Sequence record: PQ818763
Source of the DNA: Shigella phage ShigP1
Length of the DNA: 64,000 bases
Reading direction: 5' to 3' (one strand)
The first letter of the stretch is position 1, and each line of letters starts with the position of its first letter. Positions 1 to 64,000 of this stretch are shown piece after piece. The notes beneath the pieces are model-generated. The model made no database searches. It was not told the origin of the DNA and saw nothing but the letters and a program-made list of their open reading frames with translations. Position numbers and translations under genes: made by a program.

Positions 1-658
1 CCTGAAGGATTGTCCAGCCTTCAACCAACCATTTATGGAGGAAGGTTTCAACTTGACTCTCTTCATCTTCACAATAGAAGGTTCGGTCTAACATCAAATA
101 GAACAGACAACGATCAGCAGGGATATTCTCAGTTGCTACCCCCATAAAACCTTTATCGTGCCAGCGTAAACAGGAGGGACGATCTTTGTCCACAAATGCT
201 TCCATAGCTTCCAGTACAGCACGAGGTGTGGTTCGATGCTCAGGGTTTTTGTCGTTCCAACGTTCGATGTTGTTCTTAGGGGGCGTGTCTTCATCTTCAT
301 ACGAACACCAACTTAAAGCTTCAGCTACATGCTTTTCATCACGCCAACGTCTAAAACCTAACATCTTCATATGAGTTCCAGAGTTCCAGATATGCTTGAT
401 TTTACACATATCCATCTCTCGGCTTAACAGGAACTCTTCCCCATCAGCACTACGAACGTTAGCTTCTTCATGCCACACTCGAACGTGCATATTCCATCCA
501 TGAGTTGCCTCATACATGTTAGGGTCGAAGTAGTCATCATACTCTTCATCGTCTTCATCAACGCCACCGTTATAGTTGCGAAGCTGAAGGAACCCATAAC
601 AAGGAGGGTTGACTGTTAAAACATTACCTTCAGTATCTTCTAATGTTACTGGAAACAT
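1..658 (-). CDS. hypothetical protein, partial (start codon at 656-658, C-terminus beyond window start)
   Basis: Hand translation from ATG 656-658 (MFPVTLEDTEGNVLTVNPP...) stays open to position 1; acidic and Trp-rich, no recognised motif. Confidence 0.45.
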   Translation of the reverse strand, partial: MFPVTLEDTEGNVLTVNPPCYGFLQLRNYNGGVDEDDEEYDDYFDPNMYEATHGWNMHVRVWHEEANVRSADGEEFLLSREMDMCKIKHIWNSGTHMKMLGFRRWRDEKHVAEALSWCSYEDEDTPPKNNIERWNDKNPEHRTTPRAVLEAMEAFVDKDRPSCLRWHDKGFMGVATENIPADRCLFYLMLDRTFYCEDEESQVETFLHKWLVEGWTILQ

Positions 659-669
659 TATACCAACCT

Positions 670-1032
670 CTATTGGTTTTTAATCAACTCAATCGACTTA
701 CGAATATAAAGAATATCTCGGAAGTTTCGATAGTTGTTCATAAATTGATGCTTCTGGAACTCAGCTTCTTCCAGAGCTTTCTTTGCTTCTGCGTAGTTTT
801 TACGGGCAAGATGTACAACCCGATCCGGTAACACGTTTGCACGATGGATTAGATACTTATGAGCTTTCATGTTACTTTGCTCACGAGCAATCTTACCTTT
901 AGCAACCTTGATACCATTTGCAATCCAAGCAAGTTCTTGCTCAAGCTCTTCGTTGGACATACCACCGAGGTTTGATGCAACCTTGTTCAGAGTTTCAATA
1001 TTAACGTTGCCCTTGATGGGACGTGTATTCAT
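670..1032 (-). CDS. hypothetical protein (120 aa)
   Basis: ORF track; same strand as neighbours, tight spacing. Confidence 0.5.
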   Translation of the reverse strand: MNTRPIKGNVNIETLNKVASNLGGMSNEELEQELAWIANGIKVAKGKIAREQSNMKAHKYLIHRANVLPDRVVHLARKNYAEAKKALEEAEFQKHQFMNNYRNFRDILYIRKSIELIKNQ

Positions 1033-1204
1033 ACTTACTCCTGTTGTTTACACTCGTCAATAACCCACTGATAAGTGGATTGCCCAGAAAAGAAACACTG
1101 AATAAATCCAGATGTTCTCTGCGTTACCAGTGCTAGTGCACAAATCACTACCGCTGCTGCTAGCAGTTTTAAATCTAATTTAGACATATTTCCTCTCGTT
1201 GAAT

Positions 1205-1231
1205 TTAAAAAAGGACTCTCCGAAAAGAGTC
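1205..1231 (-). terminator. rho-independent terminator (minus strand)
   Basis: Hairpin GACTCT-ccgaaa-AGAGTC at 1214-1231, followed on the minus strand by a T-run (plus-strand A-run 1206-1212). Confidence 0.5.
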
Positions 1232-1297
1232 AAGCTTTAAATACAAAAAGATATTACCCAATATCTGTGGATAACCTGCTCTTAAAATATCTATCCG

Positions 1298-1418
1298 ACG
1301 GATGTTCGAGGAATGTTCCTCTCCCTAGCATCGGCCCCATACGGGAAATATATTAAGATTAGGTTAGTTGAGTCAGAATAACTCACATAGCCCTCCGAAG
1401 AAGGCTATAGGCGTTACT
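1298..1418 (-). repeat. conserved intergenic structured element, copy A
   Basis: About 120 nt shared with 6935-7050: blocks CGGATGTTCGAG, CTCTCCCTAGC, CTCACATAGCCCTC, GGCTATA; three hairpins with compensatory changes between copies. Confidence 0.55.
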
Positions 1419-1422
1419 ACAA

Positions 1423-1641
1423 CTAAAAATCACCTGATTTTACAAAATCATCACTAAGAATTTCGTCAATCTCTTTGCTAGTCAAATCTTTCCTGAACCA
1501 GCAACAAGGAACATTCACCCATTGACCAGAGTTGTTCTCTACAGAGCATAGATTCCCTGTCTTACTCTTGCATTTATAAGATTTTCCTTTATCTAGGCGA
1601 TAGTGTAATCTGTAAACTACAGACACAAGTGTTATCATCAC
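1423..1641 (-). CDS. small Cys-rich protein (72 aa)
   Basis: ORF track; several Cys residues (CKSK...CSVE...PCCW). Confidence 0.45.
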   Translation of the reverse strand: MMITLVSVVYRLHYRLDKGKSYKCKSKTGNLCSVENNSGQWVNVPCCWFRKDLTSKEIDEILSDDFVKSGDF

Positions 1642-1871
1642 TCACCTTTCTTAGCACGATCTTTGGCAGTTTTGCCAGTGCGGATGCGATGAGAAACGTT
1701 AACCAGAGTGCCACCATCAACTACGGTAACGCTCTTGTTTTTAGCCAGATCAAACACAGTCTTCTCTGTACCACCCAAGCGAATTTGCTTAGGTTCGCTG
1801 AAGGTTTGGGTTGATTTGGATTGGAACTGAAACGGTTGACGGATTGCATCGATTGCGCTTACTTTAGACAT
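1638..1871 (-). CDS. hypothetical protein (77 aa)
   Basis: ORF track; AAGGAA Shine-Dalgarno upstream of ATG; 4-nt overlap with downstream gene. Confidence 0.5.
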   Translation of the reverse strand: MSKVSAIDAIRQPFQFQSKSTQTFSEPKQIRLGGTEKTVFDLAKNKSVTVVDGGTLVNVSHRIRTGKTAKDRAKKGE

Positions 1872-1943
1872 AGGGGAAATTCCTTAAAAAATTATGGCTG
1901 CGTAGAGGGAATTCCCTACGCAAATCGGGCCGCCCACAGAGAG

Positions 1944-1961
1944 GCGTCATAGTACTAAAAG
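1944..1961 (-). promoter_or_regulatory. conserved 18-nt intergenic motif GCGTCATAGTACTAAAAG, copy 1
   Basis: Identical 18-mer recurs at 9762-9779; both copies sit just downstream of a minus-strand stop and upstream of a hairpin and the next gene. Confidence 0.4.
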
Positions 1962-2103
1962 GAGGAGAGAAGAGGGCTTATTTAGCTACCTTTTTCTGTC
2001 CGTTTACGAACCAGATAATTGAACCGTCAGGCTGTCGTTGACCGAAGCCTTTCTGGTTAATCATATCGTCATAAGAATATGCTTTACGTCTCATTTGTTT
2101 TCC

Positions 2104-2358
2104 CTACGAAGTTAAGATGATTTCAGCCTTAATAAACTTCTCACCAACAACCATATCACCAGAGATGACACGTAGTTCTCCAGTGCCTAGGTTAACAGCT
2201 CCAGCAGGTTGACAACCCCTGCTTTTAGCTGTCATCATATAAACCTTTTGATTTTGGCACTCTTGGAGAGTGAACACATCTGACATATTTAGATCTCTGA
2301 CGCGGAGGATTTTTTCCTCTTTGTCTTTAACTTTAATGTTAATAATGCTCATATGCAC
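2104..2358 (-). CDS. small protein, paralog family 1
   Basis: ORF track; shares L-x-x-G-[DA]-V-F and C-x-[VA]-N-L-x-x-G motifs with 8 other ORFs in 2104-7748. Confidence 0.5.
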   Translation of the reverse strand: MHMSIINIKVKDKEEKILRVRDLNMSDVFTLQECQNQKVYMMTAKSRGCQPAGAVNLGTGELRVISGDMVVGEKFIKAEIILTS

Positions 2359-2603
2359 TACTCCTGAACCACTGACATACGAATCATTTCTACCTGATCA
2401 TCAAGACCTTTAACAGATAACACACCTGTGGAAAGGTTTACCACAGGAACCCAACCACTGGCTATACGGATGTTACCAGAAGCATTTTCAACCCTCATGT
2501 AATACTGAGGAGAGGCACTTCCGTTCTGAACCACGAAAGGGTTTCCGGGAATGATTGTTTCCAATCGTACCGTATTATCCTTTTTCTTTGGGATGATTTT
2601 CAT
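2358..2603 (-). CDS. small protein, paralog family 1
   Basis: ORF track; tandem with neighbours; VVNLSTG motif. Confidence 0.5.
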   Translation of the reverse strand: MKIIPKKKDNTVRLETIIPGNPFVVQNGSASPQYYMRVENASGNIRIASGWVPVVNLSTGVLSVKGLDDQVEMIRMSVVQE

Positions 2604-2851
2604 TGCGTATTATCCACCAAAAGTTCTGCTGATACAGGAACAACTCGGCACCAGATAGAAGGTGCTGTTACGTTACCATCGGATAGACGAAGAGTAATTG
2701 TTCGATCAGAGTTAACGGTTACATTAGGACTTTCAGACACAGACCCTTTAACATAGAGAGTAGCACTCTCAGGGAATTTAAACACTGCTCCGCTGGGGAG
2801 GGAGTTGAGATCAATCGTGGTCACTTCTTCTTTCTTGTGGGTAATCTTCAT
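2600..2851 (-). CDS. small protein, paralog family 1
   Basis: ORF track; LPSGAVFKF motif; start overlaps upstream stop. Confidence 0.5.
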   Translation of the reverse strand: MKITHKKEEVTTIDLNSLPSGAVFKFPESATLYVKGSVSESPNVTVNSDRTITLRLSDGNVTAPSIWCRVVPVSAELLVDNTQ

Positions 2852-3102
2852 TTAGAATCCTTAATAACGTTAGCTTCAACCTTAACAGGAATAACAGAGA
2901 TGCCCTCAACGGGGCCACTTAAGTGTCCATCTTCCAGTCTGACACACACGACTCGATCTCGTGCAACTTCTACCCAATTAGTAGATGCCGCAGTACAGAC
3001 CATATGAATTGGACCGTTCTCTTCCAGCCGGAAGGTATCGCCCTTCTTCAGAGTGTGGAGTTTCACAGTCTTGATAGTTTTGTTCAATTCGTTAACTTTC
3101 AT
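2848..3102 (-). CDS. small protein, paralog family 1
   Basis: ORF track; LKKGDTFRL motif. Confidence 0.5.
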   Translation of the reverse strand: MKVNELNKTIKTVKLHTLKKGDTFRLEENGPIHMVCTAASTNWVEVARDRVVCVRLEDGHLSGPVEGISVIPVKVEANVIKDSK

Positions 3103-3110
3103 ATTGATTC

Positions 3111-3422
3111 CTATTTAAGTTTGAGGCTAATGTTAAGGTGCATACATGCTCTGTTCTGTACAGCAGCATAACTTCTACCGAGCATGTCAGCCATTCTCTG
3201 AATAGACATGAACCCAGCATTACGGATAAGGAACTGGTCTTCTTCTTCAGACCATTTAACTCGGATTGAAGCTCTTGATATTCCGAATTTAGTACAAGCT
3301 GTGTTAACTGCATTCTCCGTTACATTCATAATCTGAGCAACTTCTTGAACCGAGTACTCTTTGATTAGTCTCCGAAGATTTTCAATCTGCATCGGAGTCC
3401 ATATAGTTCTTCGTGCTTTCAT
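3111..3422 (-). CDS. putative DNA-binding protein with two Myb/SANT-like helix-turn-helix repeats
   Basis: Two repeats of W-x(2)-E-x(2)-L ... hydrophobic helix (WTPMQIENLRRL...; WSEEEDQFLIRN...MADMLGRSYAAVQNR). Confidence 0.45.
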   Translation of the reverse strand: MKARRTIWTPMQIENLRRLIKEYSVQEVAQIMNVTENAVNTACTKFGISRASIRVKWSEEEDQFLIRNAGFMSIQRMADMLGRSYAAVQNRACMHLNISLKLK

Positions 3423-3450
3423 ACATCCTCCAATTAGCTATTATTCAATT

Positions 3451-3596
3451 TGGTTACAGGTGTAGGATTCGAACCTACGCTCGGACTCCCTAGCCATCAC
3501 CAAAGGAATGCATCCAATGGGCATACGGTCATTCGACCACGGGCGACTGCTTTACCGTAGACTCTGCATTACTGAGTCCCATAAGCTATACCTGTA
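3451..3596 (-). ncRNA. tRNA-like stable RNA (about 146 nt), non-canonical
   Basis: 3' end is a canonical T-arm GTAGG-TTCGAAT-CCTAC plus acceptor ACCTGTA-A-CCA; the complementary TACAGGT lies 146 nt upstream; internal region does not fold as a standard tRNA. Confidence 0.3.
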
Positions 3597-4087
3597 ATTA
3601 AAAGGTTGTTCCACATTTACCCTAAAGTTATTGGGGAGTACACTAGCTCTGGGCCACGCTGTAGATATCGGCCTACCTTCCACAGCTAATCAGCTAATGT
3701 ACTCTCCTAATAGTTTATGAATAGGGGGAGGGGACGAATCCTCCCTTATCCTATTAATTAATATTGCATGTAAGACCTAACAATCGGTTGCCTTTGTAGG
3801 AATAAGCGTTATGCTAATCCAGCACTAAACTCCCGCCCCCTTAGTGGGCTGGGTTATTAAAGGGTAACGCCCTTATGGGCTAGTTACATGAATGTTAGTT
3901 TGATAGGAGATCTGAAGTCCTATCTCAAAGGACTCTCGTAAGAATCCTTCACGATATTACTTATTCATCTCTCGTCGGCTATCTCTCCAAGCCAACCAAG
4001 TGTAGGTTTTCAGTTCTTCAAAGTCTTCTGGAGAGAATAGATACTCTTTGAAGGTATCACCAAACCACTTTAAAAATTCTTCAGTCA

Positions 4088-4345
4088 TTAGTCCTCATAC
4101 TTTTTGTTAGGAAGGATGAAATCCCAAAGAGCAGCCCATGATACGAGTGCTATAAATAGTACAGCAATAATAGGCCACAAGAAAACCATAGCTGCTATCT
4201 TTCCGAGGTCTGGCTCACCATCCCAACCTCTGAAACACTGATTACCTTTAACATCTATAATCTTAATCAGAACACCTGATACTACTGATCCTATCAGATA
4301 GGCTATTAACATACTAACAAGACTGGTCACAAGGTTGATCTCCAC
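4088..4345 (-). CDS. small membrane protein (two predicted transmembrane helices)
   Basis: ORF track; hydrophobic stretches LVSMLIAYLIGSVVSGVLI and AAMVFLWPIIAVLFIALVSWAAL. Confidence 0.5.
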   Translation of the reverse strand: MEINLVTSLVSMLIAYLIGSVVSGVLIKIIDVKGNQCFRGWDGEPDLGKIAAMVFLWPIIAVLFIALVSWAALWDFILPNKKYED

Positions 4346-4496
4346 ATGTTTTACAGATCACTGGTGAGTAACTACAGGCAGGGTATACTGACACTCCATC
4401 AAATGTCTCACACCCACAGTCAGGGCATGTACCATTGGATTCCATGTCGTCGTCATCACACACTTCACCGCCACCATAACAGCTCATATGAACTCC

Positions 4497-4718
4497 TTAG
4501 TAAACTAAACCTACAGCCTTAGCATCAGGCTGAGGGACTACCTTTGCGCTAGGGCGATAACCATCCACTGAACCGTTCCAAAGATTGACACAGGTGATAT
4601 ATCCATCGTCTATGATGTCTGTTTTAATCCAGAAGTGTTTATCATGACCAAAAATACTTCCGTTTGGCAGCGTGGACAGCTCAACGGTTTTAAGTGACTG
4701 CTTAGAGTCTAGTTTCAT
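4497..4718 (-). CDS. small protein, paralog family 1
   Basis: ORF track; LPNGSIF and CVNLWNGS motifs. Confidence 0.5.
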   Translation of the reverse strand: MKLDSKQSLKTVELSTLPNGSIFGHDKHFWIKTDIIDDGYITCVNLWNGSVDGYRPSAKVVPQPDAKAVGLVY

Positions 4719-4727
4719 ATAAGTTCC

Positions 4728-4925
4728 TTAATATACCAAACCATGTAAAAGAAACACCCTCTTTGTAAGCTCTGCTTTAGCTCTGTAATAAGCCTTAGAA
4801 CCTAACAGGCGGCTCTTAACAAAGAACTTAATGTCATTGCTAACATCTTGTATTAAACGCTCCTGTACAGCTTCTGAGGAGCTATTAATTGAATCAATTA
4901 ACACCTTTGTGGATGTGTAATTCAT
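4728..4925 (-). CDS. hypothetical protein (65 aa)
   Basis: ORF track only. Confidence 0.4.
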   Translation of the reverse strand: MNYTSTKVLIDSINSSSEAVQERLIQDVSNDIKFFVKSRLLGSKAYYRAKAELTKRVFLLHGLVY

Positions 4926-4926
4926 A

Positions 4927-5226
4927 TCACCACTCCTTACCGGTTGTTGTTACAGAGCCACCACACCACAACGCTGTATCAATCACAACATTGTCTGGCG
5001 TAGACTTCTCTTCGTTGATAGAAGGGTTAGCATTAGAACAGGTTGCTCCGTTCCATCGCATATCAATTTCACCAGAAGGAATCTTCTCACCCTTATACCA
5101 GCGAGAAACACAAACACCTTCCACTGCTACTGCACACCATCCATCAGGACGGCTCTGTACGCAGCCTGTAAGGGCTATGCAGACAAGGAAGATACAGATT
5201 AAGGATATTACACCACCCCAACTCAT
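4927..5226 (-). CDS. putative lipoprotein (Cys-rich)
   Basis: N-terminal hydrophobic signal ending in lipobox-like LTGC; mature part Cys-rich. Confidence 0.5.
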   Translation of the reverse strand: MSWGGVISLICIFLVCIALTGCVQSRPDGWCAVAVEGVCVSRWYKGEKIPSGEIDMRWNGATCSNANPSINEEKSTPDNVVIDTALWCGGSVTTTGKEW

Positions 5227-5245
5227 AATTACCTCCTATTAGATT

Positions 5246-5340
5246 TGGTGGACTATCTGGAATCGAACCAGAAGCTCACTAAGAAAGTAATTCCCACTGT
5301 TATAAAAGCACTTGCCTCAACAGGGATACACTAACTCTGG
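5246..5340 (-). other. tRNA-like remnant (T-arm and acceptor 3' strand only)
   Basis: TCTGG-TTCGATT-CCAGA T-arm followed by TAGTCCA-C; no matching 5' acceptor strand within 100 nt. Confidence 0.25.
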
Positions 5341-5366
5341 TGCCGCACCCATACTAGCCCTAAATG

Positions 5367-5442
5367 TGGTGCGCCCTACAGGACTCGAACCTGTAACCAA
5401 TAGCTTAGAAGGCTACTGCTCTATCCATTGAGCTAAGAGCGC
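5367..5442 (-). tRNA. tRNA-Arg (anticodon UCU)
   Basis: Hand fold: acceptor GCGCTCT/AGGGCGC, D-arm GCTC-AATGGATA-GAGC, anticodon stem GTAGC/GCTAT with loop CTTCTAA, T-arm ACAGG-TTCGAGT-CCTGT, discriminator A, encoded CCA; 76 nt. Confidence 0.8.
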
Positions 5443-5622
5443 AGAATTATTTAGATCATATCTCGCTTGGTGATATGACCACATGTTTTACATCGAAGTA
5501 TATAACGAGTACCTGTGTCTTCTATTTGACCAATCTCATTATATATGTGTAAACGAACTTCTTTTATTGTCTCCCAATCATGGAGATGGAAGAAACGTTT
5601 AAACCACTTGAACATAATAACC

Positions 5623-5874
5623 TCAAGCACAAGCAGGGAGTGTGATGATTTTATACTGACCATCAAACTCACTAAACAAACCCAAGAATGTAGGACTGTA
5701 AGTACCAGTACAAACAAACTCATCAAACAGTGCGTTATAACTAGGCTTGATCTTCCAAGCCCATACATATCCCATCTTGTCAATTGCAATATAACGAGTG
5801 TTCAGAGGAACAGCCATCATCACATCATTAACTGCAATCACTTTAGTTATTGGTGCAGCTTGGAAGTTTTTCAT
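5623..5874 (-). CDS. hypothetical protein (83 aa)
   Basis: ORF track; start overlaps stop of upstream gene. Confidence 0.45.
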   Translation of the reverse strand: MKNFQAAPITKVIAVNDVMMAVPLNTRYIAIDKMGYVWAWKIKPSYNALFDEFVCTGTYSPTFLGLFSEFDGQYKIITLPACA

Positions 5875-6095
5875 CCTACTCTCCTAACGTTTAGGGTAGC
5901 TTGATAAAATTTGACAGGACAACTTCTGTCAAACGTAAATCTTGTTTCAGGATTATTTATACAGATAGCATGTCTGTGCATAACCTTCATATATAAAGGA
6001 GGTTTTGTATCCCCATCTATCTCTAGAGAGAACACATCACCATTACGGAGGCTACCAAAAGTGTTATCTTTAGGCTCAGAGCGAACGATAATCAT
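5871..6095 (-). CDS. small protein, paralog family 1
   Basis: ORF track; LRNGDVFSL motif. Confidence 0.5.
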   Translation of the reverse strand: MIIVRSEPKDNTFGSLRNGDVFSLEIDGDTKPPLYMKVMHRHAICINNPETRFTFDRSCPVKFYQATLNVRRVG

Positions 6096-6311
6096 ACTTT
6101 ACCTTTGATAAAAATATCATTACCACAGACACAGCATGAACGAACAACAGTAGCGCCACGCTGAACGATACGAACCTCTTCCTTAACCAGACTAATACGA
6201 GCACCGCAGCAAGGGGAGTTGACATAAGAGTAACCAGCTTGCGTATGTTTGATTGTTTGCTTAGACATTTTAGCTTCCTCTTGTTAGTTTAAGTAAGAGT
6301 TGTCCCTTAAT

Positions 6312-6341
6312 TAAAACAACAAAGGCCGCCCGAAGGCAGCC
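6312..6341 (-). terminator. rho-independent terminator (minus strand)
   Basis: Hairpin GGCTGCC-TTCG-GGCGGCC followed by TTTGTTGTTTT on the minus strand, just after the stop of 6347-6598. Confidence 0.55.
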
Positions 6342-6346
6342 TCTCT

Positions 6347-6598
6347 TTATTGACTCACACCACGAATCAGATGATTCTGTAGCGTACCGTCTTCTGCATT
6401 ATACAGGAATGCGAACATCAACTCCTTAGCCACATCTCTTGAGCAATTAAGACACTTAGAGATTTGAGTTAGTTGCATGTTACGTTCAGTGTGTTCCATC
6501 AAGGCAATGCGAATGATCTCTCGCATACCTATTACATGAACTGTTTTAACCGGCATAGGTCCAATTACCTTGCTTGTTACGAATGGCTGACATTGCAT
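6347..6598 (-). CDS. hypothetical protein (83 aa)
   Basis: ORF track only; start codon uncertain. Confidence 0.4.
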   Translation of the reverse strand: MQCQPFVTSKVIGPMPVKTVHVIGMREIIRIALMEHTERNMQLTQISKCLNCSRDVAKELMFAFLYNAEDGTLQNHLIRGVSQ

Positions 6599-6934
6599 GA
6601 ATCCAGAAGCCTTCCAGTTTCAGAGCACCATTAGCTACTGCATCCATACGTTCAGGGCGGTTCATACGTTTGGTTGATACTTTCATACCTATCTCTCTTT
6701 GTTAGTGGAGGCATTATTGCCAGTTGATATAAGGGATAGCCCTAGTCAGTAGACTAATCCTGACCGCGTACTCATTGCCGACCTTCTCTGCCTAAGAGTT
6801 CAGGTTCTAGAGCTATCTCTTATTCCAACTGGTGAAGACTCCCTACCCCTAGGAAGTCTCCTGAATCCCAAACCAATATGTACCCCTACATATTAGAAAG
6901 TCTTTTCGAAAATTAACAGGTTTTAGTCTAACAC

Positions 6935-7050
6935 CGGATGTTCGAGCAAGCTCTCCCTAGCGGTGTGGCATATGCCTGAATTAATAAGTTAATGAGGAAC
7001 ACCCTCACATAGCCCTCTGATAAACACAAGGGCTATAAGTCGGTGTTACT
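6935..7050 (-). repeat. conserved intergenic structured element, copy B
   Basis: Second copy of the 1298-1418 element; hairpins TGAGG/CCTCA and ATAGCCC/GGGCTAT covary with TGAGT/ACTCA and ATAGCC/GGCTAT in copy A. Confidence 0.55.
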
Positions 7051-7264
7051 TTTGGGATAAACACAGATCAGGACGGGGCATAACAGTGGTTGATAAACCG
7101 AAGACTTCAACAGAACCACTGCTCAAGTTAGCAGCCTTACACAAACCATCAGGGGTTTTATCTTCTAACATCAGCCAGAAACGTCTGTCGTAAGAGAAAA
7201 CATCACCACTTTTAATATCTTCTGCATTTGCATATTTAGGATAATCAACTACTTTAATTTCCAT
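7046..7264 (-). CDS. small protein, paralog family 1
   Basis: ORF track; IKSGDVFSY and ANLSSGS motifs. Confidence 0.5.
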   Translation of the reverse strand: MEIKVVDYPKYANAEDIKSGDVFSYDRRFWLMLEDKTPDGLCKAANLSSGSVEVFGLSTTVMPRPDLCLSQK

Positions 7265-7522
7265 CTACTTGCCCTTGTTAGTAATAACAACATCATGAAG
7301 AAGAACAACCTTGCTTTTCGAGCTAAGCTTAAGGACTTGCTTATTTGTCAGACTAAGGACGACACAACCACCATCAGAAGGCTTGGTCTCTTCAATCTGT
7401 GGGGTAAACAGCTGAACAACCATGTAGAAATCTGCTCGTGTTTCTCTGATTTGGAATACATCTCCAAGTTTGAGATCACCAACACACAAAGACGGTTCAT
7501 TTACTTCAAGATTAATCTTCAT
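7265..7522 (-). CDS. small protein, paralog family 1
   Basis: ORF track; LKLGDVFQI motif. Confidence 0.5.
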   Translation of the reverse strand: MKINLEVNEPSLCVGDLKLGDVFQIRETRADFYMVVQLFTPQIEETKPSDGGCVVLSLTNKQVLKLSSKSKVVLLHDVVITNKGK

Positions 7523-7748
7523 CTTTAGCCTCTATATTAGTTATGTGGAGATCGCTGCGTACTTGGCAGACTTCATCCCGTTTAAAAGGCATGAGCTTTC
7601 CAGTTACCACATCAACACAGTTGACATAATTGTCTGCGTACAATGTGTCGGTTCTAATGTAAAGGGATTCTTTACGCTCAAACAGAACGCCCGGCTTCAT
7701 GTTGTTTAATCGAAGCATTGTACGATCGGATTTAATATTAACTTTCAC
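7512..7748 (-). CDS. small protein, paralog family 1 (GTG start proposed)
   Basis: Track ORF 7512-7856 trimmed to a GTG at 7746-7748 preceded by AGGAG; resulting N-terminus KVNIKSD... matches family member MKVNELNK...; MKPGVLF and CVDVVTG motifs. Confidence 0.4.
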   Translation of the reverse strand: MKVNIKSDRTMLRLNNMKPGVLFERKESLYIRTDTLYADNYVNCVDVVTGKLMPFKRDEVCQVRSDLHITNIEAKDED

Positions 7749-8034
7749 TGTTAATCTCCTGCTGCTTAGCAATAGCCGCTCGCAAGTCTTCATTAGCACG
7801 AGCAAGGCGCAACACTTCATGATTGAGGTTCTGAAGACGTTTGTTTCTGTCTTCAACTTGCATAATAAGATCGTTGAGTGTTACTTTAACTTTCTCATTA
7901 TACATCTCATCCACTCGAACTAGGGATTTATACATTCTTTCCCAGCTTGCTGCTTTATTTCTGAGAATAATAAATCCTAGAACGCTGATAGTTAAACAGC
8001 TTACAAAAAGGAATTTATATACTTCTAAAGTCAT
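7738..8034 (-). CDS. membrane-anchored coiled-coil protein (Rz/i-spanin-like architecture)
   Basis: N-terminal transmembrane helix FLFVSCLTISVLGFIIL followed by heptad-like charged region. Confidence 0.4.
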   Translation of the reverse strand: MTLEVYKFLFVSCLTISVLGFIILRNKAASWERMYKSLVRVDEMYNEKVKVTLNDLIMQVEDRNKRLQNLNHEVLRLARANEDLRAAIAKQQEINSES

Positions 8035-8234
8035 ATTATTTACCCTTTTATCAGAGATTAAAAGTAATATTATTTAAGTAAGTTATATTTAGTAAACTTA
8101 TTTTCTAAGAAATTTTCAAAGGGTCTATATACAGAGCATTACCCATAGTCCCAGAATACTGCCATCTTTTTCAATAAATTTACTAAGTGGTTGGTTTATA
8201 AAGGAATTTAGTTTGTCAAATCTGGCACTAGTGA

Positions 8235-8624
8235 TTATTCCCTAGAGCTATTATCGAACACTAAATCACCACAATACATAGGATTGGCATACCATTTTGG
8301 CACCCCTTCGCTCTTACTCTGAAAGTAAGTCCCACTGTACAGCGGAACATAATTCTTCTTAAGGGCACGTTTAGCAAGTCGCTCGCTTTCTCCAATGGCT
8401 TGCTTAGTCATCGGATTTTTATCACGAATCAGCTTTACATAACGTTTATAAGGTTTCTCCTGTTTTAATAGTACCGGAATCCACTCAAACTGGTTCTTTT
8501 GTCTTATCACCTGTTCAGCGGTCAGTTTTCGTTGGGCCATTCTATTTATCACGGTATCCGCAACTAAAGCCTTACATGCGGTTGGCTGATTCCCTGCCTC
8601 ATAATAAATAGTCAATGTCAACAT
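8235..8624 (-). CDS. cell-wall hydrolase, SleB/CwlJ (Hydrolase_2) family
   Basis: Motifs YYEAGNQPTACKALVADTVINR and QFEWIP resemble the SleB/CwlJ catalytic core. Confidence 0.55.
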   Translation of the reverse strand: MLTLTIYYEAGNQPTACKALVADTVINRMAQRKLTAEQVIRQKNQFEWIPVLLKQEKPYKRYVKLIRDKNPMTKQAIGESERLAKRALKKNYVPLYSGTYFQSKSEGVPKWYANPMYCGDLVFDNSSRE

Positions 8625-8699
8625 TAGCTGTGCCGTTGTTATCAGAACTTGCTACCTCCTGTTTTGTTGTTTCAATAAACACCCTCGAAAAGATGCTTA

Positions 8700-8727
8700 T
8701 AGAAACACCCCTCCCTTTCGGGAGAGG
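8700..8727 (-). terminator. putative terminator (minus strand)
   Basis: Hairpin CCTCTCCC-GAAA-GGGAGGGG followed by TGTTTCT on the minus strand, after the stop at 8735. Confidence 0.45.
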
Positions 8728-8734
8728 CACTATC

Positions 8735-9636
8735 TTACCACTCGTAACTTACACCAGCGCCCAGAACAGCGTCACTCTCTGAAGTCATTGCCACTGATGC
8801 TTTAGTTACTACGTTTTCATTGAAACGAGCACTAACACCAATAGCAAGAGCAGATTCACCATCGTAAGCACCTACCCCAGCACCAACAGAGAAAGCAGAT
8901 CCTTGACTTACTTGCGGGATGTTAGCCATTGCAGCCACGCCAGAAATACCAGCAGAGGCATGATCACGGTTACGGTCTACTTGTTTTTGCAAAGAAGCAA
9001 AACGTTTGTTGGTGGATTGTTCCAGAGCTTTGATAGATTTGGCGTTAGCATTAACGGCAGACATATCTGCATCTTTACCATTTTTGCCATTTAATCCGTC
9101 AACGCCATTCAAACCTGCTGCACCAGTTAGGCCAGTTTCGCCTTTCTTACCATCTGCACCAGAATCACCTTTTTCACCTTGAGCGCCATCTTTACCATCA
9201 ATGCCATCTTTACCATTGATGCCATCTTTACCATCAATGCCATCTTTACCATCAATGCCATCTTNNNNNNNNNNNNNNNNNNNNNNNNNNNNNNNNNNNN
9301 NNNNNNNNNNNNNNNNNNNNNNNNNNNNNNNNNNNNNNNNNNNNNNNNNNNNNNNNNNNCAATGCCATCTTTACCATCAATGCCATCTTTACCATCAATG
9401 CCATTAGTACCATTGATGCCAGCCGATCCAGTATCACCTTTTAAGCCCTGCTCTCCGCGATCACCCTTGTCACCTTTCGGACCTTGTTCGCCTTGAATAC
9501 CCTGTTCTCCTTTATCACCTTTCGGCCCCTGCTGGACTTCACACTGTTTAGAGTGTGAGCATTTGTCAGAATGAGCAAAGGATGGGGCACTAATGGCAGA
9601 TAAAACTAGAATAGCTGACAATGCAAATGCTTTCAT
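8735..9636 (-). CDS. secreted collagen-like protein with YadA-type C-terminal anchor (trimeric-autotransporter-like); interrupted by assembly gap
   Basis: Signal peptide MKAFALSAILVLSAISAPSFA; G-X-Y triplets on both sides of the N-run; (IDGKDG)n encoded by an 18-bp tandem repeat; C-terminus GISGVAAMANIPQ...VGAGVGAYDGESALAIGVSARF...LGAGVSYEW matches the YadA anchor pattern; track ORFs 9127-9708 and 8735-9112 are the two halves put out of frame by the gap. Confidence 0.6.
9185..9410 (-). repeat. 18-bp tandem repeat (CATTGATGGTAAAGATGG on the coding strand) with N-run 9265-9359 inside
   Basis: At least 4 copies left of the gap and about 3 right of it; the gap is flanked by identical repeat units. 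Confidence 0.85.
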
Positions 9637-9661
9637 TTCATGGTTTCCTATATAATAGATA

Positions 9662-9717
9662 CAAAAAAGCCTCCAATTAAGGAGGCGGTAACGCAAAAAG
9701 CCGCCCAAAGGCGGCTA
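9662..9717 (-). terminator. tandem rho-independent terminators (minus strand)
   Basis: Hairpins AGCCGCC-TTTG-GGCGGCT and GCCTCC-TTAATT-GGAGGC, each followed by a T-run on the minus strand. Confidence 0.6.
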
Positions 9718-9761
9718 TGCGGAAGCTTCAAATGGGGAGAGGGCACGACGCTACAGAAAGA

Positions 9762-9779
9762 GCGTCATAGTACTAAAAG
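9762..9779 (-). promoter_or_regulatory. conserved 18-nt intergenic motif GCGTCATAGTACTAAAAG, copy 2
   Basis: Identical to 1944-1961; same position relative to flanking genes and hairpins. Confidence 0.4.
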
Positions 9780-9796
9780 AGGGGGCTATATTCCTA

Positions 9797-10240
9797 CTAC
9801 TTAACCCTTGCCTCTTTGATGGGGTCAATGTATTTCTCAACGCCCCACTTGTGTTTACTATCTGCGTAGAAAACATCAGGTGCACACTGGCTTGTCTTAG
9901 GGAATGCCTGAGGGTCTTTCGTGCTACCCTTAAACTTCTGTTTACCACGGGTGCGACCATTACAGAAGATTTCTAACTTCTTCTCTTCTTCTGTTTTAGC
10001 GCCCCCGCTCTGTAACAAAGAACGTTTATGATCAGCTAACAACAACGCATCAGCACGATGGACACGATGGCCTACACGTTTTGCCACACTGGAAGGAACA
10101 TGGGATTCAGCCTCAGCCTTTGCAGCACGGCGTTTTAAACTACGCTTACTAACGTGATTAGTTGCCTTCGGTTTCTCTTTCTCTAGTTCAGAGATAGCAA
10201 AACAACGCCCGCCCTTCATGCTGATTTTAGATTTAGCCAC
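9797..10240 (-). CDS. hypothetical basic protein (147 aa)
   Basis: ORF track; Lys/Arg-rich. Confidence 0.45.
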   Translation of the reverse strand: MAKSKISMKGGRCFAISELEKEKPKATNHVSKRSLKRRAAKAEAESHVPSSVAKRVGHRVHRADALLLADHKRSLLQSGGAKTEEEKKLEIFCNGRTRGKQKFKGSTKDPQAFPKTSQCAPDVFYADSKHKWGVEKYIDPIKEARVK

Positions 10241-10309
10241 AATCTTATTCCTTCCAGTGATAAGTTATATCGGGCAAGCCCATCAAGTCGATAGGCTTGA
10301 ACAAATAAC

Positions 10310-10519
10310 TTAATCAAGTAAACTAAACGATTTCCAACTACGTAGAAGGATTGTACCGTCATCCATAGTTACACATAATTTTAGTAGTTTCTTATTGGCA
10401 CTACTCACCGTTGTAATTCGTCCGGTTGTACATTTACCTTTATTGCTATAAAGATACACTACACGACGGCCTAACAGACGAGAGGGAGCTTTCTTAAACT
10501 CTGAAATGTTAGTGATCAT
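10310..10519 (-). CDS. hypothetical protein (69 aa)
   Basis: ORF track only. Confidence 0.4.
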   Translation of the reverse strand: MITNISEFKKAPSRLLGRRVVYLYSNKGKCTTGRITTVSSANKKLLKLCVTMDDGTILLRSWKSFSLLD

Positions 10520-10740
10520 GATGCTTGATACCTTTGAATGTGTTCAATACGGGTTGATTGAGCAAATGACGCTTTAACAGCCATTTTCCTAACTTCTTCT
10601 TTACGCTGGTTAGTGTGTACAGTATCCCAATGTTTGTTATCACGTTGGCGCTGTAATATCTTACTACATTTGCGATGGTTTCCCGTGCTGCGATGTTTCT
10701 CACAAATAGGACACTTGCCAAAATTACTACTGAATATCAT
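10516..10740 (-). CDS. small zinc-finger-like protein
   Basis: CPICEKH...HRKC motif; start and stop overlap neighbours. Confidence 0.4.
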   Translation of the reverse strand: MIFSSNFGKCPICEKHRSTGNHRKCSKILQRQRDNKHWDTVHTNQRKEEVRKMAVKASFAQSTRIEHIQRYQAS

Positions 10741-10964
10741 TTTCTCAATCCCAGCTTTCTTAAGATACGGCCTAACGTTGTTTCTTGCGTGATAATATAA
10801 CTGATCGCTTCACGTTCCAGCGTTTCAATCTTCATTGGTGACGGATACCATTCACCGGTAATAACACATTTACATTCAACGCCATACTTTTTAGATAGGC
10901 GGTAATGTTGACCGTTGACAAGATTCCTATAAATCGTGGTATGCGTAATTAACATGATCATCAC
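10737..10964 (-). CDS. hypothetical protein (75 aa)
   Basis: ORF track only. Confidence 0.4.
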   Translation of the reverse strand: MMIMLITHTTIYRNLVNGQHYRLSKKYGVECKCVITGEWYPSPMKIETLEREAISYIITQETTLGRILRKLGLRK

Positions 10965-11007
10965 CTTTGATTAAATTCTTTGATTAATGCACTGAATCAA
11001 TGCACTG

Positions 11008-11044
11008 ATAAAAGAAAAGGCGCTACCCGTTAAGATAGCGCCTT
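11008..11044 (-). terminator. rho-independent terminator (minus strand)
   Basis: 9-bp stem AAGGCGCTA/TAGCGCCTT followed by TTCTTTTAT on the minus strand, after the stop of 11067-11975. Confidence 0.5.
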
Positions 11045-11066
11045 ATGTTTATTCAAATTGTCTTAC

Positions 11067-11975
11067 TTATGCCGCCTGACGTGCCGCCATAATTTCAGCC
11101 GCTTTACGCAATACTTCTTCCTCTTCTGCTTTCGCCGCTTGTTCGGTACGGGTAGCAACCGTTGAAGAGATACGACCGCGCAGACTTTCTAACTTCTCCT
11201 GCATAGCTGCAACAGTCTTTTCCATTTCATCAGCGTATGAATCGAGTGATTCTAATTCCTTGCTTGATGCGTTCATCAGATAATCATCCGAGATCGCTAC
11301 CGTCGAGGCCGTGATTTTCTTGATGAGTGAATCAAAGGACTTTTTAACCTTCCCAACTTCTTCACTCAGGGCGATAGTGTTATCGCTGGTTGCGCCGTTG
11401 CGCTCATCAGCCAGTAATTTGGCTTCAATACGGATTGCATTCAAGCGTTCAACCAAAGCGTAAATATCCTGATTAAAATCTTCCTTGTTTTTCGCCGGAA
11501 TTTGCAGGTGTGCCGCCACGTTGTCATTGCAACCTTTGTAGAAGTTAGGATTATCCACTTCAATTGCACGACCTAATGCAAAGTTTTCGAAAGCGTTTGA
11601 CCAGCGGGCACGGTTTTGCTCCATTTTGGCTTTAATTTGCGCTTCTTTCGCATCTTCTTTAGCTTTCGCTTCACCTTCCAGATTAATCCACTTCTTACGA
11701 CCATTTGACGCATCAGTGTTAAACTTGATAGGAGTTAAGAAAGTGATCGCGGTGGCAATAACATCCATATCGCGGAAACGTTCGGTTAACAGGAAGTCAA
11801 CCGCCGCCTGCAATACATCTAACTTCTTACCGTTGCTACGAAAGTGCTGCAAATGACCTAACAGGAAGTTAGAAACATCTTGTTTGATCGCTGCATTATT
11901 GCTACGGATATTGTTAGCCAGAGCATTAAAACCAGATTCGTTAACCAGAGTAAAGATTTTAGCCATAATATTCAC
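11067..11975 (-). CDS. hypothetical protein (302 aa), coiled-coil rich C-terminal half
   Basis: ORF track; no recognised motif. Confidence 0.5.
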   Translation of the reverse strand: MNIMAKIFTLVNESGFNALANNIRSNNAAIKQDVSNFLLGHLQHFRSNGKKLDVLQAAVDFLLTERFRDMDVIATAITFLTPIKFNTDASNGRKKWINLEGEAKAKEDAKEAQIKAKMEQNRARWSNAFENFALGRAIEVDNPNFYKGCNDNVAAHLQIPAKNKEDFNQDIYALVERLNAIRIEAKLLADERNGATSDNTIALSEEVGKVKKSFDSLIKKITASTVAISDDYLMNASSKELESLDSYADEMEKTVAAMQEKLESLRGRISSTVATRTEQAAKAEEEEVLRKAAEIMAARQAA

Positions 11976-12786
11976 CTTTCAATTGTAAGGGCGCTATTGC
12001 CCCGCTCTCTATGAGCAATTCAAGTCACTATTGACTTAACTATAACCACTCATTGTAAGTAGTTATAGGTAAGCGGGGCGGTCTTATCAGGAGTTAACCT
12101 TGCCGCCCCCTTATCCGTGATGTTTCATCTGGTATCTTTAATTAGTCGCTATAAACGAAGCCGACCTGATAGCGATGATCAATCATCACAATAAGGCAGT
12201 GCGTCCGACTCTAATTAGTTACGTTATTGTAACCGTCGGCAATATCGTTTACTTTGCTTTCGCTCTCGCCTATCCTTTTATATCAACTCTCAATCGCTAG
12301 TCATCGCCCACTACGGGATACTATTGCGAAAGAGTCATTGACCGTCTAATGTTCCGACGTTTTATATCTTTCGGCAAGTTTACTACATAAACCGACTATG
12401 TACTTTCATCATAAGATGAATCTCAAGCCGTTCACATCGTAAACGTTCACACTAAACCTTATTGTTAAATAGCAATTTGCCACTTTTTAACCATTCACCG
12501 CCGCTCTCAATTGAGCGTTAATTCGTCGGGATTGCCTACCCTGATTAACTTCTTTCACCGTAGCACCATGTTAGCGATGACCGCCGCTACCCTTAACCGT
12601 GGGCGATTAGCTTAAGTCTTTGCGTGTACTCAATGAATCCGTTTATCAATGGTGACGTTTCCAGTAAGGGAATGTAAAACTGTTTACCCTGATAATTTAG
12701 GGAGTTTTACGCCGTTTTATCTGGTATGCTTTCCGATGGTTATTATCATCAAGCATATTCAACCGATATAGGAGAATGTTTAAATT

Positions 12787-13729
12787 ATTAAAGAGCGGTA
12801 AATCTATCAGTGTGCTTTCTCACACTATGCAACTGTTAGCCGTTGTTACGCTTTTCACTGAAGCGATGATTTGCTTAGTGAGTGCTCATTATGAATCATG
12901 TTGTTTTCGCTGTCAACCGCTTTTTAATCTTTTTCGTCGTTCCCGCTATTGGGAGGATATATCAATCAGCTTTATTTGATTGAAGATTAAGCGGTGAGGC
13001 TTAACTTATGACTCATGTTGTTAAAGAGCGTTTAGCCTTTTAAAGTGTCTGCTAATCACTGTCACATTGAAGGCTTACTGATTCATTAACAGGCCGCCTA
13101 CACCTGAACTAATCGCTGCACTATGTGCCACCTTTCCCGCGATACGTTGATTTGGGAACTAGTTAGCGATGTTTTGCTAACTTGTGGTTAGTATGGACTA
13201 CTTTAACCACGTTTGCAACTCTTTTTATCATCTTCTTTTAATTCCTTTCCCTTATCTCGCGTGAATCTATGCGAAAGGGCAAGATGATAAGTCTGATTTG
13301 TCTTTCAGGGAATCTAGTGCGCTTTCAAGCATTAATCTTTTGAAAGTATCGAACAAATAAGGCTTATTGATATTGCTTATTGTCCGCCTGCGTCACGTAT
13401 GAATCAGGAATCAATTCTACCGATTAACTGAGCGCCTTATAGTAATGACGTCGCCGCCACCCGTAAGACAAATCATATTTTTAAAGAGCGGGATTTTTTA
13501 AGTCATCGCTGACTATGCTCACTATATATCAGGCTGTTTTCGGTGTCAATACTCTTTTTAAGAATATTTTCACTTTCTAGCCTGATTTTTAAAGAGCGGG
13601 GCAAGTTTCCTTGCCTTGTATGTTTTACATCGTACCCGATGAAATGAAGTATACATTAATCAGTGAGGGATGCAATAGGGTAAAACAAAATATTTTAAAC
13701 TTTTTCACTATAGGAAGGTAAAAGAGCGG
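12787..13729 (+). repeat. five dispersed copies of the motif TTTAAAGAGCGG in an ORF-poor region
   Basis: Copies at 12787-12798, 13020-13031, 13480-13491, 13588-13599, 13718-13729, all in the same orientation; copy 4 is followed by a GGCAAG-TTTC-CTTGCC hairpin. Confidence 0.6.
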
Positions 13730-13935
13730 GCGAACGTGATACATCATAGGAAAAGGCTTGTAAAGCGATAACAAGCGGCCTATAACGCATCACAATGAGC
13801 TAAAAGGGAGTAAGGTATACAATCACCTTAGAAAAGAAAAAAGCCTCATAGCGAGGCTTATAGGAAGGATTTAAAGCATCAGATAGATTATGACCATAGG
13901 CATGACTACGGCACAATACAGGAGAAAGATTAAGC

Positions 13936-14301
13936 CTATGGATTTACACATTGACCATTACCGGACTCAATTTCATTCATGGACTCATCAAAGAGCGTCA
14001 ACGATGAGCGCATCAAGTGATCTATCGTGATTTGTTTACCGGTAGTTTCATTTACCAGCAGAATAGCTTTGTTATCTGATTGCACATGATCAAAATCATT
14101 TACATGCAAAATAATAACTTTAGGTGACTGTTTACCAGTTTCGTAATTCTCTACGAGATAGGTACACTGTAAACCGTCAACCGTATCAGGGGAGAATGTT
14201 GCAGCCTTAACGCTACCCATAGATGACAGCAGGACACCTAACAGGAGAACAACCAGAAAGAAGCCTACAAATACTTTCACTACAAACTTGATAACACCCA
14301 T
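13936..14301 (-). CDS. putative secreted or membrane protein (121 aa)
   Basis: N-terminal hydrophobic segment FVGFFLVVLLLGVLLS. Confidence 0.5.
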   Translation of the reverse strand: MGVIKFVVKVFVGFFLVVLLLGVLLSSMGSVKAATFSPDTVDGLQCTYLVENYETGKQSPKVIILHVNDFDHVQSDNKAILLVNETTGKQITIDHLMRSSLTLFDESMNEIESGNGQCVNP

Positions 14302-14396
14302 GATAATAAACCTTTAGTTAGAGAATGTAAGAATACAGCATATCAGCAATGAACAGCAGGAAGGTCGCACCAAACAAGCAACGCCAAAAATAATCA

Positions 14397-14672
14397 CTAT
14401 TCATCGTTGCTATTCTCGCCAAAAAATGCTACGCTAATCTGTTCCACTTCTTCCAGCGACAGGAGAATCCCGCGTTGGGCTAAATACTTCCCAACAGTTA
14501 GATAATCTTGCACTAAACAGACAATAGGAAAGCGTATGTTTTGTATCTCACCTTTAGAAAGAAAAGACAAATAACCAGCGTCGACTGATTCATCAAAGGA
14601 CAATGTAACGCCACCGTAATTATGCGTATCAATTAACGCAATAGTTTCATTTCCCATTGGTATCATCCCCAA
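14397..14672 (-). CDS. hypothetical protein (91 aa)
   Basis: ORF track only. Confidence 0.4.
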   Translation of the reverse strand: MGMIPMGNETIALIDTHNYGGVTLSFDESVDAGYLSFLSKGEIQNIRFPIVCLVQDYLTVGKYLAQRGILLSLEEVEQISVAFFGENSNDE

Positions 14673-14913
14673 TCAGACCATGATTAAGCAGGTTAGCCAG
14701 CGACAAATCACCGTCAATATAGATTGATCTGAAATCATCGCGGGTAATTTCGAAATCAGCAAAGGCTAGCCAATCTTTAAGAGGCTGATATTCCATCCTG
14801 CAAAAAGTGATAACAGGCAAGATTATCTGACCATCAAGTGTATTAAACTCGATAGATTGCCCACCAACAAAACAAGAAAAGCCGTTTGATAACTTAACTT
14901 CTTTGATAGCCAT
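14647..14913 (-). CDS. hypothetical protein (88 aa)
   Basis: ORF track only. Confidence 0.4.
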   Translation of the reverse strand: MAIKEVKLSNGFSCFVGGQSIEFNTLDGQIILPVITFCRMEYQPLKDWLAFADFEITRDDFRSIYIDGDLSLANLLNHGLIGDDTNGK

Positions 14914-14938
14914 TTTTACACTCCTGAAAATAGGTTAT

Positions 14939-15811
14939 TTACTTACTAGCCTTAATACAGTTGGCTAAACTAACGTGAACGGTATAAACAGCGTTATTAG
15001 CGTTATTGTAAACAGTGGTAGCAATCATCGACTCATTGATCGGGCCATAACTCACTAGATTGGTTACAGCTTTAACGTCTTCGTAACGTTGTACAGTGCC
15101 AAATGTAACCATATCCGAGTCACTATCGGTGCGCTTGAGAACTAGATCATTGTTAGGCTGATTGTCTAGTGTCTTAGACTGAAAGAGAACGCCATCATTA
15201 GTTACGTTGCTAAACTTCATTTTTAATACAATAGTACTTCCATCACTATCCGCACCGTTGCAAATCATCCAACCCTTATTGATGGAACTAGAGAAGACAC
15301 TAGCGGCATCAGTTGCAGGAGTAGAACTAGCGATAGCTTTATCAGAAAGAGATGTGACCAGTGCACTAACACCGATCGCTGCAACCAGTGCATAACTTGC
15401 CAGATTAACAGACTTCATAATCTTACTTGCAACAGTAGGCTTGATTGGCTGTTTCTTGTTTTTCTTATTCCATGCTTCAACCATGACAGACAAGCGGGAT
15501 AATTCAGCTTTCACATCGCGGCATGACTCAGGCCAATCCTTCTGATTCCAGCTATCTAAATTTGCTTGAATGTAGCAATTAATAGCGTCCTGCATATTGG
15601 TAAAACCGTTCTCTTTGAACGTGCTTTCATCTTCACACTGTAAAGCGTTCGCAGTAGAGTTAATGATCAAGCAAGCCAGCATTACAGAGTTTTTGAATCC
15701 TTTACGTGCACTTTCGTTTTCCATCCACGCATCAGGACTACCAACGGTTAAGCCTAAAGAGGAAAGGCTTTCGTTTGCTTTGTTCAAGTGGTTAATCGCT
15801 ACTTTAGACAT
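14939..15811 (-). CDS. hypothetical protein (290 aa), first gene of the leftward block
   Basis: ORF track; internal hydrophobic helix ASYALVAAIGVSALVTSL. Confidence 0.5.
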   Translation of the reverse strand: MSKVAINHLNKANESLSSLGLTVGSPDAWMENESARKGFKNSVMLACLIINSTANALQCEDESTFKENGFTNMQDAINCYIQANLDSWNQKDWPESCRDVKAELSRLSVMVEAWNKKNKKQPIKPTVASKIMKSVNLASYALVAAIGVSALVTSLSDKAIASSTPATDAASVFSSSINKGWMICNGADSDGSTIVLKMKFSNVTNDGVLFQSKTLDNQPNNDLVLKRTDSDSDMVTFGTVQRYEDVKAVTNLVSYGPINESMIATTVYNNANNAVYTVHVSLANCIKASK

Positions 15812-16404
15812 TTGATATTCCTTATGGTTGATGAAAACTACAAACTACAATCGCAACTATATAATAAAGGAAAAGGCTGTCAACCATTTATTTTCTAACT
15901 TTCCTATAACTCACTGAAAACTAAAGGGATTTAATTTACTAAACTTTCCATACTCAGAGAATCAGCTTACTTCTTATTGTTACTTTATAACACTACGGGT
16001 AACAGACCAACAGATCAGGACAAACGGGGATACAACAACCGCAGAACAGACCACGGGGAAACATAGGCAGATAGTGCGGTAGTAATATACCACTTAAATA
16101 ATTGTATAACTCAAACATCAAAGACGTTCGCTACGCTCACAAAGGCACGCTGAAAAAAGAAAAGAATAAAAGCAATTATTAAAAGAATTACAATCATCCA
16201 CTTAATTAATACATATATCATTATTGCACTCATAATCATTACTATTGAAACTATTTACATTCAAACTATGGGGGATGTGGGCTATTACTTATGGGTATTA
16301 TTAGCCTCTTATGGTAGTGCCTGTACTAGTTTATACAGTGCTAGCCTTTCTCTCACTCTTTAAAGGGGAACTAAATAAACGGGTAGCTAATGAATAGGAT
16401 GGTA

Positions 16405-16456
16405 TACACGGGGGAATAATTACGGGGAGTAGGCACGGGGAAAGGTGGAACGTGGG
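16405..16456 (+). repeat. G-rich direct repeats (ACGGGG x3, ACGTGGG x1) in the divergent intergenic region
   Basis: Copies at 16408, 16422, 16435, 16450, spaced 13-15 nt. Confidence 0.6.
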
Positions 16457-16594
16457 AATGGGCTTAAAGGCATTGCCAATAACCCTTTTTTTAAATGAGG
16501 ACTCCCCCTTTTTAGGAAACGCGCGGCGAGCGGCTAGCCCCATTCGGTCAAATCAGAATTTTAAACTCTTATATATAAGGTTGAAAGAGAACTT

Positions 16595-16759
16595 ATGTGG
16601 AAAATTAAGTTAATCATTAAGCAATTCAAATGTGATCATGAGTACTATCGGATACGCAAAGCTTACGGGGATGAAAGAGTTCACACCCTTTATAAGTCCA
16701 CTTGGAGATGTAGTAAATGTGGAAAGCTTAAACACAGCACATGGATGGATAGGCCTTAA
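16595..16759 (+). CDS. small zinc-ribbon-like protein (54 aa), first rightward gene
   Basis: Hand-translated (below the track length cut-off): MWKIKLIIKQFKCDHEYY...WRCSKCGKLKH...; frame checked from ATG 16595 to TAA 16757-16759. Confidence 0.35.
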   Translation: MWKIKLIIKQFKCDHEYYRIRKAYGDERVHTLYKSTWRCSKCGKLKHSTWMDRP

Positions 16760-16800
16760 CGTGACATGGCCTTTATGTGATAGTGCCTTAATGTGAAGTA
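16753..16800 (+). repeat. three tandem 16-bp repeats GCCTT(T/A)A(T/C)GTGA
   Basis: Copies at 16753, 16769, 16785; degenerate copies near 16818, 16934, 16961. Confidence 0.55.
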
Positions 16801-16993
16801 GTCATCAAAGATGACGTCCCCTTTATGTCTTAACTTTATCAGAGGGATGTATGACAGAAGATGAATACGGTAGCTTCTCTGAAGAAGACTACGAAAATGA
16901 ATACAGGTATTCTCACGGGTGTTAATGTGAGGTGGCCTTTACGGGTATGTCTTATGATGTGCCCTTTATACTCTTATTCAGAGGAGAAGAATT

Positions 16994-17248
16994 ATGAATT
17001 TAGTATTAGACTTTTTATCAGAGATGGTGCCTCGGTTCAGAACGGAGACATACGCTTTCGTGGTCAACAGTGACTCTGAAGAAGGGATGGAAGCTACTTG
17101 CTTAGGCCGTCTTGTTGATTTAGATGATGAAACAGATTTCGATATTACAATTGATGTAAGTAGTTTTGGTTGGCTCTTCTTCAGAGCATTCCGCACTTAC
17201 AGAAAAGAAACATACAAAGATTACAGCAAGGGAGATACAAATGAATAA
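16994..17248 (+). CDS. hypothetical acidic protein (84 aa)
   Basis: ORF track; GGAGAAG ribosome-binding site. Confidence 0.45.
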   Translation: MNLVLDFLSEMVPRFRTETYAFVVNSDSEEGMEATCLGRLVDLDDETDFDITIDVSSFGWLFFRAFRTYRKETYKDYSKGDTNE

Positions 17249-17873
17249 TTTAATCCAAGCGATGGACCTTAACGATTACAATTCACAGCTATGTCGCTCT
17301 GGTTGTAGCTTACAGCATTTAGAAACTATGGGAAATGTTTCAGGATTGGCTGTACAAGATTTATATAGTGGAAGTATTCTTAAACCAACTATTACGGAGA
17401 AGAAAGATATGATGAGTTTAGTAGAACAATACCGTGGACTTCAAGTCGGTACTATTGGTGATAAATATGAGAACTACTACAAAGATCGCTCAAAAGTACT
17501 TGAAGAAGTTGCACGGGCTAAGCCTTCTACTCTGGAAGTAGTTGAATACGAATCTACTAAACATGATCACCTCCCTGACTATGCTCGTGCAATGATTGAG
17601 ATGATTGAAGAAGCTGAATACGAAATGCTCCATGATTATATTACCTCCAAAGATGAATGGCATCGTGATGTTAGAATCGAAGAGGATGGTACAGAAACAA
17701 TTACGTGGATTCACAAGAGTGAGCTAGTAGACGACGCACTGCGAGACTACGAAAAATTTTTGGTCGACGGCTCTATTCTTTTAGAGGAAGAGAAGGGTGC
17801 AGAACTTCCGTGGGAAGGTGAGACGATTGCTCTAGGTAAGATGTTTAACCTGTCCGTTGGTGATTGTAAGTAA
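17241..17873 (+). CDS. hypothetical protein (210 aa)
   Basis: Track ORF 17166-17873 trimmed to ATG 17241, preceded by AAGGGAG and overlapping the upstream stop. Confidence 0.5.
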   Translation: MNNLIQAMDLNDYNSQLCRSGCSLQHLETMGNVSGLAVQDLYSGSILKPTITEKKDMMSLVEQYRGLQVGTIGDKYENYYKDRSKVLEEVARAKPSTLEVVEYESTKHDHLPDYARAMIEMIEEAEYEMLHDYITSKDEWHRDVRIEEDGTETITWIHKSELVDDALRDYEKFLVDGSILLEEEKGAELPWEGETIALGKMFNLSVGDCK

Positions 17874-17878
17874 TATTT

Positions 17879-17902
17879 GCCTCCATTGGGAGGCTTTTTG
17901 TG
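17879..17902 (+). terminator. rho-independent terminator
   Basis: GCCTCC-ATTG-GGAGGC followed by TTTTTGTG. Confidence 0.6.
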
Positions 17903-17929
17903 TTGTTGATAATGTAGAAGGAGTATAAA

Positions 17930-18403
17930 ATGTTTGGAGAAAACGGAGAACTCACGCCTGCACAGGTAGCTGAGATTACAGGAAGATTACCCGGAGTAAC
18001 GGAAGAACTCGAAAGCCGTGGTATGAACCCAAGCAATGGGAAGTTTCAAAAGGGAAATAAATTCGGACGACCCAGAGGTAGTAGAGGTAAACTGACACAA
18101 TTAATGTTGGACCGTGTTGCTGCAAGTCATTTGTCTCCTGATGAAGTGTTAATTCAAATTTACGAAGATCCTAATATTCCACCCGATCTTAGATTCAAGG
18201 CTGCATCAAAAGTTGCAGATCTGGTATATCCTAAGGCGGCCTCTGTTGAAGTTAAGATTGAGGAAGAGAATGTAATCAACGAAGAATCACTGAATGCACA
18301 AATCAAGGACTTCTTGACTGGAGCACTTGGTGTTGACGTTATGCCTCCAGAAGAAGATAACTCTGAGGACGCTGAAAAGGGGGAGGAAGCGGACGAGAGT
18401 TAA
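17930..18403 (+). CDS. putative terminase small subunit
   Basis: Immediately upstream of the large terminase; basic Gly-rich N-terminal segment KGNKFGRPRGSRGK typical of small-terminase DNA-binding regions; acidic C-terminus. Confidence 0.45.
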   Translation: MFGENGELTPAQVAEITGRLPGVTEELESRGMNPSNGKFQKGNKFGRPRGSRGKLTQLMLDRVAASHLSPDEVLIQIYEDPNIPPDLRFKAASKVADLVYPKAASVEVKIEEENVINEESLNAQIKDFLTGALGVDVMPPEEDNSEDAEKGEEADES

Positions 18404-18564
18404 GTAAAGGAAACAGGGAGCTGTCGAAGATCATCTGATTAATAATCTGAGGATTGTTATAGTTTTATTGCCACGATGTTCTTTTGCAGTGTACCCTTGT
18501 AGTGGAGAGGGGAGGTTCTTTGACGAAGGGACTTTCCCTTTTCTATTTTTAAACTGGAGGAAGT

Positions 18565-20106
18565 ATGTCATTAGATAAACAAATTTATGAAGCTCTAACT
18601 GGTAACAACCTTAGTGTAGAGGAAAAGAAAGCACTATTGAATATGTTGAAAGAGCGTGACCAATGGAGGAAGTATAATAAGATTTTGTCTTTCAAGGCGT
18701 ATGACTTCCAAAAGAAATTTTATGCAGCAGGATTGAAGCATCGCTTTAGATTCTTGTGTGCAGCGAACCGTGTTGGTAAATCTTATAGCGAGGCATACGA
18801 GTTTGCTTGTCATGTCACAGGTCGCTACCCAACTTGGTGGACAGGGTATAAATTTAAAAGACCTATCTTAGCATGGGCAGTTGGTATTACAGGGGATTCC
18901 ACAAGGAAAGTATTGCAAAAGGAGTTGTTTGGTACACCTATCGGAAAGGATACAAATTTATTAGGGACAGGTGTCATTCCTCGTGATGCTATCGTCATTG
19001 ACACGATAGAACGAGATGGTAACAAACTTCAAATCGTACAAATCAAACATCAAAACGAAAGAGGAGAGTTTGACGGTTTAAGTACATTAGAATTCCGTTC
19101 AACCCAACAGGGTGAACACACATTGATGGGTGCAACAGTTGACTACATTTGGTTAGACGAAGAAGATCCATACGAGTCTATGGCTATATTCGCACAGTGC
19201 GTCACACGTACACTCACAACTAAAGGTCTAGTTACAATTACAGCTACACCAGAGAACGGTTTAACTGAACTGGTAGATAAATTTATGAAAGGTGAAGGGG
19301 ATGAGAACACAGGTTCTCTATATTTCCAGAACGCTTCTTGGTGGGATGCTCATGCAGACCTAGGTGGACACATCACTGACCAAGATATAAAAGATATGAC
19401 TGAAGGTATTCCAGCGTGGCAGTTAGAGATGCGTTCGAAAGGTATGCCATTGTTAGGAAGTGGTTTGATTTATGATGTATCGGATGACACAATTAAATGT
19501 GAACCATTCGAAATTCCTGATACGTGGAAACGTGTCTGTGCAATTGATATTGGTATTGATCACCCAACTGCTGCTGTTTGGACAGCTTACGATGCAAACA
19601 CGGATACTATCTATGTTTACGACTCATATAAAGAAGGTGGCTTTACTCCAGTGTATCATGCTCCAGCTATTAATGGTCGTGGTCAGTGGATTCCTGTCAT
19701 CCTACCGCATGATGCGGACAATATTGAGAAAGGTAGTGGTTCATCTGTTGCTCAATTCTATAAGAATGCAGGAGTTAACGTACAGAGTGAGACCTTCTAC
19801 AACAAAATTGGAATGGATGGTAAAAAGAACTTCTTTGTAGAACCCGGAATCACAGATATCCGAGAAAGAATGATGAGTGGACGCTTTAAAATCTTTAACA
19901 CAGCTGCTAACGCTAAGCTATTCGAAGAGAAAGCTAGATATCACCGTAAGGTTGGTAAGATTATTAAAGAACATGATGACTTAATGGATGCAATGCGCTA
20001 TTCAGCGTGCTCTGTTACACATCGTGGTCGCTCTAAACATGACGTTAGCTACGGAAGTGCTTCTCTGTATGAGGCAAACGTAAGCAGATGGAATCAGAGT
20101 TACTAA
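18565..20106 (+). CDS. terminase large subunit
   Basis: Walker A-like CAANRVGKS, Walker B-like DYIWLDEED, nuclease-domain acidic motifs (AIDIGIDHP, LPHDAD); 513 aa. Confidence 0.8.
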   Translation: MSLDKQIYEALTGNNLSVEEKKALLNMLKERDQWRKYNKILSFKAYDFQKKFYAAGLKHRFRFLCAANRVGKSYSEAYEFACHVTGRYPTWWTGYKFKRPILAWAVGITGDSTRKVLQKELFGTPIGKDTNLLGTGVIPRDAIVIDTIERDGNKLQIVQIKHQNERGEFDGLSTLEFRSTQQGEHTLMGATVDYIWLDEEDPYESMAIFAQCVTRTLTTKGLVTITATPENGLTELVDKFMKGEGDENTGSLYFQNASWWDAHADLGGHITDQDIKDMTEGIPAWQLEMRSKGMPLLGSGLIYDVSDDTIKCEPFEIPDTWKRVCAIDIGIDHPTAAVWTAYDANTDTIYVYDSYKEGGFTPVYHAPAINGRGQWIPVILPHDADNIEKGSGSSVAQFYKNAGVNVQSETFYNKIGMDGKKNFFVEPGITDIRERMMSGRFKIFNTAANAKLFEEKARYHRKVGKIIKEHDDLMDAMRYSACSVTHRGRSKHDVSYGSASLYEANVSRWNQSY

Positions 20107-20167
20107 AGTAAGGGGGAGGTTTGTCCTCCCTTCTTTTATTTAAGCTATCAACCGAGGGAGAGAATCG

Positions 20168-22411
20168 ATGGCTAAGCAAAAATATAGTGAAGAGGTGTTG
20201 GACGAGTTACGTGTTGACCTTCAACGTCGTTTTAATTATGCTCAAGGCTACGTGGACATGGCTGTTAAGGGCTATGCTCGTGAAGCTTGGGAATATTTCT
20301 ATGGTAACTTACCTGCACCAGTAACTGCTGGCAGCTCTAGTTGGGTAGATCGTACTGTTTGGGAATCTGTTAACGGTACATTGCAAGATATTATTAACGT
20401 ATTCTGTTCTGGTGATGAAGCAGTTACTTTCGTAGCTGACAACCAACAGGATTCTGATGCTGCTGACGTAGCAACTAAATTAGTTAACCAAATTCTTCTG
20501 CGTGATAATCCGGGATACAATATTATCTCTTCTGCTGCACAAGAATGTCTGGTTACTCGTAACTCTTTTATCAAGTATTATTGGGATGAACAAACTTCTA
20601 CTCAAACTGAAGAAGCTGAAGGTGTACCACCGGAAGCATTGGCTGCATATGTTCAGGGATTAGAAGCTGGTGGACTCAAGAATCTGGAAATCTTCACTGA
20701 AGAAAATGAAGATGGTACAGTAGATGTTAAAGTTACTTACGAACAAACCGTTAAACGTGTGAAAGTTGAATATGTTCCTTCAGAGCAAATCTTTGTTGAC
20801 GAACATGCTACCTCTTTTGCAGATGCACAATACTTCTGTCATCGTGTACGTCGTTCTAAAGAAGATCTGGTTGCTATGGGATTCCCTAAAGATGAGATTG
20901 AAGCATTTAACGACTGGACAGATACAATGGATACCACTCAATCTACAGTTGCTTGGTCTCGTACTGACTGGCGTCAGGATATTGATGCTGATATTGGTAC
21001 AGATACCGAAGATATCGCTTCTATGGTTTGGGTTTATGAGCACTATATTCGTACTGGTGTTCTAGATAAGAATAAAGAGTCTAAACTCTATCAGGTTATT
21101 CAAGCTGGTGAGCATATCCTTCACACTGAAGAAGTAACTCACATTCCGTTTGTAACCTTCTGCCCGTATCCGATTCCGGGTTCCTTCTATGGTCAATCGG
21201 TCTATGACATTACGAAAGATATTCAAGATTTACGTACCGCGTTAGTTCGTGGTTATATTGATAACGTCAACAATGCTAACTATGGTCGATACAAGGCTCT
21301 TGTTGGTGCATACGACCGTCGCTCTCTGCTTGATAACCGTCCCGGTGGAGTGGTTGAAATGGAACGTCAGGACGCTATTGACCTGTTCCCATACCATAAC
21401 CTACCTCAAGGTATTGACGGCCTCCTAGGCATGTCTGAGGAGCTTAAAGAGACACGTACAGGTGTAACCAAACTAGGCATGGGTATCAACCCTGATGTGT
21501 TTAAGAATGATAACGCTTATGCAACCGTAGGCTTGATGATGAATGCTGCACAGAACCGTCTCCGTATGGTATGTCGTAACATTGCTCACAATGGTATGGT
21601 TGAATTGATGCGTGGTATTTACAACCTTATCAGAGAAAATGGTGAAGTTCCTATCGAGGTACAAACCCCTCGTGGTATGATTCAGGTAAATCCAAAACAA
21701 TTACCAGCTCGTCACAATCTTCAAGTTGTTGTAGCTATCTCTCCTAACGAGAAAGCAGAACGTGCACAGAAACTGATTAGCTTGAAACAGCTGATTGCAG
21801 CAGATGCACAGTTAGCACCTCTCTTTGGTTTGGAGCAAGACCGTTACATGACTGCACAGATCTTTGAGTTGATGGGTATTAAAGATACTCATAAATATCT
21901 TCTGCCTCTGGAACAGTATCAGCCTCCAGAACCTTCTCCGATGGAAATCCTCCAGCTCGAGATGACTAAAGCACAGGTTGAGAACGTACAGGCTTCTTCT
22001 CAGAAGATGATTGCTGATGCATTCGACCAACGTGAACGTACTACATTCGAACAGCAGAAAGCTGCGGATGAATTAAGTCTACGTCAGGAAGAGTTGCAAT
22101 TCAAGCAAGAAAATGCAGCAGATGCAATGACTCTGGAAAACCGTAAAGAAGATAACAATGCTACTCTGGAACAAGCTAAGCACAAGTTAGCTCTTATGCA
22201 ACAGCAGGTCCGTCAGTATGAATCTGTACTGAAAGAATTGCAGATGGTTATGTCTCATCAGGTAGACCAAGAGAAGATTGTTCAGCAAGCTCGTGTTCAG
22301 GATAAAACTTTGGAACTCCAAAAGAAAGAAGCTAATGTAACTAAGAAAGAGCAACAAGCTTCTCTCAAAGATTCACGGATTCCAGGCAAACGTCTTGGAA
22401 GTAAAAACTAA
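20168..22411 (+). CDS. portal protein
   Basis: 747 aa ORF directly after the terminase; position and size; C-terminal coiled coil. Confidence 0.65.
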   Translation: MAKQKYSEEVLDELRVDLQRRFNYAQGYVDMAVKGYAREAWEYFYGNLPAPVTAGSSSWVDRTVWESVNGTLQDIINVFCSGDEAVTFVADNQQDSDAADVATKLVNQILLRDNPGYNIISSAAQECLVTRNSFIKYYWDEQTSTQTEEAEGVPPEALAAYVQGLEAGGLKNLEIFTEENEDGTVDVKVTYEQTVKRVKVEYVPSEQIFVDEHATSFADAQYFCHRVRRSKEDLVAMGFPKDEIEAFNDWTDTMDTTQSTVAWSRTDWRQDIDADIGTDTEDIASMVWVYEHYIRTGVLDKNKESKLYQVIQAGEHILHTEEVTHIPFVTFCPYPIPGSFYGQSVYDITKDIQDLRTALVRGYIDNVNNANYGRYKALVGAYDRRSLLDNRPGGVVEMERQDAIDLFPYHNLPQGIDGLLGMSEELKETRTGVTKLGMGINPDVFKNDNAYATVGLMMNAAQNRLRMVCRNIAHNGMVELMRGIYNLIRENGEVPIEVQTPRGMIQVNPKQLPARHNLQVVVAISPNEKAERAQKLISLKQLIAADAQLAPLFGLEQDRYMTAQIFELMGIKDTHKYLLPLEQYQPPEPSPMEILQLEMTKAQVENVQASSQKMIADAFDQRERTTFEQQKAADELSLRQEELQFKQENAADAMTLENRKEDNNATLEQAKHKLALMQQQVRQYESVLKELQMVMSHQVDQEKIVQQARVQDKTLELQKKEANVTKKEQQASLKDSRIPGKRLGSKN

Positions 22412-22420
22412 GGACGTCGA

Positions 22421-22657
22421 ATGAACATTAGACATCAATTTAATAAAGAGCACGCCGCCGCTTTGGCGGCTCTCAACCTTAACGGCAGTCTTGACGCAGC
22501 ATTAGAGGCATTGAAAGAAAGACTCATGACAGAGATAGTTCAAACAGAACCTCATGAGAATAAGAAACGCGAAGATTGTTATCAAAAGTATAAAATGGTT
22601 GGTAGCTTAAAAGAGGTCATAAAAGCTGCTATCAATAGTGCAGGAGATGTTTCATAA
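22421..22657 (+). CDS. hypothetical protein (78 aa)
   Basis: ORF track only. Confidence 0.4.
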   Translation: MNIRHQFNKEHAAALAALNLNGSLDAALEALKERLMTEIVQTEPHENKKREDCYQKYKMVGSLKEVIKAAINSAGDVS

Positions 22658-23733
22658 TGCCACAAGATAATTATATTGACCCGAACGATTTTAAATCTTT
22701 CCTCCAACTGGATGACCTGAAAGGTTCTTTCAAAGAAGAACTCGGTCGATTAGAATCTGAACAAGAACCAGAAGTGGACATTGACGATGAGTTCCCGGAA
22801 AAAGACGGTGACGATTTCGACTTTGATACCGACCTTCTCGGTGAAAGCGATGAGCTTAAGTTCGAAGATGAAGATGGTTGGGAAGATCGTGAAGAGGAAG
22901 GCGAAGTCGAAGAAGATGAAGACGAATCCTCTGAAGCAGAAGAACAAGAGGAAGAAGATTCAAGCGATGCAGAGTATGAAGATGATTCTGCTGACGGTGA
23001 AGGTGAAGTCTTTGATGTAGACTACGAAACCGTTATCACCCTTCCTGATGGACGTGAGATGACTATTGAAGAACTTTCTAATGGCTATCTTACTGGTGCT
23101 GATATGACAGAACGAGAATCAACTCTTCAGCGTCATATGGAAGCATTCGAGGAACGTGTAGTAGGTTTGAAGGATGTATTAGAACTAGCGTCTTTAGAAG
23201 CAGACCGAGTAATTGAAGATTATAACGGTTTTGATTGGGACAAGCTTGCAGTAGAAGATCCTCAAGCATATGTTGAAAACAAACGTTTCCTAGAGAAGTA
23301 CACAGCTCGCCGTCAACAGCTTGAACAGGCTCAGGTCCGTATTAAGCAGGAAGCAGCAGCTAAAGAGCAGGAAGCTTTCCAAGCCAAGAGTATTGAATGT
23401 GTTAATATTCTGAAACGCGAGATTCCAAATTGGGATGAAAACTTATATCAAAACTTAATGCAATACGCAATTGACTTAGGTGCTACTGAAGAAGAAGTAT
23501 TGAAGGAAAACCGTCCGTCTATTTTCCTAGCTCTCCATAAAGCATACCAATTTGATAAAGGTAAGCAACAGGTGATGGCTAAGATTAAACGTCCCGGTGC
23601 TCCACGCAAGGTTGTGAAGTCTGATGCTGCAAAGTCTCGCACTTCCAATAAGCCCGACAACGCTAAGGTTGCCAAGGCATTCGCAGAGGGTCGCGTTAGT
23701 CACGAAGACGCATTCAAATTCCTCGTAGATTAA
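22657..23733 (+). CDS. putative scaffolding protein
   Basis: Very acidic low-complexity N-terminal half, helical C-terminal half; sits between portal and capsid genes. Confidence 0.55.
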   Translation: MPQDNYIDPNDFKSFLQLDDLKGSFKEELGRLESEQEPEVDIDDEFPEKDGDDFDFDTDLLGESDELKFEDEDGWEDREEEGEVEEDEDESSEAEEQEEEDSSDAEYEDDSADGEGEVFDVDYETVITLPDGREMTIEELSNGYLTGADMTERESTLQRHMEAFEERVVGLKDVLELASLEADRVIEDYNGFDWDKLAVEDPQAYVENKRFLEKYTARRQQLEQAQVRIKQEAAAKEQEAFQAKSIECVNILKREIPNWDENLYQNLMQYAIDLGATEEEVLKENRPSIFLALHKAYQFDKGKQQVMAKIKRPGAPRKVVKSDAAKSRTSNKPDNAKVAKAFAEGRVSHEDAFKFLVD

Positions 23734-23773
23734 TCGACAAATTAATTATTAATAGTATAGGAGCTAACATAAC

Positions 23774-24832
23774 ATGGCTAATCCAACTTTATTTGTATCG
23801 TATGACCAGAATGGTAAAAAACTTTCTTTTGCTAACTGGATTTCTGTTCTGTCCCCTCAGGATACCCCGTTCGTATCTATGACCGGTAAAGAGTCTATCA
23901 ACCAGACTATCTTTAGCTGGCAGACCGATGCACTGGCAAGCGTTGACGGTAATAACGCACACGTCGAAGGCTCTCGTGCTGAAGACGGTGAAATGAAACC
24001 GACTGTTATCAAATCTAACGTTACTCAGATTCTGCGTAAGGTTGTTCGTGTTTCTGATACTGCTAACACCACCGCTAACTACGGTCGTGGTCGTGAACTG
24101 ATGTATCAGCTGGAGAAGAAAGGTAAAGAGATCAAGCGTGACCTCGAGAAAATCCTTCTGTCCGGTCAGGCTCGTACCGACGTTCTGGCTGACCAGTATC
24201 TGACTAACTCTGCAACTGATCCTGCTGTTGTTGGTCTGAATGACACCCATGCAGCTCGTAAGACTGGTGCATTCCAGTTCCTGTGTGCTCACGGTGGTCT
24301 GGCTGGTGGCGTTGTTGACAAGACCAAGAATGGTCCTGCTGACCCGGATACTGGTGCAGTGACTGTTAAAGTTGCACAGAATGCTTCTAACCCGACCACT
24401 AACATTGGTTTCGACGAAGCTGATATCTTTGATATGACTCTGCAACTGTATACCGCTGGTTCTGAAGCAGATATCATCATGATTAACCCGGCTCATGCTA
24501 AGATCTTCGCTGGTCTGCAAGAAAATACTCAGGGTTCACGTAAGCGTATCTTTGAGAACACCAAGCAGTTCATCTACGAAGTTAATAGCATCACTGACCC
24601 GCTGGGCCAGAGCTACAAAATCATCGTTAACCGTTGGATGCCTACCGATGCAGTTTACTTCTTCCGTAGCGCTGACTGGACTCAGATGGTTCTGCGTGCT
24701 CCGAAACGTACTGAACTAGCAAAAGATGGTTCTTACGAGAAGTGGATGATTGAAATGGAAGTTGGTCTGCGTCACCGCAACCCGTATGCTTCCGGCGTCC
24801 TGTTCACTGCTGCGGGAAAGGTGGCGGCGTAA
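23774..24832 (+). CDS. major capsid protein
   Basis: 352 aa after the scaffold gene; followed by a frameshift site, an Ig-like ORF and a strong terminator. Confidence 0.65.
   Translation: MANPTLFVSYDQNGKKLSFANWISVLSPQDTPFVSMTGKESINQTIFSWQTDALASVDGNNAHVEGSRAEDGEMKPTVIKSNVTQILRKVVRVSDTANTTANYGRGRELMYQLEKKGKEIKRDLEKILLSGQARTDVLADQYLTNSATDPAVVGLNDTHAARKTGAFQFLCAHGGLAGGVVDKTKNGPADPDTGAVTVKVAQNASNPTTNIGFDEADIFDMTLQLYTAGSEADIIMINPAHAKIFAGLQENTQGSRKRIFENTKQFIYEVNSITDPLGQSYKIIVNRWMPTDAVYFFRSADWTQMVLRAPKRTELAKDGSYEKWMIEMEVGLRHRNPYASGVLFTAAGKVAA
24814..24820 (+). other. candidate programmed -1 ribosomal frameshift site (slippery heptamer G GGA AAG)
   Basis: X XXY YYZ heptamer in the capsid frame, 10 nt before its stop; the -1 frame is open from 24754 and continues into ORF 24844-25356. 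Confidence 0.55.
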
Positions 24833-24843
24833 CAGTAGACAGT

Positions 24844-25356
24844 GTGACTGTTAGCCCTGCGTCTTTAGCAAGTCTAGAGACAGGGGCTACTCGGCAGTTC
24901 ACTGCAAGCGCGGAGAAAAGTGATGGTTCTACCGAAACAACTGGCTTTACTTGGTCAGTGACAGGGGGTGGTTCTATCACTCAGTCGGGTTTGTATACTG
25001 CTCCGAGTGCGTCTCAATCCACTGATGTATCCATTACTGCAACTTTAGAAGGTGTTTCTGGTACAGCAACCATTTCTGAAATTGTTGCTCCTGCTCCTAC
25101 TATTGTAGCTAAGGGTCCAATTACGGGTAAAACTGGTGGTTCCTCCACTAATTTCACTACCATGTTTACTGTAACTAACTCTGCTGCTGCGGATTACACG
25201 TTTGTTGTAACTCCTACAGAAGCCGGTACAGTAAGCGCCGCTGGTGCGTTAACCTTAGATGCTGCTGCAAGTGGCGAAGTTACTGTTCAAGCAAGTTTGA
25301 CAGCTGACCCGTCCATCAATGCAACATGCACTTTTACTGGTGTAACACCTACTTAA
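24844..25356 (+). CDS. Ig-like (Big_2-type) domain, probably made as a C-terminal extension of the capsid protein
   Basis: Ser/Thr/Gly-rich beta-strand pattern VTVSPASLASLETGATRQFTA...FTWSVTGGGSITQSGLYTA; no ATG or ribosome-binding site of its own (track start is GTG); -1 frame relative to the capsid gene. Confidence 0.55.
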   Translation: MTVSPASLASLETGATRQFTASAEKSDGSTETTGFTWSVTGGGSITQSGLYTAPSASQSTDVSITATLEGVSGTATISEIVAPAPTIVAKGPITGKTGGSSTNFTTMFTVTNSAAADYTFVVTPTEAGTVSAAGALTLDAAASGEVTVQASLTADPSINATCTFTGVTPT

Positions 25357-25363
25357 AACTAGA

Positions 25364-25388
25364 CCCTGCCTTCGGGCGGGGTTTTTTC
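25364..25388 (+). terminator. rho-independent terminator
   Basis: CCCTGCC-TTCG-GGCGGGG followed by TTTTTTCG. Confidence 0.7.
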
Positions 25389-25457
25389 GTTTTAAGACCT
25401 ATACAAGCTAGTGTGTAATGTATATTCTTTGTCTACATATAACAAGGAGGACAACCT

Positions 25458-26210
25458 ATGGCAATGCCAGATGTTCAATACCCCATCAATACCTATGGGT
25501 GGCTAAAGAAGGCCGTGGCCCTCTGGGCAGATAGGGACGATGACGAATTTGTTAATCAAATTCCAAACTTTATTAACTTTGCAGAGAAAGAGATTTATCG
25601 TAACTTACGTATTCCTCCTCTGGAAAAAGAAGTGTATTTAGATATTAAAGATGGAGTAGCTTATATTCCTCCTGATTACCTAGAAGCTCAATGGATGATG
25701 AGAGCCAAAGATGGTACAATCTTCCAAGTAACATCTCCTGAAGAGATTAGCTATCGTAGACAGCATGGAACAATTAACCCATCTCACTGGAATAACCAAC
25801 CTGTCAACTTTGCTCGTTTCGGTAGTCGTTTCATTTTCTACCCTAGCATCGAAGCAGATACTCCGTACTACCCTGATGATGGAAGCCCTTTGATTCCAGC
25901 AGAAAACTCAGTGATTCTTAGCTATTATGCAGACCCACCGGAATTCCATGAAGATACAGATACTAGTACTATTCTTACTATAGCACCAGAACTTCTTCTG
26001 TACTTCACCCTACGTCATGCTTGTCTCTTTGTTCAAGATGATAATGGTGTTCAGAAATGGTCAGCATTAGGAAAAGCTATCCTTGATGAAATGGTAGAAC
26101 AGAATAAGAAACAAGAGTACTCAGGTTCACCTATCGCAATTCCGAATAACATGACTCGACTTCAGAGCAGCCTGCCTGATATTTATGGTATTCGTACTTC
26201 TCGTGTATAA
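25458..26210 (+). CDS. virion structural protein (possible head-tail adaptor)
   Basis: Position in the structural operon only. Confidence 0.4.
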   Translation: MAMPDVQYPINTYGWLKKAVALWADRDDDEFVNQIPNFINFAEKEIYRNLRIPPLEKEVYLDIKDGVAYIPPDYLEAQWMMRAKDGTIFQVTSPEEISYRRQHGTINPSHWNNQPVNFARFGSRFIFYPSIEADTPYYPDDGSPLIPAENSVILSYYADPPEFHEDTDTSTILTIAPELLLYFTLRHACLFVQDDNGVQKWSALGKAILDEMVEQNKKQEYSGSPIAIPNNMTRLQSSLPDIYGIRTSRV

Positions 26211-26219
26211 GGAGATAAT

Positions 26220-28622
26220 ATGATCGTTTATAATAACCAAGCACCTGATGCAGTGAATAACGTTGGGCAGTTTGGTGCTACTGAAGGCTCTATCGGGGCT
26301 TATAAGCAAGCAGCAGAATATGCAGCTGACTCCAAATATTGGGCACTGTTAGCAGAATCTAAGTTTGGTACAATTGATGATTTAATCGCTGAAGTAGAAC
26401 GTCTATATCAACAGGGTGTTCTGATGAAGCAGGATATTGAAGATCTTAAGCAGGATTTTAAGGATCAAGATGCTCGTTTGATGACTCTGATTGCCCAAAC
26501 CAACGCAGCAGTATCGGATGCTAATAATGCCGTTGCTCTCATTAACCAAAAACTTATTGAAGTCCAGAATCAGCTTGATGTTCTGTTAGGAATGTCTGTT
26601 GATGTAACAACTCTCCCTCCGGGAACTCCGGCTACTGGCTCTTTTAATCCTAACACTGGTGTAATCTCTTTAGGTATTCCAGAAGGTGATCCCGGAAAAG
26701 ATGGTTCTGTTAAGGATTTGGATACAGCACCTACAGGTGTTCCAGAGCTAGGTGATTTAGGTTTCTATGTTGACAAAGATGACAATACCGTCCACAAAAC
26801 TACTCTAGATAACATTGCTAATTTAATCCCATCTGTTCGTTCTGTCTCTATTAACGGCGGTCCAGCTCTTGATGGAGAGGTTGCTCTAACACTTAACAAA
26901 GAGACGGTAGGTTTAGGGAATGTTCTGAACGTTGCTCAGTACAGTCGTCAAGAGATTAATGACAAGTTTGATAAAACCACCAAGACATATCAATCTAAAG
27001 CAGAAGCTGATGCTGACGCTCAGTATCGCCAAGTTGGTGAGAAGGTCTTAGTTTGGGCAGCTACTAAGTATGAATTTTATACTGTTGCTGCTAACAAAAC
27101 ATTAACTCCTGTTAAAACTGAAGGTAGAATTCTTACTGTTAATTCCCGTTCTCCAGACTCCAGTGGTAATATTGACATTACCATTCCAACAGGAAACCCT
27201 TCTCTATATCTTGGTGAGATGGTAATGTTCCCTTATGACCCAACGAAGAATATCTCCTATCCGGGCGTTCTTCCAGCCGATGGTCGTCTAGTGTCTAAAG
27301 AGTCTGCTTCAGATTTAGGCCCATCCCTTGTCAGTGGACAACTTCCTGTTGTTTCTGAAACTGAATGGCAAGCAGGGGCTAAACAATACTTCTCTTGGGG
27401 TAAATTGGCAGATGGTATTACCGATGCAGATTCTACTAATTTTATCAACATTCGACTTCCTGATTGGACTGGAGGGGAGGCAATAAGAGCACCAGATTCT
27501 GATAAAGACTCTCAGTACAATGGGTCTGTACAGGCTCAGAAACCTTATGTTGTTACTGTAAATAACCAAGCTCCTGATGAGATTACTGGTAATGTGAACA
27601 TCTCCAGATCAATTTTAGGTGCTGCCGCTTCTGGTACAAACTCTGATATAACATCCCTCACGGGACTCACTACAGCACTGTCTGTCACACAAGGAGGCAC
27701 TGGAGCTAAAGACGCTGCTAGTGCTCGTTCTAATCTAGGTCTNNNNNNNNNNNNNNNNNNNNNNNNNNNNNNNNNNNNNNNNNNNNNNNNNNNNNNNNNN
27801 NNNNNNNNNNNNNNNNNNNNNNNNNNNNNNNNNNNNNNTGCTGCTAGTGCTCGTTCTAATCTAGGGTTGGGAAGTGTTTCCACTCTGGATAATGTACCTA
27901 TTGCTAATGGTGGGACAGGGGCTGGAGATGCTGCTGGTGCAAGGTTCAATATTGGAGCGCTAAGTAACACCCCAGCAAATTCAGGCGTAGGTGGTACTGG
28001 GGATCGTGTCCAACATGCCTCCGGGAACGGCCTGTTTACTTTAGACTTGTTTAACTGCTACTGGTATATGCAGCCAGAGGATACTAACTTCTGGATTGCC
28101 CACGGTGTGTCATATGCAGGGTCTGGTGGCGAAGCCTCACAATACGGTCGCATATCTTACGCAATAAAGATTGCAGACGGAACAATAAAATATGTCCATT
28201 GTCTTACAAACAAAAACACCACTGTTGATGTAAACGGATTTATCAAAGCGGCATCTCCGGTAGTTCATATTTACTCCGACGGTCGATATGAGACGAACGA
28301 GGAATCTGAGGGGGTTAATGTCATTCGGCAAGGTGTTGGTGAGTACTTGATTACCGGTTGCCTTGGCTTAAACGCAGATGCAAAATGGGGAGGCATTGAC
28401 GGCGGCTTTGAAATCCCTACTGACCGCAACAAACAACCTAGGGTTTGGCTGGACTATGAGATTAAAGAAGATGGTTCTATTTTAGTTAAAACCCATCACA
28501 GAACCCATCCAACCTCTCCGGTTTTTGCTAGAAATGAGATAGAAGGTTTTTCTGACGGTGATCCTATTGATATCCCGAGTGATGCTTTTATTTCAGTTCG
28601 TGTTGAAATGCCTTCTGAGTAA
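26220..28622 (+). CDS. tail fibre or tail spike protein, contains assembly gap
   Basis: 800 aa; repeated motif AASARSNLG either side of N-run 27743-27838; Gly-rich repeats GGTGA...AAGARFNIG. Confidence 0.55.
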   Translation: MIVYNNQAPDAVNNVGQFGATEGSIGAYKQAAEYAADSKYWALLAESKFGTIDDLIAEVERLYQQGVLMKQDIEDLKQDFKDQDARLMTLIAQTNAAVSDANNAVALINQKLIEVQNQLDVLLGMSVDVTTLPPGTPATGSFNPNTGVISLGIPEGDPGKDGSVKDLDTAPTGVPELGDLGFYVDKDDNTVHKTTLDNIANLIPSVRSVSINGGPALDGEVALTLNKETVGLGNVLNVAQYSRQEINDKFDKTTKTYQSKAEADADAQYRQVGEKVLVWAATKYEFYTVAANKTLTPVKTEGRILTVNSRSPDSSGNIDITIPTGNPSLYLGEMVMFPYDPTKNISYPGVLPADGRLVSKESASDLGPSLVSGQLPVVSETEWQAGAKQYFSWGKLADGITDADSTNFINIRLPDWTGGEAIRAPDSDKDSQYNGSVQAQKPYVVTVNNQAPDEITGNVNISRSILGAAASGTNSDITSLTGLTTALSVTQGGTGAKDAASARSNLGXXXXXXXXXXXXXXXXXXXXXXXXXXXXXXXXXAASARSNLGLGSVSTLDNVPIANGGTGAGDAAGARFNIGALSNTPANSGVGGTGDRVQHASGNGLFTLDLFNCYWYMQPEDTNFWIAHGVSYAGSGGEASQYGRISYAIKIADGTIKYVHCLTNKNTTVDVNGFIKAASPVVHIYSDGRYETNEESEGVNVIRQGVGEYLITGCLGLNADAKWGGIDGGFEIPTDRNKQPRVWLDYEIKEDGSILVKTHHRTHPTSPVFARNEIEGFSDGDPIDIPSDAFISVRVEMPSE

Positions 28623-28662
28623 TTTAACAATGCTCCCTTCGGGGGGCTTTAAGGAGATTTAA

Positions 28663-30861
28663 ATGTCTAGAGAATTAATGCCCAAATCTGGTATAATGAT
28701 GCCTCATGTGGTTGTAACCAGAGACGCGGCTGTTGTTGGGGTTTCTACTGTAGATGGACAGGCTGGAGCTATTAACCTCACCGGAAAATATTTACAGAAA
28801 ACCGACGCAGCTGCTACCTATCAAACTAAAACAGAGGGTGCATCTAAAGATTTTGTGCTGGATTCGATTCAACCTATTATGTCTGGTGCGCTGTTCCGAG
28901 AAGACCCTTGGGTTGTTAATGATACCCCATTCCGTTCTACTGGAGCTAATGGTGTAGAATCAGTTGATATGATGAAAGTTACTACTGATAACTCAATCAA
29001 GATTGGTAGTTATGCCTCTTCAGTTCAAGGTGTAGAGATTCATTCTGCTGGTCGTCTTCAGGTTGTTGACCAGAATGACTCTGGGGTAGAAACTAAGTAT
29101 CCAGTTTATTCTAAACGTTACCGTCCTGAGATTGAGGATTTGCCTTTTGCTGCAATTGGTTCTTATGTTAAAGACTCTAAAGGTCGTACGGTAGGTGTTA
29201 CTCGTACAGGGATTAACTCTGATATCAAACAGCTCACACAGAAAGTTACTTTCACTCAACCAGTAACTGTCCCTGATGCAGTTGGTGATTATGATGCGGT
29301 TACTTTGAGACAGCTTCGAAACAGTGGTGGTGGCTCTGGTGGTCCTACGATGAGCGGTATCTCTAACTTTGGTATTGGTGATTTCCATTTACGTGACAGT
29401 CGAGCTTTTATTCCAGCTTTTGAGGTAACGTCAGACGGTCAGCTTCTTAATCGTTCAGAGTACCCAGATCTCTGGGCTTATGCACAGCTGTTATCCCCTA
29501 TCTCAGATTCTGAATGGCTTAGTGATGCCCAAAAACGTGGACAGTACTCTACTGGTGATGGTTCTACTACTTTCCGCGTTCCAGACCGCAACGGGGTTCA
29601 GGTCGGTTCTATTAGGGAGCTATTTGGTCGCGGTGATGGTGGTACATCATCCAACGATGGTGTTATCTATGATTCTGCTGCACCTAATATCAAAGGTAAG
29701 GTCGCTGGTGTATCAGCCGGGACTTATGCAGGGATATTCGGGACGTATGTGCAAGATTCATTCTATACGGATAACAGTTTGTATCCGGCTGGTGGAGGGG
29801 ACACTATACCTCCGGGGTCCGGTGCAGTTGATGGACGTAATAATACTCTAGTCTTCGACGCAAGCCAGTCCAACCCAGTTTATGGTCGTTATAGTATCTC
29901 TGACAATATTATACCGAGAAACTTTGTGGGGGTTTGGACTATTCGTGCTCATGGTGGATTTGTTGCTGCTAATACTTCTTGGTCTGTTATTAATAGTGAC
30001 ACCACACGACCTTCCAACGGAACGAAAGTTTCTAGTGGGTCAGTTGTCTCTGAGTATAAAATCGGTTCAGAAGTAGAAGCTTCTACTACTCTCAAAACTG
30101 ATGCCTACATCAACGGAGCTTACTATGGAATCATTGACGTCTATAATAAAACTAAAGGAGTTACCAAGCAGTTAGCTTTCGACGATTCTGGTACACTGAA
30201 TTCTGATAGGTATGTTTCTAGATTTGGCACTTTGATATCTTGGAGTGAAACAGGAGCTAGGAAAGGAACATTCTCCATGGACAACCAAGGGATAGGGTCT
30301 GACTTCTCCTTCAATTCCATACTAAGTGCTTCTCAAACATCTAGTGGGGGATACAAGACCACCACTCATGTTGGCATGATTCACAACGACGCCGGAACTT
30401 TTGCCGATTCTTGCTGGCACGTTGCAGGTGATGAAGACAACAAATACGGTTGTCGCCTAACCCTTCGACCAAACAGGAATGAGATTTTCTATTATACTTG
30501 GCAACCCAGCTCTACTGGAACATATACCCTTGCCTTGAATCCTGTGTCAGATGAAAGGTTAAAACATAATATCCAAGATATTTCCCCTGAGAAAGCTATC
30601 AAGGCTATCAAAGGTTTGGATTTCAAATCGTTTGTGTACAACAGTGATGAACAAGGAAGAACTCGTCGCGGTGTTATTGCACAGCAAGCAGAAAAGGTAG
30701 AACCTCTTTATGTTAAGACTCGTAGGTTCCACGACAATGATGGTGTAGAGCAAGAACAGAAAGAGCTAGACTCAGCTCCTATGCTCCTTGATACTATGCA
30801 GGTTGTTCAAGACCTTCTGAAGCGTATTGAAGTTCTAGAAGCAAAACTAGCAGAGAGGTAA
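28663..30861 (+). CDS. tail fibre protein with C-terminal intramolecular chaperone (S74-like) domain
   Basis: C-terminus SDERLKHNIQDISPEKAIKAIKGLDFKSFVYN...GVIAQQAEKVEP... matches the auto-cleaving chaperone domain of phage fibres and endosialidases. Confidence 0.6.
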   Translation: MSRELMPKSGIMMPHVVVTRDAAVVGVSTVDGQAGAINLTGKYLQKTDAAATYQTKTEGASKDFVLDSIQPIMSGALFREDPWVVNDTPFRSTGANGVESVDMMKVTTDNSIKIGSYASSVQGVEIHSAGRLQVVDQNDSGVETKYPVYSKRYRPEIEDLPFAAIGSYVKDSKGRTVGVTRTGINSDIKQLTQKVTFTQPVTVPDAVGDYDAVTLRQLRNSGGGSGGPTMSGISNFGIGDFHLRDSRAFIPAFEVTSDGQLLNRSEYPDLWAYAQLLSPISDSEWLSDAQKRGQYSTGDGSTTFRVPDRNGVQVGSIRELFGRGDGGTSSNDGVIYDSAAPNIKGKVAGVSAGTYAGIFGTYVQDSFYTDNSLYPAGGGDTIPPGSGAVDGRNNTLVFDASQSNPVYGRYSISDNIIPRNFVGVWTIRAHGGFVAANTSWSVINSDTTRPSNGTKVSSGSVVSEYKIGSEVEASTTLKTDAYINGAYYGIIDVYNKTKGVTKQLAFDDSGTLNSDRYVSRFGTLISWSETGARKGTFSMDNQGIGSDFSFNSILSASQTSSGGYKTTTHVGMIHNDAGTFADSCWHVAGDEDNKYGCRLTLRPNRNEIFYYTWQPSSTGTYTLALNPVSDERLKHNIQDISPEKAIKAIKGLDFKSFVYNSDEQGRTRRGVIAQQAEKVEPLYVKTRRFHDNDGVEQEQKELDSAPMLLDTMQVVQDLLKRIEVLEAKLAER

Positions 30862-30953
30862 TATAAGCCCCTTCGGGGGCTTTAGTAGTGAGTACCCTTA
30901 GTAAGTAATGAAACTAATATATCCCAAGAGGTTAATATATAGGAGACACTCAA

Positions 30954-31172
30954 ATGAAAATGATGAAACAAGCTGCATATGGTTTAATATGTTTAGGCGC
31001 AGGTGTTGTGGTATCCACCGCAGTTCCTGTAGGCGCAGTTCATCCATTAGTAACTGTCCCTGCTCCAGTAGAGAAGCTTAGCTCTCAATGCAAGCAGAGA
31101 ACAATTCAAAATAACTTAGTTGTTATTTGCCCTGATGCTGAATCTAACGCTCTGAGAAAGATACTACCTTAA
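30954..31172 (+). CDS. small membrane protein, holin candidate
   Basis: One transmembrane segment AAYGLICLGAGVVVSTAVPVGAV; immediately upstream of the endolysin. Confidence 0.35.
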   Translation: MKMMKQAAYGLICLGAGVVVSTAVPVGAVHPLVTVPAPVEKLSSQCKQRTIQNNLVVICPDAESNALRKILP

Positions 31173-31201
31173 TTTAAAGGGACTACAAAAGGAGGTTAGA
31201 A

Positions 31202-31693
31202 ATGGATAACGTCGCATTGCCACCTGTACAACTAAACTTAAGCCCAGCTGGAATGGAATTCATCATGAAGCATGAGGGTATGAGAACAAAGGCTTATAAA
31301 GATTCCGCAGGTATCTGGACTATATGTGTAGGGGCTACGCGCGATATGAATGGTTATCCGGTTAGACAAGGATTAACGTATTCTATAGAGGATTGTCTAG
31401 CTCTGCTAGATAGAGACACACAAGACTCTGTTCGTGCTACTCAGAAGAACATAAAGGTTCCTTTACTAGTTCATGAGTTTGATGCACTCACTTCTTTCAA
31501 CTTCAATGTTGGCAGTGGAGCTTTGAGCACATCTAAGTTAAGGAAGGTAATCAATGGAGATGTTAAGGGGGATGTTTATTCCGAATTTCTTCGTTGGGAT
31601 AAAATAACGGTCAAGGGAGAGAAGCAGAGAAGTCAGGGTCTTCATAATAGAAGAGTTGCAGAAGCTAATCTTTACACCGAAGGTAAATATTAA
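31202..31693 (+). CDS. endolysin, GH24 (T4/lambda-type) lysozyme
   Basis: FIMKHEGMRTKAYKDSAGIWTICVGAT with catalytic Glu in HEG; conserved Asp and Thr positions. Confidence 0.75.
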   Translation: MDNVALPPVQLNLSPAGMEFIMKHEGMRTKAYKDSAGIWTICVGATRDMNGYPVRQGLTYSIEDCLALLDRDTQDSVRATQKNIKVPLLVHEFDALTSFNFNVGSGALSTSKLRKVINGDVKGDVYSEFLRWDKITVKGEKQRSQGLHNRRVAEANLYTEGKY

Positions 31694-31705
31694 TGGAGGT
31701 GCCTT

Positions 31706-32509
31706 TTGGCTATCGAAACTAATGCGGTAGTTATTACCGACTTAAACCCACTCTATCCTAGAGACAGGGATTACATCTACGAAGGGGCGGCTCAAATCCG
31801 CCTCATTAAACAAACGTTACAGAACACATTCCCCAATGTTACAGAACCGGTTGATATAGATTCTGACACCTTTAAGATTATGTCAGAGAAGCTCAAGTTT
31901 ACTGGTGATGCAATGGATGTTGGTGGTCTTATGATCAATAACGTTACTCCGGGAACTGGTGACAAGGATGTTGTTACTAAAGGTCAGATGGAAGCGTTCA
32001 TGAAGAACTGGATGGAGAATAAGCTCTATCGAATTGGTTCTTACTACATCACTGAAGAAGATATTAACCCCGGTGATTCTATCTCCTTAGGGTTTGGTTC
32101 TTGGGCTAAAGTGACTGGTGTCATTATGGGTACTGGTGTAGTAAACCCTGATGGTTCTGTCCCTAATGCTCAGAGAGTTGAGTTCCAAGCAGGTGGTACT
32201 GGTGGTCGTGTCTTCAATACCATTCGAACTGAGAACGTACCTCTGATGACAGTTAATGGCTCCAGCTTCTCTCTATCCAGTAACACTCACAGTCACAATA
32301 TGGTGTTTGGTCGTGGAGATGCTAGTGGTCATAACAGCTCACCAAACTGGTATAGTCCGGGTGGTGGTTACAGTCAGAGAACTGATAGCGACACTCACAC
32401 TCATACAATCTCTGGTAGTGTAAGTCTTGGTCGTGATGATATCTCTCGTCAACCTATTAACACTTTGCCACCATTCAGAGCAGCTCACATTTGGAGACGT
32501 ATTAGCTAA
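31706..32509 (+). CDS. tail structural protein (267 aa)
   Basis: Position; Gly/Ser/Thr-rich C-terminus. Confidence 0.4.
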   Translation: MAIETNAVVITDLNPLYPRDRDYIYEGAAQIRLIKQTLQNTFPNVTEPVDIDSDTFKIMSEKLKFTGDAMDVGGLMINNVTPGTGDKDVVTKGQMEAFMKNWMENKLYRIGSYYITEEDINPGDSISLGFGSWAKVTGVIMGTGVVNPDGSVPNAQRVEFQAGGTGGRVFNTIRTENVPLMTVNGSSFSLSSNTHSHNMVFGRGDASGHNSSPNWYSPGGGYSQRTDSDTHTHTISGSVSLGRDDISRQPINTLPPFRAAHIWRRIS

Positions 32510-32518
32510 GGAGGAATT

Positions 32519-35500
32519 ATGGCGCTGTATCCAATAAAGTCACTAGGTGCTGTAGGCGTTATCGCTGATCAGGCTCCGACAGACTTAGCTCCTAATGCTT
32601 TCACTAATGCTATAAATGCTCGATTTGTTGAGCAGAGAGTATTTAAGACGGGGGGCAATGCCCCTCTTTCTTATGTAGATGAAGATAAGGATTTAACCCC
32701 TCTGTCTTTCGTTTCTATGCCTTTCGATTATTATAGCGCAGGTAATAGCTTTCTTGTTGTAGGTACGGATAAGAAGTTATATAAACTGACAGATGAAAGC
32801 TTGACTGATATTAGCCGTAAGGTTGCTACAGTCACTAAGAAGGCTTCTGCCTCAATTAAGATTTATCCAGTTGTTTCTCAGATTGTTCCTAAAGAATCAA
32901 CTATCTCAATGAACTTCAATCAGACCAAGAATCTAGAGGTTTCTCTTCTCCCTGCTGATGCTAACAACACTGATCTTATTTGGGAGGTTAGTAACTCATC
33001 CTATGGAAGTATTACGGTAGACCCTGGTGACTCTAAACTTGCTACTCTAACATCTTTTGAGAAAGAGGGTAATCTTGTAGTAACTATCTCTACTGCCAAC
33101 GAATCCGTAGTGGCTCAGATTGCTGTTAATATTATCGATGGTGATTCAGGTATCTTCTTGAGTCAAGATACTGTTACAATTCGTAAAGGAGGGACTACTA
33201 CTCTCACGGCTGTTACTGGCAAGACCCCTGTAACTTGGTCCAGCAATAATGCTTCTATTGTATCCGTAACCCCTAACGCCAACTCTTTAACTGCTGTCAT
33301 TACAGCGAATGGAGAAGGTAATGTAACAATCACTGCTGATAACGGAACTAAGACTGCTTCTTGTGAGGTTGTTTCCATCCCTCAGATTGATAGTATCTCT
33401 TTAAGCCAGTCAGATGTTACTGTGAGTAGAGGTTCTCAGTATATCTTAACTGCTACCCTTTCTCCTGCTAACGCCCCTAATCAAAATATTACTTGGACCT
33501 CTTCTAATCCAAATATTGCAACAGTATCAGGGACTAGCACACAAGGGACGATCAACGCTCTACTTGCTGGTTTTACTGAGATTACAGCTACCACTGAAGA
33601 AGGTAACAGAGTTGCTGTCTGTACTGTACGTGTGGATTTAGCTGGAAGGACAATGAGGACAAGTGCTATGGCATTTGCTGCTCCTGTGTCAGAGCCAGTA
33701 GAAACTCAAGAGGAAGAAGTAGTAACTCCTCCTGAAAGTGAAGAGACGGTTTATTTTGCTGAGCCTACATCCGGTATTGATACGTCAGGGATGTACGAAG
33801 GTAATAACTTCTATGACTACTCTAACGTGAATGACATTGAAGGTTTTGCAAGAGCTTCTTTACTGGCAACCCCTTTGTCATCTGTAACCTTAGATGTTGT
33901 CAGCGCCTCACTTGATGTTGGTGAAGAGATTGTCATTACAGCTACGGCTTCTCCAGAAGGTGATTATTCTTATCAATGGTCTGTTGATAAAACTGGCTAT
34001 GTTTCTACAACTTCAGTCACTGGTAAATCTATCAAACTGGTTGCTCTCCGTAAAGGGGAGATTAATGTAACTTGTACTGTTAGTCAGATGACTCAGAAAG
34101 ATTACGATGCTTTTGATGACTATCCTTGGTATCACGCTGTTATCTCTAACTGTGCAGTTGCTACAACTCACTATGAAACTCCTCAGGTAAAAGAATTCGA
34201 ATCAGAATACTTTGTAGATCTTCCGGGATGGGGTGAGCAAACAGTTGTTGATAATGATGGAAACCCTTCAGTCAAGAAGTTTAACTGGAAATGTGAGAGA
34301 GTAAGATCTTTTAACAACCGTCTTTTTGCTCTGAATATGAGAGAGGCTAATGCTTCTGGTGTTACCACTAACTATCCACTTCGTCTTCGTTGGTCTAACT
34401 TTGCCAATGAGAACAAGGCTCCTACACTGTGGGATGACTTTGCCTATGATCGAGTTGTGTCTTCGGACTTAGCTTCTAATATCGTAGGACAGACTCAGGC
34501 TTTGGAAAATGGGTATGCTGGCTATATCGACTTAGCTGACTCTAACGGAAGCTTAATTGATATTCTACCCCTTAAAGATTACTTGTTCGTTTATACAGAG
34601 TTTGAAACGTATATTGGTTCTCCGACTAATAACACATACCAACCTCTGATGTTCAAGAAACTCTTTAATGACTCTGGTATCCTTGCCCCTGAGTGTGTGG
34701 TTGAAGTAGAAGGTAGCCACTTCGTAGTTACTCAGAACGATGTAATCTTACACAACGGTGCAACCAAGAAGTCAATTGCATCTAACCGTGTTAAGAACAT
34801 GCTGATTAATGAGGTGTGTCTGGTTAATCCTCTAGCAACTCGAGTACACTTGCATCAGGATAAGAAAGAAGTTTGGGTTCTCTATGTAGGTCCGGGAGAG
34901 CCGAAAGAAAGCTTCGCTTGCACTAAAGCTGCTGTATGGAATTATGAGTTTGATACTTGGTCTTTCCGTACTATCCCTTATGCTCAATGTATCGGTCTAG
35001 TCGATCCTCCTGTTTTAGAGAGAGGGCCAATCTGGTCTGACTTCCAAGAGATCACTTGGGATGACCCATCTATCAAAGAGCTTGTTTGGAGAAAGGATGC
35101 AACAAACTTTAGACAGAGGGTTACGATAGTAGGTTCGTTCTTGAGGGGATTCTACCAAGTGGATGTAGGTGCTCTTGACTATTTCTATGACAGGTTAAAT
35201 GATGTTGTTATAGAGAAGCCTCTGGAGATGAGGTTGGAGAGAACTGGTCTAGATTTTGATAATGTGACGAATGAGTGGAATCAGAAGCATATTAACAGAT
35301 TCCGTCCTCAGACAACTGGCTCAGGCACTTATACCTTTGAAGCTGGAGGTAGTCAATTCTCAAATGAATATGGACACCCACACACATCTAAGACTTATAC
35401 AATTGGTGTTGACAGGCATGTCTCGGTGAGACTGAACCATCCATACCTTTTCTATAATGTTATAGATAATGATGTTAACAGTAATGCTGCTATCAATGGG

Positions 35501-35536
35501 TTAACGATAGAGTTTGCTGTTGGCGGACGGAGATAA
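32519..35536 (+). CDS. large tail protein with tandem Ig-like (Big_2-type) domains
   Basis: 1005 aa; repeated pattern TLTAVTGKTPVTWSSNNASIVSVTP... and ILTATLSPANAPNQNITWTSSNPNIATVS... Confidence 0.5.
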   Translation: MALYPIKSLGAVGVIADQAPTDLAPNAFTNAINARFVEQRVFKTGGNAPLSYVDEDKDLTPLSFVSMPFDYYSAGNSFLVVGTDKKLYKLTDESLTDISRKVATVTKKASASIKIYPVVSQIVPKESTISMNFNQTKNLEVSLLPADANNTDLIWEVSNSSYGSITVDPGDSKLATLTSFEKEGNLVVTISTANESVVAQIAVNIIDGDSGIFLSQDTVTIRKGGTTTLTAVTGKTPVTWSSNNASIVSVTPNANSLTAVITANGEGNVTITADNGTKTASCEVVSIPQIDSISLSQSDVTVSRGSQYILTATLSPANAPNQNITWTSSNPNIATVSGTSTQGTINALLAGFTEITATTEEGNRVAVCTVRVDLAGRTMRTSAMAFAAPVSEPVETQEEEVVTPPESEETVYFAEPTSGIDTSGMYEGNNFYDYSNVNDIEGFARASLLATPLSSVTLDVVSASLDVGEEIVITATASPEGDYSYQWSVDKTGYVSTTSVTGKSIKLVALRKGEINVTCTVSQMTQKDYDAFDDYPWYHAVISNCAVATTHYETPQVKEFESEYFVDLPGWGEQTVVDNDGNPSVKKFNWKCERVRSFNNRLFALNMREANASGVTTNYPLRLRWSNFANENKAPTLWDDFAYDRVVSSDLASNIVGQTQALENGYAGYIDLADSNGSLIDILPLKDYLFVYTEFETYIGSPTNNTYQPLMFKKLFNDSGILAPECVVEVEGSHFVVTQNDVILHNGATKKSIASNRVKNMLINEVCLVNPLATRVHLHQDKKEVWVLYVGPGEPKESFACTKAAVWNYEFDTWSFRTIPYAQCIGLVDPPVLERGPIWSDFQEITWDDPSIKELVWRKDATNFRQRVTIVGSFLRGFYQVDVGALDYFYDRLNDVVIEKPLEMRLERTGLDFDNVTNEWNQKHINRFRPQTTGSGTYTFEAGGSQFSNEYGHPHTSKTYTIGVDRHVSVRLNHPYLFYNVIDNDVNSNAAINGLTIEFAVGGRR

Positions 35537-35540
35537 CAAC

Positions 35541-35569
35541 AAGGGGCTTCGTGCCCCTTTTATTGTTTT
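35541..35569 (+). terminator. rho-independent terminator or attenuator
   Basis: AAGGGGC-TTCGT-GCCCCTT followed by TTTATTGTTTT. Confidence 0.55.
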
Positions 35570-35579
35570 GGAGGAACTT

Positions 35580-36548
35580 ATGGGTGCAGGTGGTTTTCGT
35601 AAGAACACTGGTCGTAATAACACCACACTCCCGTACAACGTTGGGTTTCTCAATAATGTACAGGACACAGAAACATATAACGTAGCCGTATATGACGAGC
35701 TACAGAAAGTCAGCACAGCTACTAACCAAATGTTCCAAGCTATTGATGAGATTCACGATGAGATTGATGTTCGTATCAAAGCCCTTCATGCGATGAACTT
35801 ACAATTTGATGAGCTTGAGAATAGAATTACCACAGAGATAGAGACAGCTATTGCAGATATTCAAACACAGATGGGGAATCTCTCCACTGAAGATATTTGG
35901 GATAATTCTGTTCAACCTCCGGTAAAACTAGAAAGCACTGTATCTGGCTTTAAAACAAGTATTGAAGGTAACACAACTAAGATTCAAACGGTAGAAGGGA
36001 TTGTTAACGACCAAGGTCAAGAGATTGCTTTAGTTCAGACAGAGATTCAAAATATTAATGGAAGCCTATCTCAGTATATGAAGCTTTCTGAGTATGAAGC
36101 TACATGGGGTGTTAACTCTACAGTCAACGGAAGATATGCTGGGGTTAAGTTAACTAACAATGGAACAAACAGCCAATTCCAAGTAACAGCTAACAAGTTT
36201 ATTGTTGGTGATGGCAGCTCTGGTAACACCCCTTTTGTATTTGAGGGCGGAAGAGCTAGGATGGAATTCGCTGACATAAAGAACGTCAACATCACAACGG
36301 CTCAGATTGCCAACGCCAGAATCCAATGGGCACAGATAGATAACGTATCTATATCCAATGCTCAGATTCAGAATTTATCAGCGGATAAAATCACTGCTGG
36401 TTCTATGTGGGGTTCTAACTGGAGACTTACCGTTGGGGGTGACTTTGTTATGGGTGGTACAGGTGGGGCACAACTATGGATGAATGGAAACAGAATAGAC
36501 TTCTACGATGGAAGTGGTGCTCTAAGAATTAGAATAGGGAGTTGGTAA
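35580..36548 (+). CDS. virion protein (323 aa)
   Basis: Track ORF 35514-36548 trimmed to ATG 35580 (GGAGG upstream, downstream of the terminator hairpin). Confidence 0.45.
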   Translation: MGAGGFRKNTGRNNTTLPYNVGFLNNVQDTETYNVAVYDELQKVSTATNQMFQAIDEIHDEIDVRIKALHAMNLQFDELENRITTEIETAIADIQTQMGNLSTEDIWDNSVQPPVKLESTVSGFKTSIEGNTTKIQTVEGIVNDQGQEIALVQTEIQNINGSLSQYMKLSEYEATWGVNSTVNGRYAGVKLTNNGTNSQFQVTANKFIVGDGSSGNTPFVFEGGRARMEFADIKNVNITTAQIANARIQWAQIDNVSISNAQIQNLSADKITAGSMWGSNWRLTVGGDFVMGGTGGAQLWMNGNRIDFYDGSGALRIRIGSW

Positions 36549-36549
36549 T

Positions 36550-37581
36550 ATGGCATATGGAATATGGACACAACCAGTAGGGCCGGGGCCAGCAACCCCC
36601 GCTCCCTTGTTTATTGATAGCGGAAGTACTTTCCCTCAGTTCAAGAATAGCATAAGAGGGAGTTTTAACTTCAATGGAGCTGGGAGATCTTTCCCTATTA
36701 GTGGATGGGATGGTAGTGGTCAGATAGTTATTGTTCCCACTGGTTCTCTATGCTGGCAATGGGAAGTCCCTCCTAACTTAGTCCCTGATGTTTATTGTGT
36801 AAATAACATCTATGTAGAAAATACCTCATCTTTTAGGGTGACTCTGAACCAGAATCCCGGCGGCAATCCTTTGTTTGACTGTGGATTCAACGTCTACCAG
36901 ATTTGGCCTAGAGCTGATAGAAACTATGGGATAACTTTCTCAAATACAGCAGACTACTTTTCCATATCAGATGCTGGGGTTGTTGGTCAATGCATTTGGG
37001 CTTGGCAGGGGGTCATAAACAATGCCCTTCAGATACCAAATATCGGTGGGTTCAATATGACCAATGCTGTTGTATTTGCTAATTGGTCTGATGGAGGACT
37101 TGGGCTGTCTTATACCTCTGATGATAGAGTTATTCGTGTCTACCAGAACAGACCTTACGTAAACGGCAACACTAATGAGGGTGGTTCTGTGTTTGCTAGA
37201 ATTGCAGTATTCTGCAATGGGGCAGGTGTTCCGGAACATAATGGAGGTTTAAATATCTACTCTCCGGGAACCACTCAATGTGTATTTTCTACTAACAGAA
37301 CACCTTTTACTGTGGATACTTTTATAGGCTCAGGAGGTGGTAACACTGGAATGGCGTACCCTATGATACCTCTTACTTCTGGAATAGGTGCAATAAAAGG
37401 CCAAGGTAGTGGGTGGAGATACCAGCAAATGAGATCTCACACAATGAGTGGCTCTAGCATAGGAACTGGTTATGGAAGGTACTTATTTCAGTGGAATCAA
37501 AATTACGACCTAGGGGCTGACACTGTTGTTAACTTATCAGTTCCTGTAATAAACGCAGCTAAGGTTTTTGCTGGACTATAA
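36550..37581 (+). CDS. virion protein (343 aa)
   Basis: ORF track; position. Confidence 0.45.
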   Translation: MAYGIWTQPVGPGPATPAPLFIDSGSTFPQFKNSIRGSFNFNGAGRSFPISGWDGSGQIVIVPTGSLCWQWEVPPNLVPDVYCVNNIYVENTSSFRVTLNQNPGGNPLFDCGFNVYQIWPRADRNYGITFSNTADYFSISDAGVVGQCIWAWQGVINNALQIPNIGGFNMTNAVVFANWSDGGLGLSYTSDDRVIRVYQNRPYVNGNTNEGGSVFARIAVFCNGAGVPEHNGGLNIYSPGTTQCVFSTNRTPFTVDTFIGSGGGNTGMAYPMIPLTSGIGAIKGQGSGWRYQQMRSHTMSGSSIGTGYGRYLFQWNQNYDLGADTVVNLSVPVINAAKVFAGL

Positions 37582-37593
37582 CAAGGAGATATT

Positions 37594-38376
37594 ATGGCAA
37601 TTAAAATGGGTATTGAAGAACTAGACCCAATGGTGCAACAGGCTTCAAAAAAGTATGGAATACCAGCTGCTTTGATTCATGCTGTAATCCAAAGAGAGTC
37701 TAGTGGACGTCCTAAGGTAGCCTCTGGAACTGGTCCTGTAGGTTTAATGCAGATCAGTAAAGGATTGGCTAAAGACTATGGATACAAACTGGAAGATAGA
37801 CTGGACCCAGCAAAGAATATTGACATGGGTGCTCGTTATATCAGAGATAACTTAAAAGCTTTTAATGGCGATGTTAAGAAAGCAATGGTTGGTTATTCAG
37901 AAGGAACCGGTGGTGCTAGGCAGATGTTCGCTGGTAAGAAAGGGTTTACCCCTCAGGCTCTAGACTCAATGAACAACAAACACTTTCTTCCTTTTTACGG
38001 TGATGCAGCTTCTCAGATTGCTAACCCAATTGGAGCTTTACAAGCTGTTCAACCAGTCAATCAGTTTAATCCTGACTTGTTAGACAGAGAGAAGGCTGCA
38101 CAAGCTCCCACTCAGGCAGAGATTGCTGCTTCTAAGACAGGCGCTTTAGGTGGTAATCCGGTAGAGTTTTACTCTGATGAAGTACAGGAAGGTGAAGACC
38201 AGAAGCCTCAACAGAACTTTGGTAATGCAGTATTAGGAGTAGCTGCTATGCTTGCTGGTAAACCTCCTACTTCTCAAACAGTTCAGAGAGCGAGTGCACC
38301 ACATGCGGCAGGTTCTCAGTACAGTCCACAAACACAAGCAGTGCTTAGACGTTTGGCTAGCATTGGTGTTAAGTAA
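37594..38376 (+). CDS. lytic transglycosylase (SLT domain) virion protein
   Basis: ALIHAVIQRESSGRPKVASGTGPVGLMQIS with catalytic E-S and GLMQ motifs. Confidence 0.65.
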   Translation: MAIKMGIEELDPMVQQASKKYGIPAALIHAVIQRESSGRPKVASGTGPVGLMQISKGLAKDYGYKLEDRLDPAKNIDMGARYIRDNLKAFNGDVKKAMVGYSEGTGGARQMFAGKKGFTPQALDSMNNKHFLPFYGDAASQIANPIGALQAVQPVNQFNPDLLDREKAAQAPTQAEIAASKTGALGGNPVEFYSDEVQEGEDQKPQQNFGNAVLGVAAMLAGKPPTSQTVQRASAPHAAGSQYSPQTQAVLRRLASIGVK

Positions 38377-38395
38377 TAATCGTTAAGGAGGACTT

Positions 38396-39448
38396 ATGTC
38401 TTTATTTGGAAAATCAGCTTCTAGCAAAACCACAGTGGCTCCTTCCTCTCAGGTTGATGCCCTGCTGAAGCAGATTGTTGCTAATGCTCAGAATATGCAG
38501 AACAACGATCCGGGATTCATCTCCCAACAGCTAGCTGGGTTTAATGGCAACCAACAGGGTGCTCTGAACAACTTAGCAGCTTCTACTACTCAGAAGCAAT
38601 TGGCTGATATGTACACACCTCGTACACAGCAAGGGTTGGACCAACTAAATGCTCTTGCTCAACAATATCAGAATATTGTCAACGGTGGTGGTCTAACTGC
38701 TGAAGGTGTTAATAAGTTTAGTAAAGGGTTGAATAACTCAGCTCTTGCTCAGGCTACTAGCAAGGCAGCTTCTAATGTATCTCTTGGAAATGGTTCTGAT
38801 TCAGGTTCCCTCCGTAGAGCTGCGGCTCAAGGGGCTGCTTTGAATGGTGCTAATACAAACCTATCTCGTACCATCAACGGTAAGAACATGGGGATTAGTG
38901 CTCTTCAACAAGATCAGAACTTCCAGAGAGGTTTGCTTGGTGCTCAGTCTGGTCTAGCTGGACAGAATCTCAATCTTGGTGCACAAGGTGTTCAGGCAAC
39001 TCAACAGGCTATTCAGAATCAGCTGATGGCTGGTAATCTACAACAGCAACAAGCTCAAGCTCAAGCGGATATTAACTGGCAAAATGCTATTGGCTCTCAG
39101 CAGTATGGGTGGAATCAGCTTAACAACCAACTTAATGTATTAAATAGTGTAAGCCCAATGGCTGGGTACACGATTAAGAATGCTGCTCCGGGGGTTAATA
39201 CTGGACAACAGCTCCTAGGTGCTGGTATCACTGGATTAGGTATTGCAGGTCGTATGGGTGCTTTCTCTCCTAATCAACAGACTCAGAATGCTTGGAGTTC
39301 CTATAACAACTCAGGTGGGCAATCTGGAATGGCTGGTCCTATGATTGGTGGTTCTAATCTTTCTCAACAGAGAGGTCAGTCTAACTGGTTATCCACAGCA
39401 GGTAGTAATATCTTAGGTGGTGTCTTAGGGGCATTTGGAGCAAACTAA
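38396..39448 (+). CDS. Gln/Asn-rich virion protein, paralog of 39461-40429
   Basis: Begins MSLFGKSASSKTT, ends in a Gly-rich hydrophobic tail; strongly Q/N-biased. Confidence 0.45.
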   Translation: MSLFGKSASSKTTVAPSSQVDALLKQIVANAQNMQNNDPGFISQQLAGFNGNQQGALNNLAASTTQKQLADMYTPRTQQGLDQLNALAQQYQNIVNGGGLTAEGVNKFSKGLNNSALAQATSKAASNVSLGNGSDSGSLRRAAAQGAALNGANTNLSRTINGKNMGISALQQDQNFQRGLLGAQSGLAGQNLNLGAQGVQATQQAIQNQLMAGNLQQQQAQAQADINWQNAIGSQQYGWNQLNNQLNVLNSVSPMAGYTIKNAAPGVNTGQQLLGAGITGLGIAGRMGAFSPNQQTQNAWSSYNNSGGQSGMAGPMIGGSNLSQQRGQSNWLSTAGSNILGGVLGAFGAN

Positions 39449-39460
39449 AGGAGATTTGAT

Positions 39461-40429
39461 ATGGGACTTTTCGGAGGCGGGGGTAGTAAAACTACTTCCC
39501 AAATGATTCGCCCTGAATACATTCAACAGTATATTGACCAGCTTAACCAACAGATTGGTAATACTAGTTCAGGGGATTATGTCTATCGTGACAATGTAGG
39601 GTTTAATAACAATCAGACAGAGGCACTTAATAACCTAGCACAATCTGGCGCTTTGGGCACTCTCTCACAGCAATACATGGATGCAGCAGGTCAAGGGTTA
39701 GGGTATCTGGATAATGCCTATAAAGGCTATCAGAGCCTCTCTGGACAAGGTGGGATTACTGGAGAACAGATTGGTGCTCTCGCTGGTCAACTGTATGATG
39801 ATGACGCTGTGCAAGCAGCCATTACAGCTAATAATGAACAGGTTCAACAGAACTTGGCACGTAATGCTCTTCCTCAGTTAGCTCAACAGTATGCTGGTCA
39901 GCAGGGTTCAGGTGCTCGTATGGCTAAATCTTTTGCCCAAGGTGATGCTCTGAATCAGATGCAAGGGCAAGCAACAGATATTACCAATAGTGCATATAAC
40001 TCGGCTATCAGCCAAGCTGAAAGCATCCTCTCTGGTAATAGACAGAATCAGGCAGCTGCTCTCTCTGGTCTTTCTAATATTGGTTCTAACCTTTCTAACC
40101 TAGGTCAGCAGGGTGCTAATTTGTCTCAACAGCAAATAATGAATCAATGGAATGCAGGGTTGCAGCAACAACAGCAACAACAGAATGAATATGATAATGC
40201 CTACCAGAATGCTCAGAACGCAGCTAATTGGGGATGGCAAGATATCAATAACCAACTCGGTGCAGCAGGTGTACTTAACGGTGCTCTCGGACAAACTACA
40301 ACTACTAAAACATCTGGTGGCAAAGGTGGTTTCCTTGGTGGAGCTATGAGTGGTGCAGCAGCTGGCTCTTCCTTTGGACCTTGGGGTGCATTAGCTGGGG
40401 GTGTAATCGGTGGGTTGGCTAGTACTTAA
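39461..40429 (+). CDS. Gln/Asn-rich virion protein, paralog of 38396-39448
   Basis: Begins MGLFGGGGSKTT, ends in a Gly-rich hydrophobic tail; same composition. Confidence 0.45.
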   Translation: MGLFGGGGSKTTSQMIRPEYIQQYIDQLNQQIGNTSSGDYVYRDNVGFNNNQTEALNNLAQSGALGTLSQQYMDAAGQGLGYLDNAYKGYQSLSGQGGITGEQIGALAGQLYDDDAVQAAITANNEQVQQNLARNALPQLAQQYAGQQGSGARMAKSFAQGDALNQMQGQATDITNSAYNSAISQAESILSGNRQNQAAALSGLSNIGSNLSNLGQQGANLSQQQIMNQWNAGLQQQQQQQNEYDNAYQNAQNAANWGWQDINNQLGAAGVLNGALGQTTTTKTSGGKGGFLGGAMSGAAAGSSFGPWGALAGGVIGGLAST

Positions 40430-40442
40430 TTAGGAGATAAAT

Positions 40443-42098
40443 ATGCAACAGACAACTTACGCTCAGGTCAGAAGTCGTGACCCGAGAAATACTTTCTATG
40501 GTGTTAATCCGGGAGCGGCTTCGGCCTCTCCTTATATGGCTAGACCTACTCAGACAGCAGATATTTCTATGTATCAACGTCCTGCTGTACCTTCATCTCT
40601 TGCGGGTCTTGTCTCTCAGGCAGAGGAAGATCAGAATGCTATGGTTAATCCGGGATTCCAGCAACGTCTTATGGAACAGCAGAATCAAGGAACTCCTACC
40701 AGTCTTCAGGGTATTGATATTGGAGCACCGGCCCCTGTATCAGCTAATCCTAACCTATCCACTGATCAAGGTTTACAGGATGCTGGGCTTATGCCTAGTG
40801 GCCCTCTTCCGGTAACACCTCCTCCTAAACCACTAGAAGCTGGTCCTATGGAGTTTACTCCTTCTCAGGTGGAACAGGCACAGGGTGTGATTAATACTCT
40901 TGCTCAAGGACAAGACACTGGTGATGGAATGGCTGCTGCTACTCGTGCTAAAGATCAGGAACGTGTTAACAACGATATCTTGCAAGTTGCGAAAGCTAAA
41001 GACCCTTCGGAAGCTTGGAACAAACTACAGAAAGAACCATTCTACCAAAACTCCAGTTTCTACACAGGTTTGATGGGTGTAGGTCTTTCCATTATGTCAG
41101 GTAAGTCTCCTATTGAAGCTTTCCAGATTGGTCAGGGAATGGCTAATCAAGATGAGACTAAGAAGCAACTGGAAGCTAACCGTGATGCTCTGATTGAACA
41201 AGGCTTCTCTCAAGACTCGATTGCAGCTGCTATTGCTAACGGAGACCCGTCTCTACTGAAGATGAGAGCTGTAGACCCTGCTCAGAAAGAAGCGCTGTAT
41301 GCTGCTCGTGAAGAACGACAAAATGCTGAATGGGATAGACGTCAACAGATTCAAGAGCAGACTATGCGTGAGCGTGCTGAGGAAACTCGTCGTGCTGCTG
41401 AAGAAAGGGCTAATATGAACTTTGAACGTCAGAAAGAGTTGATTGGGTATCGTGATCAAGTCAAGGCTGAACGTGCTGAACAAGCTGCTCAGAGTTTTAA
41501 CTTTAACCCGAAAGAAGTTCGTCTTGCTCAGAATACAGCTGAAGGTACGGTTGCTAAGCAGTGGGCAGAGAAAGGTGGCCTGTTTAACCAGTCTAATAAA
41601 GACTTGGATTTGGCTGATAAGGCTGTTAAGGATAAAGACTATCAGACAGCTCGTTCTGCTTACATGCAAGCTATCATGAACTCCGCAAGGGCTGAAATCG
41701 GTGCTACTCGTTCTCTTACCGAAGAAGACTTGGGGCACTTTGCAGAAGACCCGTCAATCTTCGTTCGTGTTGGCAACAAGTTTGCACTGAAGTCTGGATG
41801 GCGTCCTACTGATTCTGCTCTTGCTTATGCTCGTAAGCAAGCTAACGTTGGTCATACCTCTGCAATGAAAGGTGTTGCTGATGCTAAGAGAGCTACGATT
41901 GAAGCTTACATTGGTTCTGGTATGGATAAGAAGAGAGCTACTGCATTGGTCAACCGTGCAATCCCTTCTGGTGGTTTCTATGACCCTCTAGGTGTTTTCT
42001 CTGAACAAGCAGAAGAAGCGGTTGGTGGTGCAGCAACCAATCCTAAGCTTAATGGTGCTCTATCAGCTGTTGAAGATACGAGCTGGTTCACTCAATAA
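40443..42098 (+). CDS. internal virion protein (551 aa)
   Basis: Position; charged coiled-coil central region. Confidence 0.4.
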   Translation: MQQTTYAQVRSRDPRNTFYGVNPGAASASPYMARPTQTADISMYQRPAVPSSLAGLVSQAEEDQNAMVNPGFQQRLMEQQNQGTPTSLQGIDIGAPAPVSANPNLSTDQGLQDAGLMPSGPLPVTPPPKPLEAGPMEFTPSQVEQAQGVINTLAQGQDTGDGMAAATRAKDQERVNNDILQVAKAKDPSEAWNKLQKEPFYQNSSFYTGLMGVGLSIMSGKSPIEAFQIGQGMANQDETKKQLEANRDALIEQGFSQDSIAAAIANGDPSLLKMRAVDPAQKEALYAAREERQNAEWDRRQQIQEQTMRERAEETRRAAEERANMNFERQKELIGYRDQVKAERAEQAAQSFNFNPKEVRLAQNTAEGTVAKQWAEKGGLFNQSNKDLDLADKAVKDKDYQTARSAYMQAIMNSARAEIGATRSLTEEDLGHFAEDPSIFVRVGNKFALKSGWRPTDSALAYARKQANVGHTSAMKGVADAKRATIEAYIGSGMDKKRATALVNRAIPSGGFYDPLGVFSEQAEEAVGGAATNPKLNGALSAVEDTSWFTQ

Positions 42099-42165
42099 GA
42101 CCTAAGTCCTGCCTTCTATAATGTATATAGGGGGTAGGACATTTTTATTTATAAAAGGAGACGTT

Positions 42166-45100
42166 ATGGCTAACATTAAACCGTGGGAAGAAGCTTCCAA
42201 AGCTCCTGCGTATCTGAATGCCTCTCCGGAGCAACAAGCTCAAATGAGAGAACAATATAAGGCAGCAGGTGGCTCTATTCCTGAGGAACAGCCAGTAGCA
42301 CAACCACAACAAGAAGAACGTGGTGCTATAGGTGAGTTTGCTCAAGGTGTGTCAAATGCTCTTCAATCTGGTGGTGCAAATATTGCAGCTAGTGCTGCTA
42401 AAGGTATTGGTGGTTTAGTTGAGATTGGTGAGAATCTAGCTGGAGCACAAACTAGTTATGGTAAGCGTATCCAAGAGAACTCTCAGAATCTTCTGAAAGA
42501 ACGTATGGATAAGATTGAGGATGGGATTGGTAAAACTGTAGGTCAGTATGCTGGCGTTGCTGGTGATATTGGTATGACTGTTGCTAACCCATTGGCTGCT
42601 GCTGCTATCATCGCAGGTCGTGAGACAGGTCGTGCATATGCAGACCAAACCCCTGAAGAGGGGGAAGATAAATCTATTCTAGATGCAGCCTTGGTTGGTG
42701 GTGCTAACTATGCGGCTCAGAGAATCCTTCCGGGCGCTGTTGGTACAGCTGAGTCCACACTTGGACGTATTGGTCAGAACGTTGCTACTAACGCAGTGGC
42801 TGGTGCTAAAGGTGGTGCTCTTGTAGGTGCTGCTGAAGCTCAGAACAAGCATGGAGATGATACAACCTTTGCTAATGTATTAGAGGGTGCTATCGAAGAA
42901 GGTGCTATGGGTGCTGCATTCGGTGGTGCAGTTGGTGGGGTTCATGGTTTGATTAGCCGTCCGGATTCTGCTGTCTTCAAGAACACTCCAGAGTATGCGA
43001 AGACCGATATTGCTGCTGATGATGAACTGATTCGTAGTGCTAAGAATATTGATGAATTGAAAGAAGCTTACTCTAAAGCTGAAACTGCTAACGCTGCTTC
43101 TGCTCTGAACCTTCTGGATGAGAATGGATTCCGTATTACAGATGCTGTTGCTGTAGATTCTCCTGCCGCTCAGCGTATTCTTAATACTGACCAAGCTCGT
43201 GCTGAGAAAGCTGCTTCCGTTCAGAAAGAACATTCCAACATTCCGGGCCTCAACCCTTTAGCTTCTCCTGCTAAGACTCGTGGTAAAGCATTCGCTGATA
43301 ACGAGCACAACCAGAAGCAGGCTGTTGCTATGAAGGATGCAATGGCTGACTACACCAAAGACAACACGAAAGCTCTTACAGATGTTCTAGATAATCTAGA
43401 CCGTGAATTAACCTCTCTCCGAGCTTCTGGTGATTTTACTGGTAGTCCGATTGATATTAAGAATCGTACACAAGCCGACCGTGACTTCATTGATGCTTAC
43501 AAGACTTTCTATAATGAAGCAAATCGATTCAAAGCTCGTGATGGTGAAGACTTTAACAACTTTGTAGAGAAAGCTGCTGAACTACAGAAGATGGCTGATA
43601 ATGTTTCTCCAGAGATGAAGAAAGCTATTGGTGGGTTGAAGAAACTGAAAGGTATGCCTGAAGGTTTTAATCCTATTCAAGATGCTTACACTCTGAACAA
43701 TACAGCTAAGTTCATGAGCAATCAAGACCGTGGTTGGACTTCCCTGACTGATGATGGATTCCGTGAGGCTTCTTCACCTAGTCTGGTAATGAACACTCTT
43801 GGTGCTGCTAAGTATGCTCTGAATCGCTTCTCTTCTCAGCGTGCTCGCTCTCAACGTGTTAAGCAACAAGAATCTAACAGCGAAGCTATCCGCTCTCTTG
43901 CTCGTGGTGATTTGGAAGTTGCTCGTGCTAAATCTACTGCTGATGAAGCTCGTGCTAAAATGGAAGAAGAACCAGTTGTTGATGACATTAAATTTAAGAC
44001 GCAAAATGACGTGGAAACCGAACCGGTTCGGGAGCCTTCTTCTAGTACTGTGACGGAAGAAAATCTTCCTTCTTCTGCTCCTCAAGAAACTCCTCTTACA
44101 GCTCGTGATTTAGTTGCGCAAAGACGCGCTATCCGTCAGGCTGAACAGCGTCGCGCTGAAGAAGAGGCATTGGCTGCTCAAGAAGCTCCGGTCGAACAAA
44201 CTCCACAGGCTGAACCTCTCCCTGCTCGTAACCCTCTAGAGGAGCGTCGTGCAATGGAACAGCAACGTGCTCAAGAAGAGGCCGCACAGGCTCCAGAACC
44301 AACCGTAGAGGAACCAACAGTCAAAGCTGAGCCATTACCTGCTCGTGCTCCTAAAGCTCCTAAGGAAGCTGTACAGGACGTTAAACCGGCAAGTGGTGTA
44401 GAACGTTTAGCTGCTATGTCTAGTGCTGCTCGTCAGGCTACTAAAGATCGTGCAGAACGTTTTGCTCGTTCTCTGTACTCTAAGGCTGCTAAAGCTAAAG
44501 CTACTGCTGAAAACTTCTTGGCCTATAAAGGTGATCCTAAGGAACTGATGCGTCGTATTCGTCAGGAAGATAATGCTATCAACACTGAACGTCATGAAGA
44601 AATGGCTCGTAACCAGCTGGCTTCTCAGCAAGGTATTGCTACTGCTAAGAACAACACTGTACGAACTAATTTTGCTGAGTGGGTTAAGGAACGTGGTCTG
44701 CCAGAAGACATTGCTACTAAGGCATTACGTGCTGAAGAGAAAGGTTTAGGTGGGAACGTAACTAACTTGGATAGTCTGAAACGTCGTGCTGAAAGGTTGT
44801 ATCAGAAGCAGCGTGAGGATGAGTTTGATAGATTATATCAACAAGCTCTAGAAGAGAACAAAGCTTTCGATAAGAAGGATGCTCCTAAACTGGTTGACCA
44901 GAAGAAAGAGCTTCAGTCTGAGATTGATGCTTTGATTGATTCAGAACCTTTACGTCCTGCTCAGAAAGATGCTATGCGTAAGCTGATGAATGACTTTGTA
45001 GATGGGAAGTTTAAATCTTCAGAGAAGGCTGGCAGGGAAGAGGCTTTGGAAGTTGGTCAGATGAAGGATATTTGGGATGGGTTTATTAACACCTACAACA

Positions 45101-46587
45101 GAGAAGTGAATGCCTTCAACAAAGCTAACAAGAACTCTCAGTACGAAGCTGCTGCTAAGCATTTACAGGCTCGTGAAGAACGTCTTGCTACTCTGAAAAA
45201 CAAAGCTCAGGCTCGTTCAGATGCTAAGGCTGCTGTTGAGAATGAACGTAAAACTTTAGAGGCTATTGCAGCTCAGAAGAGTGAGATTGAGAAGATGATG
45301 GAAGGTTTACCTAAACCTGTTCGTGAGGCTCAGGAATCTCGTACATTGAAACAGTTGGCTGCTCACCATGACAAGAACTCTCCAGTTCCTCCAGAGAAGT
45401 TCCGTAGTTACATTGAACGTATCCACAACGCCGAGTCAGATTACCTTGATCGTCAGCGTCGTTTAACTGATGCAGAGGAAGATGCTCGTCAGGCCAAGTG
45501 GAACAAGATGTACGAGCAAGCGGAAGAGATGAACCGTAAGTTTGATGTGGACAAGAGAGTTAAGCGCAGTGAAGAGCTTAAAGCGGCCCAAGAGCGTGAG
45601 AATGATCTTATGGCAGTACAACGTCAACGTGATGACATTCATCGCCGCCTGATGCGTACTATGGAAGATAAGGGCATATCTAGAGAGGATGCTGAAGCAT
45701 TTGCTGGTTCCTATATGGATAACCGTTATGCACTTCTTGAGAAGCCTATGACTCCTACTGAACATCAGAATGCTCGTTCTCGTATCGAAGCTGATGTTGA
45801 GAAGTTTGCTAAGAAGTACGAATCAATGACTCCTATCGAGAAAGAGATTGTTAAGGTTACTGGAGATACTGAAGGTAAGCTTGATAACTTGGATGCGGAT
45901 ACTAGGAAGGCTATTGAGGAGGCTCAGAAGGTTGACTCTGATATTAAGAAACTGCAAGAGGAAGAATTGGAGATGGAGAAGATTCGTTCTGCTCTGCCTG
46001 ATGATGAAAAATCTCAAGCAAATTCTGATATCTTGGAAAGCATTAAACAACAGGAAGAGGTCTTTGCTGATAAAGTAGAGAAAGCTTTCTTGAGTGGGAA
46101 GAGCTTGGATGAGTTGGCTAGTGTGGCTGAAGTTTTAGACAGGGTTCATGGTGCAGATAAGGCTGGTAACAACCGTCGCTTTGTACGTGCATTGCAGACT
46201 GCTGCTGAAAACAAGAAGAAGTATGGTGATAATCCAGTAGCTTGGTTTAGTGCTGATGATTACTCTGCCATTGCTAAACTTGGTGCTTCTTCCGCAGGTG
46301 GTAACAAATCCAGAGCACTGGAGAAGATCTTTGGTTCTACAGCTGAACAGGCTAAGAGTAAGTTGCTTGGTAGGGATGATGTAGCGAAGATGAGACGTGT
46401 AATTGAAGAGAACCCTGATATTAAGATTCCTTCTTACAAGACAACGAATCGTACTGAGTACTTGAAGTTCTTGGAGAAGTTTAATGACGAAGGGAAGCCG
46501 AAGATTAAACGTGGCTCATTGTCAGAGAAGCTTGAACGCAGTAAGCGTCAATCGAGACTCCGTGTAAGAGTTCGACCTAAGGAGTGA
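42166..46587 (+). CDS. large internal virion or ejection protein (tape-measure-like), about 1473 aa
   Basis: Track ORF trimmed to ATG 42166 (AAAAGGAG upstream); Gly/Ala-rich hydrophobic N-terminal third, long charged helical remainder; last gene of the structural block. Confidence 0.45.
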   Translation: MANIKPWEEASKAPAYLNASPEQQAQMREQYKAAGGSIPEEQPVAQPQQEERGAIGEFAQGVSNALQSGGANIAASAAKGIGGLVEIGENLAGAQTSYGKRIQENSQNLLKERMDKIEDGIGKTVGQYAGVAGDIGMTVANPLAAAAIIAGRETGRAYADQTPEEGEDKSILDAALVGGANYAAQRILPGAVGTAESTLGRIGQNVATNAVAGAKGGALVGAAEAQNKHGDDTTFANVLEGAIEEGAMGAAFGGAVGGVHGLISRPDSAVFKNTPEYAKTDIAADDELIRSAKNIDELKEAYSKAETANAASALNLLDENGFRITDAVAVDSPAAQRILNTDQARAEKAASVQKEHSNIPGLNPLASPAKTRGKAFADNEHNQKQAVAMKDAMADYTKDNTKALTDVLDNLDRELTSLRASGDFTGSPIDIKNRTQADRDFIDAYKTFYNEANRFKARDGEDFNNFVEKAAELQKMADNVSPEMKKAIGGLKKLKGMPEGFNPIQDAYTLNNTAKFMSNQDRGWTSLTDDGFREASSPSLVMNTLGAAKYALNRFSSQRARSQRVKQQESNSEAIRSLARGDLEVARAKSTADEARAKMEEEPVVDDIKFKTQNDVETEPVREPSSSTVTEENLPSSAPQETPLTARDLVAQRRAIRQAEQRRAEEEALAAQEAPVEQTPQAEPLPARNPLEERRAMEQQRAQEEAAQAPEPTVEEPTVKAEPLPARAPKAPKEAVQDVKPASGVERLAAMSSAARQATKDRAERFARSLYSKAAKAKATAENFLAYKGDPKELMRRIRQEDNAINTERHEEMARNQLASQQGIATAKNNTVRTNFAEWVKERGLPEDIATKALRAEEKGLGGNVTNLDSLKRRAERLYQKQREDEFDRLYQQALEENKAFDKKDAPKLVDQKKELQSEIDALIDSEPLRPAQKDAMRKLMNDFVDGKFKSSEKAGREEALEVGQMKDIWDGFINTYNREVNAFNKANKNSQYEAAAKHLQAREERLATLKNKAQARSDAKAAVENERKTLEAIAAQKSEIEKMMEGLPKPVREAQESRTLKQLAAHHDKNSPVPPEKFRSYIERIHNAESDYLDRQRRLTDAEEDARQAKWNKMYEQAEEMNRKFDVDKRVKRSEELKAAQERENDLMAVQRQRDDIHRRLMRTMEDKGISREDAEAFAGSYMDNRYALLEKPMTPTEHQNARSRIEADVEKFAKKYESMTPIEKEIVKVTGDTEGKLDNLDADTRKAIEEAQKVDSDIKKLQEEELEMEKIRSALPDDEKSQANSDILESIKQQEEVFADKVEKAFLSGKSLDELASVAEVLDRVHGADKAGNNRRFVRALQTAAENKKKYGDNPVAWFSADDYSAIAKLGASSAGGNKSRALEKIFGSTAEQAKSKLLGRDDVAKMRRVIEENPDIKIPSYKTTNRTEYLKFLEKFNDEGKPKIKRGSLSEKLERSKRQSRLRVRVRPKE

Positions 46588-46631
46588 TAAAAGAAAAGCC
46601 CTCAAGGAGAAATCCAAGAGGGCTTTATTAT

Positions 46632-46997
46632 TTAACGTCCCCAATCTTTATTGGTAAACGTTTTTAGTCGGTGACAGTTCGCACAAAGTGTTTGAAGATT
46701 TTCTTCTCTATTATCTTTGTGATTACCGTTTATGTGATCTACATCTAATTGACAAGTGTGTTTAGGGACGAAACCACACAACTCGCACACTTCTTTCTTA
46801 AAGTCTACGTATGGCGATTTATATCGTCTAGTACGTTCTCTGTGTGCATCCATATTCTCGTACTCTCTTTTATTGCAAGGAGAGCACAAAGGTGCAAACT
46901 TTCCACCACCTTTTGATTTCTGAGGGTTCTTGTTGCACAAAACACAAAGACCACGAACATTAGATGGCTCTGTTTTTCTAAACCTCCATGTTCCCAT
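46632..46997 (-). CDS. HNH endonuclease
   Basis: CxxC ... DVDHINGNHKDN ... LQTLCANCH motif. Confidence 0.7.
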   Translation of the reverse strand: MGTWRFRKTEPSNVRGLCVLCNKNPQKSKGGGKFAPLCSPCNKREYENMDAHRERTRRYKSPYVDFKKEVCELCGFVPKHTCQLDVDHINGNHKDNREENLQTLCANCHRLKTFTNKDWGR

Positions 46998-47053
46998 TAA
47001 TCCTCCTTGAAGGGGCTTTATTTGTTTCTATATGCTAGAATCCATCAAATTCA

Positions 47054-47314
47054 TCATACATCCCAATTTTCTTCTTCGAAGTCAATCATATAGACCTCCC
47101 AATCATCTGCAAATAAATCACCCTGAGATGGAATCCATCCGGGCTGAATAATACCTTGAGCGTTCTTTAAGACCAAATATGGGGCAAAACGGTATTGACC
47201 TACAGTATCAACTTTATCACCTACTTTAAAAATGAACTGGTTTGCACCATTCCAACCAGAGCGGGTAATCTTTTTCCCTTCTTTTACTTTCTCAAGTGCT
47301 AAACTAAAATCCAT
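47054..47314 (-). CDS. DUF2829-family small protein (Tad2-family-like candidate)
   Basis: ALEKVKEGKKITRSGWNG ... WIPSQGDLFADDWEV resembles the DUF2829 pattern as recalled. Confidence 0.45.
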   Translation of the reverse strand: MDFSLALEKVKEGKKITRSGWNGANQFIFKVGDKVDTVGQYRFAPYLVLKNAQGIIQPGWIPSQGDLFADDWEVYMIDFEEENWDV

Positions 47315-47322
47315 TTGTTCTC

Positions 47323-47550
47323 CTAGATTAAATCATAATACTTAATAATATCAGAGAGTTTGAACTCTCGAATCTCATCCTTCTCTACATCAATCGCTGT
47401 CATAATCCAACAAGGTTTGCCACCGTTATGAAAACGGGAGCTAGCAACGGAGGTTCGGAGTGGAATAACGGACCGGTCAGCGATCTCACCTCTCCAATTG
47501 CGATAGCGAAAGCGAAGCACTTGTTGCGTAGATTTTTGATCATCACTCAT
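47323..47550 (-). CDS. hypothetical protein (75 aa)
   Basis: Track ORF trimmed to ATG 47548-47550, which overlaps the upstream stop by 8 nt. Confidence 0.4.
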   Translation of the reverse strand: MSDDQKSTQQVLRFRYRNWRGEIADRSVIPLRTSVASSRFHNGGKPCWIMTAIDVEKDEIREFKLSDIIKYYDLI

Positions 47551-47944
47551 TTCCTTTTTTGAATTGTTTTCTTGCATCATTTTCCATCTTAGTTTTAATC
47601 TTATGACAAGGGTCTTTACACAGAACCTGAAAACCTTCTTTCTCACATAGAGCACGAGAGATGATTTCATCCCAAGTTGCTTCATGGTCAAGAGGAACTA
47701 TAGGCTCTATGTGGTCAATAGCCATATCCTTTACAGGGTGGTCAGAACCACACATGGCACACTTGAAGTGCATTGCCAGTCTACCTGTCTTTGGATTAAT
47801 CTTCTGCTCTGTCTTGGCGTCTGCTAGTGCATCGAACATGGGCTTCCACTTTCTAGTCAGAGAACGAATCCCGGACTTGATGAAAGAGTTGTAACGAGCT
47901 TCAGTCCACATTCCACTACAGCGAGTCTTCTCAGACTTCGCCAT
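47543..47944 (-). CDS. HNH endonuclease
   Basis: CAMCG ... AIDHIEPI ... LC..CHK motif. Confidence 0.6.
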   Translation of the reverse strand: MAKSEKTRCSGMWTEARYNSFIKSGIRSLTRKWKPMFDALADAKTEQKINPKTGRLAMHFKCAMCGSDHPVKDMAIDHIEPIVPLDHEATWDEIISRALCEKEGFQVLCKDPCHKIKTKMENDARKQFKKGNE

Positions 47945-48123
47945 AATCAGCTTCTTCCCAAACTCGTTTGTTTACACGATGGCTCACCTTACCCTCACGA
48001 GGAATACGACCAGTTCTCTGATCAAACAGTTGATGTTTAATCTTTTGGTCTTTACGAGATTCACGATTGGAGGAGTTTTCATCATATGAACGATAATCAA
48101 ATTTACCCATTATAATATCCTTA

Positions 48124-48942
48124 TTACCAAGATTTATCTAACCATGTCCAGTCGAACAGGTCTTCCGGAGTCTGACCAACAAAGAGCAGCCGAGCATTCT
48201 CAAGCATCTTCTCTTCATCTTCAGTATCGAACTTCTTATAATATTCCATTCGTACTATATGATACATGGTCCACTTATCTGTAACACCAGCCAATAGTTT
48301 AGCTGCTGCTTTCTTCCCTATTCCTTGACGTCGAAGCTGGAGCTTACCACCCCACATAACTTCTTCACGTTCTCCACATCCGGGGATATTATCTGTACCA
48401 TCTCCAATCAACATTTGATAGAAGAAGTTTTGCCATGAAACTAAATCAGATACATAGTGAGGAGGAACCTCTTTCTGTCTTTCTCCACAAGCCCAACGGT
48501 AGTGCCATCCGGGAGTTATCAACAAATCCTTGTCTCTAGTACAGATGATAGTGTTTTTATCCCTACGTTGCCTTTCAGCTAGTGCATCATCAGCCTCTCT
48601 CCCAAATACATCTATGTATTCATATTTACCTTTAATGTAATCACCAACATTTTGCCAGTGAAAAGGTCTTTCTCCGGGAGGTCTGTTTGCCTTGTAGTCT
48701 TGCTGCTTAGCAACATCAAAACGGAAATTACCACCTTCGCTGAAGTAGAACACAACCTTACTACAACCTGATCGAGCTATGATTGTATCAATCTTATACT
48801 GAAGTCGTTCAATCATGAAATTGTAATCAACTGGAACACGTCCTGTGTCAAGAAAGGGATGCTCCTGAGTAAGAGCACCCACTTCATATCGAAGAACGTC
48901 AGCATCCACTATAGCTACCTCAGGGAGCTTAACGTCTTCCAT
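48124..48942 (-). CDS. 5'-3' exonuclease / flap endonuclease
   Basis: Acidic clusters DADVLRY, DDALAE, TRDKDLL and helix-hairpin-helix LIGDGTDNIPGCGE...GKKAAAKLL. Confidence 0.7.
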   Translation of the reverse strand: MEDVKLPEVAIVDADVLRYEVGALTQEHPFLDTGRVPVDYNFMIERLQYKIDTIIARSGCSKVVFYFSEGGNFRFDVAKQQDYKANRPPGERPFHWQNVGDYIKGKYEYIDVFGREADDALAERQRRDKNTIICTRDKDLLITPGWHYRWACGERQKEVPPHYVSDLVSWQNFFYQMLIGDGTDNIPGCGEREEVMWGGKLQLRRQGIGKKAAAKLLAGVTDKWTMYHIVRMEYYKKFDTEDEEKMLENARLLFVGQTPEDLFDWTWLDKSW

Positions 48943-48943
48943 A

Positions 48944-49470
48944 TTATTCTCCTAACAGCTTACGGATTTCATTGCGGAAGTTATCATACTCTTCAGGGTA
49001 TTCAAACCCACACTCAAGAAGGGCGTAGTGAACAACCTTCAACAAATCCTGAACCTTATTCTTATCTTTGTGTCGATAAGCGTATTTGATCATATTGGTT
49101 TGTTGGAAGTTCAACTGAGGGTTTGCATGGTAAAACTCAACAGGCTGAATGATTTTAGATTCAGGGTTATAGTGTGCACCCCCAACCATAGTGTCTAAAG
49201 CTGGACTTCTTTTGCTGGTTTGTTCAGTTGTAGGCTTAAAACTGACTACAGGAACAGAGGAATAAATTGGATACTCTTCACCTACTGGCGGCTTTACTAT
49301 CAACCTTTTCATTGCATACCGAATTTCTGTATCAGCAGAACACGAAGAGATTTCTTCAACAGATTTACGATAGCTATCAATAACTGCACGTAACATAGAA
49401 ATCGTTCTGGTCTTATCTCTTAATTTGTGACACAGATCAGCAATCTCTTCTTCCATAAGGTTAAACTTAT

Positions 49471-49480
<10 letters not shown>
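48944..49480 (-). CDS. DUF3310-like protein
   Basis: C-terminal GGAHYNPESKIIQPVEFYHANPQLNFQQTNMIKYAYRHKDKNKVQDLLKVVHYAL matches the DUF3310 pattern as recalled. Confidence 0.4.
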
Positions 49481-50966
<1,486 letters not shown>

Positions 50967-50967
<1 letters not shown>

Positions 50968-51227
50968 TATTCTATTCCACGCTCTTTCAGAGCTTCTAAC
51001 AATCCATTGTGATTGGCAGCACATTCTGTGTACTGGTCCTGATACCACTCCAACGTAGTGGCTAATGCTTTTCCTTGAGCACTTTCTAAAAGAGGCAGGT
51101 CAACCCTACATTCAGCTTTTAGGTTTGTTGGTAAGGGCATTGATTGCCTGCTGTTGTCGCTCGTTGAACAAGCTGACATACTCATCACTAGCGCAGACAT
51201 TATAAAAAACTGGTTTAGTTTTCTCAT
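50967..51227 (-). CDS. putative o-spanin (Rz1-like outer-membrane lipoprotein)
   Basis: Signal peptide MRKLNQFFIMSALVMSMSAC with lipobox-like SAC; Pro-containing mature part; starts inside the i-spanin candidate in another frame and extends past its stop. Confidence 0.45.
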
Positions 51228-51462
51228 AATGCATCTCTTTATAAACGGTTTCCGTGTTCTTCTTCCAGTTAGATAAACCGGTAAGAACTCTCTGAGCAAC
51301 TTCATCAGCTGCTCTACTTCTTTCAATCTCTAACTCTTGCTGGTGCTTCTCTTTGTCCAGATTACTGCTGTCTGTTTGATATTCGTTAAACTTCATACCA
51401 CCAAAGAATACAAGAGCTGAGAAAACGATAAACCCTAAGTTATCACTTAATGTGTTTTGCAT
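51112..51462 (-). CDS. putative i-spanin (Rz-like)
   Basis: N-terminal transmembrane helix LGFIVFSALVFFGG then periplasmic coiled coil; start trimmed to ATG 51462 (GGAG upstream). Confidence 0.45.
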   Translation of the reverse strand: MQNTLSDNLGFIVFSALVFFGGMKFNEYQTDSSNLDKEKHQQELEIERSRAADEVAQRVLTGLSNWKKNTETVYKEMHYEKTKPVFYNVCASDEYVSLFNERQQQAINALTNKPKS

Positions 51463-51473
51463 GTTGTCTCCAA

Positions 51474-51498
51474 CGAAAAAAGCCACCCGGAGGTGGCT
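51474..51498 (-). terminator. rho-independent terminator (minus strand)
   Basis: AGCCACC-TCCG-GGTGGCT followed by TTTTTTCG on the minus strand. Confidence 0.6.
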
Positions 51499-51519
51499 AA
51501 GCTATAACAAGGAGAGTTA

Positions 51520-52266
51520 TTAGAATGGGCTATCGTTGTCGTCTTCGTAAGTAGAAGCAGGCTCTTTATCAATCGTAGGGATTGAAGGAGTAGCTTCTTT
51601 CTGCTCTGTTTCAGAAGCACGAGTAATTTCACGACCAGCCAGAGGCATGTTCTTAGCGTCATTAGCTTGAGTAAGCAGGTTGCGCTGGAACGGGAACATC
51701 AGTTGATAGGATGCTACGTTCTCATCGGTTTCAGCATACGGTTCGAAGAATACCAGAGGACTACGAGCTTCACCAACTGCTGCACGATATTTGGTTGGGA
51801 TTGGAGAAATGGTCTTGATGGAGTTTTTAACTTCACCAGATTTGTTAGTATAAGAGTTAACCAGAATGTTAACAGGCTGACCTAACAGAACATCCTTGAA
51901 CCAAGACAGATCACCTTTCAGTGCTTGAATACTTGGGTCAATCATTTTGCAAAGATCAAGAATACCAGAGTTCTTAGCTCGTGGGTTTACATCATAGCTC
52001 TTGAACTGGCAAGCTGGACGTGGTTCTAATGCCTTACCATCGGAATCTTTACCAGTAGCATCAACACCAATCAGCTCGAAAGCTAAATCCATACGGAAAG
52101 CCGGATTCTTAGGAGTTACTGCTTTGGTCTTCGGGTCAATCCAAGGGTCACGATTGTGAACACCCAAACCTACTACACGAACGATACGTGCTTCGTATTC
52201 ACCATCAGGGATTACATCGTAGTTGGATTTACGGGAAGCAGTTGCGATAGTTGGAATCATAGACAT
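51520..52266 (-). CDS. putative single-stranded DNA-binding protein
   Basis: C-terminal acidic tail YEDDNDSPF resembles the SSB tail DDDIPF; N-terminal fold not assessed. Confidence 0.4.
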   Translation of the reverse strand: MSMIPTIATASRKSNYDVIPDGEYEARIVRVVGLGVHNRDPWIDPKTKAVTPKNPAFRMDLAFELIGVDATGKDSDGKALEPRPACQFKSYDVNPRAKNSGILDLCKMIDPSIQALKGDLSWFKDVLLGQPVNILVNSYTNKSGEVKNSIKTISPIPTKYRAAVGEARSPLVFFEPYAETDENVASYQLMFPFQRNLLTQANDAKNMPLAGREITRASETEQKEATPSIPTIDKEPASTYEDDNDSPF

Positions 52267-52682
52267 ATTTTAATTTCCTTATTTAATTTGAAAGATTGTT
52301 GCTCTCTTTGAGCGGTTATGTATAGTATACATTACGCTTATACCGATAAGAGTACTATATAATATAAGTATCTTTGGTAGTAGATATAACACACTAGTAA
52401 TGTATATATTGTATAGCTGATAAAGTTATTGCAGGCTTGTATATTGGGCAATTCACAGAATCCCTTGCAAGTACCGAAGGGCAGGAGCCACCTGCGAGAT
52501 AAAAATAGAGAATTAAGGAATCCTTGATTTAGGTTGTAGGGACTCCTAGGGACTTTGATTCTCTATTTAAAAGAATATTAATTACTTATTACCTAAATAA
52601 TTAACTAACCTACTTAAACCAAATTCAAGAATAATAGATAAAAAGATTATTCCTAAGAAAGCTAAAAAGTAAAGGATATAAG

Positions 52683-52910
52683 TTACCATTCAAGTAAACC
52701 TTTAAAGTTAGTTTGTTCTACTATCCTCTGATAACGAAGATTAGAATCAGCTTGTTTCTTTAACATCTCATTATATTGATCTCTGATAGAGTCTTTATAA
52801 ACTACAGGTTCTTTAAATACTGAGATCTTCTTTTTCTCAGAGTTAGATAGTACATCCATCACAGGTAAGATCTCCGAGAAGGGACAGTGATAACAAACGA
52901 GACTGCTCAT
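52683..52910 (-). CDS. hypothetical protein
   Basis: ORF track; overlaps the next ORF, start uncertain. Confidence 0.3.
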   Translation of the reverse strand: MSSLVCYHCPFSEILPVMDVLSNSEKKKISVFKEPVVYKDSIRDQYNEMLKKQADSNLRYQRIVEQTNFKGLLEW

Positions 52911-53058
52911 CGCTATACAGTTGATCTATCTCTTCTTTAAGTTTTGCTAACTCAATGAAATTGATAAGTTGACCATGTTCAAGACAGTCTGTTTTTAGTA
53001 TAAATAAAACTTCAGCGTTTGTTGAATCTTCACTTGAGTATTTATCAATGTATTCCAT
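52843..53058 (-). CDS. hypothetical protein (71 aa)
   Basis: ORF track only. Confidence 0.35.
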   Translation of the reverse strand: MEYIDKYSSEDSTNAEVLFILKTDCLEHGQLINFIELAKLKEEIDQLYSDEQSRLLSLSLLGDLTCDGCTI

Positions 53059-53060
53059 TT

Positions 53061-53282
53061 TTATGCCACATCTCCTTGTTTGTTGTTAATAACATCCAGT
53101 GCTGTGTAAGGTTTACCTGTTCCTAAGTATTCCAGAACTGGAGGATTCTTCTTTTCTTCAGCGACTACATAAGGTGTGATCTTTCCTTTCAGTACAGCCT
53201 GAGATGCTTTAGCACTATCTTCAGATGTGTGAATAGTAGTAAGCCCTTTCTTCCCAATTCTATAAGTGTGAACCCAAATCAT
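53061..53282 (-). CDS. hypothetical protein (73 aa)
   Basis: ORF track only. Confidence 0.35.
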   Translation of the reverse strand: MIWVHTYRIGKKGLTTIHTSEDSAKASQAVLKGKITPYVVAEEKKNPPVLEYLGTGKPYTALDVINNKQGDVA

Positions 53283-53442
53283 ACTTCTTCCTCATATTCC
53301 CAATTTCTTTCATAATACCCAGAGTTGTAGTTTAGGGCGCACTTCTCGGCCTCTTCTATGTCGTCGGTGTTTAGGATATTCACCCACCCTCCAGCTTCAT
53401 CAAAACCTTCTTCTTCCTCGTTAATCCATACACTATATTTCT

Positions 53443-53853
53443 TCATCGAATCACCAAAGGCTCTTCAGAGTACACAGGAGCGGCTATTTCTACAGGAGGT
53501 GCTGCCCTAAGGTCATTAAGTCTTACGCCCTTCAGCATACCGTCTAGGTGGTCCTTTTTGGGGATTCCAACAGGGAAGTCGTCAATCCAGATATCGACGA
53601 AGAAACCTAGCTGTCGACAGACCTCATCCTTCTGCACACCATTACAAAAGATAATAGGAATCTGCAAACACTCTGCATCAATCTTAATGTCGTGGTTATC
53701 GTACCCATTAGGCTCTGCAAAGCGATAAGTTACAAAGCGTACATCGTAGCCCTTTTCTTGCATTAATGCCACCACAGAGCGCCACAGCTTTTTATCTGAG
53801 GTGTAAGTGTCATCGTAATCTAAACCAATATTCATGTCAAATCCTTTAGACAA
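53443..53853 (-). CDS. HAD-like hydrolase (possible 5'-nucleotidase)
   Basis: Motif I IGLDYDDT (D-x-D-x-T); acidic motif VDIWIDD. Confidence 0.45.
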   Translation of the reverse strand: MSKGFDMNIGLDYDDTYTSDKKLWRSVVALMQEKGYDVRFVTYRFAEPNGYDNHDIKIDAECLQIPIIFCNGVQKDEVCRQLGFFVDIWIDDFPVGIPKKDHLDGMLKGVRLNDLRAAPPVEIAAPVYSEEPLVIR

Positions 53854-53877
53854 GAAAAGCCGCCCGAAGGCAGCTTC
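53851..53877 (-). terminator. rho-independent terminator (minus strand)
   Basis: AGCTGCC-TTCG-GGCGGCT followed by TTTCTTGTC on the minus strand. Confidence 0.55.
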
Positions 53878-54067
53878 TTATTTAACTGTTCACTTTAGCT
53901 TCAAGTGTTTCGTTTTCAATACTCAAGTCAATCACTACACCAGTAAGCTCAACGACTGCTTGGCGAAGGGCATCTTTACCCATAGAGTGTACTTGAGATA
54001 AGAAGAAAGCTTTACCTTCTTCAGTGGATAGGGTTTCTTTTAATTCAGAAGCAGTCATTGATATTCC

Positions 54068-54262
54068 TTATGTTATGTTATAAATTCGCATGATTGTACC
54101 ACCATTGGCTTCAATAGCAGCAACCATTTGGTTTCGTTCTTCATCCGTGTAAACTAACACACTTCTAAACTCGCCTGTTGCATCAGTATAAAGGATGTTA
54201 TATTTTGGAGGCGGTTTACGGTAAATACCTTCCATCACTCTTTCTCCTCTCGTTCTTTCCAC
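54068..54262 (-). CDS. hypothetical protein (64 aa)
   Basis: ORF track only. Confidence 0.35.
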   Translation of the reverse strand: MERTRGERVMEGIYRKPPPKYNILYTDATGEFRSVLVYTDEERNQMVAAIEANGGTIMRIYNIT

Positions 54263-54418
54263 AGTTCGGCTAGCTCTAGATAGAACTCAGCCTCATCAAG
54301 ACGACCTTGTTCATTACAGATGGCGCTCTGACGATAACACCAATCCGATGGCATCTCTTCCACTTCAATCTCCTTGTTACGAACCAATCAATAAGAATAG
54401 TTCATTCGTCTTATTTAT

Positions 54419-54613
54419 TCACTCTACCAATGCAGGTACTTCTATCATTTTAACTGTGAATGTCTTGTTTGGAAACTTTCGAACTAGCTCTGCTGCTTTG
54501 GTTATTGCTAAGTTCTCTGTCTCAAAGATACACAGTTGACCATTTAACGCTACGAGAGTGGAGCCACCACTGAAGACGGCCCAAGATTCATAATAACCAC
54601 GAACACTCATCAC
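54419..54613 (-). CDS. hypothetical protein (64 aa)
   Basis: ORF track; overlaps the upstream stop. Confidence 0.35.
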   Translation of the reverse strand: MMSVRGYYESWAVFSGGSTLVALNGQLCIFETENLAITKAAELVRKFPNKTFTVKMIEVPALVE

Positions 54614-54978
54614 TCAACCTCAATATTATATAGAGTTTTCAGTGTATCTTTAATCCAAGCACGTCGTTTTGGATTCTTATGATGTGCCCCGTTTTCCCTA
54701 TCTCTAAAATATTGATCACATCCGAATGGGTATGTTGGGTCAAAAAACTTTTCTTGATTAAACATATTCTTCATGTCGTCAATATCTAAATGCTTTGTGA
54801 AATAGTAATACCTCTTATAACAGCGAAAGTTGAAGCATAATCCTTGATCTTCACTAAACCATTTTGGATAAATTCCAGTCTTAGCTATTTCATAATATTG
54901 GAGGAGGAAATCCTCCATCCCCCTCTCTTTAGCTAAACATCTCAATGTTCTGTAGATGATATTGGTTTCTTTCATCAC
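54610..54978 (-). CDS. hypothetical protein (122 aa)
   Basis: ORF track; immediately downstream of the polymerase gene. Confidence 0.45.
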   Translation of the reverse strand: MMKETNIIYRTLRCLAKERGMEDFLLQYYEIAKTGIYPKWFSEDQGLCFNFRCYKRYYYFTKHLDIDDMKNMFNQEKFFDPTYPFGCDQYFRDRENGAHHKNPKRRAWIKDTLKTLYNIEVE

Positions 54979-54983
54979 TCACC

Positions 54984-56828
54984 TTAGTGTGTATGCATCC
55001 AGTTAAGTCCAATCTGACAATCAGATGCCAGAGGACATTCCATATTCAGATACTCGCCAGCTTTCTTAACACAAAGCTCGGTGTGCTCTTTGAGTTTCTG
55101 TACATCATTACGGTTTACTGAGAATTGACCTTCATCGTGCATATCAATTACCTTAGCACAACGAACCTTATCTTTCTCAATCCACTTGTTAAGGAACATC
55201 ATAGCATATTTCATAACAACAGCACCAGCACATTGCAGGAGTGTGTTAAGGGCTTTATGAACCATAACCTTACCAGTGGCATCCCGTCTCATTGTAATCT
55301 TACGACCATCAACTCCAATCAAGTATCCTTGAGCAGCTTTCTCTGTCATACGATCAATGAGGATTGCAATACATGGGTTCTCTGCTAAGAAACGTGCTCG
55401 CATCACTGAACCTTCGTCAGCCCCACCACCTACAATTGAACCAAGCTTAGCATCACCAGCACCATAGTTGAATGCGTAGATAAACGTCTTAGCGTTGTCA
55501 CGAGTAGGAAGACCAGCAAGTTTCTGGTTGTGGGAGTGGATATCACCTTCAAGGAGAATATCACGATACATAATAGCAGAAGCTAAACCACGTTCTGCCA
55601 GAGCTTTCTTAGCTGGGTTGTTCTCTTCAATTGCCTCAGCAAGCATATCCCTACACTCTTTAATGAGGTAGTGAGCGAGCATACGAAGTTCAAGTCCAGA
55701 ACCATCATACCCTAAGAATACTTCTTTACCAGCGGGTATGTAATATTTGTAAGCACCTATAGGTTTATCTTTCTTCCCCGGCTTACCTTTCTCGTAAATT
55801 ACGTTAGTACCTTTTCGTATATAACAACCATCAGGAACAACGTTAGTAATAACGAAAGGACGAGAGTGATCACTGTCTGAGTTATAGTCAGACTCAAACA
55901 GACTGCGACACTCGTGACCAAACAAACCACGGGAGGGAATATTAACCACGATACGATGTTTGAATCGAAAAGTCGGCGTAGCGCAGCTGTTAGCTTCTGC
56001 CGAAAGTTTACCATCTTCGCGTTCCTTTGCTATGAGTCCACTGATAAGACCTAGCCTGTGAGCCGCTACAACGCGTCTCTTAAGCAAACTTCCAACACTC
56101 CCTAGTTCACCCCCTAGCCCTTCTTCAAGAGTCTCCTCGAGGTTTGTAGGAGCTGTAGGCCACTTGTTTGATGTGGCTAATGCTTTCTTAATCTCATCAA
56201 ACGTTACAGGATTACGGCGATTAGGGTTCAATCCCAAACCAAACACGTAAGCTTTCATGTAGTTCTTAGTTTTAAACCTGAAGTGCTTTTCTAAGAACTT
56301 CTTAATATCAGCGTCAACCATCTCGGCTGTCTGCTTTTGCTTAGCATTGCCTCGCATCCAAGCAGTATACCATGCTTGGTATGTTCCATACTTTCTCATA
56401 TCTTTCTTAATTTCGAAAGTATTCCAAGGCTTCTTAGATACGTTAAACTCTGGAGGAAGAAAGCCCTCATCCATAAGAGCTTCTTTAACTCGTGCATCCT
56501 TCGATGGGTCAAAGTCTACATATTCGACACAGGTGAAAGCTCCACCAATGTCTTCTCTCTTCAGTCCAACCCTATCACAATAAGCTTGAGGCCACTTCTG
56601 CAAAGCCCCTGACTTCTTAAATGGCTTCATGTAAGTAGAGCCATCTAATCTCATCTTAGGTAAGAGAGGAATCAACTCTCTGTCAATATTAACAATAATC
56701 TCTTTAAGGAGGTGAACATACCACCGAGCATTTCTTCGGTTGAAACTCACTCCGTGCTTTGCTTGCTTAGAGATTATATCAGCGACAGTCATCTCTGTCA
56801 AAAATGGAAGAGCGTCCGGGTTGCTCAC
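54984..56828 (-). CDS. DNA polymerase, family A (T7-like), polymerase domain only
   Basis: Motif A DGSGLELR, motif B RDNAKTFIYAFNYGAG, motif C MHDE; C-terminal third alignable with T7 gp5 as recalled (GVDGRK..., KALNTLLQCAGA); no Exo I/II/III motifs in the N-terminal 250 aa. Confidence 0.8.
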   Translation of the reverse strand: MSNPDALPFLTEMTVADIISKQAKHGVSFNRRNARWYVHLLKEIIVNIDRELIPLLPKMRLDGSTYMKPFKKSGALQKWPQAYCDRVGLKREDIGGAFTCVEYVDFDPSKDARVKEALMDEGFLPPEFNVSKKPWNTFEIKKDMRKYGTYQAWYTAWMRGNAKQKQTAEMVDADIKKFLEKHFRFKTKNYMKAYVFGLGLNPNRRNPVTFDEIKKALATSNKWPTAPTNLEETLEEGLGGELGSVGSLLKRRVVAAHRLGLISGLIAKEREDGKLSAEANSCATPTFRFKHRIVVNIPSRGLFGHECRSLFESDYNSDSDHSRPFVITNVVPDGCYIRKGTNVIYEKGKPGKKDKPIGAYKYYIPAGKEVFLGYDGSGLELRMLAHYLIKECRDMLAEAIEENNPAKKALAERGLASAIMYRDILLEGDIHSHNQKLAGLPTRDNAKTFIYAFNYGAGDAKLGSIVGGGADEGSVMRARFLAENPCIAILIDRMTEKAAQGYLIGVDGRKITMRRDATGKVMVHKALNTLLQCAGAVVMKYAMMFLNKWIEKDKVRCAKVIDMHDEGQFSVNRNDVQKLKEHTELCVKKAGEYLNMECPLASDCQIGLNWMHTH

Positions 56829-56844
56829 TTTATACTCCTTTAAA

Positions 56845-57258
56845 TTATTGGTAAAGTAAATCTGTAAATGCTTGGTTATCTTCTACTACATCCAAGGATG
56901 TGGAATCAACAGCATATGTTCTCATTGCTGCATTTGTTTGTGCCCAAGTAGGTGGAGAATAAGAAGACCTAACCTCACGAGGCTGCTCTCTGACTAGATG
57001 GGCCACAACCCTCTGATTAGCAACTTCTTCTCTTTCTCTAATAGCCCTCTGGATATAGGCCAGCTTCATGCCCCAAGCTTCTTCAAACTCTTGAGGATGC
57101 TTATCACTGATAACCACATACTGACGTTCAGGAATACCAGAGCGAATCTCTGATAATAACTCATGGAATAAATCTAGTTCATGTTCAGTGAGATTCATTT
57201 CAATATCATCCCACTTAAGAACTAGGAAACGGTTTTGGTGTCTAGCTGGTAATGGCAT
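56845..57258 (-). CDS. hypothetical protein (137 aa)
   Basis: ORF track only. Confidence 0.45.
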   Translation of the reverse strand: MPLPARHQNRFLVLKWDDIEMNLTEHELDLFHELLSEIRSGIPERQYVVISDKHPQEFEEAWGMKLAYIQRAIREREEVANQRVVAHLVREQPREVRSSYSPPTWAQTNAAMRTYAVDSTSLDVVEDNQAFTDLLYQ

Positions 57259-57421
57259 TCTACTCCACCTCTACTTCAATGTAAGTTCTCTCGCCAACGT
57301 CATCTTTTAAGACCCATGCCTTGGCATCTTCTTCAGACTTAAAAGCTTTCACAACGCTGTATCCCCCTTCCCATTCATCACCGACCCAGCGCTGTCCTAC
57401 GTAAATGTATTCTTTCATCAC

Positions 57422-57706
57422 TCAACCTTTCGGGAATGGCATTAAAAACTCTACAGCAGATTTGATTTCGTTATTGATTCGTGAATCACGGTAAGAGATA
57501 AACTTACCTTTGCTGTCACGTAACATCACATGGGTTCTGGCTGTTTTGTGAGGAAGCAAAGTGATACTGGTTGGTATAGTATCAATTCCTACAGAGCATG
57601 AATTAATAGTCTTACTCTCTACTAGCAGATAAGACCAAGTACGCGGTTTCTGCTCCGGACGGTTGGGGTATGTGTCTCGAATCTGTACCATAGCTAACTT
57701 ATTCAT
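57422..57706 (-). CDS. small protein, paralog pair 2 (C-terminal PFPKG)
   Basis: Shares KTARTxVxLR...GKFISY...PFPKG with 57708-57962. Confidence 0.5.
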   Translation of the reverse strand: MNKLAMVQIRDTYPNRPEQKPRTWSYLLVESKTINSCSVGIDTIPTSITLLPHKTARTHVMLRDSKGKFISYRDSRINNEIKSAVEFLMPFPKG

Positions 57707-57707
57707 G

Positions 57708-57962
57708 TTAAACTCCTTTAGGGAATGGGATGAGATTTTCTACTGCAACACGGAAAGATTTTTCTACATCTTTGTTTTTATAAGAAATGAATTTACCATC
57801 AGCACCACGAAGGATTACATTAGTGCGAGCTGTTTTTGGGTTAATCTCAATCATCCGTTCGATGATCTTGTTTGATTTGTTGTGGTGGTTAGTGAAAGTC
57901 CACTTAACAATCTTGCCATCTCTGGTTACATCAAAAATATTTACGATTTTTACAATAGACAT
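57708..57962 (-). CDS. small protein, paralog pair 2 (C-terminal PFPKG)
   Basis: Shares KTARTxVxLR...GKFISY...PFPKG with 57422-57706. Confidence 0.5.
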   Translation of the reverse strand: MSIVKIVNIFDVTRDGKIVKWTFTNHHNKSNKIIERMIEINPKTARTNVILRGADGKFISYKNKDVEKSFRVAVENLIPFPKGV

Positions 57963-58030
57963 ATTTATTACCTAAGAAGTTTATTTTGGTTTATATAAAA
58001 GAAAAGGCCACCCATTTGGGTAGCCTCATA

Positions 58031-58348
58031 TTACGATGAGCTTAAAGCCCCTTTGCGTGCTCCAGCTGCTTTTCCAGCTCGATCACCACTTTTGCCGCCG
58101 TTTGAACGGTTTGAGCTGACTGATTCAACACGTAAGTTGCTTGACGCATTAGAGCCTCCAGACTTGACAGCTCGTTTGTGTCCAACATCTTTACCTCTGA
58201 CAGCAGCTTTTCCATCGCGCTTTTCAACGATGCGACGTGCACGGTGGCGCTGAGCATCTCCGCTCTTGCTCCCAACGCCTGTTTCACCACGGGCAATTGC
58301 GGTACGTCTTTCTTGTGCATAATCTCTCTTTCCTACATGGTCTGCCAT
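58031..58348 (-). CDS. basic low-complexity protein, possible nucleic-acid binder
   Basis: Strong AAGGAG Shine-Dalgarno 6 nt before the ATG; Arg/Lys/Gly/Ser-rich; preferred over overlapping 58042-58320. Confidence 0.5.
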   Translation of the reverse strand: MADHVGKRDYAQERRTAIARGETGVGSKSGDAQRHRARRIVEKRDGKAAVRGKDVGHKRAVKSGGSNASSNLRVESVSSNRSNGGKSGDRAGKAAGARKGALSSS

Positions 58349-58404
58349 TTAGAACTCCTTAATATATCAGTGTACACTAAGGAGTATACATTATAAGTTA
58401 CTGT

Positions 58405-59142
58405 TTAAGCTTTCTTTTCCATTGCTTTAACAATCGCCTTACAGAAACCAGAACGAACAATATCATCTGATTCACCATCTACAATCTCAGCAAACTCATA
58501 CAGATCGTGTTCATCAATAAAGTTAGTAGCCCAAGTTAGACCACTCTCTCGACCACGCATATCATGCTGGTTTGTATCACCCATACAGAACAATTGAGAG
58601 GTTTCTCCCAATCGAGTCATGATGGAGAAGGCTTCATCCTTAGTTGTATTCTGGAACTCATCTACGATAACAATGGCATCATTGAAAGAGCGACCACGGA
58701 GATATTCCAGAGGTACAAATTCAATGTTACCATTTCCGATTTGGCATTCATAGAATCCCTTACCGTATCGCTGAGTAATAACATCAATGATAGGCATCAG
58801 GTATGGTTCAAACTTCTCACGCATTCCTCCCGGAAGTAACCCAAGAGAGTTACCCATGCCAACTGAAGGTCGACTCAGGATGATCTTCTGAATCTTACCA
58901 CTCTTCAGTGCATCGATAACCGTGGAAGTGATTACAAAGGTCTTACCACAGCCCGCAGGAGCGTCTGTGAACACAACTTGTTTAGTCTTAATAGCATTGA
59001 GTAGCTCAGACTGAAACTGGTTCTGAGGGACTACAGGCTTTGCTAAAACCACCTCTTCATACTCTCGCTTACCTTTACGAGTAACAAGTGCTTCCCGACG
59101 AAGGTCTTTCCGTGATTCTTTCCGTGATTGACGACGACTCAT
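58405..59142 (-). CDS. phoH: PhoH-like ATPase
   Basis: Walker A APAGCGKTF; Walker B IVIVDEFQN; typical PhoH length. Confidence 0.7.
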   Translation of the reverse strand: MSRRQSRKESRKDLRREALVTRKGKREYEEVVLAKPVVPQNQFQSELLNAIKTKQVVFTDAPAGCGKTFVITSTVIDALKSGKIQKIILSRPSVGMGNSLGLLPGGMREKFEPYLMPIIDVITQRYGKGFYECQIGNGNIEFVPLEYLRGRSFNDAIVIVDEFQNTTKDEAFSIMTRLGETSQLFCMGDTNQHDMRGRESGLTWATNFIDEHDLYEFAEIVDGESDDIVRSGFCKAIVKAMEKKA

Positions 59143-59324
59143 TTACGCTCTCCAATTTCTTCGTAATGACATTCAGTAGTTAAACAATCTTTACAGATTG
59201 CTGTGTAAACCCTGACGTTAGTAAATCGTTTGTTCTTCCCTTTGGTTGGAGAGCCTTTAGCAAGCTCTCTGATAACCTTGTTACTTAAGTGAAGGTTTGT
59301 CCCTTCACATCTAGAGCACTTCAT
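59139..59324 (-). CDS. small zinc-ribbon protein
   Basis: CSRCEG...CKDC motifs. Confidence 0.4.
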   Translation of the reverse strand: MKCSRCEGTNLHLSNKVIRELAKGSPTKGKNKRFTNVRVYTAICKDCLTTECHYEEIGERK

Positions 59325-59640
59325 GGTTCATATCTTTATGAAGTCTATAAACAGCTGTCGCCATACAAGCAACAGCTTCATTATGCGGGAGATGCATACC
59401 TGTAGAACCATCCCAATCCCTGAACTCATTGTCAAAGACTCCGGTAGGCTCTTGATACAAGGCTTGCAACTCCACTAGATCATTAGCAACTTGTTGCCAT
59501 TTATCATCAGACCAGATAGGGTCATCCAACCAGTAATACAAATAGGAATGGATGATCAATTGCCTTCTGTGCCGATTAATTACTTCAGCGGGACTTATCT
59601 CACTTCCATTTGAAGTCCTAAATGTATTACTGTCAATCAT
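59311..59640 (-). CDS. hypothetical protein (109 aa)
   Basis: ORF track only. Confidence 0.4.
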   Translation of the reverse strand: MIDSNTFRTSNGSEISPAEVINRHRRQLIIHSYLYYWLDDPIWSDDKWQQVANDLVELQALYQEPTGVFDNEFRDWDGSTGMHLPHNEAVACMATAVYRLHKDMNHEVL

Positions 59641-59891
59641 TTCACAACCTTAAATTTGAATGTTGTTGGGTGATAATAATGCAACCTGTTGATGGTGTGC
59701 TTGATTTCAAGGTATGTCCTACAGGAGTGGCACATAACATGAGACAAACCAGTCACAGGATTGGGCTTAAAATTGATGATAGGCTTCTCTTTCTTACAGA
59801 AGCTACAGACTTTCTTTTCCATCTTTTCTCCAGTGGTCAACGAATTGCTGAAACACTTTATGGTCGAATGTGAAACCTCGAGCAATCCCAC
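59637..59891 (-). CDS. small zinc-finger-like protein
   Basis: CSFCKK...CHSC motifs. Confidence 0.4.
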   Translation of the reverse strand: MGLLEVSHSTIKCFSNSLTTGEKMEKKVCSFCKKEKPIINFKPNPVTGLSHVMCHSCRTYLEIKHTINRLHYYHPTTFKFKVVK

Positions 59892-60036
59892 ACTCTACGA
59901 AAGTAGAAGGCATATAGTCTACATCATCTTTAGATGTATGACCATAAACTTGAATAAGCTTTTTAATCTTATCCTTCTCTCTTCGAGGAAGCATTCTAAA
60001 TGCCTCCTGAATATCTGTAATATGTTTGATTTTCAT
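59803..60036 (-). CDS. hypothetical protein (77 aa)
   Basis: ORF track; overlaps the previous ORF in another frame. Confidence 0.3.
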   Translation of the reverse strand: MKIKHITDIQEAFRMLPRREKDKIKKLIQVYGHTSKDDVDYMPSTFVECGIARGFTFDHKVFQQFVDHWRKDGKESL

Positions 60037-60052
60037 CAGAAAGCCTCTGATA

Positions 60053-60709
60053 TTAACTCTCCAAAGTTTTCTTCAGAGCTGCCCACGAGATTGGGTAGAG
60101 TTTAGCCATCTCTTCATCTAGAGATTTAGCAAACACTCGAACTTCATATTGAGCGTGAGAGGAGAGTCGCTGACGACACAACTCAAACCAGCCGTACAAA
60201 GAACCGGTCCACACCCACTCAGTGATCATCCCCTGAGGAAGAACAAATCGAGCTTGCTCTGGTGCAATAAATTCAATCAACTTGTCATATGCTGCTAGAG
60301 AAGCTTCATATGAATCGTTAATCAGCATTAATGCTTCAGCTCGCTCTCCGTCGATGAGTTGAACCCCTGAACCTGCATGGAGGTCCGAAGGTCTCGCAAA
60401 AATCTCTTTAGGGATGAAGACTTCAACTGCTCCATCTTTATACCGCCGGGACATTTCGTTCCACGAGAATCCAACCTGATGCTTCTGTAGTTGACGAGCG
60501 ATTGCAATTGGAGCCTTACAACGAAAGGACACTTGTGGATGACGGAACGGAGTGCAGTGTTTCTCTCTAGCCAAGAAGTTAATCAGCCGAGTATCACGAT
60601 CATTCAAATCACCCTCTCGTACAACACCAAAAGAAACTCTTGCAGCATTAACAACAGTTTTATCACTGCCCATAGCTTCAATCAATGTTGCTTGCAATTG
60701 TTCATTCAT
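60053..60709 (-). CDS. thyX: flavin-dependent thymidylate synthase (ThyX)
   Basis: ThyX signature RHxxVSF...SxNEMSRRY. Confidence 0.75.
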   Translation of the reverse strand: MNEQLQATLIEAMGSDKTVVNAARVSFGVVREGDLNDRDTRLINFLAREKHCTPFRHPQVSFRCKAPIAIARQLQKHQVGFSWNEMSRRYKDGAVEVFIPKEIFARPSDLHAGSGVQLIDGERAEALMLINDSYEASLAAYDKLIEFIAPEQARFVLPQGMITEWVWTGSLYGWFELCRQRLSSHAQYEVRVFAKSLDEEMAKLYPISWAALKKTLES

Positions 60710-61181
60710 ACTTCAACTTCTCCTTGTTATAAGCAATCTCTGCTTCTTCTGGAGTATGGAAAGTTCCTAAATGCTTAGTCTTTCCGTTAACTCCGATGAT
60801 AGCTCTGAATTTTGTACCACTAGCCGTCTCTCTGATGTAAACACCCATTGGGAGTTTTCCAGCTTTTCCGGCTCTGTTGTATTGTTTTCTGTTATGACAG
60901 TTTGTAGATGGGTCAACATCTCTTAGGTTTTTAAGAGAGTCATCCAGTTTAATCTGGTTGATGTGATCAATCTCAAACTCAGGCATCTTTCCATAAGAGA
61001 AAAACCAAGCTAATCGACATGCTCTGTAAGATTTCCCTTCATAATAGATGTACCTGTAGCCTAATGTTGAGATACACCCAGCAATATTCCCTGATACTCT
61101 CCGACCTTTAGTGTTCTTCCACCTAAAGATTCCAGTATCAGGGTCATATGCTAGGTCTTCTTTTATCTTATCAGTTAACAC
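60702..61181 (-). CDS. HNH homing endonuclease with C-terminal AP2 DNA-binding domain
   Basis: EIDHINQIKLDDSLKNLR...CHN (HNH_3-like) and GVYIRETASGTKFRAIIGVNGKTKHLGTFHTPEEA (AP2-like); free-standing between the thioredoxin and thyX genes. Confidence 0.65.
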   Translation of the reverse strand: MLTDKIKEDLAYDPDTGIFRWKNTKGRRVSGNIAGCISTLGYRYIYYEGKSYRACRLAWFFSYGKMPEFEIDHINQIKLDDSLKNLRDVDPSTNCHNRKQYNRAGKAGKLPMGVYIRETASGTKFRAIIGVNGKTKHLGTFHTPEEAEIAYNKEKLKYE

Positions 61182-61446
61182 CTAAAGCTGTATCCAAAAA
61201 TGCTTTCAGGTTTGCTTCGGTTTGCATACCAGAGAGGCTATAGTGTGCACCACTGTTACGGTTAGGTACAACGAAAGCAGGGATGCTACGAACCCCGTAC
61301 TTAACAGCTTGTTCACGACCATCACCTTCAAGGATGTTAATCTCTTCCACTTCTACATCAAACTCCTTAACAACCTTCTCAAAGGTAGGAGCCATTGCTT
61401 TACATGGAGCACACTGATCGCTATAAAACTTAATTACTTTAGACAT
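61171..61446 (-). CDS. thioredoxin-like protein
   Basis: CAPC active site and cis-Pro motif SIPAFVV; 91 aa. Confidence 0.6.
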   Translation of the reverse strand: MSKVIKFYSDQCAPCKAMAPTFEKVVKEFDVEVEEINILEGDGREQAVKYGVRSIPAFVVPNRNSGAHYSLSGMQTEANLKAFLDTALGVN

Positions 61447-61695
61447 GTAAATCCTTATGCAGTCAGGAGGTGAAGCAGGAATGGGATAACAACAGCTACG
61501 ATAACCATGACAGTTGATGCTGTTTGAATCTCACCTTTCTTATCAGGAGTTTCTTCAATAAGCTTACCAGAAGCCCAATAAATACCACCACCAATAAAGA
61601 TAGCCCAAATACCCCATACGATTGCTGATAACATATATCTATATCCTTATAAATAAGTTCGCCCCACCTCGGGTTAGGAGACAGGGCGGAGGTTT

Positions 61696-62307
61696 TTAGT
61701 AAGACACGTCACCACTTGAATGGGACATGTTGCTCTTGACGAAGTAGCAATACTTGCCAAGACCTTCATTTATTTCTTGAAGCATACTCTGGTCAACTGG
61801 ATAAGTGGCTAAATCGCCATCAAACTCATCCATCTTCTCAATAATACACATCAATGTCATGCACATATCAGAGAGCATACCGTCCATGTCTAGATCAGCA
61901 TTACCCTCTGAGAACCAAGCATGAGATAGGTAGTTAGCTGCTGTAGCGTCCACTTTAACACAGTGGTAACGCATACGTTCAGCAATACGATCTCCTACTT
62001 GTCGTGCGTAATCTTCCAGCTCATCAAACATACCATGAACACCCTGAAATCCTGAACCAGAGACGTTCCAGTGGTAGTTTTTAGCTTTGATATGCAAGAG
62101 TTCCATGTTAGCTTGTAAGCAGCTCAGGATGTGTTCTAGGCTGTTTCCACTAATCATACCTTGCATCGTTTCAAGGCGAGAGATTGATAGGTCGGACCGG
62201 TCTAACATATTGTAGCTGTCACGACCAATCTCAGGTAAATCAAAGACATTCTTATGCATTTGGGTTTTCTCCATCAAGTTCAACTGAGTTAGCAACGTTA
62301 CGTGCAA
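61696..62307 (-). CDS. Dps-like ferritin-superfamily protein
   Basis: YHWNVSGSGFQGVHGMFDE and DRIAERM match the Dps ferroxidase-site pattern. Confidence 0.55.
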   Translation of the reverse strand: MHVTLLTQLNLMEKTQMHKNVFDLPEIGRDSYNMLDRSDLSISRLETMQGMISGNSLEHILSCLQANMELLHIKAKNYHWNVSGSGFQGVHGMFDELEDYARQVGDRIAERMRYHCVKVDATAANYLSHAWFSEGNADLDMDGMLSDMCMTLMCIIEKMDEFDGDLATYPVDQSMLQEINEGLGKYCYFVKSNMSHSSGDVSY

Positions 62308-62581
62308 TATTATCCATTACCTGCTGGGTAATTACGATGCAGTTCTGTGGGTCTACTGACTTAGAACGCCCCATTTCAGGGTCATACACCTTAACTCGCT
62401 TAGCAGTTGAACCTGTAACCTGAAGAACCTTCAACAGATACCCCTGATTACCAATAGACCAAGCAACAACATCACGATTCTTGATAAAGCGACCAAGCAT
62501 ATCACGATGATAAAACTGTTGCATCACCTTGGATTTTGTAATCTCTTCAGTGGGCGGGGCCACTTTACTCAAATCTAACAT
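62252..62581 (-). CDS. hypothetical protein (109 aa)
   Basis: ORF track only. Confidence 0.4.
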   Translation of the reverse strand: MLDLSKVAPPTEEITKSKVMQQFYHRDMLGRFIKNRDVVAWSIGNQGYLLKVLQVTGSTAKRVKVYDPEMGRSKSVDPQNCIVITQQVMDNIARNVANSVELDGENPNA

Positions 62582-62653
62582 AACTCTCTCCTGTAAAATA
62601 CAAATTCTTATTGTACTCTATATACATTTGAGAGTTATCATATCTACTACCAA

Positions 62654-62863
62654 TCAGTAGTAAATTACTTTAGACATAAAAGAACCAGTGTTAGGGTCTT
62701 CATACCAGCGATGTATGTCAGCGCTTTTTACTATTGTGCCCAGAGTCTTCAACTGTTTCTTAGCAATACGAGCCTCTTTGCGAGTGTCAAACAATTTGAT
62801 GTTATCTTTTCTCATGTGTTGCTCAAGATCCCAAACAACATGAATAGCCCACATCTTTTTCAT
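62654..62863 (-). CDS. small protein, paralog triplet 3 (C-terminal Y-Y)
   Basis: Basic, about 67 aa, ends VIYY; tandem with two similar ORFs. Confidence 0.45.
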   Translation of the reverse strand: MKKMWAIHVVWDLEQHMRKDNIKLFDTRKEARIAKKQLKTLGTIVKSADIHRWYEDPNTGSFMSKVIYY

Positions 62864-63072
62864 TAGTAATGTACCTTTCCGCTGATATAAACACGACCAG
62901 AAGAATACTCCTTGGCCTTATGGATGCTGATACTATTAACCACGTCACCAGTAAGCATAGTCTTTTTAAAATCTCGAGCTTGTTGACGAGTAGGGAGTGC
63001 AGTCATAGTCATACCACCTGATGCCCACTTAATCTTCGCTAACCAGAATTTTCTCATAGTGATTGGTCTCAT
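62863..63072 (-). CDS. small protein, paralog triplet 3
   Basis: About 69 aa, ends KVHY; overlapping start and stop. Confidence 0.45.
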   Translation of the reverse strand: MRPITMRKFWLAKIKWASGGMTMTALPTRQQARDFKKTMLTGDVVNSISIHKAKEYSSGRVYISGKVHY

Positions 63073-63269
63073 TAGTAATAAACCTTACTGTTGACACAAA
63101 AAGCACCTTCACTATTCACGATAGCTTTTCCTAGTGTAACCTTATTAAGTCTAAAAGTAGACTTGTATTGATTTTTGACCCTACGTGCGTGCTCTCGAGT
63201 CTTAACAAAATCTACAGCTACTAACTCTCCAGTCGTGTTATCATGTACACGAACAATCCACTTTTTCAT
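63072..63269 (-). CDS. small protein, paralog triplet 3
   Basis: About 65 aa, ends KVYY; overlapping start and stop. Confidence 0.45.
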   Translation of the reverse strand: MKKWIVRVHDNTTGELVAVDFVKTREHARRVKNQYKSTFRLNKVTLGKAIVNSEGAFCVNSKVYY

Positions 63270-63803
63270 TTACACACCTTTAGATGCAACCACACCTTCA
63301 GAGTTATTATAACGACCCTTCACTGCGTAGGAATGTTCCCCTGCATGAGAGTGCTCAAACATAACCATCTGACCAACACGCATACCAGCACGAACTCGTA
63401 AGCTGTGGTGCTTGGTTACGTTATGGAATTCAAATGTCAGCTTACTACTATTAAATCCTGCATCTGCCCAACCGGCGTGAAGGTGGTTCAAACCACAACG
63501 AGCCATAGACGAACGCAGAACAAACAGACTTGAGATGTTATCTGGAAGATTAAACTCCTCCATAGAGTGAGCCAAGAAGAACTGACCCGGAGTGATAACC
63601 AAACCCTCTTCAGGAATCTTTACTTCCTTCCACTGAAGATTCTCTTTCGCATCAATATCAACGATGCCATCAGCCTGTTCTTCAACAAGGATAGTATCAC
63701 CAATACGGATATCCACACTAGCAGCGTTAACATACTTATGCTCCGCATCCAGATAGCCATTGTCAATTACATCATGCAGTTCAATACTTCCTAGTAAACT
63801 CAT
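63270..63803 (-). CDS. dcd: dCTP deaminase / dUTPase-superfamily protein
   Basis: ASVD ... R ... GW ... G ... E spacing typical of the Dcd/Dut jelly-roll family; 177 aa. Confidence 0.6.
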   Translation of the reverse strand: MSLLGSIELHDVIDNGYLDAEHKYVNAASVDIRIGDTILVEEQADGIVDIDAKENLQWKEVKIPEEGLVITPGQFFLAHSMEEFNLPDNISSLFVLRSSMARCGLNHLHAGWADAGFNSSKLTFEFHNVTKHHSLRVRAGMRVGQMVMFEHSHAGEHSYAVKGRYNNSEGVVASKGV

Positions 63804-63812
63804 TCTTATTCC

Positions 63813-64000
63813 TTAGTTATTTGTTTCCATGTCAAAAGAGATTCCACGACCCGCTTCATCGGCAAACCGAACTGTACGGGTTTGAGGTTCTAATACTTCA
63901 GGGTTGTTAGCAATAAAGCGATCAGCGAGACTATCTCCCAAATCTTGTTCCATACCTTCATCAGTCCAGATAACACGAGAAGGGGCGTTGATATCACCAA
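63813..64000 (-). CDS. hypothetical protein, partial (N-terminus beyond window end)
   Basis: Hand translation open from 64000 to TAA at 63813-63815 (...RGISFDMETNN*). Confidence 0.35.
   Translation of the reverse strand, partial: GDINAPSRVIWTDEGMEQDLGDSLADRFIANNPEVLEPQTRTVRFADEAGRGISFDMETNN

Follow-up and report, generated by a model that had tools for sequence, protein, structure and literature searches.

That the prolate (C3) podophages related to coliphage phiEco32 carry a gene of the Dps family is not new. The GenBank record of phiEco32 from 2008 (EU330206) already labels the gene product, gp67, a 'DNA-binding protein' and 'member of the Dps family', and its homologues have been discussed for SU10 (2014) and for the Proteus phage Privateer (2021). 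In the SU10 paper, the gene was among those common to all five C3 phages then sequenced (PMC4281155). Dps genes have also been described in Lactobacillus and gut phages, where they were proposed to counter oxidative stress in infection (PMC8008677). A preliminary description of the locus analysed here had noted a Dps-like ferritin and did not know of it as a routine phage function; the phage function is, however, documented in the phiEco32 record and in the literature (EU330206, PMC4281155, PMC7881722, PMC8008677). Our search of the literature for biochemical or genetic experiments on any phage Dps found none. Here we compare the locus with these systems and argue, at a probability of about 0.6, that it encodes a soluble Dps ferroxidase cage that removes Fe2+ and peroxide while phage DNA is being synthesised in mid-infection. 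As far as we could find, four features of this protein are apparently undescribed, namely a remodelled iron-entry pore, a non-basic N-terminal extension, an unusual cysteine content and a conserved partnership with a gp68-like gene.

The window is a stretch of 64,000 nucleotides from Shigella phage ShigP1 (PQ818763), and all positions given are positions within it. The 4 kb surrounding the gene match 98 phage records, nearly all of them phiEco32-related Escherichia phages, at 94-97% identity. The phiEco32 record is classified in the Gordonclarkvirinae, genus Kuravirus, and on this nucleotide similarity the window is a phiEco32-like Kuravirus.

The gene lies in a minus-strand open reading frame that occupies 61696-62307. 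This is the frame from which the preliminary description started, although the strand had gone unstated there; the plus-strand reading of 61696-62307 is riddled with stop codons and was rejected, and the motifs HWNVSGSGFQGVHGMFDE and DRIAERM on which that description relied are found exactly in the minus-strand translation. The product length of 203 aa given there is the maximal length of the open reading frame, counted from a TTG codon. We rejected this TTG in favour of an ATG at 62259, because the latter has a Shine-Dalgarno sequence, GGAG, 9 nt before it (62269-62272, minus strand), shares nucleotides with the stop codon of the preceding gene (ATGCATAA), is equivalent to the start used in the GenBank records of phiEco32, EcM-vB1, EP335 and SU7, and agrees with the mass of 21.2 kDa found for the SU10 orthologue by mass spectrometry (PMC4281155). 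The product is therefore most likely a protein of 187 aa, whose coding sequence with its stop codon spans 61696-62259 on the minus strand.

The protein is 98.5% identical in amino acid sequence to phiEco32 gp67 (ABY52868) and is its orthologue; the two are of equal length and share the start context and the neighbouring genes, with gp68 upstream and a small membrane protein and thioredoxin downstream. The same gene is found as phiEco32 gp67, as SU10 CDS67 and in EP335 and SU7 (Kuravirus and other Gordonclarkvirinae). Elsewhere in the public records it is called "ferric iron binding protein", "hypothetical protein" or "integrase". The last of these labels, carried for example by IME267, KM01 and YW01, is an annotation error, as there is no recombinase match in Pfam, NCBIfam or PHROGs and the fold is that of Dps.

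Profile searches place the protein within the ferritin superfamily and, more narrowly, among the Dps proteins. Pfam Ferritin (PF00210) was matched at 30.3 bits against a gathering cut-off of 24.5 bits (E=4.7e-7), phrog_3636 was matched at E=3e-55, and a search of the PDB recovered about 40 distinct Dps sequences at E<0.01, of which the best was M. smegmatis Dps2 (E=1.2e-9); such scores lie well outside what chance would produce. A profile built from the family retrieved 3418 Dps-like representatives at E<=1e-3. The NCBIfam Dps equivalog models were matched far under their cut-offs (33.7 against 114 bits for NF006975), and the protein and E. coli Dps are accordingly not orthologous.

Structure prediction gave a concordant picture. 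An AlphaFold2 monomer model of the 187-aa protein, built from a 79-sequence alignment, has a mean pLDDT of 89 and folds as a four-helix bundle, with predicted helices A (residues 41-65), B (71-98), C (125-146) and D (154-176). Between B and C the model contains the short BC-loop helix (107-112) that is specific to Dps and separates it from 24-mer ferritins, and it has no C-terminal E helix. Residues 1-40 form a predicted N-terminal extension with an extra helix of lower confidence at 22-37. When the model was compared with the PDB by Foldseek, the top 50 matches were all Dps proteins (TM on target 0.72-0.91), the best superpositions having an rmsd of 1.1-1.6 A across approximately 135 residues. 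Assignment to the 24-mer ferritins and bacterioferritins, or to DpsL with its intra-subunit di-iron centre, was rejected, since all significant sequence and fold matches are to canonical Dps; the spacing H-x11-H-x14-D-x3-E is likewise that of the Dps inter-subunit site and argues against an intra-subunit di-iron centre. The gene has a dN/dS of 0.03-0.07 relative to phiEco32, EP335 and SU7, which shows that it is under purifying selection. The open reading frame, the profile matches, the orthology to gp67, the AlphaFold2 and Foldseek results and the dN/dS identify the gene product as a genuine Dps-family mini-ferritin, which bears out the call made from the letters of the sequence.

The ferroxidase site is complete. 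In the numbering of the 187-aa protein, its residues are H63, W64, H75, D79, D90 and E94, with codons within 61978-62073 on the minus strand, and they are invariant in alignments of 47 and of 79 sequences. They are the equivalents of H51, W52, H63, D67, D78 and E82 of E. coli Dps; on the E. coli and L. innocua sequences that served as rulers, the published residue numbers all landed on the expected residues. H63, W64, H75, D90 and E94 are invariant in 58/58 sequences of the phage clade and in 62/62 cellular Dps sequences. The ferroxidase pattern noticed at the outset is thus a full motif with ligands conserved throughout the phage-clade and cellular sequences aligned, and the outcome that would have spoken against a Dps protein, namely no ferritin-like match and unconserved ligands, is clearly not what was found. 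By analogy with the Dps family, the site would be located at the dimer interface, and conservation of such an inter-subunit metal site implies that the protein should at least dimerise.

Within the Dps family, the phage proteins stand apart. Phage-clade relatives score at least 129 bits against the profile whereas thousands of cellular Dps proteins score 87 bits or less, leaving a sharp gap between the two. The relatives above this gap originate from phage records or from contigs no longer than about 100 kb, a size that suits phage genomes. In the phage collection, the clade occurs in Kuravirus-like coliphages, Salmonella phage 7-11, Proteus phage Privateer, Cronobacter phages GAP52 and A24, and the Aeromonas LAh phages. 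Together with a few distant matches in Streptomyces and Synechococcus phages, the clade accounts for 136 of the 50,697 records of the phage collection. As judged by these sequence scores, it is a discrete Dps clade that is restricted to the prolate (C3) podophages. A Dps- or ferritin-like fold is also present in Lactobacillus phages LP65 and Semele, the gut 'Gratiaviridae', cyanophage S-SRM01 and Bacillus phage G, but they fall outside this clade, with at most 27% identity or a structural match only, and their Dps-like genes were probably acquired independently.

The more distant members of the clade, from the Grimontviridae and Lahexavirus (7-11 gp73, Privateer gp068, GAP52 and A24, and LAh_8 gp125), are 32-45% identical to the window protein. 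They share with it the ferroxidase ligands, the inner pore residue (Asn or Ser), neighbours from nucleotide metabolism and a gp68-like partner. They differ in being shorter (144-170 aa), with short, basic N-termini of net charge +3 in place of the 40-aa non-basic extension. Cellular Dps proteins (M. smegmatis Dps2, 2z90 and 4m35; B. anthracis Dlp-2, 1jig; B. brevis, 1n1q; L. innocua; E. coli) show 16-27% identity and have in common with the window protein the four-helix bundle, the BC-loop helix, the inter-subunit His/His/Asp/Glu ligands and the adjacent Trp. The window protein departs from them in lacking a Lys-rich tail, in having Tyr and Ser in place of the pore residues Asp125 and Asp130, and in its extra helix at 22-37.

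These departures bear directly on whether the protein binds DNA. In some cellular Dps proteins, such as those of E. coli and M. smegmatis, basic tails mediate DNA binding, and by this precedent the phage protein could be a DNA-binding or DNA-condensing protein that coats replicating phage DNA, or compacts or remodels the host nucleoid, with iron chemistry a secondary matter. The small, basic N-termini of the 7-11, GAP52 and A24 type (for example MLTARPKRNV) would suit such a role, and the predicted barrel of the gp68-like partner, of an SH3/Tudor/KOW-like kind that is frequent in nucleic-acid binders, weakly hints in the same direction. The window protein itself, however, has a net charge of -15 and a pI of 4.7. 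Its N-terminal extension has 1 Lys and 3 Arg and a net charge of -2, where the Lys-rich tail of E. coli Dps carries +3, and its C-terminal tail is without basic residues; it has neither the Lys-rich N-terminus nor the equivalog score of an E. coli-type DNA-binding Dps. The extension contains conserved motifs (FDLP and S-x-x-R-L-E-x-M), although in dN it evolves approximately 6 times faster than the core. The ferroxidase ligands are invariant, which argues that catalysis is the function under selection, and the 'DNA-binding' label in GenBank is a mere transfer of the family name. Because the protein is acidic and its extension non-basic, E. coli-type DNA binding is unsupported, and the premise of the preliminary description that a phage Dps would bind DNA finds no backing in the sequence. 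We regard a primarily DNA-binding protein as unlikely. In the Kuravirus subclade, Dps is probably a soluble ferroxidase cage rather than a protein that coats DNA.

The route by which iron would reach the interior of such a cage may also be altered. In L. innocua Dps, the iron-entry pore has an outer set of residues, Glu118, Asp121 and Asp126, and an inner ring of three Asp130 (PMC8389677). The position of Asp130 is occupied by Ser in the window protein, and by Asn or Ser in 58/58 sequences of the phage clade against Asp or Glu in 50/62 cellular sequences. At the position of Asp125, where 62/62 cellular sequences have Asp, there is a Tyr in the window protein, and at that of Asp126 a Pro. An acidic, 'ferritin-like' three-fold pore is therefore missing from the window protein; some cellular Dps proteins likewise lack these residues, and an acidic pore is a common feature of Dps proteins and not a strictly defining one. 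Two residues before the Asp130 position, at the position of L. innocua T128, the window protein has an aspartate, D156. An aspartate at this position is present in 26/58 phage sequences; it is seen in the Kuravirus subclade and is missing from the Grimontviridae and Lahexavirus proteins. D156 might compensate for the replaced pore carboxylates. Remodelling of the iron-entry pore implies that uptake of iron may be slower, or may follow another route. The C-D loop is shorter by 2-3 residues than in cellular Dps proteins. In composition, cysteine makes up 2.7% of the window protein, the median being 2.6% for the phage clade and 0% for cellular Dps; the clade is rich in methionine as well, which makes up 8% of the window protein.

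We next consider the genes that surround Dps. Reading along the minus strand, the window has the order dCTP deaminase, three tandem paralogous small genes, the gp68-like gene and Dps, followed by a 59-aa membrane protein, thioredoxin, an HNH endonuclease, ThyX, a set of small genes that includes a ligase-like homologue (59311-59640), and PhoH. The HNH endonuclease between thioredoxin and ThyX is present in the window and in EP335 but not in phiEco32. Privateer has dCTP deaminase, then thioredoxin, gp68-like, Dps and an ATP-cone-like protein; LAh_8 has NrdD, PhoH, DprA and NrdG, after which come a hypothetical gene, gp68-like, Dps and an NrdR-like ATP-cone protein; and 7-11 has thioredoxin and gp68-like, four small genes, then ThyX, Dps and an ATP-cone-like protein. 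For the protein that follows Dps in Privateer and in 7-11, a glycyl-radical 'spare part' was considered and rejected, because the PHROG match is to the N-terminal ATP-cone of NrdD. In these four divergent lineages, Dps thus sits beside genes for thioredoxin, dCTP deaminase, ThyX, PhoH, anaerobic ribonucleotide reductase or ATP-cone proteins. The preliminary description had placed the gene in the replication module of a lytic phage; more exactly, its setting is the middle-gene module of a virulent phage, with genes for replication and nucleotide metabolism.

This setting raises a second possibility, that the cage is not an antioxidant and instead buffers iron or donates it to enzymes of nucleotide synthesis, such as the di-iron NrdAB of the host or the Fe-S enzymes NrdD and NrdG of the phage, which it would supply or protect while replication draws on dNTPs. 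The linkage to nucleotide metabolism is persistent, extending to NrdD/NrdG in LAh_8 and to the ATP-cone proteins of Privateer and 7-11, and thioredoxin, the reductant of ribonucleotide reductase, is found nearby in all four lineages. Yet no ribonucleotide reductase is apparent in the Kuraviruses, the window included, the Privateer paper found only two Privateer biosynthesis proteins to be common to Kuravirus, and ThyX is a flavoenzyme. A partner for iron release, such as a reductase or a ferredoxin, was not seen near Dps, and Dps proteins are not known to act as iron chaperones. Donation of iron is, in our view, quite improbable, and removal of Fe2+ and peroxide by a ferroxidase cage remains the reading that we prefer.

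A recurrent neighbour of Dps is the gp68-like gene (62252-62581, minus strand), which directly precedes it in three of the lineages and lies near it in 7-11. It encodes a protein of 109 aa belonging to phrog_10984, a family of unknown function, with homologues at 31-37% identity in Privateer, LAh_8 and Salmonella phage 7-11. Pfam gave no match for this protein, its PHROG match was to the unknown-function family only, and a profile search of the PDB gave only chance matches, to the designed propeller Tako8. The AlphaFold2 model, of medium confidence (pLDDT 70), shows a small beta-barrel followed by a C-terminal helix, for which Foldseek found no significant fold, returning generic SH3/Tudor/KOW-like barrels at E>0.02.

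Overlap of the Dps start codon with the stop codon of the gp68-like gene indicates that translation of Dps is coupled to that of its partner. Upstream of the gp68-like gene lies AAATGTATA (62621-62629, minus strand), which was identified by pattern search as a match to tAATGTAtA, the promoter consensus for gp36, the sigma factor of phiEco32. The promoter pattern occurs 23 times in the window as a whole against 20.9 expected, so there is no excess over chance, and we give this match weight because of its position alone, where it is identical to the mapped phiEco32 P68. A gp36-dependent promoter has been mapped before phiEco32 gene 68 and is one of six mapped experimentally (PMC8948821). The intergenic segment around AAATGTATA is identical in phiEco32, and AAATGTATA itself is invariant in EP335 and SU7. 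By this similarity, it would be the middle promoter of a unit comprising gp68 and Dps.

At the other end of this unit, a consensus scan detected an 11-bp hairpin with a weak U-tract, 7 nt past the Dps stop codon (61660-61688, minus strand). Its centroid fold has an energy of -15.5 kcal/mol, with a z-score of only -1.66. The stems are conserved in the window, phiEco32, EP335 and SU7 while the loop is variable; one U-G to U-A change in the stem preserves the pair, and double compensatory changes are absent. Since the stems are conserved despite saturation at synonymous sites (dS of at least 1.4), we retain the hairpin as a candidate element, possibly a terminator, an attenuator or an RNA-stabilising element that closes the unit. 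Taken together with the overlapping codons, this organisation suggests that gp68 and Dps form a bicistronic unit of the middle class with translational coupling. Expression of the SU10 orthologue was observed through mass spectrometry, with 6 peptides and 35.8% coverage, the most peptides among the middle-gene products (PMC4281155).

Mass spectrometry also bears on a third possibility, that the protein is associated with the virion, being packaged in or bound to the long prolate capsid and delivered with, or shielding, the encapsidated genome. In Privateer, mass spectrometry found the homologue in particles purified by step and equilibrium CsCl gradients, together with ten verified predicted virion-associated proteins (PMC7881722), and the SU10 orthologue was found in a phage concentrate. 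The gene is moreover core to all podophages of the C3 morphotype, and BFVD has phage proteins under the name 'prohead protease' with a Dps-like four-helix domain. Against this, the gene is in the middle (replication) cluster and not in the late structural cluster. The SU10 preparation of 2014 was contaminated with lysate, as DNA polymerase, sigma factor and thioredoxin were also present in the sample, and a cryo-EM and gel-band mass spectrometry study of SU10 covers the capsid, tail and ejection proteins gp20-24 with no mention of gp67 or Dps. Stable, dense cages, possibly loaded with iron, could also co-purify with phage. Association with the virion is, on this balance, very doubtful.

A wider reading is that Dps and gp68 of the C3 podophages make up a two-component module, in which a thioredoxin-linked detoxifier of peroxide and iron would be tethered to DNA or the replisome, or loaded into the capsid. 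We consider such a module decidedly improbable. It draws on the neutralised pore, the several cysteines and the long, non-basic extension of the Kuravirus proteins, and the version with capsid loading would fit the detection of the protein in CsCl-purified Privateer particles.

For the soluble ferroxidase cage, the following course of events can be proposed. Dps would be made in mid-infection from a promoter of the phage sigma factor, co-transcribed and translationally coupled with gp68, and expressed alongside the genes for dCTP deaminase, thioredoxin, ThyX, PhoH and polymerase. The four-helix subunits would be expected to form a hollow dodecamer, the part of the structure that extends beyond the predicted monomer, with inter-subunit centres that would bind Fe2+ through H63 and H75 from one subunit and D90 and E94 from its partner. 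Either H2O2 or O2 would serve as the oxidant of Fe2+, and the shell would hold the ferric mineral inside. Removal of free Fe2+ and peroxide would suppress Fenton chemistry during the high-rate replication of phage DNA.

One reason for a phage to carry Dps would be that its host can no longer induce its own. phiEco32 gp79 inhibits sigma-70 transcription (PMC8948821), and this shut-off would block induction of the host dps, catalase and peroxiredoxin genes; a host under a phiEco32-type shut-off would in particular be unable to induce its OxyR-regulated dps. During infection by phage YerA41, host dps, catalase and peroxiredoxin are among the most induced host genes (PMC7354516), so that lytic infection can set off a strong oxidative-stress response in the host. 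Compensation for shut-off is nevertheless not a general argument, because phage 7-11 retains Dps and shows no shut-off of host transcription (PMC8948821).

Whatever the role of the protein, the "integrase" label on this gene in many GenBank records could wrongly flag Kuravirus candidates for therapy as temperate. If the proposed role is true, virulent phages bring with them their own defence against iron- and peroxide-dependent DNA damage, beside a phage thioredoxin. It would also mean that oxidative stress limits phage replication, which would be relevant to phage therapy in inflamed or iron-variable settings.

The gene encoding the gp68-like protein (109 aa, phrog_10984; window 62252..62581, minus strand) is translationally coupled to that of Dps, and homologues are found immediately upstream of Dps in Proteus phage Privateer (locus L003, 3139-3423) and Aeromonas phage LAh_8 (locus L005, 3109-3462), while that of Salmonella phage 7-11 (locus L004, 1897-2163) adjoins thioredoxin. 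Identity is 31-37% for these three homologues. Structure prediction gives a small SH3/Tudor-like beta-barrel followed by a C-terminal helix, and the sequence NVGxNMDLE is conserved at the C-terminus in the distant homologues. Together, the gp68-like and Dps genes look like a conserved two-gene cassette. Between the dCTP deaminase gene and this gp68-Dps unit lie three tandem small paralogues of phrog_4939, all on the minus strand (62654..62863, 69 aa; 62863..63072, 69 aa; 63072..63269, 65 aa), each of which is closed by a (V/I)(I/H/Y)Y motif.

The gene that follows Dps differs between the window and the non-Kuravirus C3 phages, the prolate podophages that share this Dps clade. In the latter, the product is a stand-alone ATP-cone-like protein of approximately 98 aa with similarity to phrog_36488 and to the N-terminal part of the NrdD profile; it is encoded right after Dps in Privateer (gp067, L003 3898-4194), 7-11 (gp072, L004 3911-4210) and LAh_8 (gp124, L005 3929-4201, annotated as NrdR-like). 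In the window, however, it is replaced by a 59-aa membrane protein (61455..61634, phrog_9296). An HNH_3 homing-endonuclease gene (60702..61181, minus strand) is located between thioredoxin and ThyX; it is present at this position in the window, EP335 and Ptacy1532 but not in phiEco32, and is a mobile insertion polymorphism inside the module.

Kuravirus Dps (61696..62259, minus strand) has a methionine content of 8% and contains five cysteines (C46, C100, C133, C137 and C171), whereas most cellular Dps proteins have none; C133 is nearly invariant within the close family. The presence of a phage thioredoxin gene approximately 250 bp downstream raises the possibility that Kuravirus Dps may be subject to thiol-based redox regulation.

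Exact matches to TAATGTATA, the consensus for promoters dependent on the phage sigma factor gp36, occur on the minus strand at 58385..58393, 52326..52334 and 13650..13658, and on the plus strand at 25416..25424, 42119..42127 and 52398..52406. Because the total for the whole window shows no excess over chance, only position lends meaning to these matches. That at 58385, just downstream of PhoH, fits the phiEco32 promoter mapped ahead of gene 58.

Dps-like four-helix domains were also found in uncultured Caudovirales proteins of 333-763 aa in BFVD (TMq 0.57-0.72), which carry the names 'prohead protease' or 'Dps'. These are A0A6J7XDU5, A0A6J7WPK9 and A0A6J7WIS1, together with the long 'Dps' proteins A0A6J7WVS4, A0A6J5RFH1 and A0A6J5N5R9. 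These models hint that a ferritin-like domain may be fused to capsid-internal proteins in some phages.

In many GenBank genomes the Dps gene is labelled 'integrase' (for example IME267, KM01, YW01 and VTCCBPA_211, and further CHD5UKE1, EC.W2-6 and IMEP8). This is an annotation error, and one that could falsely imply a temperate lifestyle when candidate therapeutic phages are screened.
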